Positions 1 through 64,000 of a stretch of 64,000 nt of DNA are shown here, in pieces. The number at the start of each line of letters is the position of its first letter. Within the stretch, counting starts at the first letter, position 1. The stretch comes from an uncultured Gammaproteobacteria bacterium (GTDB taxonomy: Bacteria; Patescibacteriota; Microgenomatia; Levybacterales; UBA12049). Under the pieces are notes generated by a model. The model had not been told where the DNA came from. It worked only from the letters and a program-made list of their open reading frames with translations, and did not search any database. Location of the stretch: the NCBI GenBank assembly GCA_964408485.1, contig CAYOZJ010000004.1:8685-72684 (forward strand), given 5' to 3'. A program made the translations under genes and the position numbers.

Positions 1-1
1 C

Positions 2-571
2 ACTGAAATAAGACAATACTTATCTGATTTACCTTTGGAATTTGTTTCACTTAAAGATGTTGGGATAACACAAGAGGTGGAAGAAGACACTAATACGTAT
101 GAAGGAAATTCTCAGAAAAAAGCATGGGAGTATTCACGTCTTTCAGGACTACCTGCGATAGCAGACGATGGAGGATTGGAAATTGCCGCATTAGGAGGAA
201 TGCCTGGGGTAAATGCACGATACTTTGGTGATGAAAAAGGTACAGATGAAGCAATTATTGAAAAAATGAAGCAGGTCCTTAAGGATGCGCCTGATGATAA
301 TCGAAATGTAGTATTTATTGGCGTCAATACACTTGCCTTACCAACTGGTGAATTATGGAGTACGCGCGCCGAAGTGAATTTAGAATTGGCAAAAACTCCA
401 GATCTTAAGTTTGTTACGGGATTTCCTTTTCGATCATTTTTGGTTTTGCCGGGGACAAATAAGTACTTTCATGAGTCAGAATTTACCCAAAAAGAAAGAG
501 AAGACTATAACCATAGGTATAAATCGCTCATGAAACTGAAGAAGATTATTCAGGAAAAGCTTCTTGTTTGA
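2..571 (+). CDS. rdgB: RdgB/Ham1-family non-canonical purine NTP pyrophosphatase, 5' partial (reading frame open to window edge; the listed ORF start at 35 is an internal TTG)
   Basis: LPAIADDGGLEIAALGGMPGVNARY and KDAPDDNRNVVF motifs align with E. coli RdgB residues ~65-120. About 30 N-terminal residues are missing. Frame has no stop back to nt 2. Confidence 0.8.
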   Translation, partial: TEIRQYLSDLPLEFVSLKDVGITQEVEEDTNTYEGNSQKKAWEYSRLSGLPAIADDGGLEIAALGGMPGVNARYFGDEKGTDEAIIEKMKQVLKDAPDDNRNVVFIGVNTLALPTGELWSTRAEVNLELAKTPDLKFVTGFPFRSFLVLPGTNKYFHESEFTQKEREDYNHRYKSLMKLKKIIQEKLLV

Positions 572-596
572 CACAAAGTCTTATTGGACGTATAAT
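567..596 (+). promoter_or_regulatory. Candidate sigma70-type promoter TTGACA-18nt-TATAAT overlapping the rdgB stop codon
   Basis: TTGACA at 567-572 and TATAAT at 591-596, seen directly. Function not tested. Confidence 0.35.
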
Positions 597-688
597 TTCT
601 TTATGACAACATACAAAAGTTCTTCCTCTAGCACTAAGAAGAGTGTGGCTGGGGATGATTGCATATAAAAAGAAATAAAAGCAAAGTA

Positions 689-710
689 CCCCGCCAAGGC
701 GGGGTTTTTT
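689..710 (+). terminator. Intrinsic terminator-like hairpin CCCCGCC-AA-GGCGGGG followed by T6, 13 nt before the serS ORF
   Basis: Perfect 7-bp GC stem plus U-run, seen directly. Confidence 0.6.
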
Positions 711-722
711 AATGGCATTTCG

Positions 723-2021
723 TTGCAGAAAGAGAGAATAGATGATATTCTCAAAATAATTACTATGATTGATATAAAGTTATTACGAGAGGATCCAAAT
801 TATTTTAAAAAATCAGCAGAAGCAAAAGGCGTTACAGTTAACATTGATCACATATTAGAGATAGACGAAGAGTACAAGAAGCTTTCTCAAATCGTTCAGA
901 CAATTCGAGAAGAAAGGAACGTGCTTATTTCTGCAATGAAAGGTAAGCCGGAGCCTGCGCAAATTGAGAAAGGGAAAGAACTTAAGGAAAAGTTGGAAAA
1001 AGAAGATCATGCCCTCACAGCAGTGTATGAAGAGCTGCAGCGTGAGCTACGAAAAATTCCTAATCCAATCAAGCCGGATGTAAAAATCGGAAAAGATGAA
1101 TCAGAAAATGAAGTAGTGAAGAAAGTTGGGACACCAAGAGAATTTAGTTTTACTCCCAAAGATCATCTGCAGCTTGGTGAATCACTCGATATTATAGACG
1201 TTAGTATTGCTGCAGAGATAAGTGGAGCGCGATTTGGATATTTAAAAAATGATGGAGCACTTCTGGAATTTGCGCTCAAGCAATTAGCATTTGATGTACT
1301 TTTACAGGAAGGATTTGCACCAGTTATTCCCCCTGTCCTTATTCGCAAAGAAATTATGGACGATTTAGGGTATACCGCAATGGGAGAGGATGAAAATATT
1401 TATGAAATTGCGAAGGACAACTTATATCTCGTTGGTACATCAGAGCAATCAATTGTTCCAATGTATAAAGACAGAACATTGCAAAAATCGGAATTACCGA
1501 AGCGTTTTGTTGGATTTTCGACATGTTTTAGACGAGAAGCGGGAAGTTATGGAAAAGATACTAAAGGAATTTTTCGCGTGCATCAATTTGATAAGGTAGA
1601 AATGGTAAGTTTTGTTGAAGAAGGAAAAGACGACGAAGAACATAAGTACCTTTTGTCGCTTGAGGAAAAGTTTTTCCAATTACTGGAGATTCCTTATCAA
1701 GTAGTTGCTATTTGTAGTGGTGATTTAGGATTTAATGCAGCACGAAAATACGATATAGAAGCATGGATTCCCTCACAAAATACGTATCGAGAAGTTACAT
1801 CGACATCAACAGTTACAGATTTTCAATCCCGGGGACTTAATATGCGGTATCTTGATGGGAGTGAAAAGAAATATCTTCATGTGTTAAATGGTACTGCATT
1901 TTCTATGACGCGCCCAATTATTGCAATTTTAGAAAACTATCAACAAGAAGATGGTTCGATTATTGTTCCAAAAGTACTACAAAAGTATTTAGGAAAAGAA
2001 AAAATTGCTCCTCAAAAATAA
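723..2021 (+). CDS. serS: Seryl-tRNA synthetase (class II). ORF begins with TTG at 723. An in-frame ATG at 765 (MIDIKLLREDPNYF) is the more likely start.
   Basis: N-terminal coiled-coil arm, class II core motifs (FRREAGS, GSGDLGFNAARKYDIEAW) and typical SerRS length. Confidence 0.9.
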   Translation: MQKERIDDILKIITMIDIKLLREDPNYFKKSAEAKGVTVNIDHILEIDEEYKKLSQIVQTIREERNVLISAMKGKPEPAQIEKGKELKEKLEKEDHALTAVYEELQRELRKIPNPIKPDVKIGKDESENEVVKKVGTPREFSFTPKDHLQLGESLDIIDVSIAAEISGARFGYLKNDGALLEFALKQLAFDVLLQEGFAPVIPPVLIRKEIMDDLGYTAMGEDENIYEIAKDNLYLVGTSEQSIVPMYKDRTLQKSELPKRFVGFSTCFRREAGSYGKDTKGIFRVHQFDKVEMVSFVEEGKDDEEHKYLLSLEEKFFQLLEIPYQVVAICSGDLGFNAARKYDIEAWIPSQNTYREVTSTSTVTDFQSRGLNMRYLDGSEKKYLHVLNGTAFSMTRPIIAILENYQQEDGSIIVPKVLQKYLGKEKIAPQK

Positions 2022-2267
2022 ATTCCTCATTATATTGTTATTATTTTTCACAAAAATATACATCTAAATGTGTTATATGTTTTATTATTGTTGTTTTTAG
2101 TTATTATCATTTTGATGTGTTTAATTTTTCCTTCCGTACCAATCTAATCGAATTGTTTTGAAGCTAACAAAAACTATTGACAAAATAATAAAAATCTTTC
2201 ACGATGAATGTATCTTAATTCTGCCCAAATAAATTTTGTTGGGAGACAAAAAAAGGAGGTGAGTTAC

Positions 2268-2339
2268 ATGCCAGTAAAGAAAAGAAAAGTTGCAAAGAAA
2301 AAAGTTGCAGCAAAGCGAAAGACAAAGAAAAGAAAATAG
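2268..2339 (+). CDS. 23-aa Lys/Arg-rich micro-protein MPVKKRKVAKKKVAAKRKTKKRK with a strong SD (AAAGGAGGTGA, 7 nt spacer). Possibly a bS22/Thx-like ribosomal peptide or other basic micro-protein.
   Basis: Perfect SD plus ATG, seen directly. Composition resembles very small basic ribosomal peptides. No homology check possible. Confidence 0.35.
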   Translation: MPVKKRKVAKKKVAAKRKTKKRK

Positions 2340-2601
2340 TTTTTTGTTTTGATCTTTGTGAGATCAATACCAATTGATCGATTGGTACATCCCCCGTCAG
2401 CAATGATGGGGGATTACTTTTTATCTCCGTTGAAATATGTTAGAATAATAATGGTAGTAATTCGGGGGTCCTGCCAGGAATTCATTCCCGCAGATGCTCA
2501 CAAGGTGGTTCCAGTAGGTACCAATTGTTCCGCGTCAGCGGGATCCCTTTCTTCCTGTCACCCCTACATAATACTTACTACATACTACGTAATACATATT
2601 T

Positions 2602-5283
2602 ATGGTTTTTTCACTTCTCTCTAAATTATTTGACTCTAACGAAAAAGAAATTCAAAAACTTCAACCAATTGTTGATGAGATTACTAATCTGGAACCTAAA
2701 ATGCAAAAACTCAAAACAGAAGATTTTGCTAAGAAAACAGAAGAATTTAAAAAACGGATTGCAAAAGGGGAATCACTTGACGATTTGTTGCCCGAGGCGT
2801 TTGCGCTGACTAGAGAAGCTGCGAAAAGAAGTATTGGACAGCGCCACTTTGATGTGCAGCTTATGGCAGCAATTACACTTTCTCTTGGAAAGATTGCTGA
2901 GCAAAAAACAGGAGAAGGAAAAACATTATCTGCTGTGCCTGCGCTCTATCTTCATGCGCTAACAGGAAAGAATGTTCATTTAGTAACAGTCAATGATTAT
3001 TTGGCCAGGCGAGACGCAGGGTGGATGGGACCTGTCTTTCATCTTCTTGGAATTCGTGTGAGTGCAATTATTGGAGAAAAATCCTTTATCTACGATCCTA
3101 AGTTTACTAATAGTGCTGCAGGTGACTCTCGATTACTTCATTTAAAAGAAATTAGTCGTCAAGAGGCGTACAAAGCAGATATTGTGTATGGAATTAATTC
3201 TGAATTTGGTTTTGATTATCTTCGTGACAATATGGCGCAGGATGTAAATCAGTTAGTACAACGGGGATATTATTTTGCCATTGTTGATGAAGTTGATTCG
3301 GTTCTTATCGATGAAGCACGAACACCACATATTATTTCTGCTCCTGAGGCAGAGCCAACACAAAAATACTATGAATATGCAAAAATTGTTGAGAAATTAA
3401 ATTCCGAGACAGATTACAAAATAGACGAAAAGCTAAAAACAGTCCATCTTACCGAGCATGGCCTTGCAAAAATTGAAAAATTGTATGGTATTGCAAATAT
3501 TTATGAAAAAGATTTTGATACGGTATACCACTTAGAGGCAGCACTCAAAGCCAAAACACTTTTCCACCGCGAAAAAGATTACATTGTTAGGGACAACGAA
3601 GTTATTTTAGTGGATGAGTTTACCGGACGTCTTATGGTCGGAAGACGTCTTTCTGAAGGATTACATCAGGCAATAGAAGCAAAAGAAAATGTTCCAATTC
3701 AAAGGGAGTCCAAAACACTTGCAACTGTTTCTTTGCAGAATTATTTCAGAATGTATGAAAGACTAGCTGGTATGACTGGTACAGCAGTTACTGAGGCGGA
3801 AGAGTTTCATAAAATCTACAAATTAGATGTTATTGTTATTCCAACAAATAATCCAATTGCAAGAAAAGACTATGCAGACGCAGTATATAAAACAACTCCA
3901 GCAAAGATAACAGCAGTGGTAGAGGAAATTGCTCGTGTCCATGCAACAGGACAGCCAATTCTTGTAGGTACGACCTCCATTGATAAAAATGAAATTCTTT
4001 CACAGCTTTTAACTCGCAAAGGCATAAAACATGATGTGTTAAATGCAAAAAATCATCTGAAAGAAGCAGAGATTATTGCGAAAGCAGGAGAAAAGGGTGC
4101 TGTGACTGTTGCAACCAATATGGCAGGACGAGGAGTAGATATTGTTTTGGGCGGTTCTCCAGAGGAGAATGTGAAAGCCAAAAAAGAATGGGAAAAGAAG
4201 AATGCAGAAGTAAAGTCTCTTGGAGGACTTTATATTATTGGTACGGAAAGACACGAGTCACGCCGTATTGATAATCAGTTACGAGGACGAGCTGGGCGTC
4301 AGGGGGATCCCGGAACAAGTAAATTCTTTGTTGCTTTAGATGACGAAATAATGCGGCTTTTTGGTGGAGATACTATTGCAGGGCTTATGACGCGGTTTAA
4401 TATGCCCGATGATATGCCACTAGAGCATCCGTTGGTAAGTAGGGCAATAGAGCAAGCACAAGTAAAGGTAGAAGGGTTTAACTTTGATAGTCGTAAACAT
4501 TTAGTTGAGTATGACGATGTTTTGAATAAACAGCGAGAGATTATCTATGCACTTCGTAGAAAGGCCCTAGAGCAATCAGGAGATCCCTTAAAGGATGAAA
4601 TACTTGCAAAACTGGACAATGCACTTGCATCAATTGTTGCAATGTCTGAGACAAGTACTGTTGCGTCAGGAAAATCAGGAAATGAAATTATTCTTGAAGA
4701 ATTTACTGCAATAATTCCTTTCGACGAAGCGTCTCGCGAGCAGCTTCTTGCACAGTTGCAGCAGTTACAAAATCCTCAGGCAAAAACAGAATTTTTAAGT
4801 ACATTAGCTCACGATCTCTATACCAACAGAACAAAAGAGTTGGGAGAAGACCTGATGCGTCAAATTGAAAAATATGTAGTTCTTTCTGTTGTAGATGCGT
4901 TGTGGGTAGATCATTTAGATGCTGTTGACAATTTGAGACAGGGAATTGGTCTTCGGGGATATGGGCAAAGAGATCCACTCGTTGAATATAAGAATGAAGC
5001 ATTTCGTATGTTTGAGCAACTTGTTGCTGCGCTTGATAATGAAATAGTCCATAGGATATTCCGAGTTAATGTGCAGCCTGCGCCTGAGCACGAGCATGTA
5101 CACATAGATACTAATGTTGCTGCGGTAACCATGGGGCAAGAGAGTTCTAGCGTCATTGCGAAGAGTGAAACGACGCGGCAATCTAAATCTATAGATAAAA
5201 CTAAATTAGGACGCAATGATCCGTGTTGGTGTGGATCTGGGAAAAAATGGAAGAAATGTCACTATCCACAATTACCAAACTAA
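2602..5283 (+). CDS. secA: Preprotein translocase ATPase SecA (893 aa) with C-terminal zinc-binding CWCGSGKKWKKCH tail
   Basis: DEAD-like motor motifs (GEGKTL, DEVDSVLIDEARTP), wing/scaffold regions and the C-terminal metal-binding domain. Confidence 0.95.
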   Translation: MVFSLLSKLFDSNEKEIQKLQPIVDEITNLEPKMQKLKTEDFAKKTEEFKKRIAKGESLDDLLPEAFALTREAAKRSIGQRHFDVQLMAAITLSLGKIAEQKTGEGKTLSAVPALYLHALTGKNVHLVTVNDYLARRDAGWMGPVFHLLGIRVSAIIGEKSFIYDPKFTNSAAGDSRLLHLKEISRQEAYKADIVYGINSEFGFDYLRDNMAQDVNQLVQRGYYFAIVDEVDSVLIDEARTPHIISAPEAEPTQKYYEYAKIVEKLNSETDYKIDEKLKTVHLTEHGLAKIEKLYGIANIYEKDFDTVYHLEAALKAKTLFHREKDYIVRDNEVILVDEFTGRLMVGRRLSEGLHQAIEAKENVPIQRESKTLATVSLQNYFRMYERLAGMTGTAVTEAEEFHKIYKLDVIVIPTNNPIARKDYADAVYKTTPAKITAVVEEIARVHATGQPILVGTTSIDKNEILSQLLTRKGIKHDVLNAKNHLKEAEIIAKAGEKGAVTVATNMAGRGVDIVLGGSPEENVKAKKEWEKKNAEVKSLGGLYIIGTERHESRRIDNQLRGRAGRQGDPGTSKFFVALDDEIMRLFGGDTIAGLMTRFNMPDDMPLEHPLVSRAIEQAQVKVEGFNFDSRKHLVEYDDVLNKQREIIYALRRKALEQSGDPLKDEILAKLDNALASIVAMSETSTVASGKSGNEIILEEFTAIIPFDEASREQLLAQLQQLQNPQAKTEFLSTLAHDLYTNRTKELGEDLMRQIEKYVVLSVVDALWVDHLDAVDNLRQGIGLRGYGQRDPLVEYKNEAFRMFEQLVAALDNEIVHRIFRVNVQPAPEHEHVHIDTNVAAVTMGQESSSVIAKSETTRQSKSIDKTKLGRNDPCWCGSGKKWKKCHYPQLPN

Positions 5284-5284
5284 G

Positions 5285-7780
5285 CTATAAATCAAATCGT
5301 TTATAGAACCACAGTTTCTCCAGTTCGACGAAAAGCAAATATAACCCAACTTCTCCAAAGACAATGATAAGAAAAAGAATAGGAAGTTTGGTAAATTCAA
5401 ACACTGAGCGAATTGGTAGGAAAAGGAAAAGAAATCCTGCAACAATTGTTAGCAATGCGCTGATAACAAGTGGAATACCAGGTTTGCTCTTAAAAAATGG
5501 TACAACCTGAGTCCTGATGGCAAAAACAATAATTGTTTCCGTAACTATTGACTCAATAAACCATCCTGTTCTAAAAACTTCTGCTGTTGCATGAAATCCA
5601 AATAGAAGAATTGCAAAAGTGAGCAAGTCAAACAGCGAACTCATTGGAGCAAAAACAATCAAAAAGCGTTTCAGAAAATTCATATTCCATTCTCTTGGTT
5701 TGAGGATAAGATGTTTGTCTACATTGTCATTGGGAACAGTAATTTGTGACACATCATACAAAAAATTGATAAGAAGTATTTGGATGGGGAGAAGAGGGAG
5801 AAATGGTAAGAAAATAGACGCAACTGCAACAGTCATCATGTTGCCAAAGTTGCTCGACAAACTCATCATGATATATTTAAAGCTATTGGCATAGGTTTTT
5901 CTTCCCTCCACAATCCCATGTGTTATTGCAAGTAAGCTTTTTCGCATTAAGATAATATCTGCAACTTCCTTTGCAATGTCAGATCCATTATTTACGGATA
6001 TTCCAACATCAGCCGATTTTAGAGGAGGTGCATCATTAATGCCGTCTCCAAGATATCCTACAACATGCTTTCTCTTTCGAAGTGCTTTTATAATTTGTGA
6101 TTTTTGTTCAGGGGTAAGATGAGAAAAAATAGATATTTTCTCGACCTGGTTTTCCAATTCTTCTGTGGAGATGTTTGTAATTTGCTCGCCTGTTAATGAT
6201 GCATCAGCAGGAATACTTGCTTCCTCGCATACTTTTCTTGTTACGGCGTCGTTATCGCCTGTTAAGATTTTTATATCTACACCCAGTTTATAAAGTTCAG
6301 TAATCGTTTCCCGTACGCCAATTTTTACTGGATCGTGAAAAGTAATAAACCCAGCATAAATGAGGTCTTTTTCATCAGCAGGATCATAGGAGTTTTTCTT
6401 CTGTATTGTTTTGTATGCAACAGCAATAAGTCTATCTCCAGAATTATTTATTTTTTCTATTTTTTTAATGATTGCATCTTTATGTACCGTTGTCATTGTA
6501 TGAGTTTTATTTCCAATATAGTGACAATGATCTAAAATATTTTTTGCAGCACCTTTTGTGATAAGAAGCACTTGTTTATCTTTTTCAACAATTGCACTCA
6601 CTCTCTTTCTATCAAAATCGAAGGGGATCTCATCAATCTTTTTGTATGAAGCGATATCAATTGCCTTAGAAAAATCCAAAAGCGAAATATCAATAGGATT
6701 TTTAAAACCTGACTGGAAATGTGCATTTACTTTTGCGAGTGCCAAAATATTTTCATCCTTTTCTCCACTGCTGTTTTCAAAATTGTTTACTGTTATAACA
6801 CTTTCTGTTAATGTTCCTGTTTTGTCCGTACATAAAATATCCATGCTTCCTAAATTTTGGATGCTTGGTAAATACTTAACAATAACATCATGCTTGTCCA
6901 TCCGTATTGCGCCGTTAGAAAGTGTGACTGTTATGACAAGAGGCATAAGATCTGGGGTTAATCCTACAGCAAGTGCGACAGTAAACAGTAAGGAAAGTAA
7001 AAAATCATGATGGAGTAATACGTTGATTCCAAAGACAAAGAGACTTAAGGCTAAGACAAGCCACAAGATAAGAATACTAAATGATCGAATACCCCTGTCA
7101 AAGGAGGTTGCAGGTTTTTCGATAACGATTGTTTGGGAAAGAAGTCCTATTTTTGTTTTCTTGCCAATGGCAATAACTTTCCCTATGCCCTCTCCCGTTA
7201 CTACTTGCGTTCCTGCAAAAGCTTGCATTTGCGTCCCTTTATTTTTTGTATCTTTTTTCTCAGGATATGATTCACCGGTAAGCGTTGATTGATTAATAGA
7301 TAATTCTTTTGTTTCCAGAAGTTCAAGGTCTGCAGGAACAATATCGCCAACAGATAGAAAAACAATGTCACCAATTGTTACTTCAGAAAATGGAATTTCA
7401 CTATGTTTTCCGTCTCGAATAACTGATGCCTGAAGAAGTACCTTCTTTTTTAATGCCTCTGCTGCATGATCGGCTTTAAAGTGTTGGAAAAAAGTAATAC
7501 ATCCACTTGCAACAACAATAAAAAAAATAATTGCAAAATCAATGCGGTTACCAAGAAAAAGCGAAATAAAACTGGCGAAAAGCAAAATCGCTGTCAAAGG
7601 GCCAAAGAAACTGTTCCACAGTTGTTTGAGTATATAGAATCTGCTTCTCCCAGCAAGGGTATTAGTGCCATATTGCTTCAGTCGTTGAATTGCTTCTTTT
7701 TCCGATAGCCCTGTTATTTTTTCGTCCATACTAGTAGTATAGGTGGAGAATTGGGTATTGACCAGCGGTTTAGGAAGCAA
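5285..7780 (-). CDS. P-type cation-transporting ATPase, MgtA-like (type IIIB/II). Alternative start at 7729 (MDEKITGLSEKEA).
   Basis: DKTGTLT phosphorylation motif, TGDN, GDGINDAPPLKSADVGISV and TGES actuator motif. N-terminus TGLSEKEAxxRLxxYGxNxL is typical of MgtA-like pumps. Confidence 0.85.
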   Translation of the reverse strand: MLPKPLVNTQFSTYTTSMDEKITGLSEKEAIQRLKQYGTNTLAGRSRFYILKQLWNSFFGPLTAILLFASFISLFLGNRIDFAIIFFIVVASGCITFFQHFKADHAAEALKKKVLLQASVIRDGKHSEIPFSEVTIGDIVFLSVGDIVPADLELLETKELSINQSTLTGESYPEKKDTKNKGTQMQAFAGTQVVTGEGIGKVIAIGKKTKIGLLSQTIVIEKPATSFDRGIRSFSILILWLVLALSLFVFGINVLLHHDFLLSLLFTVALAVGLTPDLMPLVITVTLSNGAIRMDKHDVIVKYLPSIQNLGSMDILCTDKTGTLTESVITVNNFENSSGEKDENILALAKVNAHFQSGFKNPIDISLLDFSKAIDIASYKKIDEIPFDFDRKRVSAIVEKDKQVLLITKGAAKNILDHCHYIGNKTHTMTTVHKDAIIKKIEKINNSGDRLIAVAYKTIQKKNSYDPADEKDLIYAGFITFHDPVKIGVRETITELYKLGVDIKILTGDNDAVTRKVCEEASIPADASLTGEQITNISTEELENQVEKISIFSHLTPEQKSQIIKALRKRKHVVGYLGDGINDAPPLKSADVGISVNNGSDIAKEVADIILMRKSLLAITHGIVEGRKTYANSFKYIMMSLSSNFGNMMTVAVASIFLPFLPLLPIQILLINFLYDVSQITVPNDNVDKHLILKPREWNMNFLKRFLIVFAPMSSLFDLLTFAILLFGFHATAEVFRTGWFIESIVTETIIVFAIRTQVVPFFKSKPGIPLVISALLTIVAGFLFLFLPIRSVFEFTKLPILFLIIVFGEVGLYLLFVELEKLWFYKRFDL

Positions 7781-8759
7781 TCGTTGAGCGTACTTTCTTG
7801 AGTTTTGCTACAAAAAAACCTTCCATATTTTTACTTGGATAAATTCGAAGTGTCTTGGAAAGCCGGGGATCAAATAGTCTATTTTTGTATTTCGTTAACC
7901 CAGTATTGTGCTCCAAGCCTTCGATATGAATATCCTCAACTTCTAATGCGTCACCCTCTTTTTTAAGAATCCAATTAACTACTTCTTCATTTTCTTCAGG
8001 TGAAAGCGTACAAGTGGAATAGACAATTGTTCCGCCGACTCGTGTTGCACTTACTGCAGATCGAAGAAGCCATTTTTGCATTTCTGAGAGCATTTTCACT
8101 TTTCCTGGTGTCCAGTCTTTGTATGTTTTGGGATCTTCGGTATAAAATCTTCCTTCCATACTGCAGGGTACATCTACCAAGACTCTGTCAAAGTATTCTG
8201 GATATTTTTTCCATAAAAATTCTCCGGGCAAATTGAGAATCTGTGTATTAGTTACTCCTTGAAGTTGTATATTAGCTGACAGTCTAAAATTGCGTATTCT
8301 GGATTTATCATTGGCAATAAGAATTCCTTTATTGTGCATGAGGGCTGCAATTTGCGTTGTTTTGCTTCCTGGAGCTGCTGTTGCATCCAAAACAATGTCG
8401 TCCTCTTGTGGATCTAGTACAAGTGGGGGAATCATGCTGGAAAGACTTTGGATATACAGACACCCTTCTTTATAGAATGTGGTTTCTGCAAGTGTTTTTT
8501 GAGGTACGTTTTGCAGAATAAATGCGTCTTTGTACCAACTAACGCGTTTTGTCTCTATTCCAAGATCTAATAATTTCTTTTCCAGCTGGTCTGCCGAGAT
8601 TTTTATCGTGTTAGCGCGAAAGGTAGAGGGCTTGCGGGTAGTAAATGATTCTAAGACTTCCTGTTTTTCACTTGCCTTGCCGGCAGGCAGGTCTTCAGGT
8701 AAAAAACTATCTAGTTTTTCTAAGAATTTTTCAGGAAGCACGTCCCAAGGTTGATTCAT
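7770..8759 (-). CDS. rsmF: RsmF/RsmB-family rRNA (cytosine-C5)-methyltransferase. The listed ORF runs to 8942, but alignment to RsmF supports the ATG at 8759 (MNQPWDVLPEKF).
   Basis: RANTIKIS, LYIQSLSSMIPP, LDATAAPGSKTTQI, DVPCSMEG, IVYSTCTLSPEENE and EGFFVAKLKK match E. coli RsmF blocks in order. The upstream 180 nt is occupied by a repeat element. Confidence 0.85.
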   Translation of the reverse strand: MNQPWDVLPEKFLEKLDSFLPEDLPAGKASEKQEVLESFTTRKPSTFRANTIKISADQLEKKLLDLGIETKRVSWYKDAFILQNVPQKTLAETTFYKEGCLYIQSLSSMIPPLVLDPQEDDIVLDATAAPGSKTTQIAALMHNKGILIANDKSRIRNFRLSANIQLQGVTNTQILNLPGEFLWKKYPEYFDRVLVDVPCSMEGRFYTEDPKTYKDWTPGKVKMLSEMQKWLLRSAVSATRVGGTIVYSTCTLSPEENEEVVNWILKKEGDALEVEDIHIEGLEHNTGLTKYKNRLFDPRLSKTLRIYPSKNMEGFFVAKLKKVRSTIAS

Positions 8760-8788
8760 TTGATGATTATAGCACGAAGCAGTCAACA

Positions 8789-8914
8789 GTCTACCCAATT
8801 TCAGGTGACGCTCACAATCAAGTTCGCTAAGTGAAATTTGATTACCAGCTAAAAATAAACCGTATACACTTTCTGCAATCAAATTCCAATTCACCTGAGA
8901 ATTGGGAATAGCCT
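8789..8914. repeat. Copy 1 of a ~126-nt dispersed element (family E) with inverted termini CCCAATTTCAGGTGA ... TCACCTGAGAATTGGG. Second copy at 29662-29788.
   Basis: Blocks GTCTACCCAATTTCAGG(T/A)TGACGCTC, GTTCGCTAAGTGAAATTT and TTCAATTCACCTGAGAATTGGGA(A/G)TAGCCT are shared by both copies. The central part diverges. Confidence 0.6.
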
Positions 8915-8991
8915 GCTGCCTACTCACAAAACAGCAGAACAATGAGCATACATAACTTCACCCATTTCGATATTTGAATTTGGGGTTTGAT

Positions 8992-9068
8992 TAAAAATTT
9001 CAAATCGCCGCTTCGGGGAAGCTGACACCTCGGGGAGGATAATCCCGAGTCGGGAAGTACCCTTGGGG
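8992..9068 (+). repeat. GC-rich repeat family B (core CGCCGCTTCGG(G/C)GAAGCT..GTACCCTTGGGGT), long variant with an internal hairpin. An inverted long copy lies at 16778-16855.
   Basis: Near-identical 70-nt sequence found in reverse complement at 16778-16855. Shorter versions at 15727-15770, 41162-41200 and 35443-35480 (reverse). Confidence 0.55.
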
Positions 9069-9105
9069 TAAGAAATTTAAAATTCCACTATGATATAGTG
9101 GATAT

Positions 9106-9999
9106 ATGTTCCTCTTTGGTAAAAAGATAGCTCACAAACAAGTTAGCCACTTCGAGTCGCTTTCAGAAAAATGGACAGCGCGGCATAGGAGTTTACAGGA
9201 AAAGCTTTGGGAAAAGCATGCCAGGGCTCTTGAGCATCTAAAAAACAAAACAAAGCAATTTGCTGCAGGGTCTTTGGCAGCGGCTATGCTTATTGCGTCT
9301 CCTGGTGCAGCACTATCGACTGCTACTCCTCACACTGTAAAGGAAGTACATTTTAAAGATTTAGATACAGAGACAACCTTTCTTTTAACGCTTGGTTCTC
9401 TTGTTCCGAAAGAGGTACGCCCACTTACACAAGATGAGGAAAGTCATATTGGAAAGATTTTATCAGACCAACTAGGAGCAACGGTGAGTGCAGAGCTAGA
9501 AGGAATTCGTCTCAATCGTTCCTATGGATATATTGGTCAAGAGCAGCATTTAGCCCGTTACAAGGGAGACTCTATGGATACCCATTTCGCATCGGGAGAA
9601 GATGCGCAAAAATATTATGACTATGGCATGGCGCCTGGACTTGGTGCGTATGGATATTTTGCAAAGTCAGGTAATATGACAAAACTTGAAAGTGACCGTG
9701 AAAAATACTACATTGCAGTACAGACATTTTTAGCCCCAGGTTATTTGGAAAATACTAAAAAAATGAATGAGTTTTTTGCATTTCATAAAATGCTCGTTGT
9801 GAATCCGGAAAATGGAAAAGCAATTGTTGCAGATATTGGTGATAGTGGGCCTTCTGAATGGACAGGGAAATCTCTTGGTGGGTCTCCTGAGGTTATGCAC
9901 TACTTAGAGCGAGTTGATGGTGCACAAAAAGGGCCAGTTATTTATATGTTTATCGATGATCCACATGATAAAATTCCATTAGGGCCAGTACAGCTCTAA
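9106..9999 (+). CDS. Hypothetical membrane-anchored protein. The C-terminal region resembles an RlpA-like double-psi beta-barrel (DPBB/3D) domain.
   Basis: N-terminal hydrophobic segment AAGSLAAAMLIASPGAAL. C-terminal VVNPENGKAIVADIGDSGPS..SLGGSPEVMHYL fits the loose RlpA/3D pattern V.N..NG..v...i.D.GP....dlS. Confidence 0.45.
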   Translation: MFLFGKKIAHKQVSHFESLSEKWTARHRSLQEKLWEKHARALEHLKNKTKQFAAGSLAAAMLIASPGAALSTATPHTVKEVHFKDLDTETTFLLTLGSLVPKEVRPLTQDEESHIGKILSDQLGATVSAELEGIRLNRSYGYIGQEQHLARYKGDSMDTHFASGEDAQKYYDYGMAPGLGAYGYFAKSGNMTKLESDREKYYIAVQTFLAPGYLENTKKMNEFFAFHKMLVVNPENGKAIVADIGDSGPSEWTGKSLGGSPEVMHYLERVDGAQKGPVIYMFIDDPHDKIPLGPVQL

Positions 10000-10112
10000 G
10001 GGAATTCAATATTTTCCTTCTCCTTGTAGGAGAAGGTCAGGATGAGGTTTAATAAAGATATAACCTCACCACAATCCTCTCCTAAAAGGAGAGGAAGATC
10101 AGGGAGGAGTAT

Positions 10113-10445
10113 TTGCAGATGACAATATATTTTTATAGCAAACTTATTAATACCGATTCCATTGTCGCAGCGCTTAACGAATTGAATTTATCTGACGAAC
10201 AACGTGCGCATTTACTCGGTATTGTTGAGAGTAGTCTGCATCATGCTATTTTAGATGCCATTCTTTCTGAATTATCTGAAGAAGATAAGCAAGTTTTCTT
10301 AGAGCATGTTACTGAGGATGATCATAAAAAAATCTGGGACTTTTTAAATAAACATGTTGATAAGATTGAGGAAAAAATTATGGAGACAGCAGAGGGATTA
10401 AAAAAAGAGCTTCACCAAGATATTGTCGAGACAAAGGGAAATTAG
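10113..10445 (+). CDS. Hypothetical acidic 110-aa protein, preceded by GGGAGGAG SD
   Basis: ORF with strong SD. No recognisable motifs. Confidence 0.45.
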   Translation: MQMTIYFYSKLINTDSIVAALNELNLSDEQRAHLLGIVESSLHHAILDAILSELSEEDKQVFLEHVTEDDHKKIWDFLNKHVDKIEEKIMETAEGLKKELHQDIVETKGN

Positions 10446-10489
10446 CTTCACTTGTTTCATTTTTCATTGATTCTTACTATACTTATTCT

Positions 10490-11413
10490 ATGGCTATTTT
10501 AGATGTAAAAAATTTGACGAAAAAATTCGGTGAATTTACTGCTGTTAATGACGTTTCTTTTTCGTTGAAAGAGGGAGAGATATTGGGATTTCTCGGCCCA
10601 AATGGTGCTGGAAAAACAACGACACTGCAGATGTTGCTTGGTGTACTAACACCTACAAGCGGAGTGATTCGATATTTCGATAAAGAATTCCCAAAATACC
10701 GAACAGAGATTCTCGAACATGTTAATTTTTCTTCAACATATACAAATCTTCCGTGGTGGTTAACGGTGAAGGAAAATCTTCATTGGATTTCATATCTGTA
10801 TGACATAAAAAATAGAAAAAAAAGAATTGAGGAAATAGTTGAAGCATTTCGTTTAGAAGATATTTATAACCAGTCAATGACAGAATTGTCTGCTGGCCAA
10901 TTAACTCGCGTTAATCTTGCAAAAGCGTTCTTGAATTATCCTAGAATTCTTCTTCTTGATGAGCCAACGGCATCACTTGACGTTGAAATAGCGGAATATA
11001 TTCATGAGTTTTTACTGACACAACGGGAAAAATTTCAAGTTTCAATAATTATCACTTCCCATAATATGTCGGAGGTTGAAAAACTCTGTGATCGCGTTAT
11101 TGTTGTTAATGCAGGAAAAATTATTGCAGATGATACGCCACATGAATTGTCTCGACTCATTGAAAGTTCTAATATACAGCTTCTTATTGCAAAAGGAGAG
11201 GAAAATTTGTTGAAACTTCTAAAAAAAGAAAACATTGTGTATAAAAAGCGAAAAAATACATTTACTCTTGAAGTTGCGACAACAAAAATTGCACCTATAT
11301 TGCAGCAGTTGACACAGCATAATATCGTTTATGACGAGCTGACAATAGAAAAACCAAATCTTGAAACATATTTCTTGCATGCAATAAAAGGAGGTAAAAA
11401 TGAAGTGGCATAG
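10490..11413 (+). CDS. ABC transporter ATP-binding protein (ABC-2 exporter type)
   Basis: Walker A GPNGAGKTTTLQML, signature LSAGQLTRVNLAKAF, Walker B LLLDEPTASLD. Confidence 0.9.
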   Translation: MAILDVKNLTKKFGEFTAVNDVSFSLKEGEILGFLGPNGAGKTTTLQMLLGVLTPTSGVIRYFDKEFPKYRTEILEHVNFSSTYTNLPWWLTVKENLHWISYLYDIKNRKKRIEEIVEAFRLEDIYNQSMTELSAGQLTRVNLAKAFLNYPRILLLDEPTASLDVEIAEYIHEFLLTQREKFQVSIIITSHNMSEVEKLCDRVIVVNAGKIIADDTPHELSRLIESSNIQLLIAKGEENLLKLLKKENIVYKKRKNTFTLEVATTKIAPILQQLTQHNIVYDELTIEKPNLETYFLHAIKGGKNEVA

Positions 11414-12182
11414 GCTGTATGCAATGTTACTCAGGCATTTTTATATTTTTAAGCAAAGCCCAGATAGAATTAGTGAAGTCTTTTTTTGGCCGTTAGTAGA
11501 TATTCTTATTTGGGGAGTAACCGGACTGTATTTTGCCCAGGTGTCTCATTACCCAAACATAGTTGTTTTGCTTCTTTCAGGACTTATTCTATGGACGCTT
11601 GTTTTTCGTGGACAACAGGAAATACCAATGGCACTTCTTGAAGAATTATGGAATAAAAATCTTATTAACATTTTTACATCTCCCCTCACTTTCACTGAAT
11701 GGTTTGTTTCATCAATTCTTTTAGGAATTCTAAAGACAATAGTAAGCTTTATTTTTATTACGCTCCTTGCACTTTTTCTCTACAAACTCAATATACTTAT
11801 GTATGGATTCTATCTGATTCCTTTTACTCTGCTTCTTGTATGGTTTTCATGGACTGTGGGATTTTTTGTCACTGGACTTATTATGCGTTACAGCACAAGA
11901 GTTCAAACGTTAGCTTGGTCATTGATTGCGATATTGTCACCATTTTCGGGCATTTACTACTCGATAGCAATTCTTCCCCAGTGGGCACAGTTTATCGCTC
12001 GCTTTGTGCCAACAAGTTACATATTTGAAGGTATGAGAGAAGTGGTCGCCAAAGGGACAATCTCGCCAGATAAACTACTTATTGCATTTGCCTTAAATTT
12101 TGTCTACTTCATTTTTGCATTTTGGTATTTTAAGAAAAGTTTTCAGAAAGTTCTGCAAAAAGGATTGGTAAAAGTCTTCTAG
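11400..12182 (+). CDS. ABC-2 family transporter permease, overlaps the ATPase gene by 14 nt
   Basis: Six predicted TM helices, operonic overlap with the ABC ATPase. Confidence 0.8.
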   Translation: MKWHRLYAMLLRHFYIFKQSPDRISEVFFWPLVDILIWGVTGLYFAQVSHYPNIVVLLLSGLILWTLVFRGQQEIPMALLEELWNKNLINIFTSPLTFTEWFVSSILLGILKTIVSFIFITLLALFLYKLNILMYGFYLIPFTLLLVWFSWTVGFFVTGLIMRYSTRVQTLAWSLIAILSPFSGIYYSIAILPQWAQFIARFVPTSYIFEGMREVVAKGTISPDKLLIAFALNFVYFIFAFWYFKKSFQKVLQKGLVKVF

Positions 12183-12290
12183 CCGCTAAGTTAGCAGTCT
12201 TTTGACTATCCTGCTAAATACAGTATGACAATTTAGGAATGTGCAGAAAATGATAAAGTGATTCTCTAAACTGCTACACCTCTTTTGTAA

Positions 12291-13136
12291 ATGAATTTTC
12301 TTCCCATAACGATTGCTGCAATTCTATATGCAACATTTGGTATTTTCAATCGATTACTCGAGCCATACTTTGGACCGTTTTCTCAAGGAGTATTCAGGTT
12401 TATTATCCTTCTTCCTGTAGTAACTATTCTCTTTTTTGCAAAAAGTAAATTTAAGAAAATTGCAAAACCTCATATAAAAAACTTTATTTTCCTTGGACTT
12501 TTTAGTTTTTTATCGAGTGTTATCTTTTTTCTTTCATCAACAACGCTGACTTTAGGTATGGCGCTTTTTCTTTTCTATGCAGCATTTACATTAGTATCGT
12601 ATGCGTATGGATATATTTTGTTTCAAGAGAAACCAACACTGCTTAGAATTATTTCCTTACTCCTAGCATGCATAGGTCTTTTTATTATCTTCAATGTGTC
12701 TTTAGGAAAGGTAAGTATCCTTAATCTTCTTATTGGATTTGCAGCAGGTGCTTCATTTGCTCTTTATACTGCATCAACAAAAACACTCAGTAAAATCTAT
12801 CCAAAAGAGCAAATTACATTCCTGGAATATATACAAGTATTCCCTTTATTTCTCTTATTAACAATCTTTATTCCTCAAAAAACAATTGTAACTCCTTGGA
12901 GCGTAGGTGTCGCTGGAGTTTTTGGTTTGCTGCAGATAGCAACGTCACTTCTAACGGTTGTTGGATTTCGTAAACTTGATGCGCAAAGAGCCTCACTCAT
13001 TTTATTATTGGACCCTATTTTAGCAACAATACTTGGAATTTTTCTTTATGGAGAAAATATGTCTGCAGGTTTTATTGTGGGAGCAGTGTTTATTCTTGTT
13101 GCAATGATACTTTCAGAAATTAAGTTAAAAAAGTAA
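12291..13136 (+). CDS. Polytopic membrane protein, DMT/EamA-like (10 TM)
   Basis: Hydrophobicity pattern with two 5-TM halves. No specific motif. Confidence 0.5.
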   Translation: MNFLPITIAAILYATFGIFNRLLEPYFGPFSQGVFRFIILLPVVTILFFAKSKFKKIAKPHIKNFIFLGLFSFLSSVIFFLSSTTLTLGMALFLFYAAFTLVSYAYGYILFQEKPTLLRIISLLLACIGLFIIFNVSLGKVSILNLLIGFAAGASFALYTASTKTLSKIYPKEQITFLEYIQVFPLFLLLTIFIPQKTIVTPWSVGVAGVFGLLQIATSLLTVVGFRKLDAQRASLILLLDPILATILGIFLYGENMSAGFIVGAVFILVAMILSEIKLKK

Positions 13137-13140
13137 CTAT

Positions 13141-14004
13141 CTAATGCCAAACGGTTAAGAATAATCCTGCAATAACAATTAATGCCGCAATTAGTTTTCT
13201 CCATAGATCATTCGTTTCTTTGTGCACAAACATGGCTGTTAGGACATTAAATAGTACAGAAAGTGATGCAAGGGGGATAACGACAATAATGGGACCAAGT
13301 TGTGCTGCGCGTATAATGGAGAATGCTAAGATACTCCATGATGTGCCGGCAAGTATGTAATAAAGTCGCTGTTTTGGTACAAATTCTTTTTTTACATCGC
13401 TAAATTTTGTTTTGGTGATAAATTTTATTGTTATTGCTGAAAAAAGATAAGTAAAAGCAATATAAAAAGGGATGTTGAAGTTTTGAGAAAAACCAATATC
13501 CAGACTCAATGCGATAGCCAAGAATGTGCATGCGATAACCATAAGTGCTGTGTATTTGTTAACGACAAATTTGCCCTTTCGATACATCAAGAGAATATTA
13601 GCTCCAATAATACATAATGCTCCAATAACTTTTCCGATAACGAATGGTTGTTTAAAAACAAGAAATCCAATGATGATAATAAAGACACTCGTCATTTCAT
13701 TAAGAAGGGCTGCTTCGGATGCAGGAAGAAATTTTCGAGCAGTTGTTTTGAGTCTGTCTTGCATACCTGCGACAAAACAGCTTAATAAAAGAAAAATATA
13801 CAACACTGGATTTGTAGGGATAAGAAAAGGAAATAAAGGAATAAGGAAGAGAAGACCTATTGTGGCTATGATTTCCAAAAGCATTGTTGCGGCACTATCA
13901 TTTTTTGCATGCTGAACAGCAAGCTTATATGTCTGGGTAAAAATAACGTCACAAACAATGCTAAGGATTACATAAAATTGCCAGGAATTAAGCAGGTTGC
14001 CCAT
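13141..14004 (-). CDS. Polytopic membrane protein, DMT/EamA-like
   Basis: About 10 hydrophobic helices. Confidence 0.45.
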   Translation of the reverse strand: MGNLLNSWQFYVILSIVCDVIFTQTYKLAVQHAKNDSAATMLLEIIATIGLLFLIPLFPFLIPTNPVLYIFLLLSCFVAGMQDRLKTTARKFLPASEAALLNEMTSVFIIIIGFLVFKQPFVIGKVIGALCIIGANILLMYRKGKFVVNKYTALMVIACTFLAIALSLDIGFSQNFNIPFYIAFTYLFSAITIKFITKTKFSDVKKEFVPKQRLYYILAGTSWSILAFSIIRAAQLGPIIVVIPLASLSVLFNVLTAMFVHKETNDLWRKLIAALIVIAGLFLTVWH

Positions 14005-14056
14005 TTATAAAGCGTAGCATATTGTCAGAGGATTTTATATCTGGTACAGTTTTCCT

Positions 14057-14638
14057 ATGAATCTGCAAACTCTTCTGGTAATTCTCAGTTCTATTTTGGT
14101 TACAGTGGGACCCATTACCTATGCGGTAAGCATTATTAAAGGATCAACACGACCTCACCGTATGACGCGATTTATTCTCGCGTTTGTTTTGACATTGAAT
14201 TTTGTTAGCATCCTTGCAGCAAAGAGCAATCTCGGAGCAGAAGTATTCGCAGGAATTACTTGTATTCAGTCGCTCGCCATTTTTGCATTGAGTCTCTGGA
14301 AAGGTATGGGAGGAACAACTAAATTTGATTGGGTATGTTTAGGTATTGCGCTAATTGGATTAGTTGGTTGGAAAATAACAGGGGATCCCCTTTTAGGTGT
14401 TTGGTTTTCTGTTTTGGCAGATTTTGTTGCATATTTACCTGCATTTGTTAAGACATATTACCATCCTCATACAGAATCTCCTTGGTATTATTTGTTGAGT
14501 GGTTTGGCAGCGCTAATTAGTTTAGTGGCATATAAAATAGAATCAGCGTCAATATTTCAAATATATATACTTCTGTGTGTCATTATTATGACTATACTTA
14601 TCTATAGGAAGGATATTAAAAGAAAGTTTAGTTTATAA
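14057..14638 (+). CDS. Hypothetical 6-TM membrane protein
   Basis: Hydrophobic helices only. Confidence 0.4.
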   Translation: MNLQTLLVILSSILVTVGPITYAVSIIKGSTRPHRMTRFILAFVLTLNFVSILAAKSNLGAEVFAGITCIQSLAIFALSLWKGMGGTTKFDWVCLGIALIGLVGWKITGDPLLGVWFSVLADFVAYLPAFVKTYYHPHTESPWYYLLSGLAALISLVAYKIESASIFQIYILLCVIIMTILIYRKDIKRKFSL

Positions 14639-16762
14639 ATATTTTTTTACTTCCAGTTTATAGTCCTTTATTTTAAATTTTTTCCTCAGTTGGGCAATAG
14701 GAAGTGTAAGATACTGTTTTGCTAATTTTTGAGACTCTCTTTCATATTCTTTTGCGAGGGTTTTATATTTTCCAATACCTTTTTTTATAATTTTATCTTC
14801 CTGCTGTAATACGTCAACATAAAGAAGAAATTTTCCCAACCCTTTTTTCTGAAAATCTGACATGGATACGGGGTTGATGCGAATACTGGAGAATTTTTTT
14901 GAAAAAGTAAGACGATGCCTAAATGTTGCCACATTTTTTTCAAGAATTTCTTTGTCCTTTGCCAGAGATTGGTCGGGAAGTCCAAAGCTGTCAAACAGAA
15001 GAGAAAGAAAGAGTCGTTTTGTCCTGTCAATCATGCTTCCACCCATTTCGTCTTTTTCCGGAACAGCCACTCCCATAATTTCTGCTTGTTCACGAGCAAT
15101 ACTTGGCAATGCGCAGGAGATTGCTGCAATATATGTTTGGAGTGCTATCTTTTCATCTTCATGGACTCTTTTTTTGGCTCTTTGAAAAAGTTGCATAAAT
15201 TCCTTGGCACGGTCACTAAATCCATCAATCAAATGCCCAGCTGTATCTGGTATTACGTATTTAGTATTAAGTATATTTTGAGATTTTTCATCCATTCCAC
15301 TTTGTTCAGGATTCGAGATGACAGGATTTTCTTTACGCTTAACGCTTAACGCTTTACGCTGTCTTGCTCTAATCCCATCTAAGACATCGGTAAGATTGCC
15401 AAATGTATAGTGATACCAGCCTTTTGTTTTAGTAATAACGGATTTGTCATTAAGTTGTTTGAGTCCGAGAGAAAGTTTATTGAGTCCCAAAACAGAAATT
15501 TCATTTGGAGAAAGATTTTTATCAACGAGTCGATCTAAAGCCCATTCAAATTTACGAATAACATTTCGCGCTTTATTATTTTGTGCTGGTGTGAATTGCG
15601 ATTGTTTTATTGCTAAATTGTTAAATTGTTGAGATTGCTTCGCTTCAGTTCCTTCGCTCGCAATGACGGAAGTATTGTTGTTTGAGCTTGTCGAGAACCT
15701 TTGGCTTTCTTTTACGCTTGACGCTTGACGCGCCGCTTCGGCAAAGCTAGTACCCTTGGGGTGCTTTACCCTTAATTCCGGTCTGAGTGTCCATAAAATT
15801 TCCTTTGGTCCGTCTCCTTCGAGAATATGAATACTATTATTGTCTTTCATTTTTTCTTTGAGCATCTCGCGTGCAAGTGGTGTTGGATGGACGCCGTATT
15901 GAGAAAGAGTATAAGAGGTTGGGTCCTCCTTCATGGTAAGCATTGGAATATCAACAGTTGCATCGCCAAAAAGAAATGCATGGATACGCTTGTCATTGCG
16001 AGGAGTCGAAGGCGACGTGGCAATCTCATTAGATTGCTTCGCTTTGTTCGTAATGACATTTTCAGAACCAGAATGGCGATTGAGTTCGATCGCCAAATTT
16101 TTTAATACATACTGCACAGCTTTGTCTTTCCCTGCAGTACTTGGGGTAATAAGTAATTCTCCTGAGAATGTTTCTAGTGAGTTTTTCCATAACAACTTTT
16201 CTGTAAGAATAATGCGAATACCCTTTGGGAATAACTTGAGAACTTCCCTGCGAATAGCATCTACTTGTTTGAGTGGATACGTATTGAGTCTAATGCGTAT
16301 TAAATAGGTATTGCCTCTTCCCAAACGAAACATAAGACCATTGCTTTGTAAATACTGTGTGATGCCATCAGTTATTTCCGCTTTATTCCATGAACTAACA
16401 TTGCCTTGTGCATCAGTTACTTTTGTTGACTGCATAGTCCCTTGCCATGAAAAATCACTGATATATCCGTTTCGTGTCGCGAAGTAAATAATCGTCCCAT
16501 TTGCCGTGATAACAGCATCTGGCTTGGGTACGCCAAGAAGCTTTAAGTGATACTTATCAATCCGTCGCCAAAAAGATCGGCCAGTGACAATAATAAAAGG
16601 GATGCATTTTGCAGAAATATACGCTGCTGTTTGTAAATTAAAGAGAGGTGCAGTAAGAAGGTTAAGGTTGGGGCTAAAAAGCGTGCCATCAATATCGGTA
16701 AGCAACATCGTGGGTTTGTCTTGCTTTTCGAGTTTGGTTAAAATTATATCTGTATCAGACAT
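14633..16762 (-). CDS. 709-aa protein. N-terminal HAD-IIB sugar-phosphate phosphatase domain (SPP/MPGP-like), then a ~400-aa region of unknown function. The linker region passes through several GC-rich repeat elements in frame.
   Basis: HAD motif I LLTDIDGTLF, motif II IVTGRS, motif III lysine in AGKDKAVQYV and motif IV FGDATVDIPML. Repeat-derived segments RVKHPKGTSFAEAARQ, VIASEGTEAKQSQ and RKALSVKRK appear in the translation. Confidence 0.6.
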   Translation of the reverse strand: MSDTDIILTKLEKQDKPTMLLTDIDGTLFSPNLNLLTAPLFNLQTAAYISAKCIPFIIVTGRSFWRRIDKYHLKLLGVPKPDAVITANGTIIYFATRNGYISDFSWQGTMQSTKVTDAQGNVSSWNKAEITDGITQYLQSNGLMFRLGRGNTYLIRIRLNTYPLKQVDAIRREVLKLFPKGIRIILTEKLLWKNSLETFSGELLITPSTAGKDKAVQYVLKNLAIELNRHSGSENVITNKAKQSNEIATSPSTPRNDKRIHAFLFGDATVDIPMLTMKEDPTSYTLSQYGVHPTPLAREMLKEKMKDNNSIHILEGDGPKEILWTLRPELRVKHPKGTSFAEAARQASSVKESQRFSTSSNNNTSVIASEGTEAKQSQQFNNLAIKQSQFTPAQNNKARNVIRKFEWALDRLVDKNLSPNEISVLGLNKLSLGLKQLNDKSVITKTKGWYHYTFGNLTDVLDGIRARQRKALSVKRKENPVISNPEQSGMDEKSQNILNTKYVIPDTAGHLIDGFSDRAKEFMQLFQRAKKRVHEDEKIALQTYIAAISCALPSIAREQAEIMGVAVPEKDEMGGSMIDRTKRLFLSLLFDSFGLPDQSLAKDKEILEKNVATFRHRLTFSKKFSSIRINPVSMSDFQKKGLGKFLLYVDVLQQEDKIIKKGIGKYKTLAKEYERESQKLAKQYLTLPIAQLRKKFKIKDYKLEVKKYL
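15636..15770. repeat. Cluster of repeat fragments inside the same CDS: family A half-site 15636-15675, family D ACGCTTGACGCTTGACGC and family B 15727-15770
   Basis: Matches to copies at 18980-19012, 16853-16920 and 41162-41200, seen directly. Confidence 0.5.
16005..16070. repeat. 66-nt imperfect palindrome (family A: GTCATTGCGAG...GCAATCTC/ATTAGATTGC...CGTAATGAC) inserted in frame in the HAD domain. It encodes VITNKAKQSNEIATSPSTPRND between HAD motifs III and IV.
   Basis: The two halves are reverse complements. 66 nt equals 22 codons with no stop in the coding frame. Confidence 0.6.
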
Positions 16763-16777
16763 AGTGTAAGAAAGCGT

Positions 16778-16855
16778 TAAGGGGAAAGTACCCCAAGGGT
16801 ACTTCCCGACTCGGGATTATCCTCCCCGAGGTGTCAGCTTCCCCGAAGCGGCGCG
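16778..16855 (-). repeat. Inverted copy of the family B long repeat, followed by family D (CGTAAAGCGTTAAG...TTGACGCTTAACGCT) up to ~16920
   Basis: Reverse complement of 8992-9068 with only a few mismatches. Confidence 0.55.
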
Positions 16856-16957
16856 TAAAGCGTTAAGTTTATAAAGAACTTTTATCTTTACCCTTAACCT
16901 TTGACGCTTAACGCTATTCTCATTGTACCAAAAAATACAACGTGGTATTATATTTTT

Positions 16958-17788
16958 ATGGATAAATCCCCCCAGAAAATCCTCGCCGGTGCGTTAAAGG
17001 AAGCCTATTCATTTAGTATCCGTGGGATTGAAAAATTGCGAGATAAGTATATTTGGACAAAGGAAGAGATACAGGATGCTAGAGGCTATTTGATTTACTT
17101 TAGAGATCTTATGAAGACAGAGAATCCAAGTCTTTTCCAGGAGATTTTTGGTGAAGGAGAATTTTTTGATTTAGAGCCATTTGCGAGGGGCTATACATCC
17201 CATGTACTTGCTTTCCGTACTATTGTTGACAAGCGGATTAAGCGGTGGGTTATTAAAGTAGGATTTCGTTATACATTTGTGCCGGACAATGGTGACCCAT
17301 CCAATAGTGAATATCCAAAAGAATATCAAAAATATCTAGATATTTTGCGTGAATCTGTTAAAAAATATAGTCATTTAAATCAGTTGCTTCCAGAGCCACA
17401 GGCAGTTACCTGGGCATCACTTCTTGCAGAGGATGGAAAAAAACATGAAACAACACTTGCTATTCAACCTTGCATGAATGTGATTAAATCTTCCAAGCTT
17501 CGTCGCATCATTACAGGTCAGCAGAAAAAAGATTTACTTGTTGAATTAAGAGAATTTAAAGAATTGTCTGAGTATCTTATTAAAACTCACGAAGTACGGC
17601 CGGAATTAGTAGGGGAAGGGAATTTGGAGATTGTGAGAAAAGGAGACGAGTATCACATAATGCTTCTTGATATGGGGTGGATTGATTTAAAGAAAACACT
17701 TCCTATCACCCATGCAGTTGCACATTTTTCGGCTCAATATGCTGTTGCCAAGCTCGAGGATTGGTTAAAGAGTAGATCCTTTTTTTAA
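16958..17788 (+). CDS. Hypothetical 276-aa protein. The ORF opens at 16901, but the ATG at 16958 (MDKSPQKIL) is more plausible.
   Basis: No recognisable family. HIMLLDMGWIDL is weakly reminiscent of a kinase-like DxG segment. Confidence 0.45.
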   Translation: MDKSPQKILAGALKEAYSFSIRGIEKLRDKYIWTKEEIQDARGYLIYFRDLMKTENPSLFQEIFGEGEFFDLEPFARGYTSHVLAFRTIVDKRIKRWVIKVGFRYTFVPDNGDPSNSEYPKEYQKYLDILRESVKKYSHLNQLLPEPQAVTWASLLAEDGKKHETTLAIQPCMNVIKSSKLRRIITGQQKKDLLVELREFKELSEYLIKTHEVRPELVGEGNLEIVRKGDEYHIMLLDMGWIDLKKTLPITHAVAHFSAQYAVAKLEDWLKSRSFF

Positions 17789-17789
17789 A

Positions 17790-17910
17790 TTAACCTAATT
17801 CACCTAATTAACCTAATTTCTAAAGAAGCTCTAATAACACAATTAAGAAATTGATTTGCTCATTGGCGAATTTGGGATTTTTTAGGTTAATTAGGAATTA
17901 GAAATTTGTA
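17790..17910. promoter_or_regulatory. AT-rich inverted repeats (CTAATTCACCTAATTAACCTAA ... TTAGGTTAATTAGGAATTAG) between convergent genes. Possible bidirectional terminator or long hairpin.
   Basis: About 22-bp arms separated by ~50 nt. Related CCTAATTC(T)TAATT motifs occur at 22715-22745 and 29795-29830. Confidence 0.35.
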
Positions 17911-18208
17911 AAAGAGAACTCTTCAGGTCTACTTTATCCTTGTCAAACAATACTCCCTCTGCAATAAGCTTTGCCTTTTGTACGCTCTCTCCACCAAATG
18001 CATATCCAGGAGTTAGTTTGCCCGTTGCAAAAACAACTCTATGACACGGAATATTCTCTGGATCGGAATTTACATGCAGGGCAAAACCTACTACTCGAGG
18101 CGTTGCAACATTAGCAAGTATTGCAACTTGTCCATATGTCATTACTTTTCCTTTGGGAATTTTTTTGACAATATCATAAATTCGATCGTATGAATTATTC
18201 TGCTTCAT
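17891..18208 (-). CDS. MGMT-family methylated-DNA-protein-cysteine methyltransferase, single-domain (YbaZ/Ogt C-terminal domain-like)
   Basis: Active-site motif IPCHRVV is present and a catalytic Cys is retained. Confidence 0.8.
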   Translation of the reverse strand: MKQNNSYDRIYDIVKKIPKGKVMTYGQVAILANVATPRVVGFALHVNSDPENIPCHRVVFATGKLTPGYAFGGESVQKAKLIAEGVLFDKDKVDLKSSLLQISNS

Positions 18209-18209
18209 A

Positions 18210-18974
18210 TTAAGTAAGTTGTAAGTTTACAGAGCATAAGTAGTGATCACTGATACTCTTTTCCACTTCATAATCTACCACACCCCAGTGCTTGGAAACA
18301 AGAATATGGTCTTGTTGGCCACGCGTCGGTGTTGTGTCCTCATGAAAAATCTCAGTAAAGGTGGGAAAGAGCCCAGGAATTAGTTTTTCTAACCCATCGA
18401 TATTAAAATCAGCACCAATGATAGTTGGTCTATTACTCAATGGAACAAGAATATTCGTAATTGCTTCTCGAATAAAATCAAATGAACTTTCTGAAAAATT
18501 TCTTCCGTAATAATGAAATGGTACTAAATGTCCATTGACCACATAAATTGTTTGTCCTTTGTATTCAACTTCGGAAATAAGAAAACCACAATCGAGCGTT
18601 CTCCAAATTGCTCCATTCGGTCTGGTAACAGATAGGTTTGGATTAGGTGGTTTTTGGATTGTTGATTTTTTTATTGTCTGTTTGCTCAAGGTGACCATTG
18701 CCAAGTGTGAGCCTGGTTTTATATGCGAGTCATTATTATATGAATAGATTTGACTCGGTTTCATATGAAGGGCTTCGGATAATGTTGCAGCTTGTTGAGA
18801 TCCAGTGAGGCTTTCTGCATGTATTTCTTGAAGACAAATGACATCAGCATTATCTCTCTGAAGAGGTGGGATAAACGCTTCGATATTTTCTTGTGCATAA
18901 TCATTCCGCGACCATTCTTTGGTTCTACTAATAAGAGGAAAAGCGCCACCAATATTCCAAGAGATAAGTTTCAT
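18210..18974 (-). CDS. Endonuclease/exonuclease/phosphatase (EEP) family protein. ORF extends to 19007, but the extra N-terminal MLRFARNDEKY is translated repeat, so the start is probably MKLISWNIGG at 18974.
   Basis: WNIGG at the N-terminus, ICLQEI, and a C-terminal D..H pattern typical of the EEP fold. Confidence 0.7.
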   Translation of the reverse strand: MKLISWNIGGAFPLISRTKEWSRNDYAQENIEAFIPPLQRDNADVICLQEIHAESLTGSQQAATLSEALHMKPSQIYSYNNDSHIKPGSHLAMVTLSKQTIKKSTIQKPPNPNLSVTRPNGAIWRTLDCGFLISEVEYKGQTIYVVNGHLVPFHYYGRNFSESSFDFIREAITNILVPLSNRPTIIGADFNIDGLEKLIPGLFPTFTEIFHEDTTPTRGQQDHILVSKHWGVVDYEVEKSISDHYLCSVNLQLT

Positions 18975-19013
18975 ATATTTTTCGTCATTGCGAGCAAAGC
19001 GAAGCAATCTAAG

Positions 19014-19346
19014 TTATGGTTTTTTTTGATATTTCTCTTCAACTTTTTTTAATTTATCTTCTATAGCGCGTTCTATGTCTACATTTGCTGCATTGGCAAG
19101 TTGAATTGTTGTCATAATAACATCGGCAAATTCTTGATACACATTTCTCTTATCAAAATGATCAAGTTTTGCTTTTCGCTGAAGCTTAAGAATAGATAAA
19201 ATATCGTTACACAATTCTCCAACCTCTTCGTTGAGCTTTACTGTCCTGCTTAAAATCTCCTGCTCTTCTGGAGTACGGAGTTTGTACACAACAGCAGAAT
19301 TTTTTGCTAGTTCTTTGAGTCTTTCTTGAAGGTTCTTAACGTTCAT
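19014..19346 (-). CDS. MazG-like nucleotide pyrophosphohydrolase (small all-alpha NTP-PPase)
   Basis: EEVGELCNDI and EFADVIMTTIQLA helices with conserved acidic residues. Size 110 aa. Confidence 0.7.
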   Translation of the reverse strand: MNVKNLQERLKELAKNSAVVYKLRTPEEQEILSRTVKLNEEVGELCNDILSILKLQRKAKLDHFDKRNVYQEFADVIMTTIQLANAANVDIERAIEDKLKKVEEKYQKKP

Positions 19347-19490
19347 ATATCCATTTTAGCACATATCATTGTTCAAGCGAACCCTTCGATGCGATTTACT
19401 TACTCAGGGAAAATTTTGCCTGAGCGAAGTCGAAGGCTTAATAGTTACTCTCTCGAAGAATAATTAGGTATGTGCTACAATCATTTTGTT

Positions 19491-20267
19491 ATGAACTTTC
19501 TTCAGGCAATTATTGTGGGTATTGTCGAAGGCATAACAGAATTTCTTCCAATTTCTTCTACCTTTCATCAAATTTGGACAGCAAAGCTGTTAGGAATTCC
19601 TCAAACAGATTTTGTAAAACTTTTTGAAGTCTTTATTCAAGTTGGTGCAATTGCATCTATTGCAATTCTCTATTGGAAAATAATTAAGACTGACTTAGAT
19701 TTGGTTAAGAAAACTCTTGTTGCCTTTGTGCCCACAGCAATTATTGGCTTTGCAATGTATAAGGTGATTAAGAATGTTTTCTTTGAATCAGCACCTATTA
19801 TGCTCACTGTTTTTATTGGTATTGGAGCATTTTTTATTGTATATGAGTGGTATATAAAACGAAATAAAATAGACCTGCATAAGACACTTTCAGAATTTAC
19901 CTACAAGCAGGCACTGATTATTGGTGTTATTCAGGCGCTAGCAATTGTTCCAGGTGTGTCTCGCGCTGGAGCAGTACTTTTGGGTATGATGTTTTTTAGA
20001 TTTAAAAGAAGTGAGTCGGCAAAATTTTCATTCCTCTTAGCACTCCCAACTCTTGCTGCAGCATCTTTTTATGATTTATTTAAAATGAGAAGCTTACTCT
20101 CCGGGAATATTGACCACGTAGAACTTTTAGCGACTGGAACAATAGCGGCATTTATTAGCGCATATGTTGTGGTGAAATGGTTTGTGACCTATCTGCAACA
20201 GCATTCCCTCACAAACTTCGGTTGGTATAGGATAGTTGTTGGGATTCTCCTCATTTTTGTTAAGTGA
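19491..20267 (+). CDS. uppP: Undecaprenyl-diphosphatase UppP/BacA
   Basis: Signature GIVEGITEFLPISSTFH and second motif PGVSRAGA. Confidence 0.9.
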   Translation: MNFLQAIIVGIVEGITEFLPISSTFHQIWTAKLLGIPQTDFVKLFEVFIQVGAIASIAILYWKIIKTDLDLVKKTLVAFVPTAIIGFAMYKVIKNVFFESAPIMLTVFIGIGAFFIVYEWYIKRNKIDLHKTLSEFTYKQALIIGVIQALAIVPGVSRAGAVLLGMMFFRFKRSESAKFSFLLALPTLAAASFYDLFKMRSLLSGNIDHVELLATGTIAAFISAYVVVKWFVTYLQQHSLTNFGWYRIVVGILLIFVK

Positions 20268-20268
20268 T

Positions 20269-21189
20269 ATGTGGTATGGACTTCTTGCTATTATTCTTTC
20301 TGCTGCAATTGGAGGATCGATTAATTCCGCTGCCGTAAAAGTAGGGGGAAGAGAATTTACCCCACTTCTATTTACCTTTATTCGTTTTTTCTTTTCTACC
20401 CTTATCTTGTTGCCATTATTTCTTTCTCAAAAAGGACCAAAATTATATAAAGGAGATAGGAAAATACTTTTTCTTATGTCTATCCTTTTTGCAGCAAATA
20501 TTATTGTATTTAGTATCGGACTTCAATTTACTTCTGCACTCATGGGGCAACTTCTCTATGTAATATCACCAATTTTGGTAATTATTTTTGGCCATTTTCT
20601 TATTGGAGAAAAGTATACAAAAGAAAAAGGAATAGGACTCGTTATTACGTTAAGTGGTGTCGGATTTTTACTGTATCAATCAATTACCAAACAAGCAGTG
20701 CTGACCTTTGGTACACCACTAGGAAATTTTTTGGTTCTTCTTGGTGTTATTTTTACCGCACTTTATTTTGTTTTATCAAGAAGATTGTCTCATTCTTATT
20801 CATCGACAACGATTACATTCATGAATTTCTTTATTACATTTCTAAGTGTTATCTGTATCTTGCCACTGATTTTTTTATTTTCTCCACATACTTCTATTCA
20901 TATAGCAAAGACGGGAATTATTAGTGTTATTGCTATTGTTTTTTCATCAGTCTTTGCATATATGTTGCAGCAAATAACAGTTAAGCGAACAAGCGCATTT
21001 GTGGGATCACTGTCTTTATATATGTCACCATTTTTTGCTGGGCTTACTGCAGTATTCCTGCTAGGAGAAAAGATAACTGTTCCATTTATTGCGGGAGGGA
21101 TTCTTCTTGCTATAGGGGTTTTCTATGCAACGGCATATCATCATATAAAGAAATTGCTTACAAGCAGGGAGGAGTTAGCTGAAAATTAA
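20269..21189 (+). CDS. DMT superfamily (EamA-like) transporter, 10 TM
   Basis: Two EamA-like halves. Start taken at MWYGLLAII directly after the uppP stop. Confidence 0.6.
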   Translation: MWYGLLAIILSAAIGGSINSAAVKVGGREFTPLLFTFIRFFFSTLILLPLFLSQKGPKLYKGDRKILFLMSILFAANIIVFSIGLQFTSALMGQLLYVISPILVIIFGHFLIGEKYTKEKGIGLVITLSGVGFLLYQSITKQAVLTFGTPLGNFLVLLGVIFTALYFVLSRRLSHSYSSTTITFMNFFITFLSVICILPLIFLFSPHTSIHIAKTGIISVIAIVFSSVFAYMLQQITVKRTSAFVGSLSLYMSPFFAGLTAVFLLGEKITVPFIAGGILLAIGVFYATAYHHIKKLLTSREELAEN

Positions 21190-21190
21190 T

Positions 21191-21880
21191 ATGAAAATTC
21201 CACTTTTTGATGTTGATGGTACTCTGGTAAAAGGTTTTGTAGGGGTACATGGAGATGCATTAGATGAAGCACTAAAGACTGTTTTTGACATAGGTGCCCA
21301 TTTTGATGAAATAAATGTTCAGGGTAAAATAGATCCACAAATTTTAGTAGAAGTCGGAAAGCGACATGGTGTCGTGGAAGAAAAGGGAAAAACACTTCTC
21401 CCCAAATCTTTTGCTGTTATGAGGGAGTATATTGCTACACATAAGGATGAGGCACGATACGAAATATTGCCTGGAGCAAATGATTTATTTGAAGAGCTTC
21501 ATGCAAATGGCGTCCCCATAGGGCTTCTTACAGGCAATATTGAAGAAGCTCCAGAAATGAAATTAGGCCCATCAGGGTTGTGGGATTTTGTAAATTTTGG
21601 AGCATATGGCCCCGAAGCAACAAGCCTTAAGAGGGCTGAGTTAGTCAGCATTGCTCAGAGAAAAGCATCAGAGTTACTTAAGCGTCTAGTAGGTCTTAAT
21701 GAGCTTGTTATTATTGGTGATACCCCAAAAGATATAGAGTGCGCAAAAGACGGAGGAATTCTTTCCATTGGGGTTGCAACAGGCATGTATACCGAAGATG
21801 ATTTAAGAAATGCAGGCGCTAATCTTGTTGTATCCTCTTTGGAAGAGAGAGGAAAAATAATAGAATTTTTAGAAAAGTAG
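21191..21880 (+). CDS. HAD-superfamily hydrolase (phosphoglycolate phosphatase-like subfamily IA)
   Basis: Motif I FDVDGTLV and C-terminal IIGDTPKDIECAKDGG. Confidence 0.75.
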   Translation: MKIPLFDVDGTLVKGFVGVHGDALDEALKTVFDIGAHFDEINVQGKIDPQILVEVGKRHGVVEEKGKTLLPKSFAVMREYIATHKDEARYEILPGANDLFEELHANGVPIGLLTGNIEEAPEMKLGPSGLWDFVNFGAYGPEATSLKRAELVSIAQRKASELLKRLVGLNELVIIGDTPKDIECAKDGGILSIGVATGMYTEDDLRNAGANLVVSSLEERGKIIEFLEK

Positions 21881-21903
21881 CTCTCCTATGCTACAATAAT
21901 TTT

Positions 21904-22335
21904 ATGCCCAGAAAGAAACCAGAATTTGCAGAGGAGGTAGAAGAAAAATTTGAAGAGGTTTGGGATAAGAGAAAGATAATTGCAGGGATTTTTGTTTTAC
22001 TTCTTTTTATTGCTGGTGGTGTGATTGGGAAGCGAATACTTTTTCATGAATCTCTTGCTCCTGAGTCTTTCATTCCTACCTTCCCAAGCGTTAAGGGGAT
22101 AAGTACATTCAATGCGCCGGATGCAGCATCTCATGTAAAAATCTCACTTCCTTCTCAAGAAGACGTTACAAATCAACTTCATACTATTCAGACACAAGTA
22201 ACAAATTTAAATGTATCGGATATTGCTTCATCTAGTCCACAGGTGCAGCAAATCTTAAAGCAAATTGAAAATCTTCCATCAGGACCAGAAGGACAAGTAA
22301 AAGCAGCATGTATGAGGTTATGCAATAATCTTTGA
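21904..22335 (+). CDS. Hypothetical single-TM protein
   Basis: Charged N-terminus, one TM helix, Ser/Gln-rich tail. Confidence 0.4.
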   Translation: MPRKKPEFAEEVEEKFEEVWDKRKIIAGIFVLLLFIAGGVIGKRILFHESLAPESFIPTFPSVKGISTFNAPDAASHVKISLPSQEDVTNQLHTIQTQVTNLNVSDIASSSPQVQQILKQIENLPSGPEGQVKAACMRLCNNL

Positions 22336-22349
22336 TAGAATTAAGAAGT

Positions 22350-22739
22350 ATGAGTCAAGAATCAAGGAAGATAAAATCTTTTACTGACTTAACGGTTTGG
22401 CAACAAGGTCATACTTTTGTTTTGCAAATATATAAAATAACCCGAGAATTTCCTAAGGAAGAATTGTTTGGGTTAACAAATCAGATTCGTAGAGCATCAG
22501 TTTCTTTTACATCTAATATTGCTGAAGGTTTTAGCAGGAATTCATATAAAGAAAAGGTTCAATTTTATTCAATATCATTGGGTTCACTTACCGAAGTTCA
22601 GAATCAACTATTGATTGCAAAAGACTTGGGTTATGTATCCAAAGATATTTTTTCTTCTTTAGCGAATTTGACAGTAGATTTAAGTAAAATGATAAATGGC
22701 TTAATTAAGAAATCAAAAACCTTAATTCCTAATTCTTAA
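22350..22739 (+). CDS. Four-helix-bundle protein (TIGR02436-type, 23S rRNA intervening-sequence protein family)
   Basis: FTDLTVWQQGH..., LTNQIRRASVSFTSNIAEGFSR and SLGSLTEVQNQLLIAKDLGYV match the family consensus. Confidence 0.75.
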   Translation: MSQESRKIKSFTDLTVWQQGHTFVLQIYKITREFPKEELFGLTNQIRRASVSFTSNIAEGFSRNSYKEKVQFYSISLGSLTEVQNQLLIAKDLGYVSKDIFSSLANLTVDLSKMINGLIKKSKTLIPNS

Positions 22740-22767
22740 TTCATGACTCTTCATATACAATTAAATT

Positions 22768-24054
22768 ATGTTTAAAAATAAAGATAAACTATTACAAAAA
22801 GTAAGACGCTTGTTTAGCGTCTTGGGTCCTGGATTTATAACAGGCGCATCTGACGATGATCCATCCGGTATCGCAACCTATGCCCAGACAGGCGCGCAAT
22901 TTGGATATTCACAGTTATGGACTGCCCTCTTTGCATTTCCTTTTATGACCGTTATCCAAGAAATATGTGGGCGAATTGGTGTGGTAACAGGAGATGGACT
23001 CGCAGGGGTTGTCAGAAAAAATTATTCAAAACCTATTTTGTATGGAGCAGTGCTTGTGTTAATAGTCGCTAATACAATTAATGTCGGTGCAGATTTGGGA
23101 GCAATGGCAAGTAGTGCGCAGCTTATTTTAGGATTACCATTTTTTGTCTGGCTTGTTGTTATTACAGGTGGGTCAATTGTTTTGCAAATTGTCGTGCCGT
23201 ATCCGTTGTACGCAAAATTCTTAAAGTATCTTACCCTTGCTCTTTTTGCCTATATTATTGCTGCATTTATTATTAAGCAGGACTGGACAAAAATTTTTAC
23301 TGCAACGGTATTACCAACTTTTTCTTTTAACAAAGAGTACTTAATGAATATTGTGGCAATACTCGGGACAACAATTAGCCCGTATCTTTTCTTCTGGGAA
23401 GCAGACGAAGAGGTAGAGGAAGAAATAGAAAAAGGTGAGATGCAAGCAATTGGGCGAGGTAAGCCGAGAGTCCATGGTCATGATATTCGTGAGATGCGGC
23501 TGGATACCATAATTGGTATGTTTTTTTCCCAACTTGTTATGTTTTTTATTATCGTGACAACTGCTAGTACTCTTTTCCCACACGGAATGCATACTGTGCA
23601 GACAGCAGACCAGGCAGCTATTGCTCTTAAGCCACTTGCTGGAGAGTTTGCTTATCTTTTATTTGCAGCAGGGGTTATTGGGACAGGACTTTTGGCAGTG
23701 CCAATCCTTGCAGGTAGCGCAGGGTATGCATTGGCAGAAACCTTTAAGTGGAAAGCAGGATTAAGTAAAAAATTCCATCAAGCACGGCCATTTTATATAA
23801 CTATTGCGATTATTACAGTTGTAGGTTTACTCGTTAATTTCTCACCAATAAAACCATTCACGCTTTTGTATTACACAGCAATTTTAAATGGGATCTGCTC
23901 GCCAATACTTATGGTGTTAATTTTGCTTGTTGGAAATAATAAAAAAATTATGGGTACTCATACAAATCCATTATTTTCGAATGTCTTAGGATGGATTATT
24001 ACTGGGGTAATGGGTGTTGCTGCAATTGGACTTCTATATTCGTTGGTAAAGTAA
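22768..24054 (+). CDS. mntH: NRAMP-family divalent metal (Mn2+/Fe2+) transporter
   Basis: GPGFITGASDDDPSGIATYAQTGAQFGY N-terminal signature and 11 TM segments. Confidence 0.9.
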   Translation: MFKNKDKLLQKVRRLFSVLGPGFITGASDDDPSGIATYAQTGAQFGYSQLWTALFAFPFMTVIQEICGRIGVVTGDGLAGVVRKNYSKPILYGAVLVLIVANTINVGADLGAMASSAQLILGLPFFVWLVVITGGSIVLQIVVPYPLYAKFLKYLTLALFAYIIAAFIIKQDWTKIFTATVLPTFSFNKEYLMNIVAILGTTISPYLFFWEADEEVEEEIEKGEMQAIGRGKPRVHGHDIREMRLDTIIGMFFSQLVMFFIIVTTASTLFPHGMHTVQTADQAAIALKPLAGEFAYLLFAAGVIGTGLLAVPILAGSAGYALAETFKWKAGLSKKFHQARPFYITIAIITVVGLLVNFSPIKPFTLLYYTAILNGICSPILMVLILLVGNNKKIMGTHTNPLFSNVLGWIITGVMGVAAIGLLYSLVK

Positions 24055-24631
24055 GCCTTTGAACATCAATCGCTGAAGTAGACTTATTGGTATTAGACCA
24101 TAGTGAAAACGGTTTAGTAAATATCATTGTTATAAAGTAAAATACTAAAAATATCCAGATAAAGAGAACAGTATTATTACTTGTTCCCAGCGTTCTTGCT
24201 GACCAATCTTGTTGATATACTCTCCCATTAAATACCACACCATGTCCGTCTGAGAAATCTTTACTAATACCGCTTAACAATGTCCAGCCTTCACCAGATC
24301 TCCTTTTAAGAACTTCTTCTTTTGAACTTGCTTGTGCCATGCGTAATTCATACCATTTCCACCTCCGCCTAAAAGCAAAAAGCCATATGAGACTTGTTAA
24401 AAATCCCATTACCGCAAGCATAAACAAAGTAGAATTCCCCTTAAAAGAGAAGAAACTGAAGCCCCTATCTATTTGTTGAGACATGAAACCAATAATAAAT
24501 GTGTTTGCGAGTAAGAAGATTGTTGAAGAATTCCAAACTAGGTTTCCTTCATTTAGTACTTGATTAAAAGCAAATTCATATTGCTTTATTTCTCTTTTTT
24601 CTTTCTCTTGTTCTTCCGTAGTTATTGCCAT
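23999..24631 (-). CDS. Hypothetical membrane protein, convergent with the mntH 3' end and overlapping it
   Basis: Two or three TM segments. No motif. Confidence 0.35.
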   Translation of the reverse strand: MAITTEEQEKEKREIKQYEFAFNQVLNEGNLVWNSSTIFLLANTFIIGFMSQQIDRGFSFFSFKGNSTLFMLAVMGFLTSLIWLFAFRRRWKWYELRMAQASSKEEVLKRRSGEGWTLLSGISKDFSDGHGVVFNGRVYQQDWSARTLGTSNNTVLFIWIFLVFYFITMIFTKPFSLWSNTNKSTSAIDVQRLTLPTNIEVQLQQHPLPQ

Positions 24632-24742
24632 GATTTGGAGAATTATTAATCAAAGGTAATAAAATGTCAAGAAATAGCAAATTGCTCTTTTGTGAGTCCT
24701 TCGATTTCGCTCAGAATAAAAAAATAGGCTATAATACAACTT

Positions 24743-25753
24743 ATGGATGATTTAAAACACCGAGTTGAGAAAGTAATTGCCGCATTACGCGTGGAGGAGA
24801 AAAAACAGCAAATTAGAGAGCTAGAACTTGAGAGTTCAAAAAGTGGTTTTTGGAATGATCCAAAAGCAGCAAGTGAAAAAATGAAGCAAATGTCGTCTCT
24901 TCTTAAAGAAGTAGAAGAAGCGGATATGCTGCAACTTATGGTTGATGAGGAGCAGTGGAGAGACGCAGAAGAAAATGTTGGACGATTGGAAATGCTTTTA
25001 TATTTTTCCGGAGCACATGATGAATCCGGTGCAATTCTGGCAATTCATTCAGGCCAAGGCGGGACAGAGGCAATGGACTGGACAGAAATGCTTTTTAGAA
25101 TGTACACCCGATATGTAGAAAGAAAAGGATGGAAGTACGAAATTATTGACCAGACCCCAGGAGAAGAAGCAGGATTTAAAAGCATTACAATTCAAATAGA
25201 TGGCAAATATGCGTATGGCCACTTAAAATTTGAAGCAGGGACACATAGGTTGGTAAGGCAGTCACCGTTCAACGCCGATAAATTAAGACAAACATCGTTT
25301 GCTTTAGTTGAAGTGTTGCCAATTGTAGAAAATGATAGTGAAGTCCATATTGCAGATGATGAATTGGAATGGGATTTCTTTAGAGCTGGTGGACATGGTG
25401 GACAAAATGTAAATAAAGTATCTACTGCTGTTAGACTTACCCATAAACCATCAGGAATTGTTGTTACGGCATCCTCCGAGAGGTTTCAGGGAGCAAATAG
25501 AGAAATTGCGTTAAATTTACTTAAATCTAAGTTGTGGGTTATCCAAGAAGAAGAAAGAAAACAGGCAGAATCAGCATTAAAGGGAGGGTACAAAACCCCT
25601 GGGTGGAGTAATCAAATCCGCTCATATGTATTGCACCCATACCATATGGTAAAAGATCTTCGTACAGATGTAGAAACAGGGAATACAGGTGCAGTACTTG
25701 ATGGGGATTTGAATAAATTTATAGAAGAGGAATTAAGAAAGTTAAGCCAATGA
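24743..25753 (+). CDS. prfB: Peptide chain release factor 2, encoded in a single frame with no programmed +1 frameshift site
   Basis: SPF motif (RQSPFNAD) and GGQ motif (GGHGGQNVNKVSTAVRLTHKPSGIVV). Confidence 0.9.
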   Translation: MDDLKHRVEKVIAALRVEEKKQQIRELELESSKSGFWNDPKAASEKMKQMSSLLKEVEEADMLQLMVDEEQWRDAEENVGRLEMLLYFSGAHDESGAILAIHSGQGGTEAMDWTEMLFRMYTRYVERKGWKYEIIDQTPGEEAGFKSITIQIDGKYAYGHLKFEAGTHRLVRQSPFNADKLRQTSFALVEVLPIVENDSEVHIADDELEWDFFRAGGHGGQNVNKVSTAVRLTHKPSGIVVTASSERFQGANREIALNLLKSKLWVIQEEERKQAESALKGGYKTPGWSNQIRSYVLHPYHMVKDLRTDVETGNTGAVLDGDLNKFIEEELRKLSQ

Positions 25754-26319
25754 TTCGACCTGCAATACTGCAAGACTACGAGCAAGTAAAACATATTAAG
25801 AAGCAGTTGGGACTAAACAGAGAAAAACTCTCAGACAATTTGTATAAAGAAAAAATTGAGAAAGAAGGATTCCTACTGTATCCTGATTTGTCTTTAGAAA
25901 AATATACTTCCTATCTTTCAGATATTTTTCTTGTGTATGAAGAAAATAGAAAAATTTTAGGATTTATTCAAATAAGTAGTGAGCATGAAGTAAAAAAGGA
26001 TAGTCCTGTTGAATGGTACAAACCAGAAATGAAAGAAATCTATTTTTCCCAACCTCATGCAGGACTGCACCGTATCGCGCTCGATCTACGTGCAAAAGGA
26101 AAAGGGATTGCAACACAACTTTTGGAAGAAGCATTACAGAAAATCCCCCACGAAACAAAATATTTATTTTCTATCGTTGTTATTTCGCCTGCAAAGAATA
26201 ATGCATCTATTGTTTGGCACGAAAAACATGGATTTGAAAAAGTTGCGAGGATACGCTACACAGAACACGCGGAGCTAGAGGATTATCAGAGTATTTTATA
26301 TGCGAAGAAATTGAATTAA
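25750..26319 (+). CDS. GNAT-family N-acetyltransferase, 4-nt overlap with prfB
   Basis: RAKGKGIATQLLEEAL acetyl-CoA binding-like segment. Confidence 0.55.
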   Translation: MIRPAILQDYEQVKHIKKQLGLNREKLSDNLYKEKIEKEGFLLYPDLSLEKYTSYLSDIFLVYEENRKILGFIQISSEHEVKKDSPVEWYKPEMKEIYFSQPHAGLHRIALDLRAKGKGIATQLLEEALQKIPHETKYLFSIVVISPAKNNASIVWHEKHGFEKVARIRYTEHAELEDYQSILYAKKLN

Positions 26320-26337
26320 ATTTAAGAGTATTTGTAT

Positions 26338-27195
26338 CTACAATAAAAGCAATAGTAATCCCAAAGTTACACCAATTACCCCAAGTAATTTTCTTTTAGA
26401 AAATTCATCTTTAAACAATAGGATTGCAAAGACTGTTACTGCAGAAATTGAGGATGCATTGATTGCATTTACATATCCAACATTGGGTGCAGTACTGATT
26501 GCCAAAAATTGAAAAAGATTAAATCCTGTTGAAAAGATACCGATAAGAAATAAGATTCCAAGATTTTTTTGCATTCCTCCAAAAGAGACTCTTTTCTTAA
26601 TCATTTCCAATACAATACAGACATTCACGACAATATACATATAGGTAAGAAAAACATACACGCCTACGCCTTGATTAAAAAAATATTTTGAAGATAAAGA
26701 GAGAAGTCCCCAACAAAAAAATGAACCAAAAGCAAGTAGTACCCATTTTGTACTGGTTGTTTTTCTCACTGCTTTTTGAGAGAGCATGATAAGGCTGGAG
26801 AAACCAACAATAAGAAGAATTGCGATTATTTTTTGCAATGTAAGTTGTGCTTGGAAAAAAATAACTGCGATAACACTGGTGAAGACAACATAACTTTTTG
26901 ATATCACAAGACTATAACCAGGATTGGGAGCTTCTTCAATACTCATAAGCGAAAAAACATTTCCTAAATAACTAAACAATATTCCAACAAGTGCGATCAG
27001 AAGAAGAAAAAGAGGTGAGATAAGAAAATTCTGATGAGTAACAAATGCCATGATTACGAAAAGCATTAATGGAATAAAAAACATGGCAAAGTTATTGTAC
27101 TGTGTAGATATTTTGAGAAGACTAGCTTTTCTAACAAATAAATATAATGCAACCGAAGAGATAAACATGAGTAAACTTGCAGTAACCCAATTCAT
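26338..27195 (-). CDS. Polytopic membrane protein (DMT-like). Start probably MNWVTASLL at 27195.
   Basis: About 9-10 TM helices. Confidence 0.45.
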   Translation of the reverse strand: MNWVTASLLMFISSVALYLFVRKASLLKISTQYNNFAMFFIPLMLFVIMAFVTHQNFLISPLFLLLIALVGILFSYLGNVFSLMSIEEAPNPGYSLVISKSYVVFTSVIAVIFFQAQLTLQKIIAILLIVGFSSLIMLSQKAVRKTTSTKWVLLAFGSFFCWGLLSLSSKYFFNQGVGVYVFLTYMYIVVNVCIVLEMIKKRVSFGGMQKNLGILFLIGIFSTGFNLFQFLAISTAPNVGYVNAINASSISAVTVFAILLFKDEFSKRKLLGVIGVTLGLLLLLL

Positions 27196-27196
27196 A

Positions 27197-28726
27197 TTAT
27201 TTCTTCTTTGCAGGTCTGATGAAGATAAAAGAAACAATTGCTGCTAAAAATGCGAGTCCTGCATTAATTCCCATAGCCCAGCGGAATGAGTAAACAAAAG
27301 AATTATCTACTACTGCTTGTGCAACCTGTCTTGCATTTTCAGAAAAAGTATTTGGAATAGTAATGCCACCCAAGTCACCCTTCTGGACCATAATCTGTTG
27401 CTGTTCGACATTGCTCAAACTTGATGTTCGCACGGTTTGTTCCAATCTTCCTCCAAAAAGCGCTAGGACAATTGCACCAAGGAGTGCTACTGCCATAAGT
27501 CCTGCAACGCGCGCAACAGCATTATTGACTCCACTTGCGCTTCCTGAATATTTTGTATCTACAGAGAGTGCTGATTTAGTAAGTGGTGCAATGACAAGAC
27601 TCATTCCAAGACCAAATAATACAAGTCCGGGAAGAAACGTCGTAAAGTAATTTGCATGAGTCCCAGGAAGAGCAAGTATTGTCATGCCAATGCCAACAAT
27701 TGCTGGACCAACAATCATAGGGACGCGCGGACCAATCTTATCTGCCAATTGTCCGCCAGGTCCTGAGAGAAATGTGATGAGTAAGATTGTTGGGAGCATA
27801 CCTAGTCCCGCCATAAGTGGGGACCAATGTTGCGCTTGCTGAAGATTGAGTACTAAGAAAAATATGACTCCACTTAAAGCAAAATAGAGAAAAAGCGTTG
27901 CCAAATTTGCGCCAGTTACTAAATTGGATTTAAAAATTTCTATTGGGACAAGTGGATGTTTCACTTTAAGTTCAATAATGGCAAATGTTATGAGCAAGAT
28001 GATTCCTGCAACAAAGGTAGCCCAGACAAGTGGGTTGGTCCATCCAAGGGATGGTTGTTCTATAAGTGCATAGGTAAGTCCTAAAAGTCCCAAGAAAATA
28101 GTAATCGTCCCGCCATAATCAATTGCGCGAAATTCGTGATTTTTTGTTTCGGGGACAAATTTTAGTGTAATAAAAAGTGCCAAAATACCAAGCGGCACAT
28201 TAATAAAAAATATTGATGACCAGCCGAAAAGCTGTACAAGAAATCCTCCAAGAAATGGTCCTAATGCTGCAACTCCTCCGGCAAATCCAGACCAAAGACC
28301 AATTACGCTTCCCCTAACCTTTTCTTCGAATGATGCATTGATAATGCTCAAGGATCCGGGGACCATCATGGCAGCTCCCAATCCCTGCAACGCGCGGAAA
28401 AGAATAAGCTGGAATGTGTTTTGAGAAATTCCGCAAAGTAAAGAAAAAAGCGTAAAAACGCCTATGCCGTAAAGAAAAATTCGTTTGCGGCCAAATTTAT
28501 CGCCCAATGCGCCGCTAATCATAATGAGTGCAGACAAAATAAGAGCGTACGAATTAACAATCCATTGGATATCTCCGAGCGTTGCATGCAATTTTGCCTG
28601 GATTGCAGGGATGGCAATATTTACAACACTTCCATCCAAAAATGCCATGCCCGATGCAAGAATTGTGGCAAAAAGAATAAGCTTCCCTTCCCAGGATTTT
28701 AGACTATATTGATCCATCAATTTCAC
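27197..28726 (-). CDS. MFS transporter, DHA2 (EmrB/QacA-like, 14 TM) drug:H+ antiporter family
   Basis: N-terminal LDGSVVNIAIP and GALGDKFGRKRIF motifs. 14 hydrophobic segments. Confidence 0.85.
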   Translation of the reverse strand: MKLMDQYSLKSWEGKLILFATILASGMAFLDGSVVNIAIPAIQAKLHATLGDIQWIVNSYALILSALIMISGALGDKFGRKRIFLYGIGVFTLFSLLCGISQNTFQLILFRALQGLGAAMMVPGSLSIINASFEEKVRGSVIGLWSGFAGGVAALGPFLGGFLVQLFGWSSIFFINVPLGILALFITLKFVPETKNHEFRAIDYGGTITIFLGLLGLTYALIEQPSLGWTNPLVWATFVAGIILLITFAIIELKVKHPLVPIEIFKSNLVTGANLATLFLYFALSGVIFFLVLNLQQAQHWSPLMAGLGMLPTILLITFLSGPGGQLADKIGPRVPMIVGPAIVGIGMTILALPGTHANYFTTFLPGLVLFGLGMSLVIAPLTKSALSVDTKYSGSASGVNNAVARVAGLMAVALLGAIVLALFGGRLEQTVRTSSLSNVEQQQIMVQKGDLGGITIPNTFSENARQVAQAVVDNSFVYSFRWAMGINAGLAFLAAIVSFIFIRPAKKK

Positions 28727-28791
28727 TGTACAGGAAATTATATACGGCGTCTAGAAGAAAGTTGGCCTGGAAATGATACAATAGAGGCATT

Positions 28792-29631
28792 ATGTTGCAC
28801 ATTCGGCCAGTCACAGAAAAAGATGCTTCAGAGCAAACTCGCGTTGCTTACGAGGATATTAAAAAAACATTCAATATTCATTTTGTCCCGCTTCTTTTCC
28901 AATATATAGCGGGATTTGAAGAGTACTTTCTGTATGTTTGGGAGAAAATAAAAACCAATTTAGAGAGTGAATACTATATAAAGAGTACTGCTGAGCTTAT
29001 CCAACTTTCTCAAAAAAGTATTCACACCATCTATAAAGAGTCTCGGGAGATGTCTCAATCTATTCATGGAATGCATAGTGCAGAAAGGCAGCATATTATG
29101 CAGACAGCGCAGGAGTTGCAAATTCTTAATGCGAAATTACTTTTACTAACGATTGGACTGCGGGAAGGGGTAAAAGGGGTTATTGTTGGAGAGCAAGTAT
29201 TGCCTGATGTAGCACATGAAGAAACAGTTTTTGATCCGTTTATTAATGAAAAAATTATGCATGCAAATGTGAAGCAACAAGAAAAAGACATTGCTCCGGC
29301 AAGCAAAATGCTTGCTCCACTTTTTGGTGCTCAGTCACTTGTTGTGAGTAAATATCCTGAATTTTTTTCACGAGTTGCCGCGGAAATGGACGAGCTGACA
29401 AAATCCGAAAAATATTTACATGAGCGGGTTGTTATGGAGCAGCATACACTCGAAAAGTCGCTTCATTTAACACATCCCTTGGGGTGTACCTATGCGGAAA
29501 TTGCCAGATTTGCAGGGAAGAGGCCCTACTTTAGCGAACTTTTGTATATTTTGGCAGAAACATTTCCAACCCAATTCCCCAGACTTCTCCTTACCTCGAG
29601 TGTCATGGAAAAAGTTTTAAGCAGTAATTAA
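28792..29631 (+). CDS. Hypothetical 279-aa soluble protein
   Basis: No motif recognised. A TACAATAG box lies 8 nt upstream of the ATG. Confidence 0.45.
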   Translation: MLHIRPVTEKDASEQTRVAYEDIKKTFNIHFVPLLFQYIAGFEEYFLYVWEKIKTNLESEYYIKSTAELIQLSQKSIHTIYKESREMSQSIHGMHSAERQHIMQTAQELQILNAKLLLLTIGLREGVKGVIVGEQVLPDVAHEETVFDPFINEKIMHANVKQQEKDIAPASKMLAPLFGAQSLVVSKYPEFFSRVAAEMDELTKSEKYLHERVVMEQHTLEKSLHLTHPLGCTYAEIARFAGKRPYFSELLYILAETFPTQFPRLLLTSSVMEKVLSSN

Positions 29632-29661
29632 GGTGCGGTTATTTAATAGTGCTTGTTAGTA

Positions 29662-29788
29662 GTCTACCCAATTTCAGGATGACGCTCGCTACGGGTTCGC
29701 TAAGTGAAATTTAACACCATATCGCATTCATATAATCTCATGGTTTTCTGCATTAAATTTCAATTCACCTGAGAATTGGGAGTAGCCT
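29662..29788. repeat. Copy 2 of the ~126-nt family E element
   Basis: Shares both terminal blocks and the GTTCGCTAAGTGAAATTT block with 8789-8914. Confidence 0.6.
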
Positions 29789-29885
29789 ACTAATTTCTTT
29801 CTTAATTCTTACTTCTTGATTCATAATTCTCCCCGTAGGGTTGCGTAGCAACATAAAATATGCTTTACTAAATTGAGTATTCATT

Positions 29886-30335
29886 ATGGAAGAAAAAGGC
29901 ACCACATCGGTATTTCACTCACTCACTAATAGGAAATCTGTTAATGGAAGATTTCTACTCGTTAGTCTTGTTGTTGTTATTGCAGGATTTGTTGGTGGAT
30001 ACTTTTTAGTAAGCCTGCAAAGTGCGGCAAGTGTTGCGACCCAATCTGGCACAGCCGTTAACAAATCAAACCTGCAAAAAGGTGCTGCATATGGATCTGA
30101 TGACACAAAGACTTTTAAAGATACCGTAGAAGGACAAGTTGCAACAGGTGGAGTAAATGGGGAAGGACAATTTCATTTAGTCCGTCCTGGTGGAGATAGT
30201 CAGAATGTTTATATGACATCTAGCTTAGTTGATTTATCTCTTTTTGTTGGAAAAAAAGTAAAAGTGTGGGGACAAACCCAAAAAGCCCAAACTGCTGGTT
30301 GGCTTATGGATGTAGGACGGGTTGAAGTTGAATAA
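29886..30335 (+). CDS. Hypothetical signal-anchored protein immediately upstream of ftsE
   Basis: Single N-terminal TM, Gly/Thr-rich extracellular region. Confidence 0.4.
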   Translation: MEEKGTTSVFHSLTNRKSVNGRFLLVSLVVVIAGFVGGYFLVSLQSAASVATQSGTAVNKSNLQKGAAYGSDDTKTFKDTVEGQVATGGVNGEGQFHLVRPGGDSQNVYMTSSLVDLSLFVGKKVKVWGQTQKAQTAGWLMDVGRVEVE

Positions 30336-30337
30336 TC

Positions 30338-31111
30338 ATGATACATCTTCGTAATGTTTCAAAGGTTTTTGGAACCGGTGTTTCCGGTTTATCAGCTATT
30401 ACTCTTGATATCGATAAAGGAGAGTTTGTCTTTTTAGTGGGCAAAACAGGAAGTGGTAAGACAACGCTTCTTAAGCTTCTTATTCGGGAAATTCTTCCAA
30501 CAGAAGGAGAAATAACAATTGGCGAATGGGATATTGTGAATCTTCCTGAAAAACATATCCCACTTCTTCGAAAAAAAGTGGGAGTTATTTTCCAAGATTT
30601 AAAGCTTCTTATGGATAGGACTATTGGCGAGAATATTTTACTCCCTCTTCAGGTTGCCGGACGAAGTCTGCAAGAAGCAAATAATCGAGTCGATGAGTTA
30701 TTGGCAGAAGTTGGTATGACCGAACATAAAGAGAAATTTCCTGTCCAGTTGTCAGGTGGAGAATTGCAGCGTATTGCCATTGCCCGGGCATTAGCGCTAT
30801 CTCCAGAAATTTTACTTGCCGACGAACCAACAGGTAACTTAGATGAAGCAACTGCATTTGATATTGTTGACTTGCTCTCTCGTATTAATGAGCACGGGAC
30901 AACGATTGTTATGGCAACACACAATATGGATATTGTCAAAAAGCTTAAGCAGCGCGTTGTCGGACTTGAAAAAGGAGCGCTCATGGGAGACACCAAGAAA
31001 AGTTCCAAATCCCAAGAAACAAATCCTAAAGAAGAAGATAAAAAAAAGGAAGTTGGAGAAAAGAAAACAGACGAGAAAAAAGAAAAAGAAGAAGCGAAGG
31101 AGGATAAGTAA
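30338..31111 (+). CDS. ftsE: Cell-division ABC ATPase FtsE with Lys/Glu-rich C-terminal tail
   Basis: GKTGSGKTTLLK, LSGGELQRIAIARAL and LLADEPTGNLD. Followed by ftsX. Confidence 0.9.
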   Translation: MIHLRNVSKVFGTGVSGLSAITLDIDKGEFVFLVGKTGSGKTTLLKLLIREILPTEGEITIGEWDIVNLPEKHIPLLRKKVGVIFQDLKLLMDRTIGENILLPLQVAGRSLQEANNRVDELLAEVGMTEHKEKFPVQLSGGELQRIAIARALALSPEILLADEPTGNLDEATAFDIVDLLSRINEHGTTIVMATHNMDIVKKLKQRVVGLEKGALMGDTKKSSKSQETNPKEEDKKKEVGEKKTDEKKEKEEAKEDK

Positions 31112-31185
31112 TTATTGATGATTTATGATTGACCATTGAGTAGAAAATTAGGTTCAATAGTAAATTATCAATAATAAATAACGTT

Positions 31186-32049
31186 ATGCACTGGGATACA
31201 ATGTGGAATCATATTCGAAGATCGCCGTATCAGGCGCTTGCGGCAATTCTTATTATGATGCTGACTTTTTTGGCAGTATCTGTTTTTACCATTCTTATTA
31301 TTGGATCAAGCAGAGTTATTTCCTATTTTGAATCAAAGCCTCAGGTAACGGCATTTTTTAAAGACGATGCAAAGCAAGCAGATATAGATAGTCTCAGGGG
31401 TTCGCTCCAAGCAACAGGAAAAGTATCAGGTATTAAATTTGTGTCAAAGCAAGATGCGCTTAAAATTTATCGCGAACAAAATAAAAATGATCCACTTCTT
31501 TTAGAGCTTGTTACTGCAGATGTATTGCCTGCATCACTTGAAATTTCAGCAAATAACCTTACTGATTTACCTGATTTGTCAACGTATATTAAAGATAATT
31601 CGTCGGTCCAAGAAGTTGTCTATCAAAAGGATGTTGTGAAAGCGCTTACCGCATGGACGAATGCAGTAAAAATTATCGGCATTTTACTTATTGGTCTTTT
31701 GTCTCTTGTCTCTGTATTTATTATGAGCATTATTGTGGGACTCAAAATTTCCCATAAAAAGGATGAAATAGAAATAATGCAACTTATCGGCGCGACAAAA
31801 TGGTATATTAGCAACCCTTTTGTTATGGAAGGAATTTTTTACGGCGTTGTTGGTGCATTTTTTGGATGGTTTGTCAGCTCAGCTGTTCTTTTTGCAACTA
31901 CACCGCTTCTTGAATCATTCCTTCGTGGTATTCCAGTTGTTCCTGTTCCATGGTGGTTTTATGCAGGACTTCTCGGCGGGGAGTTAGTACTCGCAGTACT
32001 TCTTGGAATCTTTTCATCACTGTTGGCAGTCATGAGATACATCAAGTAG
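31186..32049 (+). CDS. ftsX: Cell-division permease-like protein FtsX
   Basis: TM1, large extracytoplasmic loop, then three C-terminal TM helices. Synteny with ftsE. Confidence 0.9.
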   Translation: MHWDTMWNHIRRSPYQALAAILIMMLTFLAVSVFTILIIGSSRVISYFESKPQVTAFFKDDAKQADIDSLRGSLQATGKVSGIKFVSKQDALKIYREQNKNDPLLLELVTADVLPASLEISANNLTDLPDLSTYIKDNSSVQEVVYQKDVVKALTAWTNAVKIIGILLIGLLSLVSVFIMSIIVGLKISHKKDEIEIMQLIGATKWYISNPFVMEGIFYGVVGAFFGWFVSSAVLFATTPLLESFLRGIPVVPVPWWFYAGLLGGELVLAVLLGIFSSLLAVMRYIK

Positions 32050-32094
32050 CATAGAGCGCAGCGCTTAGGGCATAGAGTTTGAAAAGTATGATAT

Positions 32095-33345
32095 ATGGTA
32101 AAAAAATTATGTTTATTGCTGTTTGTACTGATAACATTCGCTTCAGGTAGTTTTACTCAGACTGTTTTTGCACAGGAAACCCCAACGCCAACCACGGATC
32201 CAAATCAACAAACAAGTTCTATTTCGGACTGCTCAGCAAACCATATTAGCGTTGCGGATTGCCCTGGGTATCTGCAAAAGAAATTAAATGATCTTGCTGG
32301 ACAAGAGCAGACGCTTAACTCTCAAATTGCAGTTATGGATGGACAAGTTAAGTTAACCCAAGCGCGCATTTATGCAACAGAAAAACAAATAAGTGATCTA
32401 ACATTGGATATTGATACGGCAAATCAAAAAATTACAACAATTCAATCATCGCTCGATAGTCTCACTAATATTCTCCTTAATCGCGTTGTCGCAACATATG
32501 AAGTTGGAACAATTCAGCCGTTGCAGATGCTTCTTACATCAACTGATGTTGGAGATTTTTTAAAACGATTAAATTATCTTCGTATTGCACAGGCACATGA
32601 TAAGCGTGTTGTTTTTGATGCTGTGCAAGCAAAAAATGATTATCAAAATCAGAAGAATATTTTTGAAGACAAGAAAAAACAAATAGAAGCACTCAAATCC
32701 CAGCTTGATGCATACACAGCGCAGCTCAATCAAGAAAAAGCACAAAAGCAACAACTTCTTGTCCAAACACAAGGATCTGAAGCAACGTACGAAAAGCTTC
32801 TTTCTCAGGCAAGAGCGCAGCTTGCGGGATTTAAGAGTTTTGTTAGCGCGCAGGGAGGTGCATCAATTTTGACCAACCAAACAGTGTGTGATGGTTGGGG
32901 ATGTTACTACAATCAACGAGATGCGCAGTGGGGGAATATTGGTATTAATGGGACTTCAACTTCCATTGCCGAAGCAGGATGTCTCATGACATCTATGGCA
33001 ATGGTTATTTCTCATTATGGACATACAGTTACTCCTTTAGATGTTAACGCACCGGGTAATTTCTTCTCCTCAACTGCATATATGTTGTTTACTATTCATG
33101 TTGCTGGGACAACAGCAACACGGGTCAGCAGTGCGATTGATTCTACGCTTTCCGGTGGCAATCCAGTTATCGTTGGCATATCGTATGATGGCGGTCCTAT
33201 TGCAGATCATTTCGTTGTACTTATTAGTGGAAGTGGTGGAAGCTACATGATGAATGATCCATTTACTCCTAATGGACACAATATTCCATTCACCAGTCAC
33301 TATTCATTAGGTAGTATTGTAGAAATAGAACGAGTAAGTATATAA
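32095..33345 (+). CDS. Secreted coiled-coil protein with C-terminal papain-like (peptidase C39-like/CHAP-like) domain. PcsB/EnvC-type FtsEX partner by position.
   Basis: Signal peptide, ~200-aa coiled coil, C-terminal AEAGCLMTSMAMVISHYGH. A catalytic Cys is likely. Confidence 0.6.
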   Translation: MVKKLCLLLFVLITFASGSFTQTVFAQETPTPTTDPNQQTSSISDCSANHISVADCPGYLQKKLNDLAGQEQTLNSQIAVMDGQVKLTQARIYATEKQISDLTLDIDTANQKITTIQSSLDSLTNILLNRVVATYEVGTIQPLQMLLTSTDVGDFLKRLNYLRIAQAHDKRVVFDAVQAKNDYQNQKNIFEDKKKQIEALKSQLDAYTAQLNQEKAQKQQLLVQTQGSEATYEKLLSQARAQLAGFKSFVSAQGGASILTNQTVCDGWGCYYNQRDAQWGNIGINGTSTSIAEAGCLMTSMAMVISHYGHTVTPLDVNAPGNFFSSTAYMLFTIHVAGTTATRVSSAIDSTLSGGNPVIVGISYDGGPIADHFVVLISGSGGSYMMNDPFTPNGHNIPFTSHYSLGSIVEIERVSI

Positions 33346-33395
33346 ACTTCTTCTGGACAAATAAAAATCTCCACAGATACAATCAAGATACATAT

Positions 33396-34256
33396 ATGAA
33401 GGGTAAAATACTCCAAAGATTTTCTGTCGTGATTTTTTGTGCAGTTGTTTTCTTTACAATACACGCACTTGTACTCGCTGCATCTTTCTCTCTACAAAGT
33501 AATCAATCAGCAATTGGTACAGGTGATGAATATACTGTGAATGCAACACTTTCTATTAGTGCATCAGATGGGACACAGTATTTTCTTCGCGGAGTATTTT
33601 ATCAACCAGGAACATCTAACTACTGCGGCTATACATACAATGGATCATCCTACTACAACGGGCCATATACAACAAATAATGGGTGGCAAAATGTTTTGCC
33701 AATAACAGTCCAAAATAGTAGTTGGAGTGGTACATTAAAAGCAAAAATTGACTCGTCAGATAGTGGGTGTCAGTCGTCCGGTACGTATAATTTTAAAATT
33801 CAACGGTTTACGACATCGGGAAGCGGAACATTTGATAATCAGAATGAGCAAACAATTTCTGTAATAATTCCAACACCAACGCCAACGAATAGTCCAACAT
33901 CAATTCCTGCTGCAACGAGTACCCCTGTTCCAACGACCAAAATTACCTCTTCACCAACCCCGATTAAATCGGGGCCAACACCAAAGCCAACACTAACCCC
34001 CTTCCCGACAGTTCTTTCTGCAAGCACTTCGAGTCAGACAGATGATTCAGGCTTGTCCACAGAAAATACGCCTACAGGAGAGGGACTTGTTGCTGGAATA
34101 AGTGATGAGAGAAAGCCACTTGGTGGCTTTAATCCATTTGCTATTGCGCTTATTGTTATAGGAGTTGGAATCATTCTTACCTGTGGTATACTATTTTTTC
34201 GAGAATGGAAAAAGTCTCGGTTAAGAAAGGACACAGATGAAGTTACACACGAATAG
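33396..34256 (+). CDS. Cell-surface protein: signal peptide, ~150-aa globular domain, Pro/Thr-rich linker, C-terminal TM anchor with basic tail
   Basis: PTPTPTNSPTSIPAATSTPVPTTKITSSPTPIKSGPTPKPTLTP linker, then IALIVIGVGIILTCGILFF and KKSRLRK. Confidence 0.5.
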   Translation: MKGKILQRFSVVIFCAVVFFTIHALVLAASFSLQSNQSAIGTGDEYTVNATLSISASDGTQYFLRGVFYQPGTSNYCGYTYNGSSYYNGPYTTNNGWQNVLPITVQNSSWSGTLKAKIDSSDSGCQSSGTYNFKIQRFTTSGSGTFDNQNEQTISVIIPTPTPTNSPTSIPAATSTPVPTTKITSSPTPIKSGPTPKPTLTPFPTVLSASTSSQTDDSGLSTENTPTGEGLVAGISDERKPLGGFNPFAIALIVIGVGIILTCGILFFREWKKSRLRKDTDEVTHE

Positions 34257-34725
34257 TGCGTTGGAAACGCAAAAAACAGGTGCGGAATTTGCAAAACAAC
34301 TCCGTGGTGGAGATGTTGTTTTATTATATGGGGAATTAGGTGCGGGGAAAACAACATTTACCCAAGGAGTGGCATATGGACTTGGCATTGAAAGGCGAAT
34401 TATTTCTCCAACGTTTATTATTGTGAGAAAGTATGAAGTACCCAGTGTCATTCTGGGGAACGTAGTGACTCCAGAATCTGGTTCAAGAATAGATTCTGGA
34501 CAAGCCAGAATGACGGTTAAAACCCTCTACCACATAGATCTTTATAGAACTCAAACAGATGATGATTTAAAGGGATTAGGGTTACAAGAAATATTAGAAG
34601 AAAAAGATGCAATTGTTGTTATTGAGTGGCCAGAAAAATTGGGTTCTCTTTTCCCAAAGAAAGCATGGGAAGTAAAGTTTGTTGATGACCAGCACGATGA
34701 AAGGGATGTTACAATAGAGAAATAA
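34237..34725 (+). CDS. tsaE: tRNA t6A37 biosynthesis ATPase TsaE (YjeE) carrying an in-frame ~23-aa insertion encoded by a palindromic repeat
   Basis: P-loop YGELGAGKTTF, SPTF and YHIDLYR motifs. The insertion is SVILGNVVTPESGSRIDSGQARM, between SPTF...Y and YHIDLYR. Confidence 0.85.
   Translation: MKLHTNSALETQKTGAEFAKQLRGGDVVLLYGELGAGKTTFTQGVAYGLGIERRIISPTFIIVRKYEVPSVILGNVVTPESGSRIDSGQARMTVKTLYHIDLYRTQTDDDLKGLGLQEILEEKDAIVVIEWPEKLGSLFPKKAWEVKFVDDQHDERDVTIEK
34447..34515. repeat. 69-nt palindrome (family C: GTCATTCTGG...CCAGAATCTGG/..TCTGGACAAGCCAGAATGAC) inside tsaE
   Basis: Arms are reverse complements. Related copies at 38283-38342, 54608-54640 and 54917-54960. Confidence 0.6.
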
Positions 34726-34828
34726 AATTTACCCGTTCGACACTCGATTCAGTGTTTGCTTCGCCGAAGCGGCACAGCTCAGGGATAAATTTTTCCTGAG
34801 CGAATAGAATGAGTCGAAGGATAATCTA

Positions 34829-35407
34829 ATGAACAAAAATATACATAAAGCAATAAGCATTCTTAAATCTGGAGGAATAGTTCTTCTTCCAACAGATACC
34901 GTTTTTGGGATTTGCTGCAGGATAGATAATAAGGAAAGTTTGCAGCGTTTATTTGCAATTAAAAAACGCGATGAGCATCAAGCAGTACCAATACTTGTAA
35001 GTAGTACAGATATGGTAAAGCAGTATGTTGAAGAGTTGGATAATAATGTAGAGCGCCTTATGGAAGACTATTGGCCAGGAGGGTTAACAATTATTTTGAA
35101 AGCAAAAAAAGAAAAAGTTTTATCTCTGGTTAGAGGGGATGGAGATACTATTGGTGTACGAATTCCGGATTTATTATCACCATTTCAAATAATTGAAAAA
35201 TTGGGTGTACCCATTGTTGGCACATCTGCCAATTTTCATGGATTACCATCAGTAACCAAATTTAAAGATTTAGATCCTGAATTGGTTAATCTCGTTGATT
35301 ATGTTTTGGAAGAGGATACTCTTGGTGGAGTTGCGTCAACTGTTGTAGATTGTACTGTTAGTCCATGGAAAATCTTACGCCCAGGAGCTGTTAGCTTAAC
35401 TATTTAA
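34829..35407 (+). CDS. tsaC: L-threonylcarbamoyladenylate synthase TsaC/YrdC-domain protein
   Basis: YrdC fold motifs: LPTDTVFGI, KKRDEHQAVPILV and GTSANFHG. Confidence 0.85.
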   Translation: MNKNIHKAISILKSGGIVLLPTDTVFGICCRIDNKESLQRLFAIKKRDEHQAVPILVSSTDMVKQYVEELDNNVERLMEDYWPGGLTIILKAKKEKVLSLVRGDGDTIGVRIPDLLSPFQIIEKLGVPIVGTSANFHGLPSVTKFKDLDPELVNLVDYVLEEDTLGGVASTVVDCTVSPWKILRPGAVSLTI

Positions 35408-35490
35408 TATTCTTCGAGCAGAGCGAGAAGTTATTCCCCCAAGGGGACTAGCTTCACCGAAACGGCGTACTCCGTTCGAACAATAAATCT

Positions 35491-35787
35491 ATGAACACAC
35501 TTTTTATCGATACAACAAATAATAAAGAAATTATTATCAGATTAGCAATAGATCAAAAATCTTTTGAAGAAAAAGTTGCAATAGAAAATAATAGGACTCA
35601 AGTTGTTTTGCCAACAATCCAAAAGTTATTAAAACAACATGATCTTACGGTTAAGGACATTGAAAAAGTAGAAGTAAATCCTGGACCGGGAAGTTTTACT
35701 GGAGTGAGAGTTGGTGCAGCAATTGCTAATAGTATTATTTTTGCGCTAGGACTTTCGCAAGATCTCATTGAGCCGGTGTATACCTGA
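35491..35787 (+). CDS. tsaB: TsaB (YeaZ)-like protein, unusually short (98 aa, N-terminal subdomain only)
   Basis: EVNPGPGSFTGVRVGAAIANSIIFALG is typical of TsaB/TsaD N-lobe. The rest of the ASKHA fold is absent. Confidence 0.6.
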   Translation: MNTLFIDTTNNKEIIIRLAIDQKSFEEKVAIENNRTQVVLPTIQKLLKQHDLTVKDIEKVEVNPGPGSFTGVRVGAAIANSIIFALGLSQDLIEPVYT

Positions 35788-35811
35788 TGCTATACTAAAA
35801 AAGTACTGTCC

Positions 35812-36735
35812 ATGAATTTATTTAAGCACTTATTTCTTCCGGCATTTTCCAACAATCAACGTGCCAAACTTATCCATAGCCAGGTTATTTTCTTTGTTGT
35901 TTTGCTTCTCGGCGTAGCGTCTTTTGCTATTAGTATTGGAAAGACGCAGTATAAAAGTGTCTTAGGAGTTAGTGTTAATGTCTCTTCGTCAGATTTACTT
36001 GCTCAAACCAATCAAGATAGAATTAATGCAGGTCTTAAGCCACTTGCCTTAAATACACAGCTTTCCGGCGCAGCAGAGGCAAAGGCGCAAGATATGTTTG
36101 CCAAAAACTATTGGGCGCATTTTGGCCCAAATGGAGAAAGTCCGTGGGATTTTATTCATTCGGCAGGGTATAACTATATTTACGCAGGGGAAAATTTAGC
36201 GCGTGGATTTACCTCAAGCACAGATGTAGTGAATGCATGGATGGCAAGTCCTGAACATAGGGCAAATATGCTATCTAATAACTATACCGATGTCGGATTT
36301 GCTATAGAGGAGGGTCGACTTCCAGGTGACAGCAATACTGTTTTGGTTGTTGAGATGTTTGGGAGCACGAATGTCGTTGCAAAGTCAAATGTCCCACCAG
36401 TTGTTGTGCCGCAGGTAACAGAAGCGCCTGTAGCGGTAAGTTCTCCAGCAGGTAAAATTGCTGCTATACCATCCTCAGTTCCTGCTCAGCTAAAGCCAAG
36501 TATTGCACCAGTCTTGTCTGCAGTAAAAAATCAACCAATTTTTGACAGCGCATTTTATTCAAAAGTGCTTAGTCTTTCGCTTTTGTCACTTTTTGTTGTC
36601 ATCTTTGGTATGGATGTTGTGCTTACTGAAAGCAAAAAAACAATTCGTCTTGCCGGACATAGTTTTGACCATTTGCTTTTCCTTATCGCAATTCTTCTTA
36701 TTGCAGTAACATTGGGATTGGGGGTTGTTGGTTAG
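35812..36735 (+). CDS. CAP/SCP-domain (YkwD-like) secreted protein with Pro/Val-rich linker and C-terminal TM
   Basis: NQDRINAGLKPLALNTQLSGAAEAKAQDM, YWAHFGP and YAGENLARGF CAP motifs. Confidence 0.75.
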   Translation: MNLFKHLFLPAFSNNQRAKLIHSQVIFFVVLLLGVASFAISIGKTQYKSVLGVSVNVSSSDLLAQTNQDRINAGLKPLALNTQLSGAAEAKAQDMFAKNYWAHFGPNGESPWDFIHSAGYNYIYAGENLARGFTSSTDVVNAWMASPEHRANMLSNNYTDVGFAIEEGRLPGDSNTVLVVEMFGSTNVVAKSNVPPVVVPQVTEAPVAVSSPAGKIAAIPSSVPAQLKPSIAPVLSAVKNQPIFDSAFYSKVLSLSLLSLFVVIFGMDVVLTESKKTIRLAGHSFDHLLFLIAILLIAVTLGLGVVG

Positions 36736-36991
36736 TATGAAAAAACATTTAGGATACTATGTTTCATTTCTTGTAATTTGTTTTGCTGGAATCTTTCTTG
36801 TTTTTCAGAATAATGGGGACAAAAATCTTATTATTGAATTTGTTAGTCTTTTTGCGCTGTCATATATTGTGTGGGGATTGTTGCATCATTTGGTACATCA
36901 CAGCGTGACTTTACGGATTGTGATAGAATACATTGTCGTAGCGCTTCTTGGCGTTGCAGTTATTTTCTTTATCCTTAACGGAGGAGTATAA
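36725..36991 (+). CDS. Small 3-TM membrane protein (88 aa)
   Basis: Hydrophobic profile only. Confidence 0.35.
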   Translation: MLVSMKKHLGYYVSFLVICFAGIFLVFQNNGDKNLIIEFVSLFALSYIVWGLLHHLVHHSVTLRIVIEYIVVALLGVAVIFFILNGGV

Positions 36992-36998
36992 TTACTAT

Positions 36999-37733
36999 AT
37001 GAAAGGCGTTATTTTAGCTGGTGGACTTGGAACAAGACTATATCCTTTAACCTACGTTACCAACAAACATCTTCTTCCCGTGTATGACAAGCCAATGATT
37101 TTTTATCCAATTCAGACTCTGGTAAATGCAGGAGTAAAGGAAGTCCTTATTGTTACCAGTGGTCCTCATGTTGGTCACTTTTTAAGTGTATTAAAAAACG
37201 GAAAAGAGTTAGGACTTGATCACTTGGAATATGCATATCAAGAAAAGCCAGATGGAGGAATTGCTGATGCGCTTTCTTTGGCAAGAGATTTTGCAGATGG
37301 AGATAGTGTTGCGGTTATTTTGGGAGACAATACAACAGATGCAGATATTGCACCAGCTGTAAAAGGTTTTACAGAAGGCGCAATGGTTTTCTTGAAAGAC
37401 GTACCAGATGCACATCGCTTTGGCGTTGCTGTTTTTGATGAAAAAGATCCATCTCAGGTTATTGCAATCGAAGAAAAACCTAAGCAACCGAAGAGTAGTA
37501 TGGCAGTGACAGGGGTATATCTATATGACCATCATGTTTTTGAAATGATTAAAAATCTTAAGCCATCAGACAGAGGAGAACTGGAGATTACTGATGTAAA
37601 TAATGAATATATTAGTAAAAAGCAACTCCACTGGGCAGAGCTTAAGGGTTTTTGGTCGGATGCAGGCACATTTAAAAGTCTATATAGATCAAATAGATAT
37701 TGGGCTCAAAAAATGGAAAAAGACCTCATGTAA
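36999..37733 (+). CDS. rmlA: Glucose-1-phosphate thymidylyltransferase-like sugar nucleotidyltransferase (RmlA family, short form). Start at 36999 with GGAGG SD.
   Basis: ILAGGLGTRLYPLT signature. The ORF opens at 36948, but an SD-ATG pair is at 36999. Confidence 0.8.
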   Translation: MKGVILAGGLGTRLYPLTYVTNKHLLPVYDKPMIFYPIQTLVNAGVKEVLIVTSGPHVGHFLSVLKNGKELGLDHLEYAYQEKPDGGIADALSLARDFADGDSVAVILGDNTTDADIAPAVKGFTEGAMVFLKDVPDAHRFGVAVFDEKDPSQVIAIEEKPKQPKSSMAVTGVYLYDHHVFEMIKNLKPSDRGELEITDVNNEYISKKQLHWAELKGFWSDAGTFKSLYRSNRYWAQKMEKDLM

Positions 37734-37738
37734 TTTTC

Positions 37739-38281
37739 ATGGATACGCAAAAAATACTTTCCTCACAGGTTGTTTTTAAAGCAAAATTGTTTGATGTCAA
37801 AGAAGAAGTCTTAGAAGATCACAATAAAAAAATCCACACATTCCATACCGCGTATGAAAAACCGGCAGCAGGTGTTATTCCGCTTACTCCAAAAGGTGAG
37901 GTAATTCTTATTGATCAGTATCGATATGTTTTTGGAAAAAGAATATTGGGAATGATTGCAGGATTTATAGAAGATGGAGAGACTTCTCTGCAAGCTGCCA
38001 AAAGGGAGCTTAAAGAAGAAACAGGTATTGTTGCAGGACAGTTTGAGTTATTGGCAAAAGCAGAGCTTGCGAGAAGCGTTGCGACACAAACCTATTACAT
38101 ATTTTTAGCAAAAGACCTAGAAATTGGAGAGGCTCATCCTGACAGTGATGAGGATATTCGAGTTGTCCGAATGCCGCTTGCGGATGCAGTAGCAAAAGTT
38201 ATGAATGGAGAAATCTACCATTCTCCAAGTATGACTGCTATACTAATGCTTGATAAGTTAAAAAAGGAGAAAAAAATATAG
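37739..38281 (+). CDS. NUDIX hydrolase (ADP-ribose or nucleotide-sugar pyrophosphatase-like)
   Basis: Nudix box GFIEDGETSLQAAKRELKEETGI. Confidence 0.75.
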   Translation: MDTQKILSSQVVFKAKLFDVKEEVLEDHNKKIHTFHTAYEKPAAGVIPLTPKGEVILIDQYRYVFGKRILGMIAGFIEDGETSLQAAKRELKEETGIVAGQFELLAKAELARSVATQTYYIFLAKDLEIGEAHPDSDEDIRVVRMPLADAVAKVMNGEIYHSPSMTAILMLDKLKKEKKI

Positions 38282-38350
38282 TGTCATTCTGGCTTGTCCA
38301 GAATCTAGATCCTGGATGCACTACGCTTACCAGGATGACTGTTTAAAATT

Positions 38351-39373
38351 ATGAAATTACTTGTAACAGGTGGAGCAGGGTTTATTGGCAGCAATTTTAT
38401 TTTGTATTGGATGAAAAATCATCCGGAAGACGAAGTAGTCAATTTTGATAAATTAACCTACGCTGGGAATCTAGAAAATTTAAAAGCAGTTGAACATCTT
38501 CCAAATTATTCATTTATACGGGGTGATATTTGTGATGCTATTGCCGTTGAAAATGCAATGCAAGGCATAGACTTTGTTGTCCATTTTGCTGCAGAGTCTC
38601 ATGTGGATAGAAGCATTATGAATCCTTCAGATTTTGTTGAGACAAATGTCGGAGGAACACAAGTGTTGCTGGATGCAGCTCTTAAAGCGAATATAAAACG
38701 ATTTCATCATGTATCAACAGATGAAGTATTTGGTGCGCTAGAGGTAGGTTCGTCTGATCGATTTAACGAATCAACTTCATACAATCCTCATAGTCCGTAT
38801 TCTGCAAGTAAGGCTGGATCTGATCATTTAGTGAGAGCATACGCAGATACATACGGACTTCCAATAACCATTACGAATTGCTCAAATAATTTTGGTCCAT
38901 ACCATTTCCCCGAAAAAATAATACCTCTTGCGATTACTAATGTGTTGGAAGAAAAAAAAGTACCAATCTATGGAGACGGGTTATATGTGCGGGATTGGTT
39001 GCATGTAGAGGATCATGCGCGCGCAATAGAAGCAGTACTTCTTAAGGGAAAAGAGGGGGAAACGTATTGTGTAGGAGGGCTTAAAAAGGGTGCCGCAGAA
39101 ATAAATAATTTAGAAGTTGTAAAAGAAATTTTACGCATCTTAGATAAAGATGAAAGTTATATTGAACTTGTCAAAGATAGACCAGGACATGACAGGCGGT
39201 ATGCGATTGATTGGAGTAAAATTCATACCGAATTAGGATGGGAGCCATTGCATGATTTCTCAGAATGGTTAGAGCGGACAGTCCAGTGGTACAAAAATAA
39301 TGAGTCGTGGTGGAAAAATGTAAAGAATGGAAGTTATGAAGAATACTATAAAAAGCAATATGAACAAAGGTAA
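38351..39373 (+). CDS. rmlB: dTDP-glucose 4,6-dehydratase
   Basis: TGGAGFIGSNF, YSASK catalytic motif and NCSNNFGPYHFPEKIIP. Confidence 0.9.
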   Translation: MKLLVTGGAGFIGSNFILYWMKNHPEDEVVNFDKLTYAGNLENLKAVEHLPNYSFIRGDICDAIAVENAMQGIDFVVHFAAESHVDRSIMNPSDFVETNVGGTQVLLDAALKANIKRFHHVSTDEVFGALEVGSSDRFNESTSYNPHSPYSASKAGSDHLVRAYADTYGLPITITNCSNNFGPYHFPEKIIPLAITNVLEEKKVPIYGDGLYVRDWLHVEDHARAIEAVLLKGKEGETYCVGGLKKGAAEINNLEVVKEILRILDKDESYIELVKDRPGHDRRYAIDWSKIHTELGWEPLHDFSEWLERTVQWYKNNESWWKNVKNGSYEEYYKKQYEQR

Positions 39374-39734
39374 TAATGGAAAATACTTCTTTGGAAATAT
39401 AAAAGACAACCTTAAAGAAAACGGTTGGTTTTTTGGTCACTTCATGGATAATCCGCTCCTTAATTCAAAAGATGTAGAAGTTGCATGGCAGGATATTTCC
39501 AATAAACAAATCGAAGTAAAAGATAAGCACACTCATAAAGTTGCTGTTGAAATAAATATTATTCTCTCGGGTGCAATTCATTTAACAATGGATGGAAAAG
39601 AATTTACCGTTAAAGGCGGAGAGTTTTATGTTGTCTATCCCAATGTTGTTGTTGACAAGGTTTGGGCAGAAGACAATACGGTTGATCTTTGCATAAAAGC
39701 GCCAAGTATTCCGGGAGATAAATATTATTTATGA
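39327..39734 (+). CDS. Small cupin-like protein (candidate sugar 3,5-epimerase or isomerase replacing RmlC, speculative). Start may be the ATG at 39360.
   Basis: Beta-rich sequence with H..H..E pattern (KHTHKVAVEINIILSG..H). Located between rmlB and rmlD. Confidence 0.4.
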   Translation: MEVMKNTIKSNMNKGNNGKYFFGNIKDNLKENGWFFGHFMDNPLLNSKDVEVAWQDISNKQIEVKDKHTHKVAVEINIILSGAIHLTMDGKEFTVKGGEFYVVYPNVVVDKVWAEDNTVDLCIKAPSIPGDKYYL

Positions 39735-40216
39735 TTAATTGTACTTTTGAAGATGGTGGGAAAGCCAACCCTGGACTTCGGCACGTTACAGTTGGAGTCA
39801 TTGCATATAATGACAAAAACCAAGTTTTACTCGTGAGACGTTCTGCAAAATATAGTAGACCCAATACATGGACTGTTCCCGGTGGCTTTTTAGATAGAGA
39901 CAGAACAATAAAAGAAGCTATTCTAAAGGAATTACGTGAAGAAACAGGTATGTCGGGTGAGATTCAGCAATTATTTCATGTTAATGATTATCCCGATAGA
40001 CCAAATGAAGATAGACAGAATGTGGATTTTATTTTTCTGGTAAAAGTTGATGGGGGTAGTTTTTCTCATGATGATGAAATTACAAATATACAATGGTTTG
40101 ATAAAAATACGTTGCCAAATGAAAAAGAGTTTGCTTTCGATCATCACGCAACTATTCTAAAGTTTTTTGAATACATGGGGCATCCATTCACATTGCCACT
40201 TATTGGAAAAATATGA
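39731..40216 (+). CDS. NUDIX hydrolase
   Basis: Nudix box GGFLDRDRTIKEAILKELREETGM. Confidence 0.75.
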   Translation: MINCTFEDGGKANPGLRHVTVGVIAYNDKNQVLLVRRSAKYSRPNTWTVPGGFLDRDRTIKEAILKELREETGMSGEIQQLFHVNDYPDRPNEDRQNVDFIFLVKVDGGSFSHDDEITNIQWFDKNTLPNEKEFAFDHHATILKFFEYMGHPFTLPLIGKI

Positions 40217-41085
40217 AGATTATTGGAACAGGACTTTCAGGACTTGTTGGTTCGAGAATTGTTGAGCTGTTAAGTCCAGAATTTGAATTTGAAGATATTT
40301 CTCGCAAAACAGGAACAGATATTACAGACAAAGAAGCTGTATTAACGCGTCTGCAAAAATCAGATGCAAAATTTGTTGTGCATATGGCAGCATATACACA
40401 AGTTGATGAAGCAGAGAAAGATAAAGATCTCAAAGAAAATAGTGCTGCATGGAAAATAAATGTTGCTGGGACTAGGAATGTTGTGGAGGCTGCGGAAAAG
40501 ACGGGTAAACATATTGTGTATGTCTCAACTGACATGGTTTTCCCAGGTACTAAAAATCGACCAGAAAGATATAGCGAAGAAGACGAGACAAATCCTGTTG
40601 GATGGTATGCAATAACAAAAGCTGAGGCAGAAAAAGTAGTTGAGCAATCTTCAGTTCCCTGGACCATTCTTCGTATTGCGTACCCTTACCGTGCAAATTT
40701 TGAAAAAAAGGAATATGTACGGATTTTTAAATGGCTTCTTGAAGAAAAACGGGAAATAAAAGCAGTTGCAGATCATTTCTTTACACCAACATTTATCGAT
40801 GACCTGAGCCAAGTTTTCTCACTGATTTTTAAGCAAAATCTTACCGGAATCTATCACGCGGGAGGGCATACTAGTATTAGTCCGTATGAGGCAGCACTTG
40901 CTGTTGCAAAGGAATTTGGTCTTGATGCATCTCTTGTTAGTAAAACAACGAGAGAGGAGTATTTTGCAGGAAAAGCACCAAGAGCCTTTAATTTAGCGCT
41001 TAATAGTGATAAAATAGAGTCCTTAGGAGTCAAAATGCGTGGATTTGAAGAAGGGTTAAGAGAAATCAAAAAGCAGATTGGCTAA
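40213..41085 (+). CDS. rmlD: dTDP-4-dehydrorhamnose reductase-like (RmlD family SDR)
   Basis: N-terminal GTGLSGLVGSRI, YVSTDMVFPG and YAITK catalytic motif. Confidence 0.7.
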   Translation: MKIIGTGLSGLVGSRIVELLSPEFEFEDISRKTGTDITDKEAVLTRLQKSDAKFVVHMAAYTQVDEAEKDKDLKENSAAWKINVAGTRNVVEAAEKTGKHIVYVSTDMVFPGTKNRPERYSEEDETNPVGWYAITKAEAEKVVEQSSVPWTILRIAYPYRANFEKKEYVRIFKWLLEEKREIKAVADHFFTPTFIDDLSQVFSLIFKQNLTGIYHAGGHTSISPYEAALAVAKEFGLDASLVSKTTREEYFAGKAPRAFNLALNSDKIESLGVKMRGFEEGLREIKKQIG

Positions 41086-41161
41086 GAATAATTTCTCAGT
41101 TGTCAGTTCTCAATTTTCATTGAATTGAATAATGATCATTGAATCATTTATTGAAAACTGG

Positions 41162-41200
41162 AAATCGCCGCTTCGGCGAAGCTAGTACCCTTGGGGTAGT
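41162..41200 (+). repeat. Family B short repeat (AATCGCCGCTTCGGCGAAGCTAGTACCCTTGGGGTAG), 18 nt upstream of the ugd ATG
   Basis: Matches 15727-15770 and the core of 8992-9068. Confidence 0.5.
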
Positions 41201-41217
41201 AAATTGAAAACATCATT

Positions 41218-42528
41218 ATGACTATAACATTTCTTGGACATGGTTATGTAGGGTTAGTAACAGCAGCAGTTTTTGCCGATCTTGGCAATAAAGTGTGGGT
41301 TATTGGTCACACAAAAGAAAAAATTGAAAACCTTAAAAATGGTATTCTCCCAATCTATGAACCAGGACTTGAAGAATTGGTTGTTCGTAACGTAAAAGCA
41401 GGACGTCTCTTATTTACTCTTGATTACAAACCAGCAATTCCAGAATCAGACGTTGTCTTTATTGCGGTAGGTACACCACCGAAGCCAACAGGAGAAGCAG
41501 ATTTATCTGTTGTTTTTGAGGTTGCAGAAAAAATTGGTCAAAATTTAGATGGATATACAGTTGTTATAACAAAAAGCACTGTGCCAGTTGGGACAAATAA
41601 AAAGGTTGGGGAGATTTTGGCAAAAGTAAAACCTGCTAAGGCTGAATTTGATATTGCATCCTGTCCGGAATTTTTGCGGGAAGGTCAGGCAATTGGAGAC
41701 ACCCAGCATCCCGATAGAGTTGTTATTGGAGCAGATAGTAAGCGAGCAGAAGAGAAATTAGTTGAGCTCCATAAGCCAATTTTAGAGGGAAATGGAAAAT
41801 CAAAATTAGTTTTAACAAATATTTCTACAGCAGAAATGATTAAGTATGCATCGAATGCATTTTTAGCAACAAAGATTAGTTTTGCTAATGCAATTGCCCA
41901 ACTCTCTGAAAAAGTCGGTGCAGATGGTCCAGACGTCCTTACGGCAATTGGGCTTGATAAACGAATTGGAACATACTTCTTAAATGCAGGAGCAGGATAT
42001 GGTGGAAGCTGCTTTCCAAAAGATGTAAAAGCACTTATTGCAATAGCCGGAGAAAATGGATATGACTTTAAGCTCTTAAAAGATGTTGAGGAAGTAAATA
42101 AAGAAGCAATGCATGCTGTTGCAAAAAAAGTTAAAAAACTTCTTGGAGATGTAAAAGGAAAGCGAGTCGGCGTATTGGGTCTTACCTTTAAGCCGGATAC
42201 CGATGACATGCGCGATGCGCCAAGCAGGACAGTCTTGCCGGAGCTCTTAAAAGATGGGGCAAGTGTGGTCGCATTTGATCCTATTGCAACGAATGCAAAT
42301 AAGAAATTTCCAGAATTAGCAGGACTGGAAATGGCAAAAGATGCATACGATGTTGCAAAAAACGCGGATATTTTAGTTGTTATGACAGAATGGAACGAAT
42401 TTAAGCAAATGGATGTTGAGAAAATAAAATCGCTCATGAAATCCCCAGTAGTTGTTGATGGACGAAATATGTTTGACGCAAAGCAAATGCGTTCTCTTGG
42501 ATTTACCTATGTTGGTGTTGGAAGATAA
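41218..42528 (+). CDS. ugd: UDP-glucose 6-dehydrogenase
   Basis: GHGYVGL NAD-binding, catalytic GGSCFPKD and the C-terminal UDP-binding domain. Confidence 0.9.
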   Translation: MTITFLGHGYVGLVTAAVFADLGNKVWVIGHTKEKIENLKNGILPIYEPGLEELVVRNVKAGRLLFTLDYKPAIPESDVVFIAVGTPPKPTGEADLSVVFEVAEKIGQNLDGYTVVITKSTVPVGTNKKVGEILAKVKPAKAEFDIASCPEFLREGQAIGDTQHPDRVVIGADSKRAEEKLVELHKPILEGNGKSKLVLTNISTAEMIKYASNAFLATKISFANAIAQLSEKVGADGPDVLTAIGLDKRIGTYFLNAGAGYGGSCFPKDVKALIAIAGENGYDFKLLKDVEEVNKEAMHAVAKKVKKLLGDVKGKRVGVLGLTFKPDTDDMRDAPSRTVLPELLKDGASVVAFDPIATNANKKFPELAGLEMAKDAYDVAKNADILVVMTEWNEFKQMDVEKIKSLMKSPVVVDGRNMFDAKQMRSLGFTYVGVGR

Positions 42529-42780
42529 TTACTTTTTAGCATTTGCAAGCCAAGTCCGATAATCTCTTTCCGCATCCATTGCTCTTCGTACCTCATAATC
42601 TGCTCTTAATTGAGATCCTCCTCTTCTGACTAACGTTTGTATCGCACTTGCATGCTTATGACTCATCCGCGCCTCATCATTTCTTGAAACATATGCCATA
42701 ATGCTAAGAGCATAAATCTTTAAAGTAAAAGATGCAATAGTTTATTGTTCAATTTTCTCAAACCTGCTAGAATCGAAGTA

Positions 42781-43737
42781 ATGAAAAAAGTTCTCATAAC
42801 TGGCGCATCGGGATTTGTTGGAACCCATTTAGCACAACATCTTCTTAGCATAGGTGGAGCAGAAATTCATGGAACCTATTTGACCGATGAGAGTATGCAG
42901 CGCTCTTTGGTAAAAGATCAAATAACCTTCCATAAGGTAAATCTTCAAGATAAAAATCAAACAGACCAACTTATTAAAGACGTCATGCCTGACGAGGTGT
43001 ATCATTTGGCAGCGAATGCGCTGGTTACAGTGAGTTTTTCAGATCCATTGGGGACATTTCATAATAATGTTGATCCACAAGTTAACTTATTTGAAAGTTT
43101 GCGAGCTAATAATCTCTTGCAGACAAAGATTTTGATTACGTGTTCTTCAGAAGAATATGGATTTATTGATCCGAAAGATTTGCCAATGAATGAGAATACA
43201 TCTCTTCGTCCAGCAAATCCGTACGCTGTATCAAAAGTAGCACAGGATTTTTTTGGACTTCAATATTTTATTGCCTACAAAATGCCAATTATTCGAGTAC
43301 GATCGTTTACTCATGTAGGGCCAGGACAAGCACCTGGGTTTGTTGTTGCTGATTTTGCCAAACAAATAGCAGAAATAGAAAATGGTAAAAAAGAACCATT
43401 GATAAAAGTTGGGAATATGGAGACAAAAAGAGATTTTACCGATGTCCGTGATATGGTGCGCTTATACTATTTACTCATGGAAAAAGGAGTTGCAGGTGAC
43501 GTATATAATGCAGGATCTGGTGTATCACACGTTATTAGTAGTGTCATGGACCAGCTCATTCACTTGTCCAATACTTCAATAACACTTGAGAAAGATCCAT
43601 CTAAATTCAGGCCGGCAGATGTACCAGAAATCCGTGCAGATATTTCAAAAACGCAAGAAATTACCGGATGGAAGCCGGAAATTCCTTTTGAGAAAACTCT
43701 AAAAGATACTCTAGACTATTGGCGAAAAATTGTTTAG
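42781..43737 (+). CDS. rmd: GDP-4-keto-6-deoxy-D-mannose reductase-like (Rmd) SDR epimerase/dehydratase family
   Basis: ITGASGFVGTHL and PYAVSKVAQD...RVRSFTHVGPGQ resemble Rmd. The adjacent gmd supports GDP-D-rhamnose synthesis. Confidence 0.65.
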   Translation: MKKVLITGASGFVGTHLAQHLLSIGGAEIHGTYLTDESMQRSLVKDQITFHKVNLQDKNQTDQLIKDVMPDEVYHLAANALVTVSFSDPLGTFHNNVDPQVNLFESLRANNLLQTKILITCSSEEYGFIDPKDLPMNENTSLRPANPYAVSKVAQDFFGLQYFIAYKMPIIRVRSFTHVGPGQAPGFVVADFAKQIAEIENGKKEPLIKVGNMETKRDFTDVRDMVRLYYLLMEKGVAGDVYNAGSGVSHVISSVMDQLIHLSNTSITLEKDPSKFRPADVPEIRADISKTQEITGWKPEIPFEKTLKDTLDYWRKIV

Positions 43738-43754
43738 AATTTAATAATTGAATT

Positions 43755-44723
43755 ATGGCAAAACAAGCATTGATTACTGGTATTACTGGACAGGACGGAC
43801 CATATTTAGCAGAGCTTCTTCTTAAAAAAGGCTACAAGGTATACGGATTGACTCGAAGACTCAGTATCCCCAATACAGAAAATATTAAAGATCTTATTGA
43901 TAAGATAGAACTTATTTCTGGAGATTTACTTGACCAAGGGTCACTTCAAGATGCAATAGAAGAGTCCGAACCAGATGAAGTATACAATCTAGCAGCACAA
44001 TCTTTTGTTAAAGCCTCCTGGAATCAACCAGTGTTAACTGGTGAATTTACTGCACTTGGTGCAACAAGAATGCTTGAGGCAATCAGAACAGTTAATAAAA
44101 AAATAAAATTCTACCAAGCATCTTCTTCGGAAATGTTTGGAAAAGTAGTAGAAGTTCCGCAAAAAGAAACAACAAGATTTTATCCACGAAGTCCATACGG
44201 TGTTGCAAAAGCATATGCACACTACATGACAGTAAATTATCGGGAGAGTTATGACATGTTTGCCTGCTCAGGAATTCTTTTTAATCATGAGTCTCCACGA
44301 CGAGGCATAGAATTTGTTACCAGAAAAATTTCTAATGCTGTTGCAAGAATTCATTTGGGTAAACAAGAAATTCTTGAGTTGGGAGATCTTCGTCCAAAGC
44401 GGGATTGGGGATTTGCAGGTGACTATGTTGAGGCAATGTGGCTTATGCTCAATTACAAGCAGCCTGATGATTATGTTGTTGCAACGGGTGAGACACATAG
44501 TGTAGAAGAATTTGTTGAGCTCGCATTTAAGGTTGTTGGGATTACAGATTGGAAAAAATATGTTAAGGCAAATCACCCCAAACACATGAGACCAGCAGAG
44601 GTGGATCATTTGATTGGTGATCCAACCAAAGCACAAAAGGTATTAGGATGGAAAAGAAGTGTAAGTTTTCCTCAACTTGTAGAAATGATGGTAAAGGCAG
44701 ATTTGGAAAGAGAAAGTAAATAA
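43755..44723 (+). CDS. gmd: GDP-mannose 4,6-dehydratase
   Basis: ITGITGQDGPYLAELLL, SSSEMFG, YGVAKAYAHY and FNHESPRRG. Confidence 0.9.
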   Translation: MAKQALITGITGQDGPYLAELLLKKGYKVYGLTRRLSIPNTENIKDLIDKIELISGDLLDQGSLQDAIEESEPDEVYNLAAQSFVKASWNQPVLTGEFTALGATRMLEAIRTVNKKIKFYQASSSEMFGKVVEVPQKETTRFYPRSPYGVAKAYAHYMTVNYRESYDMFACSGILFNHESPRRGIEFVTRKISNAVARIHLGKQEILELGDLRPKRDWGFAGDYVEAMWLMLNYKQPDDYVVATGETHSVEEFVELAFKVVGITDWKKYVKANHPKHMRPAEVDHLIGDPTKAQKVLGWKRSVSFPQLVEMMVKADLERESK

Positions 44724-44726
44724 TGT

Positions 44727-45689
44727 ATGCAGACAGTATACGTTGCTGGGGGAGCAGGATTTATCGGCTCCAATCTCTGCAAAAGACTTCTTGATGACGG
44801 CTACGCAGTTATTTGTATAGATAATCTTGTTACCAGCTCAGAAAGTAATATTACAAAGCTAGAAAAAAATCCCAATTTTCATTTTATTAATGCTGATGTT
44901 ACGAATTTTACTGAGTCAACATTTGCAACGTTTTCAAAGCCTGATTTTATTTTTCACTTAGCATCTCCTGCCAGCCCAAATAAGAATGGGAAACGGTCTT
45001 TTATTGCGCTCCCTATCCAAACGCTTTTAGCAAATACACTCGGAACATATAAATTGCTTGAACTTGCCAAAGCTGCAAATGCACGACTTCTTTTTGCTTC
45101 AACCTCCGAAGTATATGGTGATCCAGAGGTAAGTCCACAACCTGAAACATACTGGGGGAATGTCAATCCTAATGGAGTTAGGTCTGTGTATGATGAAGGA
45201 AAGCGAGCAGGAGAAGCATTTGTCATGGGGTATGTGAGAAAATATGGTTTGGACGGGCGAATTGTGAGAATTTTTAATACATATGGTCCAAATATGCAGG
45301 AAGATGATGGTCGCGTTGTCTCTAATCTTATCTTACAAGCGCTCAAGAGCGAACCATTAACAATTTATGGCGATGGGAGTCAGACACGAAGCTTTTGTTA
45401 TATAGACGATTTGGTAGAAGGATTAGTGCGATACATGTTTGCAGACGGGCTACAGGGCGAGGTAATTAACATTGGAAATCCGGGCGAGAAATCTATTGCA
45501 GATTTTGCTACGATAATAAAAGAGATCACTGGTACCGCGTCTGAGATTGTTTATGAAGACCTACCAGAAGACGATCCAAAAAAGCGTAAACCAGATATTA
45601 CAAAGGCAAGAAAACTTTTAGACTGGGAGCCAAAAGTTGGTCTTGACGAAGGAATTAAGAGAACAATAGAGTATTTTAAAGCACGATGA
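44727..45689 (+). CDS. uxs: UDP-glucuronate decarboxylase (UDP-xylose synthase)
   Basis: YDEGKRAGEAF, RIFNTYGPNM and DGRVVSNLILQA closely match UXS family blocks. Confidence 0.85.
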   Translation: MQTVYVAGGAGFIGSNLCKRLLDDGYAVICIDNLVTSSESNITKLEKNPNFHFINADVTNFTESTFATFSKPDFIFHLASPASPNKNGKRSFIALPIQTLLANTLGTYKLLELAKAANARLLFASTSEVYGDPEVSPQPETYWGNVNPNGVRSVYDEGKRAGEAFVMGYVRKYGLDGRIVRIFNTYGPNMQEDDGRVVSNLILQALKSEPLTIYGDGSQTRSFCYIDDLVEGLVRYMFADGLQGEVINIGNPGEKSIADFATIIKEITGTASEIVYEDLPEDDPKKRKPDITKARKLLDWEPKVGLDEGIKRTIEYFKAR

Positions 45690-46810
45690 AAATAGTTGTT
45701 GTACCAGCTACCTATAACGAAAAAGAGAATATTGAAAAATTTATTCCCCTTGTGATGGATGAAGTTTTCCCCAAAATAAAGGGTCACGATATGGAGATTT
45801 TAGTTGCAGATGACGAATCTCCGGATGGTACAGGTGATGCGGTCAAGGCTCTCATGAAAAAGTATAAAAATCTGGGACTCAATTCTGGCCCAAAAAAGGG
45901 ATTAGGAGCTGCCTATATTCGTGCCATGACCTATGCAATAGAGCATCTTCATGCAGATGCGGTCATGAGTATAGATGCAGATTTACAGCACGATCCTCGT
46001 GAAATTCCTCATTTTGTAAAAAAGTTAGAAGAGGGATATGACATTGTGGTTGCAACTCGATATAGTCAGGGTGGGTCTATTCCGCAAAATTGGCCACCTC
46101 AACGAAAACTATTTTCCATAATGGGCAATATTATCGTTAGATGCATTACTGGTAGATTTGGTATTCATGATTGGACAGGTGGATTTCGTGCAGTAAAGAG
46201 CGAGGTTTTTATGAAAGAGAGAAGTAAAGTAATGCCTTTCCAAGGGTACACATTTCAGGTTGCCTTTTTGTATAAATCTGTTTTGGATGGGTACAAGATA
46301 GGGGAAGTACCAATTCACTTTATGGACAGGACGCTCGGAAGGTCTAAAATTGCACCGTTAGAATATATTATTAATCTTTTAAAATATGTTATTGGTGAAA
46401 GAATTCATGAACTTGTTACCGGATCCTTTGGAAAGTTTTTAGTTGTTGGAGGGTTGGGATTTGTGATTAATGCAGTGGTGCTTCGCCTTTTAGTAAATCT
46501 TGCTCATTGGGATCCTACATTTGCCAATTTAGGAGGTGCAGCTCTTGCTATTTTTTCTAATTATAATTTTAACAATTTGTGGACATTTAAGGAGCATAAG
46601 ATTAATGGGTTTGGGCAATATCTATGGAAAATGCTGCAATTTTACGCAACATCTGCATTCGGTGTTATTTTTATCCAGACCGGAACAATCTTTCTCCTCG
46701 ATCATCTATTTGGAACAAAATACTATTTCTACTATTTCCTTCTTGGAACTTTCTTTATTCTCATTTGGAATTATACAATTTATAATAAATTTATCTGGAA
46801 GAAAAAATAA
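45686..46810 (+). CDS. GT2 polyprenol-phosphate sugar synthase (Dpm1/Ppm1/ArnC-like) fused to a C-terminal GtrA-like 4-TM domain
   Basis: ATYNEKENI, DDESPDGTGD, DADLQHDP GT2 motifs. C-terminal hydrophobic GtrA-like region. Confidence 0.8.
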   Translation: MKIVVVPATYNEKENIEKFIPLVMDEVFPKIKGHDMEILVADDESPDGTGDAVKALMKKYKNLGLNSGPKKGLGAAYIRAMTYAIEHLHADAVMSIDADLQHDPREIPHFVKKLEEGYDIVVATRYSQGGSIPQNWPPQRKLFSIMGNIIVRCITGRFGIHDWTGGFRAVKSEVFMKERSKVMPFQGYTFQVAFLYKSVLDGYKIGEVPIHFMDRTLGRSKIAPLEYIINLLKYVIGERIHELVTGSFGKFLVVGGLGFVINAVVLRLLVNLAHWDPTFANLGGAALAIFSNYNFNNLWTFKEHKINGFGQYLWKMLQFYATSAFGVIFIQTGTIFLLDHLFGTKYYFYYFLLGTFFILIWNYTIYNKFIWKKK

Positions 46811-46880
46811 TTTCACTTTATTCTTCGAACGAAGTGAGAAGTTCTCCCTTTAGTTCTCGCCTTGCTCGAACAATAATCAT

Positions 46881-48452
46881 ATGTTCAAAAAATTATTTAC
46901 CAAAACAAACCTTTTGCTCATAGGCATTATACTTCTCGCTTCATTTCTCAGGCTTTATAAAATCCAAGATTATTTGACATTTTTGGGGGATGAGGGACGG
47001 GACATGTTGGTTGTGTACAACATTTTGCACGGACATCCAACACTCCTTGGGCCAACAGCAAGCGTTGGAGGGTTTTTCTTAGGACCAATTTATTACTACT
47101 TCATGGTGCCATTTGTGTGGGTTGCTGGAGGTAACCCTGTTGGGTCGGCAATAATGGTCGCGCTTTTTGGCATTGCTACCGTGTGGCTGACGTACTTTGT
47201 TGGATCTAAATTTTTTAATACGCCTTCAGGACTTGTGGCTGCACTTCTCTACGCTGTGAGTCCTCTCATTATTACCTATTCAAGGTCTTCTTGGAATCCC
47301 AACCCAATGCCATTTTTTGTGTTGTCTCTTTTATACTTTTTGTACCTGGGATTAGAAAAGAAAAATTGGAAATATATTCTTTTCTCTGGAATATTTTTGG
47401 GGATCGCAATGCAACTTCATTATTTAGCAACGTTTGTTGGGGTTATTGTTTTTCTGTACATTCTTTTTGATTCGCTTTATGATTTGATTACGAAATCGAT
47501 TAGAGGTTTGGGCTTTATATATAACCTAACTATACGCTATACGCTATACGCTATTGGCTTTATTCTAGGGTGGTCGCCATTTCTCGCATTTGAAGCGCGT
47601 CATGGATTTAATAACATTCGGGCAATTGTTGATTTTATTTTTCACTCCAAAGAAACAGGAGGAGGAGATATGTATAACGAAATTATCGGCAATGTTTTCT
47701 TTAGAGTATTTGGGAGAATAGTTACCGCTTTCCCTCCACCGGAAAATGTTAATATTCATACTCATCCAGAACTTTCTGTATGGTTTTATGGGACTCTTGT
47801 CGTTGCCATTTTGTCACTTCTTCTCTTAGCATACCTTTTGGTAAAAAACCTTAAAAATAGAAATAAATTTTTGCAGTACAGTCTCCTTGGCTTATGGCTT
47901 GCAGGCGGAGTTTTTCTTTTTGGATTTTATAAAAAACAAATTTATGATTATTATTTTTCATTTTTATTTCCGTTGCCAATTCTTATAGTGGGTGCTGCGA
48001 TAGGATGGACATTTACTAAGAAAATTTGGGTGAAAAGCATTGGTGCTATATTGCTCTTAACGTTACTTATCCTAAATCTTATTAACGAGCCAATACTTCT
48101 TCCTGCAAATCATCAAATGCAACAGGTTGCAGGAATTGCAAGAAAAGTTTTTGATGAGGCGCATGGTAAGCCGTTTAACTTCGCATTAATAACAGGAGGT
48201 AATTCAGATCACGCATATAGATATTTCCTAACAATTTGGGGCAATCCACCAGTTACTATTTTAAATCCAGATGTAGATCCGAAGAGAAAGTCAGTGACAG
48301 ATCAATTGCTTGTTGTCTGCGAAGAGTTGCCATGTCATCCAGAAGGCGCATCACTGTGGGAGGTTGCGGGATTTGGTAGAGCGCAAATTGTAGGAGAGTG
48401 GAATGTGAGTGTTGTACAAGTCTATAAGCTGCAGCACTATACAGGGAAATAA
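46881..48452 (+). CDS. GT-C fold glycosyltransferase of the PMT/ArnT type (GT39/GT83-like), ~12 TM
   Basis: First-loop acidic motif LGDEGRD. Multi-TM N-terminal region with a periplasmic C-terminal domain. Follows the polyprenol-P-sugar synthase. Confidence 0.7.
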   Translation: MFKKLFTKTNLLLIGIILLASFLRLYKIQDYLTFLGDEGRDMLVVYNILHGHPTLLGPTASVGGFFLGPIYYYFMVPFVWVAGGNPVGSAIMVALFGIATVWLTYFVGSKFFNTPSGLVAALLYAVSPLIITYSRSSWNPNPMPFFVLSLLYFLYLGLEKKNWKYILFSGIFLGIAMQLHYLATFVGVIVFLYILFDSLYDLITKSIRGLGFIYNLTIRYTLYAIGFILGWSPFLAFEARHGFNNIRAIVDFIFHSKETGGGDMYNEIIGNVFFRVFGRIVTAFPPPENVNIHTHPELSVWFYGTLVVAILSLLLLAYLLVKNLKNRNKFLQYSLLGLWLAGGVFLFGFYKKQIYDYYFSFLFPLPILIVGAAIGWTFTKKIWVKSIGAILLLTLLILNLINEPILLPANHQMQQVAGIARKVFDEAHGKPFNFALITGGNSDHAYRYFLTIWGNPPVTILNPDVDPKRKSVTDQLLVVCEELPCHPEGASLWEVAGFGRAQIVGEWNVSVVQVYKLQHYTGK

Positions 48453-48526
48453 AATATTTAACCCATTCGATAAGCTCAGGGATAAAATATTTTTTCCTGA
48501 GCGAGCAAAGCGAGTCGAAGGATAAT

Positions 48527-48667
48527 ATGAACCCACAAGATTATAGTTTGAGAAAAGATTTACGAACTCAACTGTGTCCTGTCTGTACGTCTCCAATGGG
48601 TGATATGCCAGGAAGTAGAGATGCTTATTGTTCTAACTGCGGCTACAAAGATCCGTGTTGTGAATAA
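48527..48667 (+). CDS. 46-aa zinc-ribbon micro-protein (CPVC...CSNC)
   Basis: Two CxxC pairs. ATG sits directly after a family A-type repeat that supplies an AAGGA SD-like sequence. Confidence 0.4.
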   Translation: MNPQDYSLRKDLRTQLCPVCTSPMGDMPGSRDAYCSNCGYKDPCCE

Positions 48668-48672
48668 TTGAC

Positions 48673-48942
48673 TTAAAATCGTGGAGGAACTTTAGGTTTT
48701 CTTCTTAAGTTTGCCAATAATTCTCTTGCCGCTTTTACTTCTCGAGCAGTAAATCTTCCCAGTTCATCAGGGTGTTCATTGAGAGCATTAGCAATTTCCT
48801 GAGCTGATAATCGTTTCCTTTTTTCTTCGATATGGCGAGATCCAGAATTTTTATCAAATCGACCTACTGCCTTTATTTTCGTTATATAGAGCTCATTTCT
48901 TTCACTGGCAGATAATGGAGCTAAGGTATCACCTTTGCGCAT
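48673..48942 (-). CDS. Hypothetical 89-aa basic/helical protein
   Basis: ORF only. Confidence 0.35.
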   Translation of the reverse strand: MRKGDTLAPLSASERNELYITKIKAVGRFDKNSGSRHIEEKRKRLSAQEIANALNEHPDELGRFTAREVKAARELLANLRRKPKVPPRF

Positions 48943-48993
48943 ATATGCATTTTACCACAAAGGCAATCTATCTGAGTTTTTCCCATACAAAAA

Positions 48994-49030
48994 CCCCCGC
49001 CTTCAAATGAGAATTAGCGAGGGGGTTTTT
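48994..49030. terminator. GC-rich hairpin flanked by A5 and T5 (AAAAACCCCCGC...GCGAGGGGGTTTTT), bidirectional-terminator-like
   Basis: Seen directly. Located downstream of the minus-strand micro-ORF 49047-49190. Confidence 0.45.
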
Positions 49031-49046
49031 GATATGCAATTGGCGC

Positions 49047-49190
49047 TTATGCACCAATTTTAAACATGCCTGTGCCACAAACTGGACACTTAGCTTTCTT
49101 TGCATGTTTGCCGTTTTTCATAACGACATCTTCTGCATCTTCAACATCTCTCTTAGCTCGGCATTTTACGCAATACATTGTTACTGTCAT
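49047..49190 (-). CDS. 47-aa zinc-ribbon micro-protein MTVTMYCVKCRAKRDVEDAEDVVMKNGKHAKKAKCPVCGTGMFKIGA (DUF5679-like pattern) with a strong SD
   Basis: CxxC...CxxC, SD GAAGGGGGGTGAAATACC then ATG. Not in the ORF track because it is under 60 aa. Confidence 0.45.
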   Translation of the reverse strand: MTVTMYCVKCRAKRDVEDAEDVVMKNGKHAKKAKCPVCGTGMFKIGA

Positions 49191-49313
49191 GGTATTTCAC
49201 CCCCCTTCGCCATCCGTAACTTTAGTGTAGGATGGTTTCACTCCTTAATTTTTACTACTGTGTTGTCTGTTTAAGGTTCAGGCTTCGGGGGGCACGCCCC
49301 CTATTTCCCCATA

Positions 49314-49598
49314 TTAATATCTTACAAATCCTATTGCAAGCATATGGTGACTAAGTAAAAAATAAAAAAGGAGTTCTAATCCAACAATGATTATAGAAAT
49401 AAGTGCAGTTTTGCGTAAATCATTTTGCGCAATAGATATCGTATTTCCTGATTCTTGGGCTTGTCCAATAGATGGAGAAATGTTTTTTGCAGAAAAAACA
49501 TACGTTGGGGATGTATGGACGTGTTGGGCAGCAAGAGTTGCAGAATTCCTAACATCCGAAACCTTTTTCTGCGCCCTTGTCTTTTTGTGCTTAGGCAT
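49314..49598 (-). CDS. Small membrane protein (94 aa), basic N-terminus and one C-terminal TM
   Basis: ORF plus hydrophobic segment ALISIIIVGLELLFYFLL. Confidence 0.35.
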   Translation of the reverse strand: MPKHKKTRAQKKVSDVRNSATLAAQHVHTSPTYVFSAKNISPSIGQAQESGNTISIAQNDLRKTALISIIIVGLELLFYFLLSHHMLAIGFVRY

Positions 49599-49657
49599 GA
49601 TCTTCAGGCAGATTACACCATTGACAGCGAGCCTGTCAAGAGGCTACCATAACTAGT

Positions 49658-50140
49658 ATGCTCGTCGTTGCATTTGTTCTTATTGGTCTTTTAACTGTTT
49701 GGGTTGCTGTATTAACCTATTTCTTTTGGTCTCTCTCTGCTCACTACAATAATTTGGTCAAGACAACAAATAAAAAAACAATGCAGCAAGTCCTTGACTC
49801 ACTTCTTGCTGACATCGCTTTCGCAAAAAAGGATATTGCCAATCTTTCCAAAACGTGTGATACAATCATTGAAGAGGGTAAGTTTCATATTCAGAAAGTT
49901 GGTCTTCTTCGATTTAACCCATTTAAGGAAACAGGAGGAGATCAAAGTTTTATTCTGTCTCTCTTAGATAAGCAAGATAATGGTATTGTATTATCTGGAT
50001 TGTATTCCAGAACAGGAATGCGATGGTATGCAAAGAAGATAAAAGAGGGAAAGGGACTCGAGCATACACTCTCTGAAGAAGAAAAAGAAGCAATTAGACA
50101 AGCCCGTCTGCCAGACGGTCACGAAGTTGTTTCAAAATAA
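49658..50140 (+). CDS. Hypothetical N-terminally anchored protein, possibly DUF4446-like
   Basis: N-terminal TM then a conserved-looking LLRFNPFKETGGDQSFILSLLD block. Confidence 0.4.
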   Translation: MLVVAFVLIGLLTVWVAVLTYFFWSLSAHYNNLVKTTNKKTMQQVLDSLLADIAFAKKDIANLSKTCDTIIEEGKFHIQKVGLLRFNPFKETGGDQSFILSLLDKQDNGIVLSGLYSRTGMRWYAKKIKEGKGLEHTLSEEEKEAIRQARLPDGHEVVSK

Positions 50141-50141
50141 T

Positions 50142-51293
50142 ATGAATAAACGCATTGTACTTCTTATTGTCCTTTTTGTTGCATCTCTTGGATTGTCCTA
50201 CGTATTCTTCACCTATGTCTACCCAATCAAAAAGGCAATTGTTATTACTCCTCCGCAAAAGCTAGCATCAGGAGAATTGGGATTTGATGACTCTCTTCCC
50301 AAGACGCAGGCATGTCCTCTTAACGGCGCATTATATTCAACACAACAAGAAGCATGGTGGCAAAAACATGCTCCTTTGGGTGTTATGGTAGAAAATAGTA
50401 CTGATGCACGGCCACAATCAGGCTTATCCAGTGCAGATATTGTTTATGAAGCGGTTGCAGAAGGCGGAATAACACGATTTTTATCAATATTTTACTGCCA
50501 GGACGCAAAAATGGTTGCACCAGTACGGTCAGCACGAGTATATTATGTTAATTGGGTTTCGGAATACGGTCCATCGCCACTCTACGCGCACGTAGGAGGA
50601 GCAAATACACCAGGACCAGCAGATGCACTAGGACTTATTAGTAGTCTTGGATGGGATGGATACAACGATCTCAATCAATTTGCCATAGGATTCCCAACAT
50701 ATTGGCGTGATTACGACAGATTAGGTCACGAAGTAGCAACAGAGCATACGATGGTAAGTACCACAACGAAGTTATGGGATTTTGCTAAAACGCGTGGGCT
50801 CACTAACGTGAATAAGGACGGTGACAGCTGGGATACTAAATTTGTTAAATATAGCTTTAAAGATGACGCGCCTGTTTCTTCGCGTCCTGCAAGTCAACAA
50901 GTGCATGTCGATTTTTCTTTTGACTCAAGTTATTCAGTTGATTGGTCCTATGATAAAGCAAGTAATACCTATTTGAGAAAAAATGGTGGGTCTGCGCAAA
51001 TTGATTTGAATAATAAAAAACAACTTGCGCCAAAAAATATAGTTGTACTATTCATGCCACTTTCTCAAGTGAATGATGGGTATACGGATAATGAGCATAT
51101 GGAGTATGGAAATAAAGGGAGCGGAAAAGCGCTTATCTTTATGGATGGAAAAGAAGTAAAAGGTACATGGAGTAAAGCATCTCGAACAGCACGAACGCTT
51201 ATCTATGATAATGCAGGGAGTCCAATTGCATTTGATAGAGGACAAATTTGGTTTGAAGCACAACCATTGGATGGTGTTGTAACAGTTAAGTGA
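50142..51293 (+). CDS. DUF3048-domain protein (YerB-like extracytoplasmic protein)
   Basis: GVMVENSTDARPQSGLSSADIVYEAVAEGGITRFLSIFY resembles the DUF3048 N-terminal signature. Confidence 0.55.
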   Translation: MNKRIVLLIVLFVASLGLSYVFFTYVYPIKKAIVITPPQKLASGELGFDDSLPKTQACPLNGALYSTQQEAWWQKHAPLGVMVENSTDARPQSGLSSADIVYEAVAEGGITRFLSIFYCQDAKMVAPVRSARVYYVNWVSEYGPSPLYAHVGGANTPGPADALGLISSLGWDGYNDLNQFAIGFPTYWRDYDRLGHEVATEHTMVSTTTKLWDFAKTRGLTNVNKDGDSWDTKFVKYSFKDDAPVSSRPASQQVHVDFSFDSSYSVDWSYDKASNTYLRKNGGSAQIDLNNKKQLAPKNIVVLFMPLSQVNDGYTDNEHMEYGNKGSGKALIFMDGKEVKGTWSKASRTARTLIYDNAGSPIAFDRGQIWFEAQPLDGVVTVK

Positions 51294-51360
51294 TTACTCC
51301 TGCTCGTATCAAACATAATACTTGTTCAATTGTGCTATAATTATTTCGTAATCAATACCT

Positions 51361-51936
51361 ATGTTGGCAGACTTCATTACATCAAAATCTCGCGTTAAAT
51401 TACTCAACGTTTTACTTGCATCTCCTTATGACATGTTTCATGTAAGAGAGCTCGTGAGAAGAACGAATGATGAAATTAATGCAGTCAGACGCGAGCTTGC
51501 ATTTCTAGAGGGTAAAGGAATATTGAATAAGGAAAAGCGTGCCAACCGTGTCTATTATTATCTTTCAAAAAATTATCCTTTCTATTATGATTTACTTCGC
51601 TTGGCAGCCAAAACCACAGGATTGGGATCAGAAGTTATTAAAAACCGCGCAAAATTAGGTAAAGTAAAATATGCATTTATTTCCGGACGCTTTGTCAGGC
51701 GTCTTGAAAAACTTCCCGAAATGGTCGATTTCCTTATGGTAGGGACAATAGTTTTGCCTGAAGTAGCGCTTCTTGTGAGAAATGAAGAGGCTCGCTTAGC
51801 AACGGAAATCAATTATACTGTTATGACAGAAGAAGAATTCAATTTTAGACGCGAAAGAAATGATCCCTTTATAGCAAAGGTATTGGCAGGATCCCGAATT
51901 ATGCTCCTGGGGGATGAAGAGGCAATGCTTGCATGA
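51361..51936 (+). CDS. Hypothetical 191-aa protein with N-terminal winged-helix-like region
   Basis: MFHVRELVRRTNDEINAVRRELAFLEGKGIL looks like a wHTH recognition-helix context. The remainder is unknown. Confidence 0.35.
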   Translation: MLADFITSKSRVKLLNVLLASPYDMFHVRELVRRTNDEINAVRRELAFLEGKGILNKEKRANRVYYYLSKNYPFYYDLLRLAAKTTGLGSEVIKNRAKLGKVKYAFISGRFVRRLEKLPEMVDFLMVGTIVLPEVALLVRNEEARLATEINYTVMTEEEFNFRRERNDPFIAKVLAGSRIMLLGDEEAMLA

Positions 51937-53282
51937 AATCACTGCGATTGTTTTTTCTATTTGTCCTATGTTTAACACTTCTCGCAGTGTATATTGTTGT
52001 ACTTCCTATTACGTTTCCTAAGACTCCTCTTTTTAAGAATCTTCCATCAATTCCCGGAGGAATTCATATTCATGCAGGACCTTTGCAAATTGATCGTGAT
52101 TTTCCATTTCAGCGTGGACTTGATTTACAAGGTGGGACAAGCATAACGCTTAAAGCAGATATGGCAAAAATAAAATCAGCTGACCGCGATAATGCCCTTC
52201 AAACAGCACAATCTGTTATTGAAAGGCGTATTAATTTATTTGGTGTCAAAGAGCCTGTTGTCCAGACAAGTCATGTGAATGGAGATTACCGTATTATTGT
52301 TGAGTTGCCTGGAGTAAATGTCCAACAAGCAGTACAGCTAGTTGGTACAACAGCGCAGCTAACGTTTTGGGAACCTGTTGCTAGCAGCTCGGCACTGGCA
52401 GTAGATCCTAATTTGTTACCCATTGGAATTCCTCAAACCATTGGCCCTTTTGCTCATGCAACAGATTTAACAGGGTCAGATTTACAAAATGCAGTCGTTG
52501 TTTTTGACAATAAGTCAGGGAGTCCTCAGGTACAACTTACCTTTACGAGCAGTGGGACAAAGAAATTTGGTGATATTACGCAAAGAAATGTTGGTAAACC
52601 TATTGCAATGGTTTTGGATAACGTTGTTTTGGAAGCGCCAACAGTAAATGAAGTTATCTTAACAGGAGATGCTCTGATAAGTGGTGGATTTACCACGTCT
52701 ACAGCTAACCAACTTTCTATTCAGCTTCGCGCGGGGAGTCTTCCTGTCCCACTATCCGTACTCCAACAGCAATCGATTGGTGCAACTCTTGGAGAAGGGT
52801 CTTTGGAGAAATCACTTTTTGCAGGATTTGTCGGATTTGCAGTTATTGTTGTTTTTATGACATTTTTATATGGAAGATTGGGTGTTATTGCAAGTGTTGC
52901 ACTTGCTGTTTATACACTCATAACGCTTGCTGTCTTTAAAATGATTCCTGTCACGCTGACACTTGCTGGTATTGCAGGATTTATTCTTTCTATTGGTATG
53001 GCAGTGGACGCAAATATTCTTATTTTTGAAAGAATGAAAGAAGAACTCAGGTCTGGAAAATCCAGTAAAAGTGCAATAGAGCTAGGATTCTCTAGGGCAT
53101 GGACTTCCATTCGGGATAGTAATATTGCAACAATTATAACAAGTGCAGTTTTGTATTATTTTGGGACAGGTGTTGTACGAGGATTTGCATTTACCCTTGC
53201 AATTGGCGTTATTATTTCGCTTTTCAGTGCGATTAGTGTAACACGCACCTTGCTTAGACAATTTTATAACAAGGAAGCGTAG
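51933..53282 (+). CDS. secD: Protein-export membrane protein SecD
   Basis: LDLQGGTSITLKAD periplasmic domain motif and C-terminal 6-TM SSD-like domain. Confidence 0.9.
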   Translation: MKSLRLFFLFVLCLTLLAVYIVVLPITFPKTPLFKNLPSIPGGIHIHAGPLQIDRDFPFQRGLDLQGGTSITLKADMAKIKSADRDNALQTAQSVIERRINLFGVKEPVVQTSHVNGDYRIIVELPGVNVQQAVQLVGTTAQLTFWEPVASSSALAVDPNLLPIGIPQTIGPFAHATDLTGSDLQNAVVVFDNKSGSPQVQLTFTSSGTKKFGDITQRNVGKPIAMVLDNVVLEAPTVNEVILTGDALISGGFTTSTANQLSIQLRAGSLPVPLSVLQQQSIGATLGEGSLEKSLFAGFVGFAVIVVFMTFLYGRLGVIASVALAVYTLITLAVFKMIPVTLTLAGIAGFILSIGMAVDANILIFERMKEELRSGKSSKSAIELGFSRAWTSIRDSNIATIITSAVLYYFGTGVVRGFAFTLAIGVIISLFSAISVTRTLLRQFYNKEA

Positions 53283-53370
53283 ACCACGACTAATAAGTCG
53301 TGGATGAAGCGCTATAATAGCTAAACAGTGCGTTGAAAACTTTTGCCTTAAGCGAAATGTTTTTATTATC

Positions 53371-53715
53371 ATGAATAAAACAACAGTTCAAAAACTTATC
53401 GATGCGGTTGCTCTATTTCGAGATGAAAGGGGTTGGGGAAAAACAGCTAACCCAAAAAACATTGCAATTGCAACGAGTATTGAAGCTGCAGAACTTTTAG
53501 AACATTTTAAATGGAAAACAGATAAAGAAATAAAAGAATATGTTACTAAGTATAAAAAAGAAATAGAAGAAGAGGTTGCGGATGTGTTATTCAATACAGT
53601 ACTTATGATTGATAATTTGGGAATTGATATGGATACAGTTTTCTTTGAGAAAATCGAAAAGAATAAGAAAAAATACCCAATTGAAAAAGTGAAAGGAAAG
53701 AATCCATATCTATGA
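53371..53715 (+). CDS. MazG-like nucleotide pyrophosphohydrolase (YpjD-like) inserted between secD and secF
   Basis: EAAELLEHFKW and EEVADVLFNTVLMIDNLGID helices with EExxD/E pattern. Confidence 0.7.
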   Translation: MNKTTVQKLIDAVALFRDERGWGKTANPKNIAIATSIEAAELLEHFKWKTDKEIKEYVTKYKKEIEEEVADVLFNTVLMIDNLGIDMDTVFFEKIEKNKKKYPIEKVKGKNPYL

Positions 53716-54596
53716 ATATAATTTCTAAAAAAAATTGGTATTTTGCTTTGTCACTTATTGTGATTATTCCTGGTGTTATTTCTCTTCTTTTGTTTGGTCT
53801 TAGACTGTCAATTGATTTTAGTGGAGGGACGCGCATTACTTTCTCTCATGTTAGTAAGTCCAACGCAGTGGTGAATGCATTTAAGGCAAGTAACATAGAA
53901 GTTGCATCTGTTGGGATTAATGGTACAACAGTGACACTTCGGACAAAGCCATTAGATAGTAAGCAAAATAGCGTAGTACTTGCCGAAATTCAAAAAAATG
54001 ATTCTTCAGTAAAAGAAGACGAATTTGCAACCGTTGGTCCAACAATCGGATCGGAGACAACGCGTAACGCACTCCTGGGAGTACTCATTGCATCGCTTCT
54101 TATTGTTGGATATATTACGCTTTCTTTTAGGCATGTCAGAAAGCCAGCAAATTCTCTTCAATTTGGTATTACAGCAATTGTTGCCTTACTTCATGATGCA
54201 CTTGTCTTATTAGGAGTATTCTCTATTTTAGGTCATTTCTACGGCGTAGAGGTAGATAGTTTGTTTGTAACAGCAGTGCTCACAGTTATTGGGTTTTCTG
54301 TTCATGACACAATTGTTGTTTTTGACAGAGTACGTGAGAATTTACAAAAAATGCCATTTGCAAGCTTTGGAGAAGTGGTCAATGCATCAATTATCCAGAC
54401 GCTTGGAAGGTCTTTAAATACATCTCTTACGGTCATTCTTGTTTTGTTTGCGCTTTTATTATTTGGAGGGGATAGTACAAAATGGTTTGTTGTAGCACTT
54501 CTTATTGGTATTATTTCCGGGACCTATTCATCGATATTTAATGCTGCACCGCTTCTTGTGTTATGGAATGAGTGGAGTCAAAGACGTAAAGTGTAA
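53712..54596 (+). CDS. secF: Protein-export membrane protein SecF
   Basis: IDFSGGT motif and 6-TM domain. 4-nt overlap with the preceding gene. Confidence 0.9.
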   Translation: MNIISKKNWYFALSLIVIIPGVISLLLFGLRLSIDFSGGTRITFSHVSKSNAVVNAFKASNIEVASVGINGTTVTLRTKPLDSKQNSVVLAEIQKNDSSVKEDEFATVGPTIGSETTRNALLGVLIASLLIVGYITLSFRHVRKPANSLQFGITAIVALLHDALVLLGVFSILGHFYGVEVDSLFVTAVLTVIGFSVHDTIVVFDRVRENLQKMPFASFGEVVNASIIQTLGRSLNTSLTVILVLFALLLFGGDSTKWFVVALLIGIISGTYSSIFNAAPLLVLWNEWSQRRKV

Positions 54597-54640
54597 AAGT
54601 AATATTGTCACTCTGGTAAGCGATAGCGCATCCAGAATCT

Positions 54641-54937
54641 ATGAAACAAGGTTTTGTTTACATAATGGCTAACGATAAACCAGTTATATACACTGGGGTA
54701 ACAAGTAATTTGATTCAAAGGGTTCATCAGCATAAAAATCATTTGGTTCAAGGATTCACTTCAAAATATAATCTTCATAAACTTGTTTACTACGAAACTT
54801 TAAATACTATAGAGAGCGCTATTACTAGAGAGAAACAAATTAAGGATATGGATAGAAAGGATAAATTACTTATGATTGAAAAATTGAACCCTGATTTTAA
54901 AGACTTGTATGGAGAGATTCTGGACAAGCCAGAATGA
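54641..54937 (+). CDS. GIY-YIG nuclease superfamily protein (98 aa), flanked on both sides by family C palindromic repeats
   Basis: FVYIMANDKPVIYTGVTSNLIQRVHQH GIY-YIG core. Repeats at 54608-54640 and 54917-54960. Confidence 0.75.
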   Translation: MKQGFVYIMANDKPVIYTGVTSNLIQRVHQHKNHLVQGFTSKYNLHKLVYYETLNTIESAITREKQIKDMDRKDKLLMIEKLNPDFKDLYGEILDKPE

Positions 54938-54975
54938 CAGAACGCTCAGGCAAGATTTGTTTACGCTTTTCGCTT

Positions 54976-55434
54976 TTAATTTTTTGCTTGTAAGGCTTCT
55001 TTAACGAGTTTGCTTACCAAAGATCCATCTGCTTTTCCTTTTACTTTTGGCATAAGAAGTGCCATAACTTTTCCCATATCTGCTGGTGTACTTGCGCCAG
55101 ATGCGGCAACTGCTTCATCAACATATTTCTTTACTTCTGTCTCACTCATCTGCTCGGGTAGGTAGGTTTCTAAAATAGTAAGTTCTGCTTTTTCTTTATC
55201 TACTAAATCCTGTCTTCCGGCATTTTGAAATTGTTCTATGGAATCTTTTCGTTGTTTAATTTCCTTATTTATTACAGTCATGACATCTTCTTCTGTTGCT
55301 TCATATCCTGCGCCACCTTTTTGAATTTCATAGTAGGTTATACCAGAGAGGATAAAACGAATAACAGCAGTCCTTAGCTCGTCTTTGGCAAGCATAGACT
55401 GCTTGAGTTGGTCTTTCAGTTGTTGCTTTTGCAT
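54976..55434 (-). CDS. GatB/YqeY-domain protein. The ORF extends to 55515 through repeat-derived sequence, and the start is likely MQKQQLKDQ at 55434.
   Basis: C-terminal block [31 protein letters not shown] is typical of YqeY. Confidence 0.75.
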
Positions 55435-55552
55435 AAAACAAGTATAGTCTTCTTGTTCGAGCTTGTCGAGAACTTCTCGGCTTCCCAGATTCGGGACTAG
55501 TGCTCGATTCAGCATTTTCCTCGCCGAGGTGGCGTTCGCCGAACCGCCGCAC

Positions 55553-56974
55553 TTACTCGCTCGAAGAATAAAGTTCGTGAACTCTTTTTAATAAGTGTTC
55601 TTTATTATTCAATTCTAAATTCTCATCAACTTCTTCAAATAATTTTTGTAAAAGCTCTCCCACTTGTCGTCCTGGTTTCATGTTCAGCTCTTTCATAATG
55701 TCATTACCATCGATTACAAGGTCATTAATAGAAAATGGACCTGGTGCTAATTCTTTCTCAATTCGCTCTCTAAATAACTTTAATCTCCAAGATTCTGCTG
55801 TTTGGGTACCACTTCCTAATCTATCACCAATACGAAGATCTATCATATCTTTTACATTTTCAACACCAATACGTCGTATAAATCTTCTTACTGCACTATC
55901 TGTAATATGCTCGTCAACGGTAAACATATGCCAGCGAATAAGGGTAATAATTTTTTTCTTGTCCTTTTTAGAGAAATGAAGCCTATTTGCAATATCGTAT
56001 GCAATTTGCGCCCCTGCTATTTCGTGATTGTAAAAAATAACTAGTCCACTTTTGTCCTCACTTCTCACGCGAGGCTTACCAATGTCATGAATAAGTGTTG
56101 CAAAGCGGACAATGGAATCTGTTGCAGGAGTAAGTTTGAGACTAAGCACATTGTGAGTAAATACATCCTCTGTGTGATGTCTTCCGGGACGTTCCTGGGA
56201 CATGCCCACTCCTTCTAAGAGTTCAGGCAAAATATATTGGAGTAAATTAGCATTTTTTAAAAGCATAATTCCCTCATACGGATAATCACTTGCAAGAATC
56301 TTCATAAGTTCATCCCGAATGCGCTCGTTAGAAATGAGAGGAAGGAGTTGAGAGTCTTCTAAAATTGCTTTCCATGTATTCTCTTCAATGGTAAAGCTCA
56401 ATTGTGTTGCAAAACGAATTGCGCGCATAAGGCGTAGTGTATCTTCTTTAAATCGTTCGTTTGGATTTCCAACTGCTCGAATAAGATGGTTTTCTAAATC
56501 CTTTTGTCCGTGGTATGGATCCACAATGTTTTCTCCATTAGTCAGGCTAAGTGCCATGGCATTAATAGTAAAGTCGCGTCGTTGCAAATCTTCCTCGATT
56601 GTTTTTCCCCAAGCGACAATTTCTGGATGCCTACTGTCTGTGTAATTTCGCTCTGTACGGTATGTTGTTATTTCAACGATCTGGTTATTAGTTATTGGTT
56701 CGTGGTTCGTGGTTTCTTTTTCTTGTTCCGAACCATCAGCTATTAGCTCTAAACTAATCGGTACTCCCACTGTTCCAAACTGATTATCGTAAAAACCATT
56801 TGGGAAAACTTTTAAAATTTCCTCAGGTGTTGCATTGGTTGTCATGTCCCAATCTTTAACACTCTTTTTAAGAAACATGTCTCTTACGCAACCGCCAACG
56901 AAGTACACTTCAAAACCTGCGCGAGAAAGAGTATGGTATACTGACAAGACTGACTCTGGAATAGAATTCTCCAT
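55553..56974 (-). CDS. cca: tRNA nucleotidyltransferase (CCA-adding enzyme) with C-terminal HD domain. Start likely MENSIPESV at 56974.
   Basis: [22 protein letters not shown] and HD motif IHDIGKP. Confidence 0.85.
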
Positions 56975-56991
56975 ATCGCTAAAATTATACC

Positions 56992-58674
56992 ATGAAAAAA
57001 GATACACAATGGGAAGTCCTTACAAAATCTCAAATACCAAATCTCAACCCTGAAAAGCTTCTTGAAATTCTTCTTCAGAATAGAGGATTAACAACAAAAA
57101 AAGACCAAGATGCATTTCTCCATCCAGATTTAGGATCTGTTACGACAGAGTCCGTTGGCATAAATAAAAAAAATCTCACGAAAGCTCTCTCTCGAATTCA
57201 TGGAGCTATAGAAAAGAAACAGGAGATTATTGTATTTGGTGATTATGATGTCGACGGAATTGCCGGGACAGCAATCCTTTGGGAAACACTTAATGCAATG
57301 GGAGCAAAGGTTATTCCCTATATTCCATCTCGGACAGAAGAAGGATATGGTTTGTCCATTGTTGGCATTAACAATATTCTAGAGAAAAATCCAAAGATAA
57401 AATTAATTATTACCGTTGATAATGGTATTGTTGCTAATGATGCTGTGGATTTTGCAGCCACAAAAGGAATAGAGGTAATTCTTACCGATCATCATGTACC
57501 AAGTGATAATTTGCCAAAGGCATACACTATTGTACATACAACTTCGCTTTGTGGGACAAGCGTAGCGTATATGCTTTCTATTGCATTAGGATCAACGAAT
57601 ACAGATCATTTAGCACTTGTTGCATTAGCAACAGTTGCAGATTTGGTCCCTCTGACAAATGGAAATAGAATTTTATTAACTGAAGGACTAAAGGTGCTTC
57701 GTACTACTAAGCGTCCTGGTATTCTGGCACTTTGTGAAGATGCACAAATTCGACAAGGTGATATCGATGTGTATGCAATAGGACATATTCTTGCTCCTCG
57801 TCTTAATGCAATGGGAAGAATTGCATCTGCGATGGATTCACTTCGCCTTCTTTGTACAAAAGATAGAATGCGGGCAAAGGCACTTGCAGAAAAATTGGGA
57901 ATAACCAATAGAGAAAGACAAGAGATGACAAAAAGTCTATCGCTGCATGCAATAGAAGAAGTAAAAAACGGCAAAGCGAAGCTTTCTGATTTACTTGTTG
58001 TGTACGACGAAATATACGATGAGGGAGTAATTGGACTTGTTGCAGGGAGGTTGGTTGAGCAGTTTTACCGTCCATCAATTGTTTTATCTGTTGGCAAATC
58101 TATAAGTAAAGCGTCAGCAAGAAGTGTCAGTGGATTTAATATTGTTGAGTTTATTCGTTCGGCTTCCCACCTACTTATTAATGCAGGGGGCCATCCTATG
58201 GCAGCAGGATTCACTATCTATACAGAAAAGATTGCCGAATTAGAAAGCCATTTTGCAGAGAAGTTAAAAGAATATATTACTGAGGAGTTATTTATTAGAA
58301 CAATAAAGATTGATTGTGAGTTACCCTTGCAGTTTGTCACTCAAGAACTCTACGAGAGTATTCAAGCTTTGGCGCCTTTTGGTATGGGAAATTCTGAGCC
58401 AACGTTTGTTGGAGAAGCAAAAATAGTTTCAATACGGCAGGTTGGGAAAGATAAAAATCATTTGTCTATGCAGTTTGCACCTCTTCCTTCAAGCAAAGAG
58501 AAAAGTTCTCGTGATGTTCGAACAATAAATTCCATTGCTTTTGGAATGGGGGATAGAATGAGTGAATTTAAGACAGGAGATAGTGTGGGAATTGTCTATA
58601 TCATAGATGAGAATGAATGGAATAATAGGAAAAGTTTACAATTGAAGATAAGAGATATAAAACTTATTGTCTAA
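56992..58674 (+). CDS. recJ: Single-stranded-DNA-specific exonuclease RecJ
   Basis: DHH motifs DYDVDGIAG, DHH and GGHPMAAG (DHHA1). Confidence 0.9.
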   Translation: MKKDTQWEVLTKSQIPNLNPEKLLEILLQNRGLTTKKDQDAFLHPDLGSVTTESVGINKKNLTKALSRIHGAIEKKQEIIVFGDYDVDGIAGTAILWETLNAMGAKVIPYIPSRTEEGYGLSIVGINNILEKNPKIKLIITVDNGIVANDAVDFAATKGIEVILTDHHVPSDNLPKAYTIVHTTSLCGTSVAYMLSIALGSTNTDHLALVALATVADLVPLTNGNRILLTEGLKVLRTTKRPGILALCEDAQIRQGDIDVYAIGHILAPRLNAMGRIASAMDSLRLLCTKDRMRAKALAEKLGITNRERQEMTKSLSLHAIEEVKNGKAKLSDLLVVYDEIYDEGVIGLVAGRLVEQFYRPSIVLSVGKSISKASARSVSGFNIVEFIRSASHLLINAGGHPMAAGFTIYTEKIAELESHFAEKLKEYITEELFIRTIKIDCELPLQFVTQELYESIQALAPFGMGNSEPTFVGEAKIVSIRQVGKDKNHLSMQFAPLPSSKEKSSRDVRTINSIAFGMGDRMSEFKTGDSVGIVYIIDENEWNNRKSLQLKIRDIKLIV

Positions 58675-58900
58675 AACCTTCTCTTCGAGATGGTATTCCG
58701 TGAAATCGTTTCATTGCCCTACTCATTTCTGCTTGTTGTACATTTTGTCTTTGATGTTTTGGTTTACGAGAAGGATTTTGTTTTGAAGATGATCCATTTG
58801 TAACCTTTCTTTCAGTTTTTCCCTGACGACTAGTATTCTTAAAAAGAATTACATCAGAAATGTTTGGAAGATATTTTTGTAAAACATTTCTTTCTAGCAT
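58664..58900 (-). CDS. Hypothetical 78-aa basic protein
   Basis: ORF only. Rich in K/R/Q. Confidence 0.3.
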   Translation of the reverse strand: MLERNVLQKYLPNISDVILFKNTSRQGKTERKVTNGSSSKQNPSRKPKHQRQNVQQAEMSRAMKRFHGIPSRREGFRQ

Positions 58901-58993
58901 AGTAGCAGCATTATAATAAATTCTTTTTAAGAAATCAAAAAATTAAGCGGTAAGATAATCTCCTACCGCCTATTTAGTCCTTAGCAATAAATA

Positions 58994-59152
58994 CTAATTG
59001 CCACTACCGTTACGGCTTCGTTGGCCTTTTTGTTGCAGACGTGCCCATCTTGTTCTTGGATCAGGTGCTGCATCTGTTCTATATTTCTTTTTAAGTTCAA
59101 CCTGTTGAGCTGTTCTTGGATCAACTGATTGATCTGCTTCACTTGTTTGCAT
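58994..59152 (-). CDS. 52-aa micro-protein MQTSEADQSVDPRTAQQ...DPRTRWARLQQKGQRSRNGSGN with a strong SD (AAAGGGGGTGAAAAAAT then ATG)
   Basis: The SD context is nearly identical to that of micro-ORF 49047-49190. Internal DPRT repeat. Not in the ORF track. Confidence 0.35.
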   Translation of the reverse strand: MQTSEADQSVDPRTAQQVELKKKYRTDAAPDPRTRWARLQQKGQRSRNGSGN

Positions 59153-59236
59153 ATTTTTTCACCCCCTTTCTTTTAGTATTTTCTTTCATAGTTTTGTTTA
59201 CTTGACTTCTTTTAGACATATTTCAACCATAAAAAA

Positions 59237-59275
59237 TCTCCCTATATCTAAAGGGAGATTGTACGCACTTTTTAC
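59237..59275. promoter_or_regulatory. 8-bp hairpin (ATCTCCCT/AGGGAGAT) followed by a T-run on both strands. Bidirectional terminator-like, between the micro-ORF and aspS.
   Basis: Seen directly. Plus strand gives ...GGGAGATTGTACGCACTTTTT. Minus strand gives ...GGGAGATTTTTTAT. Confidence 0.35.
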
Positions 59276-59412
59276 GCCAGATCTCCCCCTATTGAATAGG
59301 AAGATTACAAATGTAAATAAAGTGTCGGACGGAATTTGTCATATGACTACTTTATCATACCAAAGTTAGAAAACCCTTGTCAACAGGGTATTTAACCAGG
59401 TACAATAGCCAC

Positions 59413-60768
59413 ATGGCCCGAACACTTATTTTAAATACAACAAAAGAAGTTGGAAAAGATGTAACCGTTGTCGGTTGGATTCAAACAGTCAGAAAGCACG
59501 GCAAAATCGCATTTTTTGATTTGTATGATCGATCAGCCCTTTTGCAAGTTGTTGCAGTAGATTCTGGTGTTTTGGAAACAGTCAATAAGCTCGAGCAGCG
59601 AGCAGCAGTAAAGGTGAAGGGACATGTAAAAGAACGAGGAGAAAAATATATTAATCCTGATTTGCCAACTGGGAAGGTAGAGCTAGAGGCAACGGATGTG
59701 GAAATTCTTTCTTTGCCTGAAGCATTACCATTTGATATGGGGGGAAAAGAGCTAAATCTTGAGCTCCCAACACTTCTTGATTATCGTTCGCTTACTCTCA
59801 AACATGAAACACAGCGAGATATCTTTATTATCCAAGCAGCAATTGCTGAGGAATTTAGAAAAGCGGCAGAAAGCCTTGGCTGTATAGAAATTTTTGTTCC
59901 AACAATTGTTGCTGGTGCAACAGAAGGCGGAGCAGAGGTTTTCTCTTTGGATTATTTTGACAGAAAAGCATACATGTCTCAAAGTCCACAATTGTATAAG
60001 CAGATGATGGTTGGGGTATTCGAACGTGTTTTTACAATTGCTAAAGCATACCGAGCAGAGCCATCTGTAACAACACGCCATTTAACAGAAGCAACGCAAA
60101 TGGATGTTGAAATTGCATTTATAGAAAGTTTTGACGAGCTGTTGGATGCATTAGAATCTGTTGGCACCAGTGTTATCGCAAAAGTTGCAGAGAGATTTCC
60201 AAAAATTCTCCAAGCATTTGGTGTAGAAAACCCTCTCACCGGCAACGTGCCGCGGCTCACTCTTCGAGAGGCTCAAGAAATAGTTACAAAACGGACAGGA
60301 CGGGATTTGTCAAAAGAAAAAGATCTTAATCCGGAAGATGAGAAAGAGATTTGTCAGTGGGCAAAAGAAGAAAGAAAGTCTGATTTTGTTACCATTACCC
60401 ATTTTCCTATGGAGAAAAAACCATTTTATACCCATCCAGATCCAGAAAATCCGGAATACAGTTTGTCCTACGATCTTCTATTTAGAGGGCTGGAAGTGCT
60501 TAGCGGTAGTAGGCGTGTCGATAACTATGACTTATTGGTTAAGCAAATGAAGGATAAAAAGGTAAATCCGGAAAGTTTTCGTATGTATTTAATGGCATTT
60601 AAATACGGTATGCCCCCGGAAGGCGGATTTTCTTTTGGGCTCGAAAGACTTACAATGAAATTACTCGAATTATCCAATGTGCGAGAAGCATCACTTTTCC
60701 CACGAGATATGGAGCGAATTGATGAAAGACTTTCTGTTCTTTATAAAAACTCAGACGGTAAAAAATAA
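59413..60768 (+). CDS. aspS: Aspartyl-tRNA synthetase, archaeal/type-2 form (probably non-discriminating). Start at MARTLILNT (59413). The ATG lies 7 nt after a TTGTCA-18-TACAAT promoter-like pair.
   Basis: OB-fold N-terminus and class II motifs (FRGLEVLSGSRR, GGFSFGLERLTMKLLELSNVREASLFPRD). Confidence 0.9.
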   Translation: MARTLILNTTKEVGKDVTVVGWIQTVRKHGKIAFFDLYDRSALLQVVAVDSGVLETVNKLEQRAAVKVKGHVKERGEKYINPDLPTGKVELEATDVEILSLPEALPFDMGGKELNLELPTLLDYRSLTLKHETQRDIFIIQAAIAEEFRKAAESLGCIEIFVPTIVAGATEGGAEVFSLDYFDRKAYMSQSPQLYKQMMVGVFERVFTIAKAYRAEPSVTTRHLTEATQMDVEIAFIESFDELLDALESVGTSVIAKVAERFPKILQAFGVENPLTGNVPRLTLREAQEIVTKRTGRDLSKEKDLNPEDEKEICQWAKEERKSDFVTITHFPMEKKPFYTHPDPENPEYSLSYDLLFRGLEVLSGSRRVDNYDLLVKQMKDKKVNPESFRMYLMAFKYGMPPEGGFSFGLERLTMKLLELSNVREASLFPRDMERIDERLSVLYKNSDGKK

Positions 60769-61678
60769 AGTCCTTTTCCTTAGGTCTCATACAATCCTTT
60801 TTTATTTGTCTCTTTGTCTTATTCCCGTTATTCTTTTTTTGCTGTCATACGTAACAGGTGTATTTGCCAACAATCTTGCCCCGAAATCAGATCCACAATC
60901 TATTGTAAAAGCAGCAGATTATCCATTGCTTGAGCGCGCATTTTCTCCAATTGTTACGGCAAATGCTGCGTACATTTTAGACAATACGTCAAAGGTTGTT
61001 TTATTTGCTAAAAATGACCAATTACGATTCTCTCCTGCATCAACAACAAAAATCATGACTGCGCTTGTTGCTTTGGATTATTATAAACTGGATGACACGA
61101 TTTCTATAAAACGGTCAGGGGTCGAGCCTGTTGTTGTAGGATTTCCTTTGGGAGATAAAGCGTCATTTCAGGATATGCTGTATGCAATGCTTGTCCCATC
61201 AGGCAATGACGTTGCCTTTGCCATTGCAGATAATTATCCTGGAGGTGAAAAAGCATTTGTCGAGCAAATGAATAAAAAAGCAAAGCTTCTCCATTTAGAT
61301 AATACCCATTTTGGCGACCCTGTAGGACTTGATGATACCAATGACTATACAACAGTACGAGATATGGCACTTCTTGCGTCCTTTGCAATGAATCATCCAC
61401 TACTGTCTAAAATTGTTGGGACAAAAGAAAAAATAATTACTGATGCACTAGGTCAAAAATACGATTTGAAAACAACAAATAAATTACTTGGTTTGTACGG
61501 TGTAAATGGTGTAAAGACAGGATATACAGGAGAAGCAGGAGAAGTGCTCGTAACATCTGCTGTTATTCATGACCACACATTTATTACGGTTGTTATGAAG
61601 TCAGATGATCGATTTGCAGATACAGAAAAATTATTACAGCTTTTACAAAACGTTACTTTCGTACCCATTCGTCCGTGA
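60677..61678 (+). CDS. dacA: D-alanyl-D-alanine carboxypeptidase (peptidase S11, PBP5-like). Start uncertain, possibly an in-frame TTG near 60810.
   Basis: SxxK (SPASTTKIMTAL), SGN (VPSGNDVAFA) and KTG (VKTGYTGEAG) motifs. Confidence 0.8.
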   Translation: MCEKHHFSHEIWSELMKDFLFFIKTQTVKNKVLFLRSHTILFYLSLCLIPVILFLLSYVTGVFANNLAPKSDPQSIVKAADYPLLERAFSPIVTANAAYILDNTSKVVLFAKNDQLRFSPASTTKIMTALVALDYYKLDDTISIKRSGVEPVVVGFPLGDKASFQDMLYAMLVPSGNDVAFAIADNYPGGEKAFVEQMNKKAKLLHLDNTHFGDPVGLDDTNDYTTVRDMALLASFAMNHPLLSKIVGTKEKIITDALGQKYDLKTTNKLLGLYGVNGVKTGYTGEAGEVLVTSAVIHDHTFITVVMKSDDRFADTEKLLQLLQNVTFVPIRP

Positions 61679-62702
61679 GAGCAGCAATATACGCATAAAA
61701 TCCTTTATTTCCTTGAAATACAATAATTGGCCAAAGATACTGCTGAGATGTTGGATCTATAAAATATCCTAATGTAACATCGGTAATAGTAATATTTGTT
61801 TCTCCTGTTGGATTAGCGGCAATATACCCTTTTCCATCTTTTAATTCCGCAAAAGCCTGAGACGCACTTTTAATAGGATATGTTGCTTTATCGCTTGTAG
61901 TACTTCTGTGATAATATTGTGCTTCAATCAGTTGCGGGAAATCAGTTACCCCGGATGCAATAAGTGAATAAATAAGTGACTCAGCGGGGTTAACTCCAAA
62001 CACTGGAATTTTATCTATGTCTTTGGGGAAATAATCTACTCGAATCACTTGTGCATTGGATAGACTTGATGCGGGCTGTAGTCCACCTGGTCCAATAGAA
62101 AGAAGTGTTGTTTTAGTTTTGTTATCGTCAATAGAATTAGGAAGCGGCATAAATTTATCAAAGAATGTTTTACTAAATGTCCGTGCTGTTGCTTCGTCTG
62201 GCATATTTGCTGCATCTGTAACTGTTGTGTCATTTCTATATTGACTGGTTAGAGTAAAGTCAAATGACTGAATGTCCATATCAAGCGTTGAGGGTAATGG
62301 ATCAGTTTTGGTCCAGCGGTATGCAGTATCTGAAAGAGCAATGGGAGTGTTAGCAAATCCACCTGCTGCGGCGATATCCTTTGCTTTATCAAGTCCGAGT
62401 AAATTCGGTGTTGGCTGTTGCAACTTATATACATTCATACGGTCAGGTAGTGTAGGGAGACTTCCTGAAAGAGTATTAACTGTATACGAGTAATTTTTAT
62501 TATCTAAATTTTGAGGAAAGCTTACTAATGCAATTTTTCCAAATGCTACTGTTGGTGCTGGAAGAGGTGTTGGAGCAATAAGTTCTTTAACAAATGCGCC
62601 GACCTTAAAAAGGACAAAAAGTAACACAATTGCCGCGATACCAATTCCACCGATTTCAGCAATTTTTCTTGTAAGATCACTTACCTTGGACAGGGTAGCC
62701 AT
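61653..62702 (-). CDS. Hypothetical N-terminally anchored extracytoplasmic protein (349 aa). The ORF extends to 62912, but the start is likely MATLSKVSDL at 62702.
   Basis: TM helix IGGIGIAAIVLLFVLF follows the MATLSK start. No family recognised. Confidence 0.45.
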   Translation of the reverse strand: MATLSKVSDLTRKIAEIGGIGIAAIVLLFVLFKVGAFVKELIAPTPLPAPTVAFGKIALVSFPQNLDNKNYSYTVNTLSGSLPTLPDRMNVYKLQQPTPNLLGLDKAKDIAAAGGFANTPIALSDTAYRWTKTDPLPSTLDMDIQSFDFTLTSQYRNDTTVTDAANMPDEATARTFSKTFFDKFMPLPNSIDDNKTKTTLLSIGPGGLQPASSLSNAQVIRVDYFPKDIDKIPVFGVNPAESLIYSLIASGVTDFPQLIEAQYYHRSTTSDKATYPIKSASQAFAELKDGKGYIAANPTGETNITITDVTLGYFIDPTSQQYLWPIIVFQGNKGFYAYIAALTDEWVRK

Positions 62703-62810
62703 ATATTGAGTATAGCCAGGATTTGGACTACAATGCAAGACAGGTACCAGACGGTACCTGTCGCAGGTAGGTATAGAATTGTACCTACCAAGAAAGGATT
62801 TAACAAAATT

Positions 62811-64000
62811 ATGAAACAAGTCAGAGTCCGTATGGCGCCAAGTCCCACAGGGGAATATCACATTGGGCATATTAGGACCGTTTTGTATAACTGGGCATTT
62901 GCTAAGCAACAAAAAGGTGTCTTTATTATGCGTATTGAAGACACTGACAGAACGCGATATATAGAGGGAGCAATTGATAGGATTCTTGATGTTGTTGTAG
63001 ATTATGGATTCGACTGGAATGAAGGTCCACGTGTTGGTGGAGATTACGGGCCATATATTCAGTCAGAGCGATTAGATTTATATAAAAAATATGCACGTGA
63101 GTTAGTAGAAAAAAAAGCTGCATATTATTGCTTCTGTACAGCCGAACGGTTGGAGAAAATGCGTGAAGAGCAAAAAGCAAAAAAACTTATTCCAAAATAT
63201 GACAAATTATGCCTTTCACTTACACCAGAAGAGGTACAGAAAAATCTTGATGAGGCTACGCCATATGTTATCCGACTTAATGTACTACCAGGAAAGATAA
63301 TACATTTTCACGATGTAGTCTTTGGTGATGTAGCAGTTAACTCCGATGATATAGATGATCAGGTTCTTTTAAAATCAGATGGATTTCCTACATATCACTT
63401 GGGTGTTGTTGTCGATGACCACTTAATGGGAATAACGCATGTCATGCGAGGAAATGATTGGATTCCATCTACTCCAAAGCATGTTATTCTTTACGACGCA
63501 TTTGGCTGGGAGTTGCCTGTCTATGCACATTTGCCAAATTTAAAAGAATTAGGTGCTTTAAAAAAATTATCCAAACGATTTGGACCCGTGTCTGCGAGGG
63601 AGTTTTTAGACGCAGGATATTTGCCTGAAGCGCTTGTTAATTTTCTTATGTTTTTGGGGTGGAATCCGGGTACAGAAAAGGAAATCTATTCTCTAGATGA
63701 ATTTATTCGTGACTTTGATATTAAGAAAATTCACAAAACAGACTTAGTCTCTTTTGATAGGCAAAAATTGGATTGGATCAATGGATATTATATCCAACAC
63801 ATGGAGGATAGTGTTCTTTTAGAAAAATTAAAAACATATTATAAAAACGATACAGAAGTAATAAAAATTCTTGGTGACTCAGAAAAATTGCCACTTATTT
63901 CTCTTGCCAAAACAAGAATGAAAATTCTCTCTGAATTTAAAGATTTAGTATTATGGACAAAAGCAGATTTAACAACAGACGAAAAAGAAGTAGCTCAGAT
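62811..64000 (+). CDS. gltX: Glutamyl-tRNA synthetase, 3' partial (runs off the window end). Absent from the ORF track because no stop is reached.
   Basis: MKQVRVRMAPSPTGEYHIGHIRT (HIGH motif). Later KISKR-like region (KLSKRFG). Confidence 0.85.
   Translation, partial: MKQVRVRMAPSPTGEYHIGHIRTVLYNWAFAKQQKGVFIMRIEDTDRTRYIEGAIDRILDVVVDYGFDWNEGPRVGGDYGPYIQSERLDLYKKYARELVEKKAAYYCFCTAERLEKMREEQKAKKLIPKYDKLCLSLTPEEVQKNLDEATPYVIRLNVLPGKIIHFHDVVFGDVAVNSDDIDDQVLLKSDGFPTYHLGVVVDDHLMGITHVMRGNDWIPSTPKHVILYDAFGWELPVYAHLPNLKELGALKKLSKRFGPVSAREFLDAGYLPEALVNFLMFLGWNPGTEKEIYSLDEFIRDFDIKKIHKTDLVSFDRQKLDWINGYYIQHMEDSVLLEKLKTYYKNDTEVIKILGDSEKLPLISLAKTRMKILSEFKDLVLWTKADLTTDEKEVAQ

Follow-up and report, generated by a model that had tools for sequence, protein, structure and literature searches.

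A candidate leaderless serine attenuator upstream of seryl-tRNA synthetase in a Candidate Phyla Radiation bacterium

How is the gene for seryl-tRNA synthetase (serS) expressed when an intrinsic terminator lies between its nearest strong promoter and its start codon? This arrangement occurs in a 64-kb stretch of DNA (the whole stretch analysed, hereafter the window; GC content 37.6%) from a Candidate Phyla Radiation (CPR) bacterium. A first-pass annotation of the letters alone had read the locus as a leader-based attenuator, possibly of the T-box type, or as an independent small RNA, and had not considered a leader peptide. Our analysis favours, with a probability of about 0.65, a classical ribosome-mediated transcription attenuator that would couple serS to the supply of charged tRNA-Ser. 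This assignment is based on sequence and predicted folding, and it follows from the conjunction of a promoter, a leaderless ATG, a run of serine codons, a terminator, an antiterminator, an anti-antiterminator built from the serine codons and a suitably placed stop codon (Table 1).

Table 1. Features of the serS leader and its surroundings, in window coordinates.
Feature	Position	Strand	Sequence	Details
Degenerate promoter copy in rdgB 3′ end	482–511	+	TTTACC-18-TATAAC	Relatives: TTGACC-18-TATAAT
Sigma-70-type promoter	568–596	+	TTGACA-17-TATAAT	−35 TTGACA 568–573, 17-nt spacer, −10 TATAAT 591–596; 12/12
Leaderless leader ORF (putative)	603–668	+	MTTYKSSSSSTKKSVAGDDCI	21 codons + UAA; ATG 603, 6 nt past −10
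Regulatory codons (putative), five consecutive Ser	618–632	+	AGU UCU UCC UCU AGC	Codons 6–10 of leader ORF
Region 1, anti-antiterminator 5′ arm (predicted)	621–628	+	UCUUCCUC	Within Ser codon run
Region 2	647–658	+	GGCUGGGGAUGA	Predicted to pair with region 1 (651–658) or terminator 5′ arm (647–656)
Region 3, antiterminator 3′ strand (predicted)	686–695	+	GUACCCCGCC	Contains entire terminator 5′ arm
Intrinsic terminator	688–710	+	ACCCCGC/GCGGGGU stem, CAAG loop	Stem 688–694/699–705, U-run 706–710
Small hairpin	735–753	+	GAGAAUA-GAUGA-UAUUCUC	712–764 fold −9.9 kcal/mol, z −2.2
serS, seryl-tRNA synthetase	765–2021	+		418 aa; Pfam Seryl_tRNA_N + tRNA-synt_2b; ATG 765

The promoter at 568–596 is the only one in the window, on either strand, that matches the sigma-70 consensus at all 12 positions; three other sites reach 11/12. 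From base composition, about 0.1 perfect sites are expected per window of this size, a figure that is post hoc and comes from a single sequence. The first-pass annotation had placed the promoter at the end of the preceding gene, which is correct: its TTGACA overlaps the TGA stop (569–571) of a gene of the Ham1/RdgB family (Pfam; hereafter rdgB). The spacer, given there as 18 nt, is 17 nt. Second in rank is an 11/12 promoter on the minus strand (59383–59354); it drives a short ORF, after which come a very stable hairpin and a U-run.

The predicted transcription start, A603, is itself the A of an ATG. It opens the leader ORF, which is the ATG-initiated 3′ part of an ORF originally listed with a TTG start (564–668). 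In the window, a good −10 hexamer stands 6–7 nt before 44 of 2267 ATGs (2%), and about half of those (~20) open long ORFs of more than 140 codons with the arrangement TAnnnT-N6/7-ATG. On this sequence pattern, leaderless mRNAs starting with (T)GC-TAnnnT-N6-ATG appear to be a main mode of gene start in this organism. The TATAAT-N6-ATG603 arrangement fits this geometry exactly and provides credible start signals for a short ORF at the very 5′ end of a transcript.

Codons 6–10 of this ORF all encode serine, and a sixth serine codon (AGU) follows at 642–644. Among 712 short ATG-initiated ORFs in the window (10–60 codons), none but the leader ORF has at least four serines in a row, and the six-frame translation of the window (128,000 codons) contains just two runs of at least five. 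These six-frame frequencies give p ~0.003 for a Ser5 run in the rdgB–serS spacer, again a post hoc value from one sequence. The run lies directly upstream of serS, the one gene that charges tRNA-Ser (Pfam). UCC and UCU serine codons had been noticed in the first-pass annotation, which put them in a small hairpin loop; they are present, but in the 5′ arm of a stem, and they belong to the five-serine run of the ORF. The run draws on both serine codon boxes: its three central codons form a pyrimidine tract that doubles as a helix strand, and AGY codons flank the tract on both sides. The extension of the run beyond the tract by AGU and AGC would be expected if serine in the peptide is under selection, but not if RNA pairing alone is. 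The leader peptide has no Pfam match, and none of the other terminators in the window is preceded by a leaderless short ORF carrying an amino-acid run.

The intrinsic terminator is where the first-pass annotation had seen it, between the leader ORF and serS, with a 7-bp stem containing six G–C pairs and the tail TTTTTAA. A terminator scan of the window returned hairpins at about nine places; the one at 688–705 has the cleanest T-run, and its count of G–C pairs is the highest of the hairpins listed, matched only at 2389. The search for alternative antiterminator/terminator pairings that had been recommended with the annotation proved productive. The predicted antiterminator pairs GGC-U-GGGGAU (647–656) with GU-A-CCCCGCC (686–695) and is mutually exclusive with the terminator. 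The duplex, computed between the upstream 81 nt and the terminator arm, reaches −14.6 kcal/mol. Post hoc and for this single sequence, a value at least as low was obtained in 18 of 2000 dinucleotide shuffles (p = 0.009) and in 1.2% of 3000 random genomic 81-nt segments (p = 0.012).

Region 2 can also pair with region 1. The minimum-free-energy (MFE) fold of the full leader (603–712; −28.6 kcal/mol, z −2.2) consists of a 621–628:651–658 hairpin with an inner stem at 631–635:642–646, a weak AU-rich stem and the terminator. In this 1:2 hairpin, 621–622 pair with 657–658 and 624–628 with 651–655, and the 5′ strand is formed by the serine codons themselves. In the nascent RNA, the 1:2 hairpin is predicted up to 660–690 (−12.9 kcal/mol). 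The MFE structure then switches to the antiterminator (−18.9 kcal/mol) in transcripts ending at 697–700, before the 3′ arm of the terminator exists. The UAA stop (666–668) sits 10 nt past region 2, and a ribosome halted there would cover ~651–680 and spare the terminator. In constrained folds, masking ribosome footprints abolished the 1:2 hairpin, and a footprint at the stop codon left the terminator alone. At equilibrium the terminator always wins, so the choice between structures would have to be kinetic; in the trp attenuator the terminator is likewise favoured at equilibrium. The earlier proposal of a leader-based attenuator is thus supported by the anatomy and by a mutually exclusive antiterminator (p ~0.01, post hoc), but its T-box mechanism is not.

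T-box control of serS is established in Firmicutes, and it was this precedent that the first-pass annotation had invoked. The T-box model (RF00230) found no match at gathering score in the window, nor at E ≤ 10 with permissive filters in 500–850, and the core sequence GGGTGGTACCGCG is absent from the leader at up to three mismatches. At ~85 nt, the stretch before the terminator is also too short for Stem I and an antiterminator. The T-box reading is accordingly rejected. Firmicutes serS T-box leaders (RF00230) share with this locus the position upstream of serS, terminator read-through and the Ser-tRNA charging signal. They differ in their Stem I/specifier loop and T-box sequence, both missing here, in being more than twice as long, and in binding tRNA directly, whereas sensing here is proposed to occur via the ribosome.

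Searches against Rfam 15 returned no family at gathering score anywhere in the window, which likewise contains no tRNA or tmRNA. In 500–850 at E ≤ 10, the best hits scored 15–23 bits against thresholds of 41–134 (top score 23 versus 55). They comprised the rnk leader, FtrA, Phe_leader, istR, Trp_leader and Leu_leader, and the alignments displayed rest on the terminator hairpin. The 5′ 85 nt of the leader are not significantly structured compared with shuffles (z −0.84), nor is the 1:2 hairpin alone; a structured non-coding RNA is rejected on this ground. We consider it very improbable that the switch is set by a non-ribosomal signal such as uncharged tRNA-Ser, a small molecule, or the SerRS protein in an autoregulatory loop like that of thrS. 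The alternative pairings would suit such a device, as would the Firmicutes precedent. However, the poorly structured 5′ part of the leader adopts no tRNA-like or known riboswitch fold, the T-box evidence is negative on every count, and the ORF, its leaderless geometry and its serine run would go unused by the switch and would all have to be coincidences.

The attenuator that we favour would work as follows. Using the window's strongest promoter, RNA polymerase would initiate at A603 and produce a leaderless transcript, on whose 5′-terminal AUG a 70S ribosome would initiate and trail the polymerase. With ample Ser-tRNA, the ribosome would pass the serine codons (618–632) and reach the UAA, where it would mask region 2; were it released earlier, region 1 would re-pair with region 2. 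Either way the terminator would form and transcription would stop at ~710, yielding a ~108-nt RNA and leaving serS untranscribed from this promoter. Under Ser-tRNA shortage, it would stall on the serine run with a footprint extending to ~642–645. The stalled ribosome would then cover region 1 and leave region 2 (647–656) free to pair with 686–695 as these emerge. The 5′ arm of the terminator would be sequestered, and polymerase would read through into serS, which would be translated without a Shine-Dalgarno sequence (SD), as many internal genes of this genome appear to be. Translation of the leader ORF, ribosome stalling and serine-responsive read-through are what we infer from this layout.

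The ~108-nt product (603 to ~710) also defines the main rival, namely an independent small gene encoding an sRNA and/or a 21-aa peptide. On this account serS would be expressed separately, by residual read-through or from a weak proximal promoter, and the serine run and its adjacency to serS would be incidental. The unit does run complete from promoter to terminator, and its restriction to one lineage is a trait of many sRNAs and small proteins. Such units also recur: the 11/12 promoter on the minus strand likewise yields a short terminated RNA, and a strong promoter plus terminator may perhaps merely mark small-RNA genes in this genome. We nevertheless regard this account as unlikely. The 5′ 85 nt lack significant structure and the locus matches no Rfam or Pfam family. 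It leaves unexplained the Ser5 run beside serS and the better-than-chance antiterminator, as well as why serS has no canonical promoter and why an ancestral one, described below, was lost. Were the locus merely a small RNA gene, it would be of low interest.

Where serS begins determines how much room is left for another promoter. The best 120 SerRS homologues are nearly all ~418 aa long, and 10 of 12 homologue sequences inspected open with the conserved motif M(I/L)D(I/L), which in the window falls at ATG 765; we take the N-terminal extensions of the remaining two to be miscalled starts. These N-termini rule out a start at TTG 723. The 13 nt that had been counted from the T-run to serS lead to this TTG, and the distance to ATG 765 is 53 nt. 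The first-pass argument that a separate promoter has no room is too strong in that respect, but serS may still depend on read-through, since the gap holds no −10 element of the genome's type. Upstream of serS we found no SD and no TAnnnT or canonical −10 at the leaderless spacing of this genome. A promoter-scanner match nearest to serS (ATGATA-16-TATGAT, 742–769; 9/12) would place the transcription start within the gene. AATAAT at 755–760 (4 nt before the ATG) and CAAAAT at 752–757 depart from the TAnnnT-N6 rule and are weak candidates for a serS-proximal promoter.

A second possible source of serS mRNA lies within rdgB. All ten aligned relatives carry a TATAAT in the 3′ part of this gene (codons Tyr-Asn), where the window alone has TATAAC, and in eight of the ten a TTGAC(C/G) (codons Leu-Thr) precedes it by 18 nt. 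Conservation of these hexamers at synonymous positions suggests that rdgB of the relatives contains a promoter for serS. In the window, this ancestral promoter has apparently decayed and been supplanted by the one at 568–596. Given the mutated rdgB promoter and the lack of a serS-proximal TAnnnT or SD, the promoter at 568–596 is the obvious source of serS mRNA, which fits control of serS by the terminator.

These observations also bear on the possibility that the elements are juxtaposed by chance. In that case the terminator would end a lysS–rdgB unit, the promoter match would be fortuitous or irrelevant, the ORF would remain untranslated and serS would start non-canonically after 711. The terminator follows the rdgB stop by 117 nt, which would suit a gene-end terminator, candidate weak −10 elements exist at 752–760, and the unit is not conserved in relatives. 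Such a coincidence is nonetheless improbable. It would have to combine a promoter expected ~0.1 times per window with an ATG at exactly the leaderless spacing, a Ser5 run (p ~0.003) and an antiterminator (p ~0.01), all post hoc values. Moreover, relatives co-transcribe rdgB and serS, whose coding regions overlap (ATGA) in five lineages, with no terminator between them.

The best genome matches to the window's SerRS are Levyibacteriota/Microgenomates MAGs. Among species-representative genomes and JGI metagenomes the best SerRS identities were 65–68%, and a search of a large protein collection retrieved relatives at 78–84%. In the contigs of relatives (11 SerRS proteins), rdgB precedes serS in ten; in the remaining one (L164), serA-like and serC-like genes take its place. 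The rdgB–serS spacer is 0 nt in the five lineages with overlapping genes and 56–133 nt in the others, compared with 193 nt in the window. In 12 lineages with SerRS 78–83% identical to that of the window, neither a Ser-rich ORF nor a terminator was found between rdgB and serS. A survey of 161 serS loci revealed no comparable upstream ORF, its runs of at least three serines being chance-like and confined to upstream genes. Likewise, neither the 193-nt spacer nor the peptide had a match elsewhere in the window or in 176 loci (blastn-short and tblastn). Among the loci compared, the leader unit thus appears to be a singleton confined to one lineage.

A lack of leader conservation in related genomes had been named beforehand as grounds for abandoning the attenuator. 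No such conservation was found; we do not treat this as fatal, because the rdgB–serS spacers of relatives cannot be aligned with that of the window and several are 0 nt long. Measured against known attenuators, the locus has the short ORF at the 5′ end, the cognate serine codons, the terminator, the antiterminator, and the 1:2 pairing with a matching stop placement. Conservation or covariation in related genomes is the feature it lacks. We consider it an even call that the locus is a recently born, lineage-specific serine attenuator, the first ribosome-mediated one reported for serS or serine and the first in CPR/Patescibacteria. On this fuller account it would have arisen de novo in the rdgB–serS spacer and have taken over from the decayed rdgB-embedded promoter, and these reduced genomes would use transcription–translation coupling on leaderless mRNAs for regulation.

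Attenuation of synthetase genes has precedents. Classical attenuators precede pheST in gamma-proteobacteria and have been predicted for Streptomyces trpS and leuS (PMC1262725), and a leader ORF lies before Caulobacter trpS (PMC4117421). The E. coli pheST leader (pheM) and the Streptomyces trpS and leuS leaders have the same layout of promoter, cognate-codon ORF, antiterminator/terminator and synthetase gene. They also share its logic: a shortage of charged tRNA shows up as slow translation of the cognate codons, and synthetase expression goes up in response. The present candidate differs in amino acid and gene (serine and serS), in its leaderless ORF without an SD, in its CPR/Patescibacteria host and in not being conserved even among close relatives. 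It has no sequence relationship to Phe_leader, Leu_leader or Trp_leader (15–19 bits versus gathering scores of 41–55).

The four-region architecture is that of the biosynthetic-operon attenuators trpL, hisL, thrL, leuL and ilvL (RF00513, RF00514, RF00506, RF00512 and others), which likewise place the regulatory codons in region 1 and a stop codon where a non-stalled ribosome blocks region 2. In contrast to these, the serS leader would govern a synthetase, is leaderless and is a singleton. It also mixes both serine boxes, which are read by different isoacceptors. The length of its run, five serine codons, compares with seven His codons in hisL and four Leu codons in leuL.

The closest parallel for the leaderless geometry comes from mycobacteria, in which leaderless short ORFs with tandem Cys codons serve as attenuators (10.1101/834739). 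In these polycysteine ORFs ('Cys ribulon'; Canestrari et al., 10.1101/834739), as proposed here, a leaderless first cistron acts as a sensor through codons for a single amino acid and a stalled ribosome remodels the RNA downstream; there too, the elements evolve independently at each locus. A translational attenuator of the mycobacterial Cys type is rejected for serS. The gene has no SD to mask, the centroid fold predicts no pairing between the leader ORF and the start region (754–770), and the regulated element is a U-run terminator.

If the attenuator is real, it extends classical attenuation to serine and serS, for which the literature searched held no description of a leader-peptide attenuator. 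It also extends this mode of control to the CPR, whose gene regulation is, to our knowledge, almost unknown. It would further imply that, in a CPR bacterium, ribosomes couple to the polymerase on leaderless transcripts. We know of no study of transcription–translation coupling in these bacteria, and the literature found touches on leaderless mRNA in Patescibacteria just in passing. The unit is missing from relatives, which retain another promoter within rdgB, and the locus would therefore exemplify the gain or swap of a sensor. It offers a compact case in which a complete device (promoter, sensory ORF and three-hairpin switch) would have arisen or been swapped in within ~190 nt. A CPR-wide search could use a simple signature, namely a terminator preceded by a short leaderless ORF that carries tandem cognate codons.

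More distant relatives show a leaderless-type serS start, for example TATAAT-CACAAT-ATG in one locus (L004). In the window, the small hairpin between the terminator and serS (Table 1) is probably the remnant of a palindromic element with the core GAGAAGTTCTC that lies upstream of serS in relatives.

Palindromic intergenic elements of 55–85 nt, found both in the window and in its relatives, form a single family (see the table for positions). Their ends read TTATTCTTCGA...TCGAA(C/G)AATAA around a core of CGAGAAGTTCTCG, and long hairpins are predicted for them, with folding energies at z of -3 to -5.3 relative to shuffled sequences. The elements usually sit a few bases 5' of a start codon, and the window has 13 matches to TCGAACAATAA with at most one mismatch, where 2.1 are expected. 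In relatives, an element lies between rdgB and serS, the exact place of the window's leader, and the window hairpin at 735–753 looks like a remnant of one. The family could represent REP/MITE-like repeats or a common operator/promoter cassette.

Overlapping this hairpin, a five-codon mini-ORF (AUG AUA UUC UCA AAA UAA) was noted at 742–759 on the plus strand. It is preceded by the purine-rich AGAAAGAGAGA and ends 5 nt short of the serS ATG. This ORF could serve in coupling or re-initiation, or could have arisen by chance. The surroundings of serS differ in the relative locus L164 (SerRS identity 82%), where 2-Hacid_dh and Aminotran_5 genes, not rdgB, precede serS (region 1–1444). Both belong to serine biosynthesis, being serA-like and serC-like, so that in L164 the genes for making serine sit next to the one for loading it onto tRNA.

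In its final ~90 nt, the rdgB coding sequence contains a promoter-like site, TTGACC-18-TATAAT, covering codons E-L-T ... Y-N-H. In an alignment of rdgB genes from ten relatives (L161, L165, L166, L168, L169, L171, L172, L173, L175 and L176), its synonymous positions are kept (TATAAT in 10/10, TTGAC(C/G) in 8/10). The window counterpart at 482–511 is mutated to TTTACC...TATAAC.

A minus-strand unit is headed by TTGACA-18-TATGAT (11/12), which ranks second among the window's promoters. Then come a 17-codon ORF (ATG 59342, MTNSVRHFIYICNLPIQ) and a nested ~22-bp hairpin with a U-run (59306–59236; -38.1 kcal/mol, z -4.6). The same AUCUCCCU/AGGGAGAU motif is used in both the inner and the outer helix of this hairpin. 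Downstream of the unit is a small gene led by an SD (ATG about 59151). Rfam yielded no match for the unit, which is a candidate sRNA or second leader/attenuator.

Shine-Dalgarno sequences are few in the window, and -35 boxes are for the most part weak. About 20 long ORFs have their start codon 6–7 nt 3' of a (T)GC-TAnnnT hexamer, and by this spacing their transcripts are predicted to be leaderless mRNAs. A limited literature search brought up only passing mention of leaderless translation in CPR/Patescibacteria.

Positions of the features described; those in relatives are numbered within each serS locus
Feature	Sequence	Position	Strand
Palindromic elements	window	~35408-35486, ~46818-46876, ~55460-55571	
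Palindromic elements, partial copies	window	19453, 58518	
Palindromic elements	relatives	L166 1368-1493, L168 1145-1191, L173 1124-1193, L161 3187-3236	
Second-best promoter unit	window	59383-59230	-
Predicted leaderless starts (ATG), examples	window	9106, 10490, 16958, 21904, 22768, 24743, 36999, 42781, 43755, 56992, 59413	+
Predicted leaderless starts (ATG), examples	window	62702, 55434, 19346, 8759, 7729	-
Basic small ORF	window	2268-2339	+
Basic small ORF	relatives	L161 2989, L164 3093, L166 2996, L168 2746, L169 2668, L171 2718, L173 2684	
Strong terminator 3' of basic small ORF	window	2389-2414	

Between serS and secA, an extremely basic ORF of 22–30 aa (MPVKKRKVAKKKVAAKRKTKKRK) is conserved in 7/7 relatives examined and carries a strong SD (AAAGGAGGTGA), unusual in this genome. 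Pfam gave no match for it, and gene callers overlooked it or, in L166 and L168, called another frame. Its predicted product may be a small ribosome-associated protein.

Follow-up and report, generated by a model that had tools for sequence, protein, structure and literature searches.

A conserved micro-gene for a Lys/Arg-rich peptide and a separate lineage-specific hairpin between serS and secA in an uncultured patescibacterium

The 580-nt gap between serS and secA in a 64,000-nt stretch of DNA from an uncultured patescibacterium (the window) is made up of two unrelated elements, a micro-gene unit (2147–2424) and a 102-nt hairpin (2464–2565), and what had been taken for a non-coding region is mostly an overlooked gene with its signals. 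Our best reading, to which we assign a probability of roughly 60%, is that an independent micro-gene encodes a polycationic micro-protein, probably associated with RNA or the ribosome by analogy with known basic peptides, and that a separate, lineage-specific hairpin belongs to secA.

Layout of the gap and signals of the micro-gene

The serS stop codon lies at 2021 and the secA ATG at 2602, confirming the reported length of the gap; serS orthologues carry Seryl_tRNA_N/tRNA-synt_2b domains. Short intergenic gaps are the rule in the window, as had been stated, with exceptions at about 48453–49313 and 58675–59346, the first of which contains small zinc-ribbon ORFs. GC content rises along the serS–secA gap from 0.18–0.27 (2000–2250) to 0.42–0.53 (2400–2550), again as described. 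All features of the gap given below lie on the forward strand. The serS stop codon is followed by an AT-rich spacer (2022–2146, GC about 0.18–0.24), whose counterpart in relatives is A/T-rich and poorly conserved. The AT-rich part of the gap has TTTTTCACA-like words, which bring to mind DnaA boxes or an oriC.

Judged by its signals, the segment 2147–2424 is a self-contained transcription unit with its own promoter and terminator. The promoter region (2147–2205) comprises the element TTTTGAAGC (2156–2164), an A-rich tract, a −35 TTGACA (2177–2182) and, after a 17-nt spacer, a −10-like CACGAT (2200–2205). Mean pairwise identity of this region among nine relatives is 79%, with the TTTTGAAGC element conserved in the alignment, and one locus (L081) carries TTGACA-N17-CAATAT at the equivalent position. 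A palindrome in the promoter spacer, GTGAAAAATATTTCAC, was considered as an operator and rejected: it is present in L161, L164, L165, L169 and L170, while L167, L171 and the window have degenerate versions. With the transcription start placed from the promoter motif, the micro-gene would have a 5'UTR of about 55 nt containing a hairpin, CCCAA-ataaatttg-TTGGG (2224–2243). RNAalifold pairs alignment columns 5–11 with 19–25 for this hairpin, which in relatives reads CCAAATAAA..TTATTTGG and shows one-sided changes (U-G to U-A).

Just 3' of the hairpin lies an extended Shine-Dalgarno (SD) sequence, AAGGAGGTGA (2253–2262), all 10 nt of which can pair with the canonical 3' end of 16S rRNA. It sits 5 nt before the micro-ORF, and the 64 kb contain this single copy, where 0.15 would be expected. 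The strong SD of the preliminary description holds. The SD is invariant in relatives, and is lengthened to GGAGGTGAT in L164, L170, L171 and L177 and to AAGGAGGTGATC in L081. Within the window, a strong SD precedes 3 of 58 genes and 40 have none, while a separate control count found any SD 4-mer at no more than 16 of 55 genes; at least one further good SD is present, before an internal operon gene at 11400. The notion that the genome is generally leaderless was weakened by a control in which 12% of internal start-like codons had a TAnnnT 4–10 nt before them.

Conservation of the micro-ORF and its 3'UTR

The micro-ORF (2268–2339) consists of 23 codons followed by TAG, and its translation, MPVKKRKVAKKKVAAKRKTKKRK, is exactly as first reported; 14 of the 23 codons specify Lys or Arg (61%). 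The source record apparently annotates only an artificial 43-aa extension of it (P0121). The unit was recovered from 11 distinct relatives with SecA proteins 71–82% identical (nhmmer E values 1e-82 to 1e-15), so conservation of the micro-ORF in related genomes is borne out. It occupies the interval from serS to the following gene in L161, L162, L164, L165/166, L167/168, L169, L170, L171, L177 and L081, and is truncated in L163. Samples that contain relatives include SRR29757247, SRR29230221, SRR28252178 and the JGI samples Ga0134124 and Ga0182009. All of these except L081 and L163 encode orthologues of 22–25 aa with a Lys plus Arg content of 52–64%.

Codon-level comparison revealed that the last eight codons (the KRKTKKRK block) differ only synonymously (CGA/AGA, AAA/AAG, AGA/AGG/CGA) in seven orthologues of 22–24 aa; in the distant L171 and L177 the block shows only conservative changes, namely K/R exchanges and one inserted T. 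The length variants of 22, 23, 24 and 25 codons all keep the conserved N- and C-terminal blocks in frame, the ATG is invariant 5–6 nt after the SD, and no alternative frame is both open and provided with a start. Among the nine relatives, identity is 86% for the SD, 88–89% for the ORF ends, 61% for the ORF middle, 95% for the first two hairpins of the 3'UTR jointly and 63% for the terminator, as compared with 74–76% for the coding DNA of serS and secA on either side.

The hairpin ACCAAT-TGATCG-ATTGGT was confirmed at 2369–2386. With one further base pair it forms hairpin 2, TACCAAT-tgatcg-ATTGGTA (2368–2387), which is better conserved than any other part of the locus and in which a C-to-T change in L170 leaves a G-U pair. 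Directly before it lies hairpin 1, TTGATC-tttgtga-GATCAA (2349–2367), which the preliminary description had overlooked; it is near-invariant in relatives and is swapped for a different hairpin, GTAAAGTATATATACTTTAC, in L081. The other hairpin of the preliminary description, CCCCCG..CGGGGG, was misdrawn: the structure at 2389–2414 is ATCCCCCGTCA-GCAA-TGATGGGGGAT, an 11-bp stem with 6 GC pairs and a GCAA loop, followed by TTACTTTTTAT. A terminator scan identified it, together with this tail, as an intrinsic terminator (2389–2424). It has the stem, loop, U-rich tract and preserved pairing of a Rho-independent terminator, the U-tract of the window being interrupted (TTACTTTTTAT). Across ten loci the terminator has at least seven different stem sequences, all with folding energies of −17 to −22 kcal/mol and followed by T-rich tails, and compensatory substitutions keep the pairing. 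The comparison thus shows the unit to be bounded by a covarying predicted terminator. A long-range pairing of UGCCAGU in the start region with AUUGGUA, proposed by RNAalifold, was rejected: its columns are either invariant or, in L167, L177 and L081, disrupted. The repeated motif noted earlier comes down to the 9-nt TACCAATTG, which does recur, at 2368 and 2519, but not significantly: the window has 3 copies where 0.9 would be expected, and a count of 3 was attained by 7 of 100 shuffles.

Taken together, the synonymous-only C-terminal changes, the frame-preserving indels and the compensatory terminator changes argue that the micro-ORF is translated and under selection. The alignments show a conserved, frame-preserved ORF that bears the signature of amino-acid-level purifying selection at both ends. 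Shorter versions exist, of 11 aa in L081 and of 9 aa, with a degenerate SD, in L083. The unit is absent from L001, L082, L002 and L090, with an apparent deletion scar in L001, and is dispensable, because it is missing from the close relatives L001 and L082. Database searches were run with the 43-aa extended ORF, the word-indexed protein search having a minimum query length of 40 aa. This sequence matched only itself, including in an exhaustive search of 1.84 billion representatives, so the peptide family is not called in public gene sets. In a scan of viral contigs the SD-ATG pattern had no match, and the four matches to the hairpin-2 pattern all fell in a single, unrelated coding region of a phage.

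An SD of such exceptional length in a genome poor in SDs, combined with the ultra-conserved 3'UTR hairpins, would be consistent with post-transcriptional, possibly autoregulatory, control of peptide synthesis. With its 10–12-nt SD in such a genome and 3'UTR hairpins that outconserve essential coding DNA, the unit lends itself to tests of post-transcriptional control in a lineage that is uncultured. Since the non-coding 3'UTR is the best-conserved segment, part of the function may lie at the RNA level.

Possible function of the peptide

The product, with 22–25 residues of which about 60% are Lys or Arg, would act as a polycationic nucleic-acid binder. Most likely it is associated with rRNA or the ribosome, in the manner of bS22, eL41 and Thx or of the Ala/Lys-rich tails of ribosomal proteins in the Candidate Phyla Radiation (CPR, the Patescibacteria). 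Tiny basic peptides of this sort (bS22, bL37, bL38, Thx) surface only through ribosome cryo-EM, and they are missed until then because gene callers skip them. The CPR/Patescibacteria have ultra-small cells and reduced ribosomes, and in the literature searched we found no structure of a ribosome from an isolate of this group. A conserved, strongly signalled polycation gene is therefore a concrete candidate to seek in Patescibacteria ribosomes or nucleoids.

The preliminary description had suggested a bS22/Thx-like ribosomal peptide. The size of 22–25 aa, the Lys plus Arg content of 61% and the strongly signalled stand-alone gene agree with that suggestion, but membership of the family does not follow from sequence. 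The micro-peptide had no match in Pfam or NCBIfam at E ≤ 10, and a profile of eight orthologues gave 0 matches among PDB sequences at E ≤ 10, a search in which a bS22 query recovered bS22 and mS38 and an eL41 query recovered its own family. Profile comparison by hhalign returned probabilities of 0.6% against bS22 and 1.3% against eL41; similarity to Thx and bL37 was judged solely by the orthologue profile, which gave no PDB match. What the peptide shares with bS22 (DUF1713/AURKAIP1-COX24; mycobacteria, Bacteroidota and Borrelia), eL41 and mS38 is a tiny stand-alone gene of a kind usually missed by annotation, a probably high level of expression, and size and composition (24–33 aa and about 60% Lys/Arg, against 23 aa and 61% here). 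The bS22 of Borrelia, for instance, has 30 aa, is 61% K/R and was previously unannotated (PMC10618245). As a family, bS22 proteins are helical peptides of about 30–33 aa that fill a pocket of the small subunit formed by 16S h2/h27/h44/h45. The window peptide, by contrast, is rich in Lys where these proteins are rich in Arg, has variants of 9–11 aa and has been lost from close relatives, and sequence similarity is undetectable.

The length range (9, 11 and 19 to 67 aa when putative distant relatives are counted) seems unlike that of a protein fixed in an rRNA pocket and more like that of low-complexity polycation tails. Tails of this type are known in the group: uS19 of Parcubacteria (CPR) has an Ala/Lys-rich C-terminal extension (PMC9297842), and bS20 of L001 also shows an Ala/Lys-rich tail. 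Composition (K, A, V, T, P), a length of about 25 aa and phylogenetic setting are alike, whereas the tails are fused to their proteins and the window segment is a free-standing gene with promoter, SD and terminator. A further parallel is rpsU (bS21) of Flavobacteriia, where autoregulation works through anti-SD availability. Both are genes for small basic proteins with an unusually long SD (10–12 nt here) among genes that mostly lack one. In the SD-blind Flavobacterium, rpsU is the lone strong-SD gene and is autoregulated (PMC9976891, PMC13000453). Here the peptide is unrelated to bS21 and another good SD is present, at the operon gene mentioned above; autoregulation could be proposed only by analogy.

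Similar genes may exist elsewhere in Patescibacteria. In four other loci (L028, L102, L125 and L030), hpf-secA or secA is immediately preceded by a K/R-rich mini-ORF with a terminator, and in L028 and L102 the K-rich ORF neighbours hpf, which encodes a ribosome hibernation factor. These putative distant relatives of the micro-peptide range from 19 to 67 aa. A wider proposal would make all of them a so far unrecognised, Patescibacteria-wide family of polycationic micro-proteins (9–67 aa) encoded next to hpf/secA, ribosome-bound or linked to hibernation, compensating for trimmed rRNA and ribosomal proteins, and gated by the 10–12-nt SD (through anti-SD availability) and by 3'UTR hairpins to which the peptide itself might bind; we regard this as rather unlikely. 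Homology of the peptide of the window clade with murB-adjacent K-rich ORFs cannot be proven owing to low complexity.

An alternative is that the unit works mainly as a small regulatory RNA, about 210 nt long. Function would then reside in hairpins 1 and 2 and perhaps also in AAGGAGGUGA, which is exposed and complementary to the anti-SD, and the A/G-rich ORF would be incidental or play a secondary part, as in a dual-function sRNA. The higher conservation of hairpins 1 and 2 relative to the neighbouring essential genes and the ORF middle would fit such a role, as would the fold of the entire transcript (z = −6.2), its own promoter and terminator, and the reduction of the ORF to 11 codons in L081, which retains hairpin 2 and the terminator, and to 9 codons in L083. 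We nevertheless consider it quite unlikely, given that the C-terminal codons change only synonymously, including at the first position (CGA/AGA), that the frame is kept across variants of 22–25 codons, that an invariant ATG stands 5–6 nt past a perfect SD, and that the other frames are closed or start-less. Moreover, the transcript matched no Rfam family and no target complementarity was identified.

An equally doubtful alternative keeps the peptide and moves it to the nucleoid, as a minimal polycation of the histone H1 or Hc2 type, which would compact or neutralise the DNA of an ultra-small cell and would not be a ribosome component. Its composition resembles that of H1-type tails. Like Hc2 and other Lys-rich nucleoid proteins, the putative distant relatives are of Lys/Ala-rich low complexity and variable length; those of 19–67 aa have KKxV/KKAAP-type repeats (L030, L028, L125), and the longer ones show sub-threshold similarity to Hc2 models (E about 0.2). 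That similarity is limited to the 34- and 67-aa relatives and is compositional, reaching 11.5–11.9 bits (L030, L125) against cut-offs of 40 (Pfam HC2) and 135 (NCBIfam Hc2), whereas the window peptide itself, 5–8 times shorter than Hc2, has no match to these models. The ties to hpf in L028 and L102 and the tightly kept length and termini within the window clade also speak against a nucleoid role.

The secA promoter and the GC-rich hairpin

Downstream of the micro-gene, a secA promoter was recognised at 2430–2461, with a −35 TTGAAA (2430–2435) and two overlapping extended −10 candidates, TGtTAGAAT (2438–2446) and TGgTAGTAAT (2452–2461). The pattern TTGAAG-N17(TGn)-TAnnnT is conserved before secA throughout the relatives, also in L001, L082, L002 and L090, which lack the unit. 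The comparison shows secA to be served by its own conserved, predicted promoter, and the secA transcription start would lie where this motif places it, at about 2453–2470.

The 102-nt, window-specific, imperfect GC-rich hairpin (2464–2565) would then form the 5' end of the secA 5'UTR. Its minimum free energy is −43.1 kcal/mol, and none of 200 shuffles was as stable (z = −4.9 for 2460–2568); structure in the whole segment 2340–2601, as proposed earlier, was confirmed by folding against shuffled sequences (z = −5.5). The two motifs that had been singled out here, GGGGGTCC and GGGATCCC, do occur but are not the two arms of one stem; instead, GGGGGT (2464–2469) pairs with an ACCCCT stretch ending at 2565. 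The remainder of the 5'UTR (2566–2601) is unstructured and A/T-rich, has no SD before the ATG at 2602 and is partly alignable with the end of the L161 UTR (ACTTACTAC...AATAC). The hairpin had no match, in sequence or in structure, in 176 related loci and no second copy in the 64-kb window. An Rfam cmscan of 1900–2750 at E ≤ 10 gave chance-level matches only (the best at 21 bits, its gathering score being 56), no match in a scan of the whole window reached its gathering score, and ARAGORN found no tRNA or tmRNA. SRP (4.5S) RNA, 6S RNA, tmRNA and riboswitches were rejected as identities: the GGGGG...CCCC ends are 4.5S-like, but Rfam support is lacking and the apex has no GNAR/AGCA motifs. A MITE or repeat origin found no support within the window or the compared loci, the hairpin being single-copy in the former and absent from the latter.

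The preliminary description had proposed a regulatory leader RNA for secA, and in its fuller form the proposal makes 2464–2565 a conserved cis-regulatory leader, whether riboswitch, thermosensor or SecA-binding autoregulatory site. The position between the predicted secA promoter and the ATG and the high stability stand, and an internal terminator-like sub-hairpin (2527–2544) followed by CCCTTTCTTC could also be read in its favour, as could structured inserts in the secA 5'UTR of L161, L162/L165, L163 and L172. However, those inserts show no relationship in either sequence or size, in about half of the close relatives no more than 3–17 nt separate the −10 element from the ATG, leaving secA nearly leaderless there, and the hairpin stops 36 nt before the ATG, leaving the start codon unoccluded. 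The structure has no counterpart in related genomes, so the leader-RNA claim fails on conservation; the proposal appears largely refuted and is very unlikely. The 102-nt hairpin is, as far as comparison indicates, a lineage-specific structured insertion in the 5' end of the secA mRNA and not a conserved riboswitch or leader, its eye-catching GC-rich fold notwithstanding. At most, it might act as a 5'-terminal stabilising stem.

The least probable alternative, and a highly improbable one, is that the micro-ORF encodes a cis-acting leader peptide or attenuator, in which Lys/Arg stalling or the polybasic chain remodels the hairpins and gates terminator read-through into secA. There is a precedent in E. 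coli, where secA is controlled by the upstream ORF secM. As in trpL/hisL, TnaC and SecM-secA, a short ORF biased to one codon class (14 of 23 codons, for Lys or Arg) with conserved C-terminal residues and stop codon, recalling arrest peptides, is followed by three hairpins, the last a terminator. Hairpin 1 begins within reach of a terminating ribosome, 4–13 nt past the stop codon, and the pairings TTGATC:GATCAA, GATCAAT:ATTGATC and ACCAAT:ATTGGT are mutually exclusive. Yet the stop-to-hairpin spacing is variable over that range, and the alternative pairings involve hairpins 1 and 2 only: the terminator stem takes part in no conserved alternative pairing, its sequence drifts while hairpins 1 and 2 stay fixed, and no antiterminator competes with it as in trpL/hisL. 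The peptide is conserved at both ends and has no signal sequence, hydrophobic segment, or SecM or TnaC arrest motif, and Lys/Arg supply has no link to SecA. Unlike in the secM arrangement, a conserved terminator and promoter lie between the peptide and secA, which here has no SD and whose ATG is unpaired in the fold. The earlier suggestion of a leader peptide is not borne out, and the micro-ORF is not a secA leader, because secA keeps its own promoter even where the unit is missing and because in L177 the unit precedes not secA but a TPR gene, which has its own promoter-proximal start.

The serS–secA intergenic region

The window genome belongs to the Patescibacteria (Candidate Phyla Radiation, CPR) and is of Microgenomates/Levyibacteriota type. 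Over its N-terminal region, SecA shares 74–79% identity with the homologues from two metagenome contigs and a Levyibacteriota MAG; at full length, its identity to uncultured relatives reaches 82%. The 580-nt gap between serS (end 2021) and secA (start 2602) is real, as is the 23-codon micro-ORF noted within it (2268–2339, forward strand; peptide MPVKKRKVAKKKVAAKRKTKKRK), preceded on the same strand by a strong Shine-Dalgarno (SD) sequence, AAGGAGGTGA, at 2253–2262. This 10-mer is present as a single copy in 64 kb, versus 0.15 expected. Hairpins do follow the micro-ORF, but they number three, not two as first described: hairpin 1 (TTGATC..GATCAA, 2349–2367), hairpin 2 (TACCAAT..ATTGGTA, 2368–2387) and a terminator with an 11-bp GC-rich stem (2389–2414) followed by TTACTTTTTAT, all on the forward strand. 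The segment 3’ of the terminator is GC-richer, as reported, with GC up to 0.42–0.53; the two elements singled out there, GGGGGTCC and GGGATCCC, show no mutual pairing in the fold, and the repeated motif is merely TACCAATTG, whose repeat count is not significant. The public record apparently contains a 43-aa ORF (P0121, 2208–2339) overlapping the micro-ORF; it starts at an in-frame ATG within the 5’UTR, upstream of the SD; the start codon that is conserved is the one at 2268.

Conservation and coding evidence of the micro-gene

The closest relatives in the genome collection gave no nucleotide match to this region, and serS and secA are separated by just 12–112 nt in loci L001, L082, L089, L003, L002 and L090. 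Contigs of the closest SecA homologues were fetched by SecA identity (77–82% first, then 73–75%), and carried the unit (promoter, 5’UTR hairpin, SD, micro-ORF, hairpins and terminator; ~2147–2424) 3’ of serS in nine further lineages. Together with L081 and the shorter copy in the more distant L083, 11 distinct relatives with SecA 71–82% identical thus carry it, confirming that the micro-ORF is conserved. An nhmmer profile of the unit recovered L161–L171, L177 and L081 with E values of 1e-82 to 1e-15; among them, L163 is a truncated contig on which the 3’ hairpins alone are present. The encoded micro-peptides are MPVKKKKKTTKKKTATKRKTKKRK (L161), MPVKKRKTAKRKTTAKRKTKKRK (L162), MPVKKRKTTTKRKTATKRKTKKRK (L164), MPVKKKKKVVKKKVATKRKTKKRK (L165/166), MPAKKKKTAKRKTATKRKTKKRK (L167/168), MPVKKKKKVVKKVAKRKTKKRK (L169), MPVKKKAKKTVKKVAKRKTKKRK (L170), MPVKKAKKVAKKKTTTKKKTTKKRK (L171), MAVKKRTTKRTTKKVTKRKTTKRRK (L177) and a shorter form, MAAKKKAKKKK (L081).

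In seven orthologues of 22–24 aa, the last eight codons always encode KRKTKKRK and differ at the DNA level only synonymously (first-position CGA/AGA; AAA/AAG; AGA/AGG/CGA), where ~18% of random single changes would be expected to be synonymous. The block is altered only conservatively in the more distant L171 and L177. The spacing from the ATGCCAGTAAAG block to the C-terminal block shifts by 3-nt steps only, giving 22, 23, 24 or 25 codons, and the ATG of the orthologues always lies 5–6 nt 3’ of a perfect SD. The middle of the micro-ORF drifts (61% mean pairwise identity) but still alternates K/R clusters with small residues (V, A, T). From these comparative patterns, we conclude that the micro-ORF is translated and its product is under selection.

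Mean pairwise identity is 79% for the promoter region, 86% for the SD and spacer, 88–89% for the micro-ORF ends and 63% for the terminator. The terminator stem takes at least seven sequence forms across ten loci, yet it folds in all of them (−17 to −22 kcal/mol); it is thus a genuine terminator, preserved through compensatory change. Hairpins 1 and 2 (2349–2387), in contrast to the terminator stem, are constrained at the sequence level, with 95% identity in nine relatives exceeding the 74–76% of the flanking essential serS and secA coding DNA. Three GATC sites fall within 45 nt in these hairpins and nowhere else in the window, in which the tetranucleotide is mildly depleted overall (154 versus ~219 expected). 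A C-to-T change here in L170 keeps a G-U pair, and hairpin 1 is swapped for a different hairpin in L081. Together, these features point to an RNA-level role.

Locus L001, which lacks the micro-gene, retains GGGGTTTTTTTTGAGGCTGATATATGGTAAGAT right 3’ of serS (L001 3945–3990), matching the 3’ half of the L081 terminator and the secA promoter (L081 2940–3000). This suggests that the unit was deleted in L001, GGGGTTTTTTTTGAGGCTGATATATGGTAAGAT resembling a deletion scar. L083 377–620 holds a degenerate copy, which may be decaying, 2 kb upstream of secA and before an RtcB gene, with TTGACAAAGTGGGAAAAATATTCA, a weakened SD (GGCGGTGA), a 9-codon ORF encoding MAKKRKKKK, and a hairpin that no U-tract follows. 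In L161, L164, L165, L169 and L170, the spacer separating −35 from −10 in the micro-gene promoter holds a palindrome, GTGAAAAATATTTCAC, which is degenerate in the window (aligned 2183–2199), L167 and L171. The unit is bracketed by two direct copies of TTGAAGCARAG (2156–2166 and 2428–2437), clearer in L164, L165, L170 and L171 than in the window; one copy lies upstream of the micro-gene TTGACA and the other is the −35 of the secA promoter, an arrangement compatible with promoter duplication or an insertion event.

Relationship of the unit to secA

A TTGAAG-N17(TGn)-TAnnnT promoter is found between the terminator and secA in every close relative, with the secA ATG just 6–17 nt 3’ of the −10 in L164, L167, L169, L170, L171, L001, L002, L082 and L090, and it is kept in relatives without the micro-gene. 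In L177, serS and the unit are followed by a gene for a 580-aa TPR protein, and secA lies 2 kb farther downstream under a promoter of its own. Given the conserved secA promoter and this gene order, the proposed leader-peptide reading is not supported; on this comparative evidence, the unit is an autonomous gene and secA an incidental neighbour.

The GC-richer segment folds into one long imperfect hairpin at 2464–2565 (−43.1 kcal/mol, z = −4.9). Given its position downstream of the inferred promoter, a secA 5’UTR of ~135–150 nt would open with this hairpin; the hairpin ends 36 nt upstream of the secA ATG, which is not occluded in the fold. The preliminary description had proposed a regulatory leader RNA. 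The searches give no support for a conserved regulatory RNA, with no Rfam match, no second copy in the 64-kb window and no homologue among 176 loci. Other structured inserts occupy the same place in L161 (2885–2960), L162/L165 (L162 238–300), L163 and L172/L177 (L172 1885–1995; ~105 nt, −34 kcal/mol in L172). These are unrelated in sequence to the window hairpin; other relatives have no such insert, and sister lineages have almost no leader. The pattern is that of a short leader into which individual lineages have received separate insertions. For the window hairpin, the role of a 5’-terminal stabilising stem is a reasonable guess.

Nature of the micro-peptide

Searches of Pfam and NCBIfam, and of all PDB chain sequences with a micro-peptide profile, returned no match, while the same PDB search tool recovered bS22/mS38 and eL41 from their own 25–33-aa sequences. 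Alignment by hhalign with bS22 and with eL41 gave ~1% probability. The suggested bS22/Thx-like character thus holds only as an analogy; membership of known tiny-ribosomal-protein families is not supported by sequence, in tests with little power for 23 low-complexity residues. Exhaustive protein searches returned only the over-extended 43-aa call of the source record, so public gene sets do not contain the family.

Circumstantial evidence suggests that the micro-peptide would be a polycation that associates with nucleic acid or the ribosome. In size and K+R content (61%) it equals Borrelia bS22, itself previously unannotated (PMC10618245). CPR ribosomal proteins bear Ala/Lys-rich extensions of ~25 aa (PMC9297842), and bS20 of L001 (2276–2644) has a C-terminal Lys/Ala/Pro-rich extension of ~40 aa (…KKAPAKKTAPVKKAAPKAAKKPVAKKAPKKAAKK), similar in composition to the free-standing micro-peptides. 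The window genome is SD-poor: 40 of 58 predicted genes in the window lack any SD 4-mer, three have a strong SD, and generous rules find any SD in at most 16 of 55. The long SD of the micro-gene (10 nt, extended to 12 nt in L081) in such a genome recalls Flavobacterium rpsU (bS21), the single strong-SD gene there, autoregulated via anti-SD availability (PMC9976891, PMC13000453). Many window ATGs lie 6–8 nt 3’ of a TATAAT-like or TGnTAnnnT element (e.g. 9106, 21904, 24743, 28792 and 33396), suggesting leaderless or near-leaderless mRNAs, with a −10 proximity signal that is not statistically clean in the control.

In a relaxed scan, distant Patescibacteria proved to have K/R-rich mini-ORFs, each with a terminator, in this neighbourhood as well. 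Between murB and hpf-secA, these encode 37 aa (L028 3289–3402) and 19 aa (L102 2524–2583), hpf being confirmed by Pfam Ribosomal_S30AE; between murB and secA, they encode 34 aa (L125 2655–2759; MPAKKK start, AKRKTAKRG end) and 67 aa (L030 ~1884–2087; MPTAKK start). A further such ORF lies at L008 1540–1605 (reverse strand). These ORFs between murB and hpf-secA or secA are K/R/A/V/T-rich, 19–67 aa long, often with an MA/MPxKK start, each with a terminator, and may belong to one family of polycationic mini-proteins that spans the phylum and has escaped annotation.

Against a ribosomal protein occupying a fixed pocket stand the loss of the unit in L001 and L082, the 9-aa (L083) and 11-aa (L081) versions, and the widely varying length of the putative relatives, the longer of which give weak, sub-threshold Hc2-like matches. 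Weighing these points against the circumstantial evidence, and with the coding nature and autonomy of the gene shown, we infer that its product is a polycationic nucleic-acid-binding micro-protein, with ribosome association favoured. We regard it as a new addition, so far unannotated, to the tiny polybasic peptides of bacteria.

Rfam gave no match in two other window gaps, 48453–49313 and 58675–59346. The former, also long, contains small Cys-rich ORFs of zinc-ribbon type, among them one of 47 aa with a CxxC...CxxC pattern (49047–49190, reverse strand) and one of 46 aa (48527–48667, forward strand).

Follow-up and report, generated by a model that had tools for sequence, protein, structure and literature searches.

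A multi-copy intergenic repeat with a compensated three-helix fold, present or absent at the same sites in related Patescibacteria genomes

The window (i.e., the whole stretch of 64,000 nucleotides analysed here) has a GC content of 37.6%, and its proteins are closest to those of metagenome-assembled genomes (MAGs) of Patescibacteria (CPR). Those MAGs are labelled 'Patescibacteria group', 'Candidatus Levyibacteriota' or 'Saccharimonadales', and one close relative is deposited as 'Candidatus Eisenbacteria'. Two intergenic regions of the window contain copies of the same element, both on the + strand. Copy A is located between divergent genes, namely an RsmF-type methyltransferase gene starting at 8759 (-) and a 297-aa gene starting at 9106 (+); copy B follows a DehI-like gene that ends at 29631 and precedes a 149-aa gene whose start is at 29886. 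This intergenic placing agrees with the earlier note on this DNA. The parts of the two copies are as follows, where P1, P2 and P3 are the helices of the conserved fold and R1 and R2 are two covariance models.

8779..8923 (+): copy A, the whole repeat including the outer stem; 144.6 bits with R1 and 145.7 bits with R2; ortholog L018
8779..8808 (+): copy A, 5' arm of P1, consisting of outer stem GCAGTCAACAG and then basal stem CTACCCAATTTCAGGTGA; pairs with 8891-8923
8810..8827 (+): copy A, P2 hairpin, G-C-[UC]-A-C / loop / G-U-[UC]-G-C
8832..8888 (+): copy A, P3; 8832-8842 paired with 8878-8888, hypervariable tip at 8843-8877
8891..8923 (+): copy A, 3' arm of P1, TCACCTGAGAATTGGGAATAG and CTGCTGCCTAC, with conserved bulges
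29656..29793 (+): copy B, the whole repeat, outer stem TTAGTAG / CTACTAA; 135.0 bits with R1 and 130.7 bits with R2; ortholog L004
29684..29700 (+): copy B, P2 hairpin GCUCGC-UACGG-GUUCGC, with G·U at pair 42/51
29705..29762 (+): copy B, P3; 29705-29714 paired with 29752-29762, variable tip at 29715-29751

The two copies had been reported at 8789-8914 and 29662-29788, sharing a 5', an internal and a 3' block, and these blocks are indeed identical in both. The sequence AGTCTACCCAATTTCAGG occupies 8788-8805 and 29661-29678, GTTCGCTAAGTGAAATTT begins at 8822 and 29695, and CACCTGAGAATTGGG is found at 8892 and 29766. AGTCTACCCAATTTCAGG has two matches in the window and the 18-mer of GTTCGCTAAGTGAAATTT likewise occurs twice, a result given by 0 of 100 dinucleotide shuffles for AGTCTACCCAATTTCAGG and by 0 of 100 shuffles for GTTCGCTAAGTGAAATTT. 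The copies are thus real, but the reported length of about 126 nt falls short: the element extends over 8779-8923 and 29656-29793, because the outer stem differs in sequence between the copies and yet keeps its pairing. The outer stem of copy A (GCAGTCAACAG/CTGCTGCCTAC) is different in sequence from that of copy B, and its variant GCAGTCARCAG is common only to the ortholog L018. Searches with R1 and R2 detect no third copy in the 64-kb window, which therefore contains exactly two.

All 14 distinct copies of the family fold as one three-helix hairpin consisting of P1, P2 and P3. P1 is the closing stem of ~27 pairs, in line with the pairing of the termini that had been proposed, and gives each copy a long hairpin. 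Its irregularities are conserved: a U·C mismatch, a two-base bulge (AA/AG) and a one-base bulge on the 3' arm; the 5' arm has a one-base bulge of its own. P2 has the form G-Y-[UC]-R-C / 5-6-nt loop / G-Y-[UC]-R-C; its internal loop, UC/UC (GA/GA when read on the opposite strand), is conserved. Just before P2 stands an unpaired C that belongs to a conserved UGACG, and an unpaired GACG/CGTC motif adjoins the hairpin. P3 is a 10-pair helix carrying a 35-nt tip, whose identity is 29-56% between subfamilies and 65-88% within a subfamily. The centre of the element, described as diverging, does vary, but it is not structureless, as it holds the P2 hairpin and the P3 helix; only the P2 loop and the ~35-nt P3 tip are free to vary. 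The fold z-scores are -4.5 (+ strand) and -4.9 (- strand) for copy A, and -3.0 (+) and -3.4 (-) for copy B. The hairpin forms on either strand, the - strand being more stable in 10 of 13 copies through a few A·C positions only.

Compensatory changes between copies, which the earlier note had suggested looking for, are present: 13 of the 41 pairs are changed on both sides. In a model-guided alignment of 14 sequences, standard pairs fill 95.6% of 568 cells, a level reached by 0 of 500 shuffles, and pairing drops to 25-43% when partners are slid by 1-3 columns, these values being drawn from a small, phylogenetically narrow set of related sequences (effective number ~1.7) and from an alignment fitted to the model. 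Covariation is seen in 2 of the 4 pairs of P2 (U-A with C-G at 39/54; G-C with A-U and G·U at 42/51), and helix 3 is 99.3% paired with compensatory changes in three of its pairs. The most distant copy, L055, has its basal stem rewritten with compensation (CAATTTAAAG / TTTTAAATTG, CAACTG pairing with CAGTTG), and its junction, P2 and base of P3 are almost unchanged in sequence. The conserved interior of the repeat is ATGACGYTCGCTCCANGYTCACTAAA.

Further copies had also been called for, and they were found: the family is multi-copy and dispersed, with 14 distinct copies in at least four related genomes or metagenome populations. When an exact 18-mer of the 3' arm was scanned over 185,579 species representatives (GTDB, one genome per species), MAG DASQJJ01 gave seven full copies, and the other matches were chance matches in coding DNA. 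A two-arm pattern scan of JGI metagenomes gave 11 full copies in rhizosphere samples, mostly from one population, among which four are new variants (L020, L022, L025 and L030). A diverged copy was detected with a covariance model in the more distant MAG GCA_025450795.1 (L055 13066-13216); it scores 71 bits with R1 and 107 bits with R2, L055 being among the training sequences of R2. Viral contigs scanned with both arms gave only chance matches that the covariance model rejected, and BLAST against plasmid and phage collections gave no match. The Rfam search, a further suggestion, placed the element in no known RNA family: the whole window has 0 Rfam matches at gathering thresholds, and a permissive search with copy A and L017 gave only chance-level miRNA, snoRNA and ssnA matches far below threshold.

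These results bear on the null explanation that the two copies are the remnant of a segmental duplication without further significance. The presence of only two copies in 64 kb would be compatible with it. However, twelve further distinct copies occupy unrelated loci in other genomes, the flanks are unrelated up to the element ends, and the fold is conserved with compensation. Further copies and compensatory changes together refute the remnant, whose probability is practically negligible, and support a dispersed multi-copy family with pairing ends and a variable middle.

The positional orthologs of copies A and B in DASQJJ01 are L018 and L004, respectively. Coding DNA of the window and of DASQJJ01 is ~73% identical, and the basal stems of orthologous copies are 92-98% identical, amid intergenic DNA that cannot be aligned. 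Both sites are filled in these two genomes and empty in ten other relatives, so that each shows insertion polymorphism among related genomes. Site A is empty in six relatives with spacers of 52-63 nt (L031, L032/33, L034, L039, L040 and L041), and site B is empty in four (L035-L038); the empty-site spacers as a whole are 33-63 nt long, except for one of 190 nt. In a neighbour-joining tree of RsmF, the sister of the window is L039 and that of DASQJJ01 is L031 (88-91% amino-acid identity). As these sister lineages lack the element, site A requires either a single insertion with two clean losses or two insertions at one and the same nucleotide. A 13-nt junction, AAGCAGTCARCAG, and the unusual outer stem are common to both site-A copies and favour their common descent, whereas the ancestral-looking empty promoter in the sister L031 favours independent insertion or precise excision.

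Within the DASQJJ01 lineage, recent copying is evident from three subfamilies that have near-identical members at unrelated loci (L004 with L008/L022, L012 with L017, and L001 with L018). The interior of L018 matches its paralog L001 and not its ortholog copy A, suggesting recent copying or conversion. In L007 and L012, the duplicated block exceeds the element and comprises a REP hairpin, the element and ~45 nt; some of the spread may therefore be recombination of mosaic repeat blocks rather than transposition. In L018 (4911-5052, DASQJJ01), a 117-nt GC-rich insert lies beside the copy-A ortholog and is followed, 117 nt downstream, by an inverted 25-nt fragment (AAATTGGGTAGACTGGTGGTTGC) from the 5' arm of the element; the spacer with the divergent promoters at site A is a hot spot that has taken several insertions. 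L008 (513-666) and L022 (8994-9147), from one soil population, have the rmuC flank and the element in common and different genes after the element, and a third contig, L023, begins at the element. Either the assembly was broken or mis-joined at near-identical copies, or a real rearrangement has occurred at the repeat.

Size, palindromic ends, intergenic place, copy number and presence/absence polymorphism all resemble those of miniature inverted-repeat elements (MITEs), and the element had been called MITE-like. The term holds insofar as the element is non-coding, non-autonomous, polymorphic and copied, but it does not hold in the sense of a classical element with terminal inverted repeats (TIRs) and target-site duplications, i.e., one derived from an insertion sequence (IS) whose DDE transposase binds the TIRs and duplicates the target. 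Conservation is lowest in the outermost 11 nt of each arm (identity of 38-57% in the most divergent pairs, e.g., copy B or L001 versus the rest), which change in a compensating manner, and highest at the interior junction; the distant L055 has other termini and the same interior. Conservation of the interior over the termini is the opposite of what a TIR-bearing transposon shows and argues against a classical TIR-type MITE. Target-site duplications, which had been proposed as a check, are absent both from the filled/empty junction (L018 versus L031) and from the flank alignments. The flanks contain no fixed target motif, and an exact tetra- or pentanucleotide target was rejected, as they give only a loose pyrimidine-rich 5' flank with YTTYCTT in 5-8 copies. 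No parent IS with the element's ends was found among the 185,579 species representatives, in which the exact 3'-arm 18-mer occurs only inside full elements, and no transposase was found in the window ORFs scanned. An origin as a TIR-type MITE is accordingly very doubtful.

The other proposal of the earlier note, a family of small RNAs, would make the copies independently transcribed, trans-acting structured sRNAs with a closing stem and with a P2 loop and P3 tip specific to each copy. The three-way-junction fold with covariation, the conserved junction and the variable loops would suit such RNAs, as would the greater conservation of the interior than of the termini in L055 and the few G·U pairs on the + strand (P2 42/51 in copy B and L055; 32/124 in L055). 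However, the flanks of the copies share no conserved upstream promoter or downstream terminator, and the window contains no match to the variable segments apart from the other copy. The wobble cells, one ambiguous column being left out, number 6 G·U on the + strand and 6 A·C (i.e., G·U on the - strand), and thus favour neither strand. Orientation is unrelated to context, as all four orientation classes relative to neighbouring genes occur: divergent (copy A/L018, L008), co-directional sense (copy B/L004, L012, L020), co-directional antisense (L001/L030, L007, L022) and convergent (L017, L055). Together with the polymorphism of the sites among close relatives and the lack of any Rfam relative, these results leave trans-acting sRNAs quite improbable. 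An sRNA gene is not supported as a class either, as no promoter or terminator is shared at a conserved distance and no strand is used consistently, and a guide RNA was rejected, as the variable segments have no other matches in the window.

Rather than acting in trans, the element might serve the host as a cis-acting structural RNA, i.e., an mRNA stabiliser, an RNase III site, or a transcription insulator or terminator between operons. Proposals for REP and ERIC elements include roles of the mRNA-stabiliser, RNase III and terminator type. Most copies are flanked by housekeeping genes in unidirectional or convergent arrangement, often at 12-80 nt from the preceding stop codon, the neighbours including rplT/pheS, rpsL-rpsG, guaA/rpsF-ssb, fmt, pheT and rmuC. 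A hairpin that forms on either strand would work in both orientations, T-rich runs follow some copies (copy B, L008, L025 and L001), and the basal stem is conserved beyond coding DNA between orthologous copies. On the other hand, 2-3 of ~10 loci lie in divergent promoter regions (site A, L008, and perhaps L025, whose short contig shows one gene start). Both predicted promoters at site A read away from the element, so copy A is probably untranscribed, and L008 likewise lies between divergent genes. The compact element-free spacers of the ten relatives at the same two sites indicate that the element is dispensable. A terminator scan gave none at copy B and one internal, chance-level site at copy A, and selection for a plain hairpin would leave the conserved bulges, the UC/UC loop and the junction sequence unexplained. 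A cis-acting RNA is thus rather unlikely. Overall, the orientation, flank and strand results fit neither an independent sRNA gene nor an orientation-dependent cis-regulator.

At site A, one end of the element overlaps a predicted promoter.

8766..8793 (-): putative promoter of the leaderless RsmF-type gene, a consensus match only; start codon at 8759

It consists of a -35 box TAGACT, which is the element's own 5' end, a 16-nt spacer and a TG-extended TATAAT that ends 7 nt before the RsmF-type start codon. The ortholog L018 has the same arrangement, and the element-free L031 has CAGACA-16-TGcTATAAT at the same place. By these matches, the promoter of a leaderless gene seems to take its -35 box from the element end. 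Several genes in the window (8759, 9106 and 29886) and at the orthologous sites in L031-L041 are seemingly leaderless, with a TG-extended -10 box whose end lies 6-7 nt ahead of the start codon; divergent gene pairs have back-to-back promoters within 52-63-nt spacers. The public RsmF-type protein of 385 aa (7770-8942, -) begins upstream of the element and reads through it. As the orthologs are 322-329 aa long and begin at the MNQPW position (ATG at 8759), its 56-aa N-terminal extension is an annotation artefact created by the repeat.

A mobilising enzyme was sought both in the window and near copies elsewhere. No transposase, recombinase, integrase or HUH domain was found in 60 of the 69 window ORFs of at least 80 aa, the other nine, of 81-143 aa, being outside the domain scan and in a size range that includes IS200/IS605-type HUH transposases. 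Neither a transposase nor an integrase lies next to copies elsewhere, within flanks of at most 10 kb, and no gene for a RAYT (Y1 HUH transposase), which REP repeats usually flank, was found in the 64-kb window or in the flanks of up to 10 kb that were read.

Short hairpins of the form (C/T)GTC-ATTCTGG-loop-CCAGAAT also occur in the genomes that carry the element. They match CGTC-tagged REPs as defined in the literature, with a CGTC/TGTC tag, AT at the start of the stem and a loop of 4-5 nt (Di Nocera et al., 2013, PMC3733652). In the window, they occur at the following places.

34447-34514: REP-like hairpins GTCATTCTGG-loop-CCAGAAT, an inverted doublet (34447/34505)
38283-38339: the same, an inverted doublet (38283/38330)
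54915-54939: the same, a single hairpin (54929)

The 34447/34505 doublet lies inside the tsaE reading frame (ORF 34237-34725), in which Pfam matches TsaE in two separate stretches, suggesting an in-frame intragenic repeat insertion. A REP hairpin is located ~10 nt 5' of the element in L007, L012, L008/L022 and L025, and at the P2/P1 junction the element's minus strand reads CGTCAYCCTGA, the same head as that of the co-resident REPs. The shared head and the adjacency hint at a common trans-acting factor.

REPs are 20-40 nt long, and REPINs are inverted doublets of two REPs mobilised by RAYTs (Bertels and Rainey, 2011, PMC3116915; Di Nocera et al., 2013, PMC3733652). The element resembles them in its place among housekeeping genes, in the absence of target duplication and, if the tag is indeed what is bound, in recognition of a hairpin with a short unpaired tag: its unpaired GACG/CGTC lies beside a hairpin, and the decamer GTCAYCCTGA is common to it and to the co-resident CGTC/TGTC REPs. 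Unlike REPs, its arms are not self-palindromic and the tag is inside a large hairpin, not outside. Membership in REPs or REPINs was rejected, as these have a 5' unpaired GTAG/CGTC tag on a short palindrome and the element's minus-strand CGTC stands beside P2, 5' of the P1 3' arm. The copy number, at least seven per MAG, is also far below that of typical REPIN populations.

Other known systems show partial resemblance. The ERIC/IRU repeats of Enterobacteria and Vibrio, treated by Hulton et al. in 1991 and in later work, are reportedly imperfect palindromes of ~127 bp. They share with the element their size class, a long bulged imperfect-palindrome hairpin, an intergenic place (often within operons and in either orientation), a low-to-moderate copy number, the lack of coding capacity, an unusually high conservation between species and the absence of a known transposase. 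The likeness is architectural only. ERIC is not known to be similar in sequence to the element, which differs in its host phylum (Patescibacteria), three-helix architecture, conserved junction, hypervariable tip and co-varying outer stem. The Correia element of Neisseria (NEMIS) has conserved 26-nt TIRs and a TA target duplication, unlike the element, whose termini vary and at which no target duplication is seen. Correia, RUP, BOX, RPE and bcr1 elements are likewise non-autonomous and 100-160 bp long, can donate promoter elements to adjacent genes, form mRNA hairpins and occur in mosaic, repeat-rich intergenic regions.

The attC sites of integrons, such as the 123-126-nt VCRs of Vibrio, are recognised as folded single strands, have core sites RYYYAAC / GTTRRRY and stand in cassette arrays beside intI. 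Conserved extrahelical bases in the basal stem, a variable terminal structure and a structure more conserved than the sequence are common to attC and the element. However, the element lacks both cores, its copies stand singly, 21 kb apart and among housekeeping genes, and no integrase domain was found in the window ORFs scanned. An attC site was therefore rejected, no core sites being present in the flanks. Several other candidates were discarded as well. For a box C/D or K-turn (AGGAUGA ... CUGA), the bases are Watson-Crick paired and the key position of the 'C box' is G, A or absent. For a hammerhead or another self-cleaving ribozyme, no known core is present, the junction strands being just C, UAAR and AU. 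The template/variable repeat of a diversity-generating retroelement (DGR) does not fit differences that are not adenine-specific and two copies that are intergenic. An internal sigma-70 promoter (TGAC-16/17-TAAATG) has a second hexamer without the invariant T6 and was not called by the scan, and a small ORF does not fit the 1-2-nt indels and compensating stem changes between copies, which leave no frame conserved.

The window contains other repeats. A second, GC-rich family, CGCCGCTTCGGCGAAGCT-AGTACCCTTGGGGT, forms two small hairpins at 9006-9070 and 16789-16853, and is also found at 8987-9093, 15731-15786 and 41147-41221. Two copies, 7.7 kb apart and inverted relative to each other, show 100% identity along 65 nt, and a 32-nt palindromic insert, GACACCTCGGGGAGGATAATCCCGAGTCGGGA, is nested in both and missing from the other two copies. 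One copy is 80 nt from copy A and one is inside a 709-aa ORF (14633-16762). Around and inside this ORF, which is HAD-like, and beside the GC-rich repeats, a short tandem-like motif, CTTTACGCTTAACGCTTAACGCT, occurs at 15331-15353, 15710-15732 and 16886-16908. At 22332-22739 (+), a gene encodes a 135-aa 23S rRNA intervening-sequence or bAvd-like four-helix-bundle protein (PF05635, E = 1.7e-39). Relatives of this protein have an accessory role in diversity-generating retroelements; the window showed no reverse transcriptase.

The best explanation, to which a probability of roughly 0.55 is given, is that the element is a dispersed, non-coding, non-autonomous palindromic repeat of ~145 bp, like REP/REPIN, ERIC, Correia and RPE repeats, that propagates as a DNA hairpin and lives in Levybacteria-like Patescibacteria of soil and rhizosphere, a narrow clade. 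Each copy can extrude or fold into the three-helix hairpin, and would be recognised by its fold and internal motif, not by terminal inverted-repeat sequence. Gain, conversion and loss may proceed via a DNA hairpin, single-stranded or cruciform, on which a structure-specific enzyme encoded elsewhere acts in trans; a RAYT or an IS200/IS605-type HUH transposase is the obvious candidate for this enzyme. An inserted copy would mostly be neutral baggage between genes, with occasional co-option possible, as at 8766-8793.

A decaying selfish insert would be less conserved than the basal stems at orthologous sites, with their 92-98% identity, which points to selection at the host level, gene conversion between copies, or site-specific insertion that recurred. 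In this respect, a tentative and rather improbable alternative is that the element is a selected structure-specific module, in which a dedicated protein recognises the conserved junction (GACG tag, UC/UC or GA/GA loop, and fixed bulges). If true, it would explain why the basal stem is so conserved amid unalignable intergenic DNA. One form of it is a long-term partnership like that of REPINs and RAYTs, which is not known from Patescibacteria, with their reduced genomes; the other is a functional three-way-junction RNA or DNA hairpin whose hypervariable loops carry copy-specific information.

Under the preferred reading as a dispersed palindromic repeat, the family is new, while its kind (dispersed palindromic intergenic repeats such as REP/REPIN, ERIC and Correia) is well known. 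No description of dispersed palindromic repeats or MITEs in Patescibacteria was found in the literature searched. The family establishes no new principle, and offers a clean, small test case of repeat conservation by structure and not by terminal sequence. Such repeats inflate public gene calls, as in the RsmF-type protein (385 aa versus 322-329 aa), seem to break metagenome assemblies at their copies, and can rewire promoters, as the predicted -35 box of a leaderless gene would illustrate. Patescibacteria genomes are very small and tightly packed, as in the spacers of ~50 nt at the empty sites, and their lineages still carry and exchange selfish or semi-domesticated hairpin repeats.
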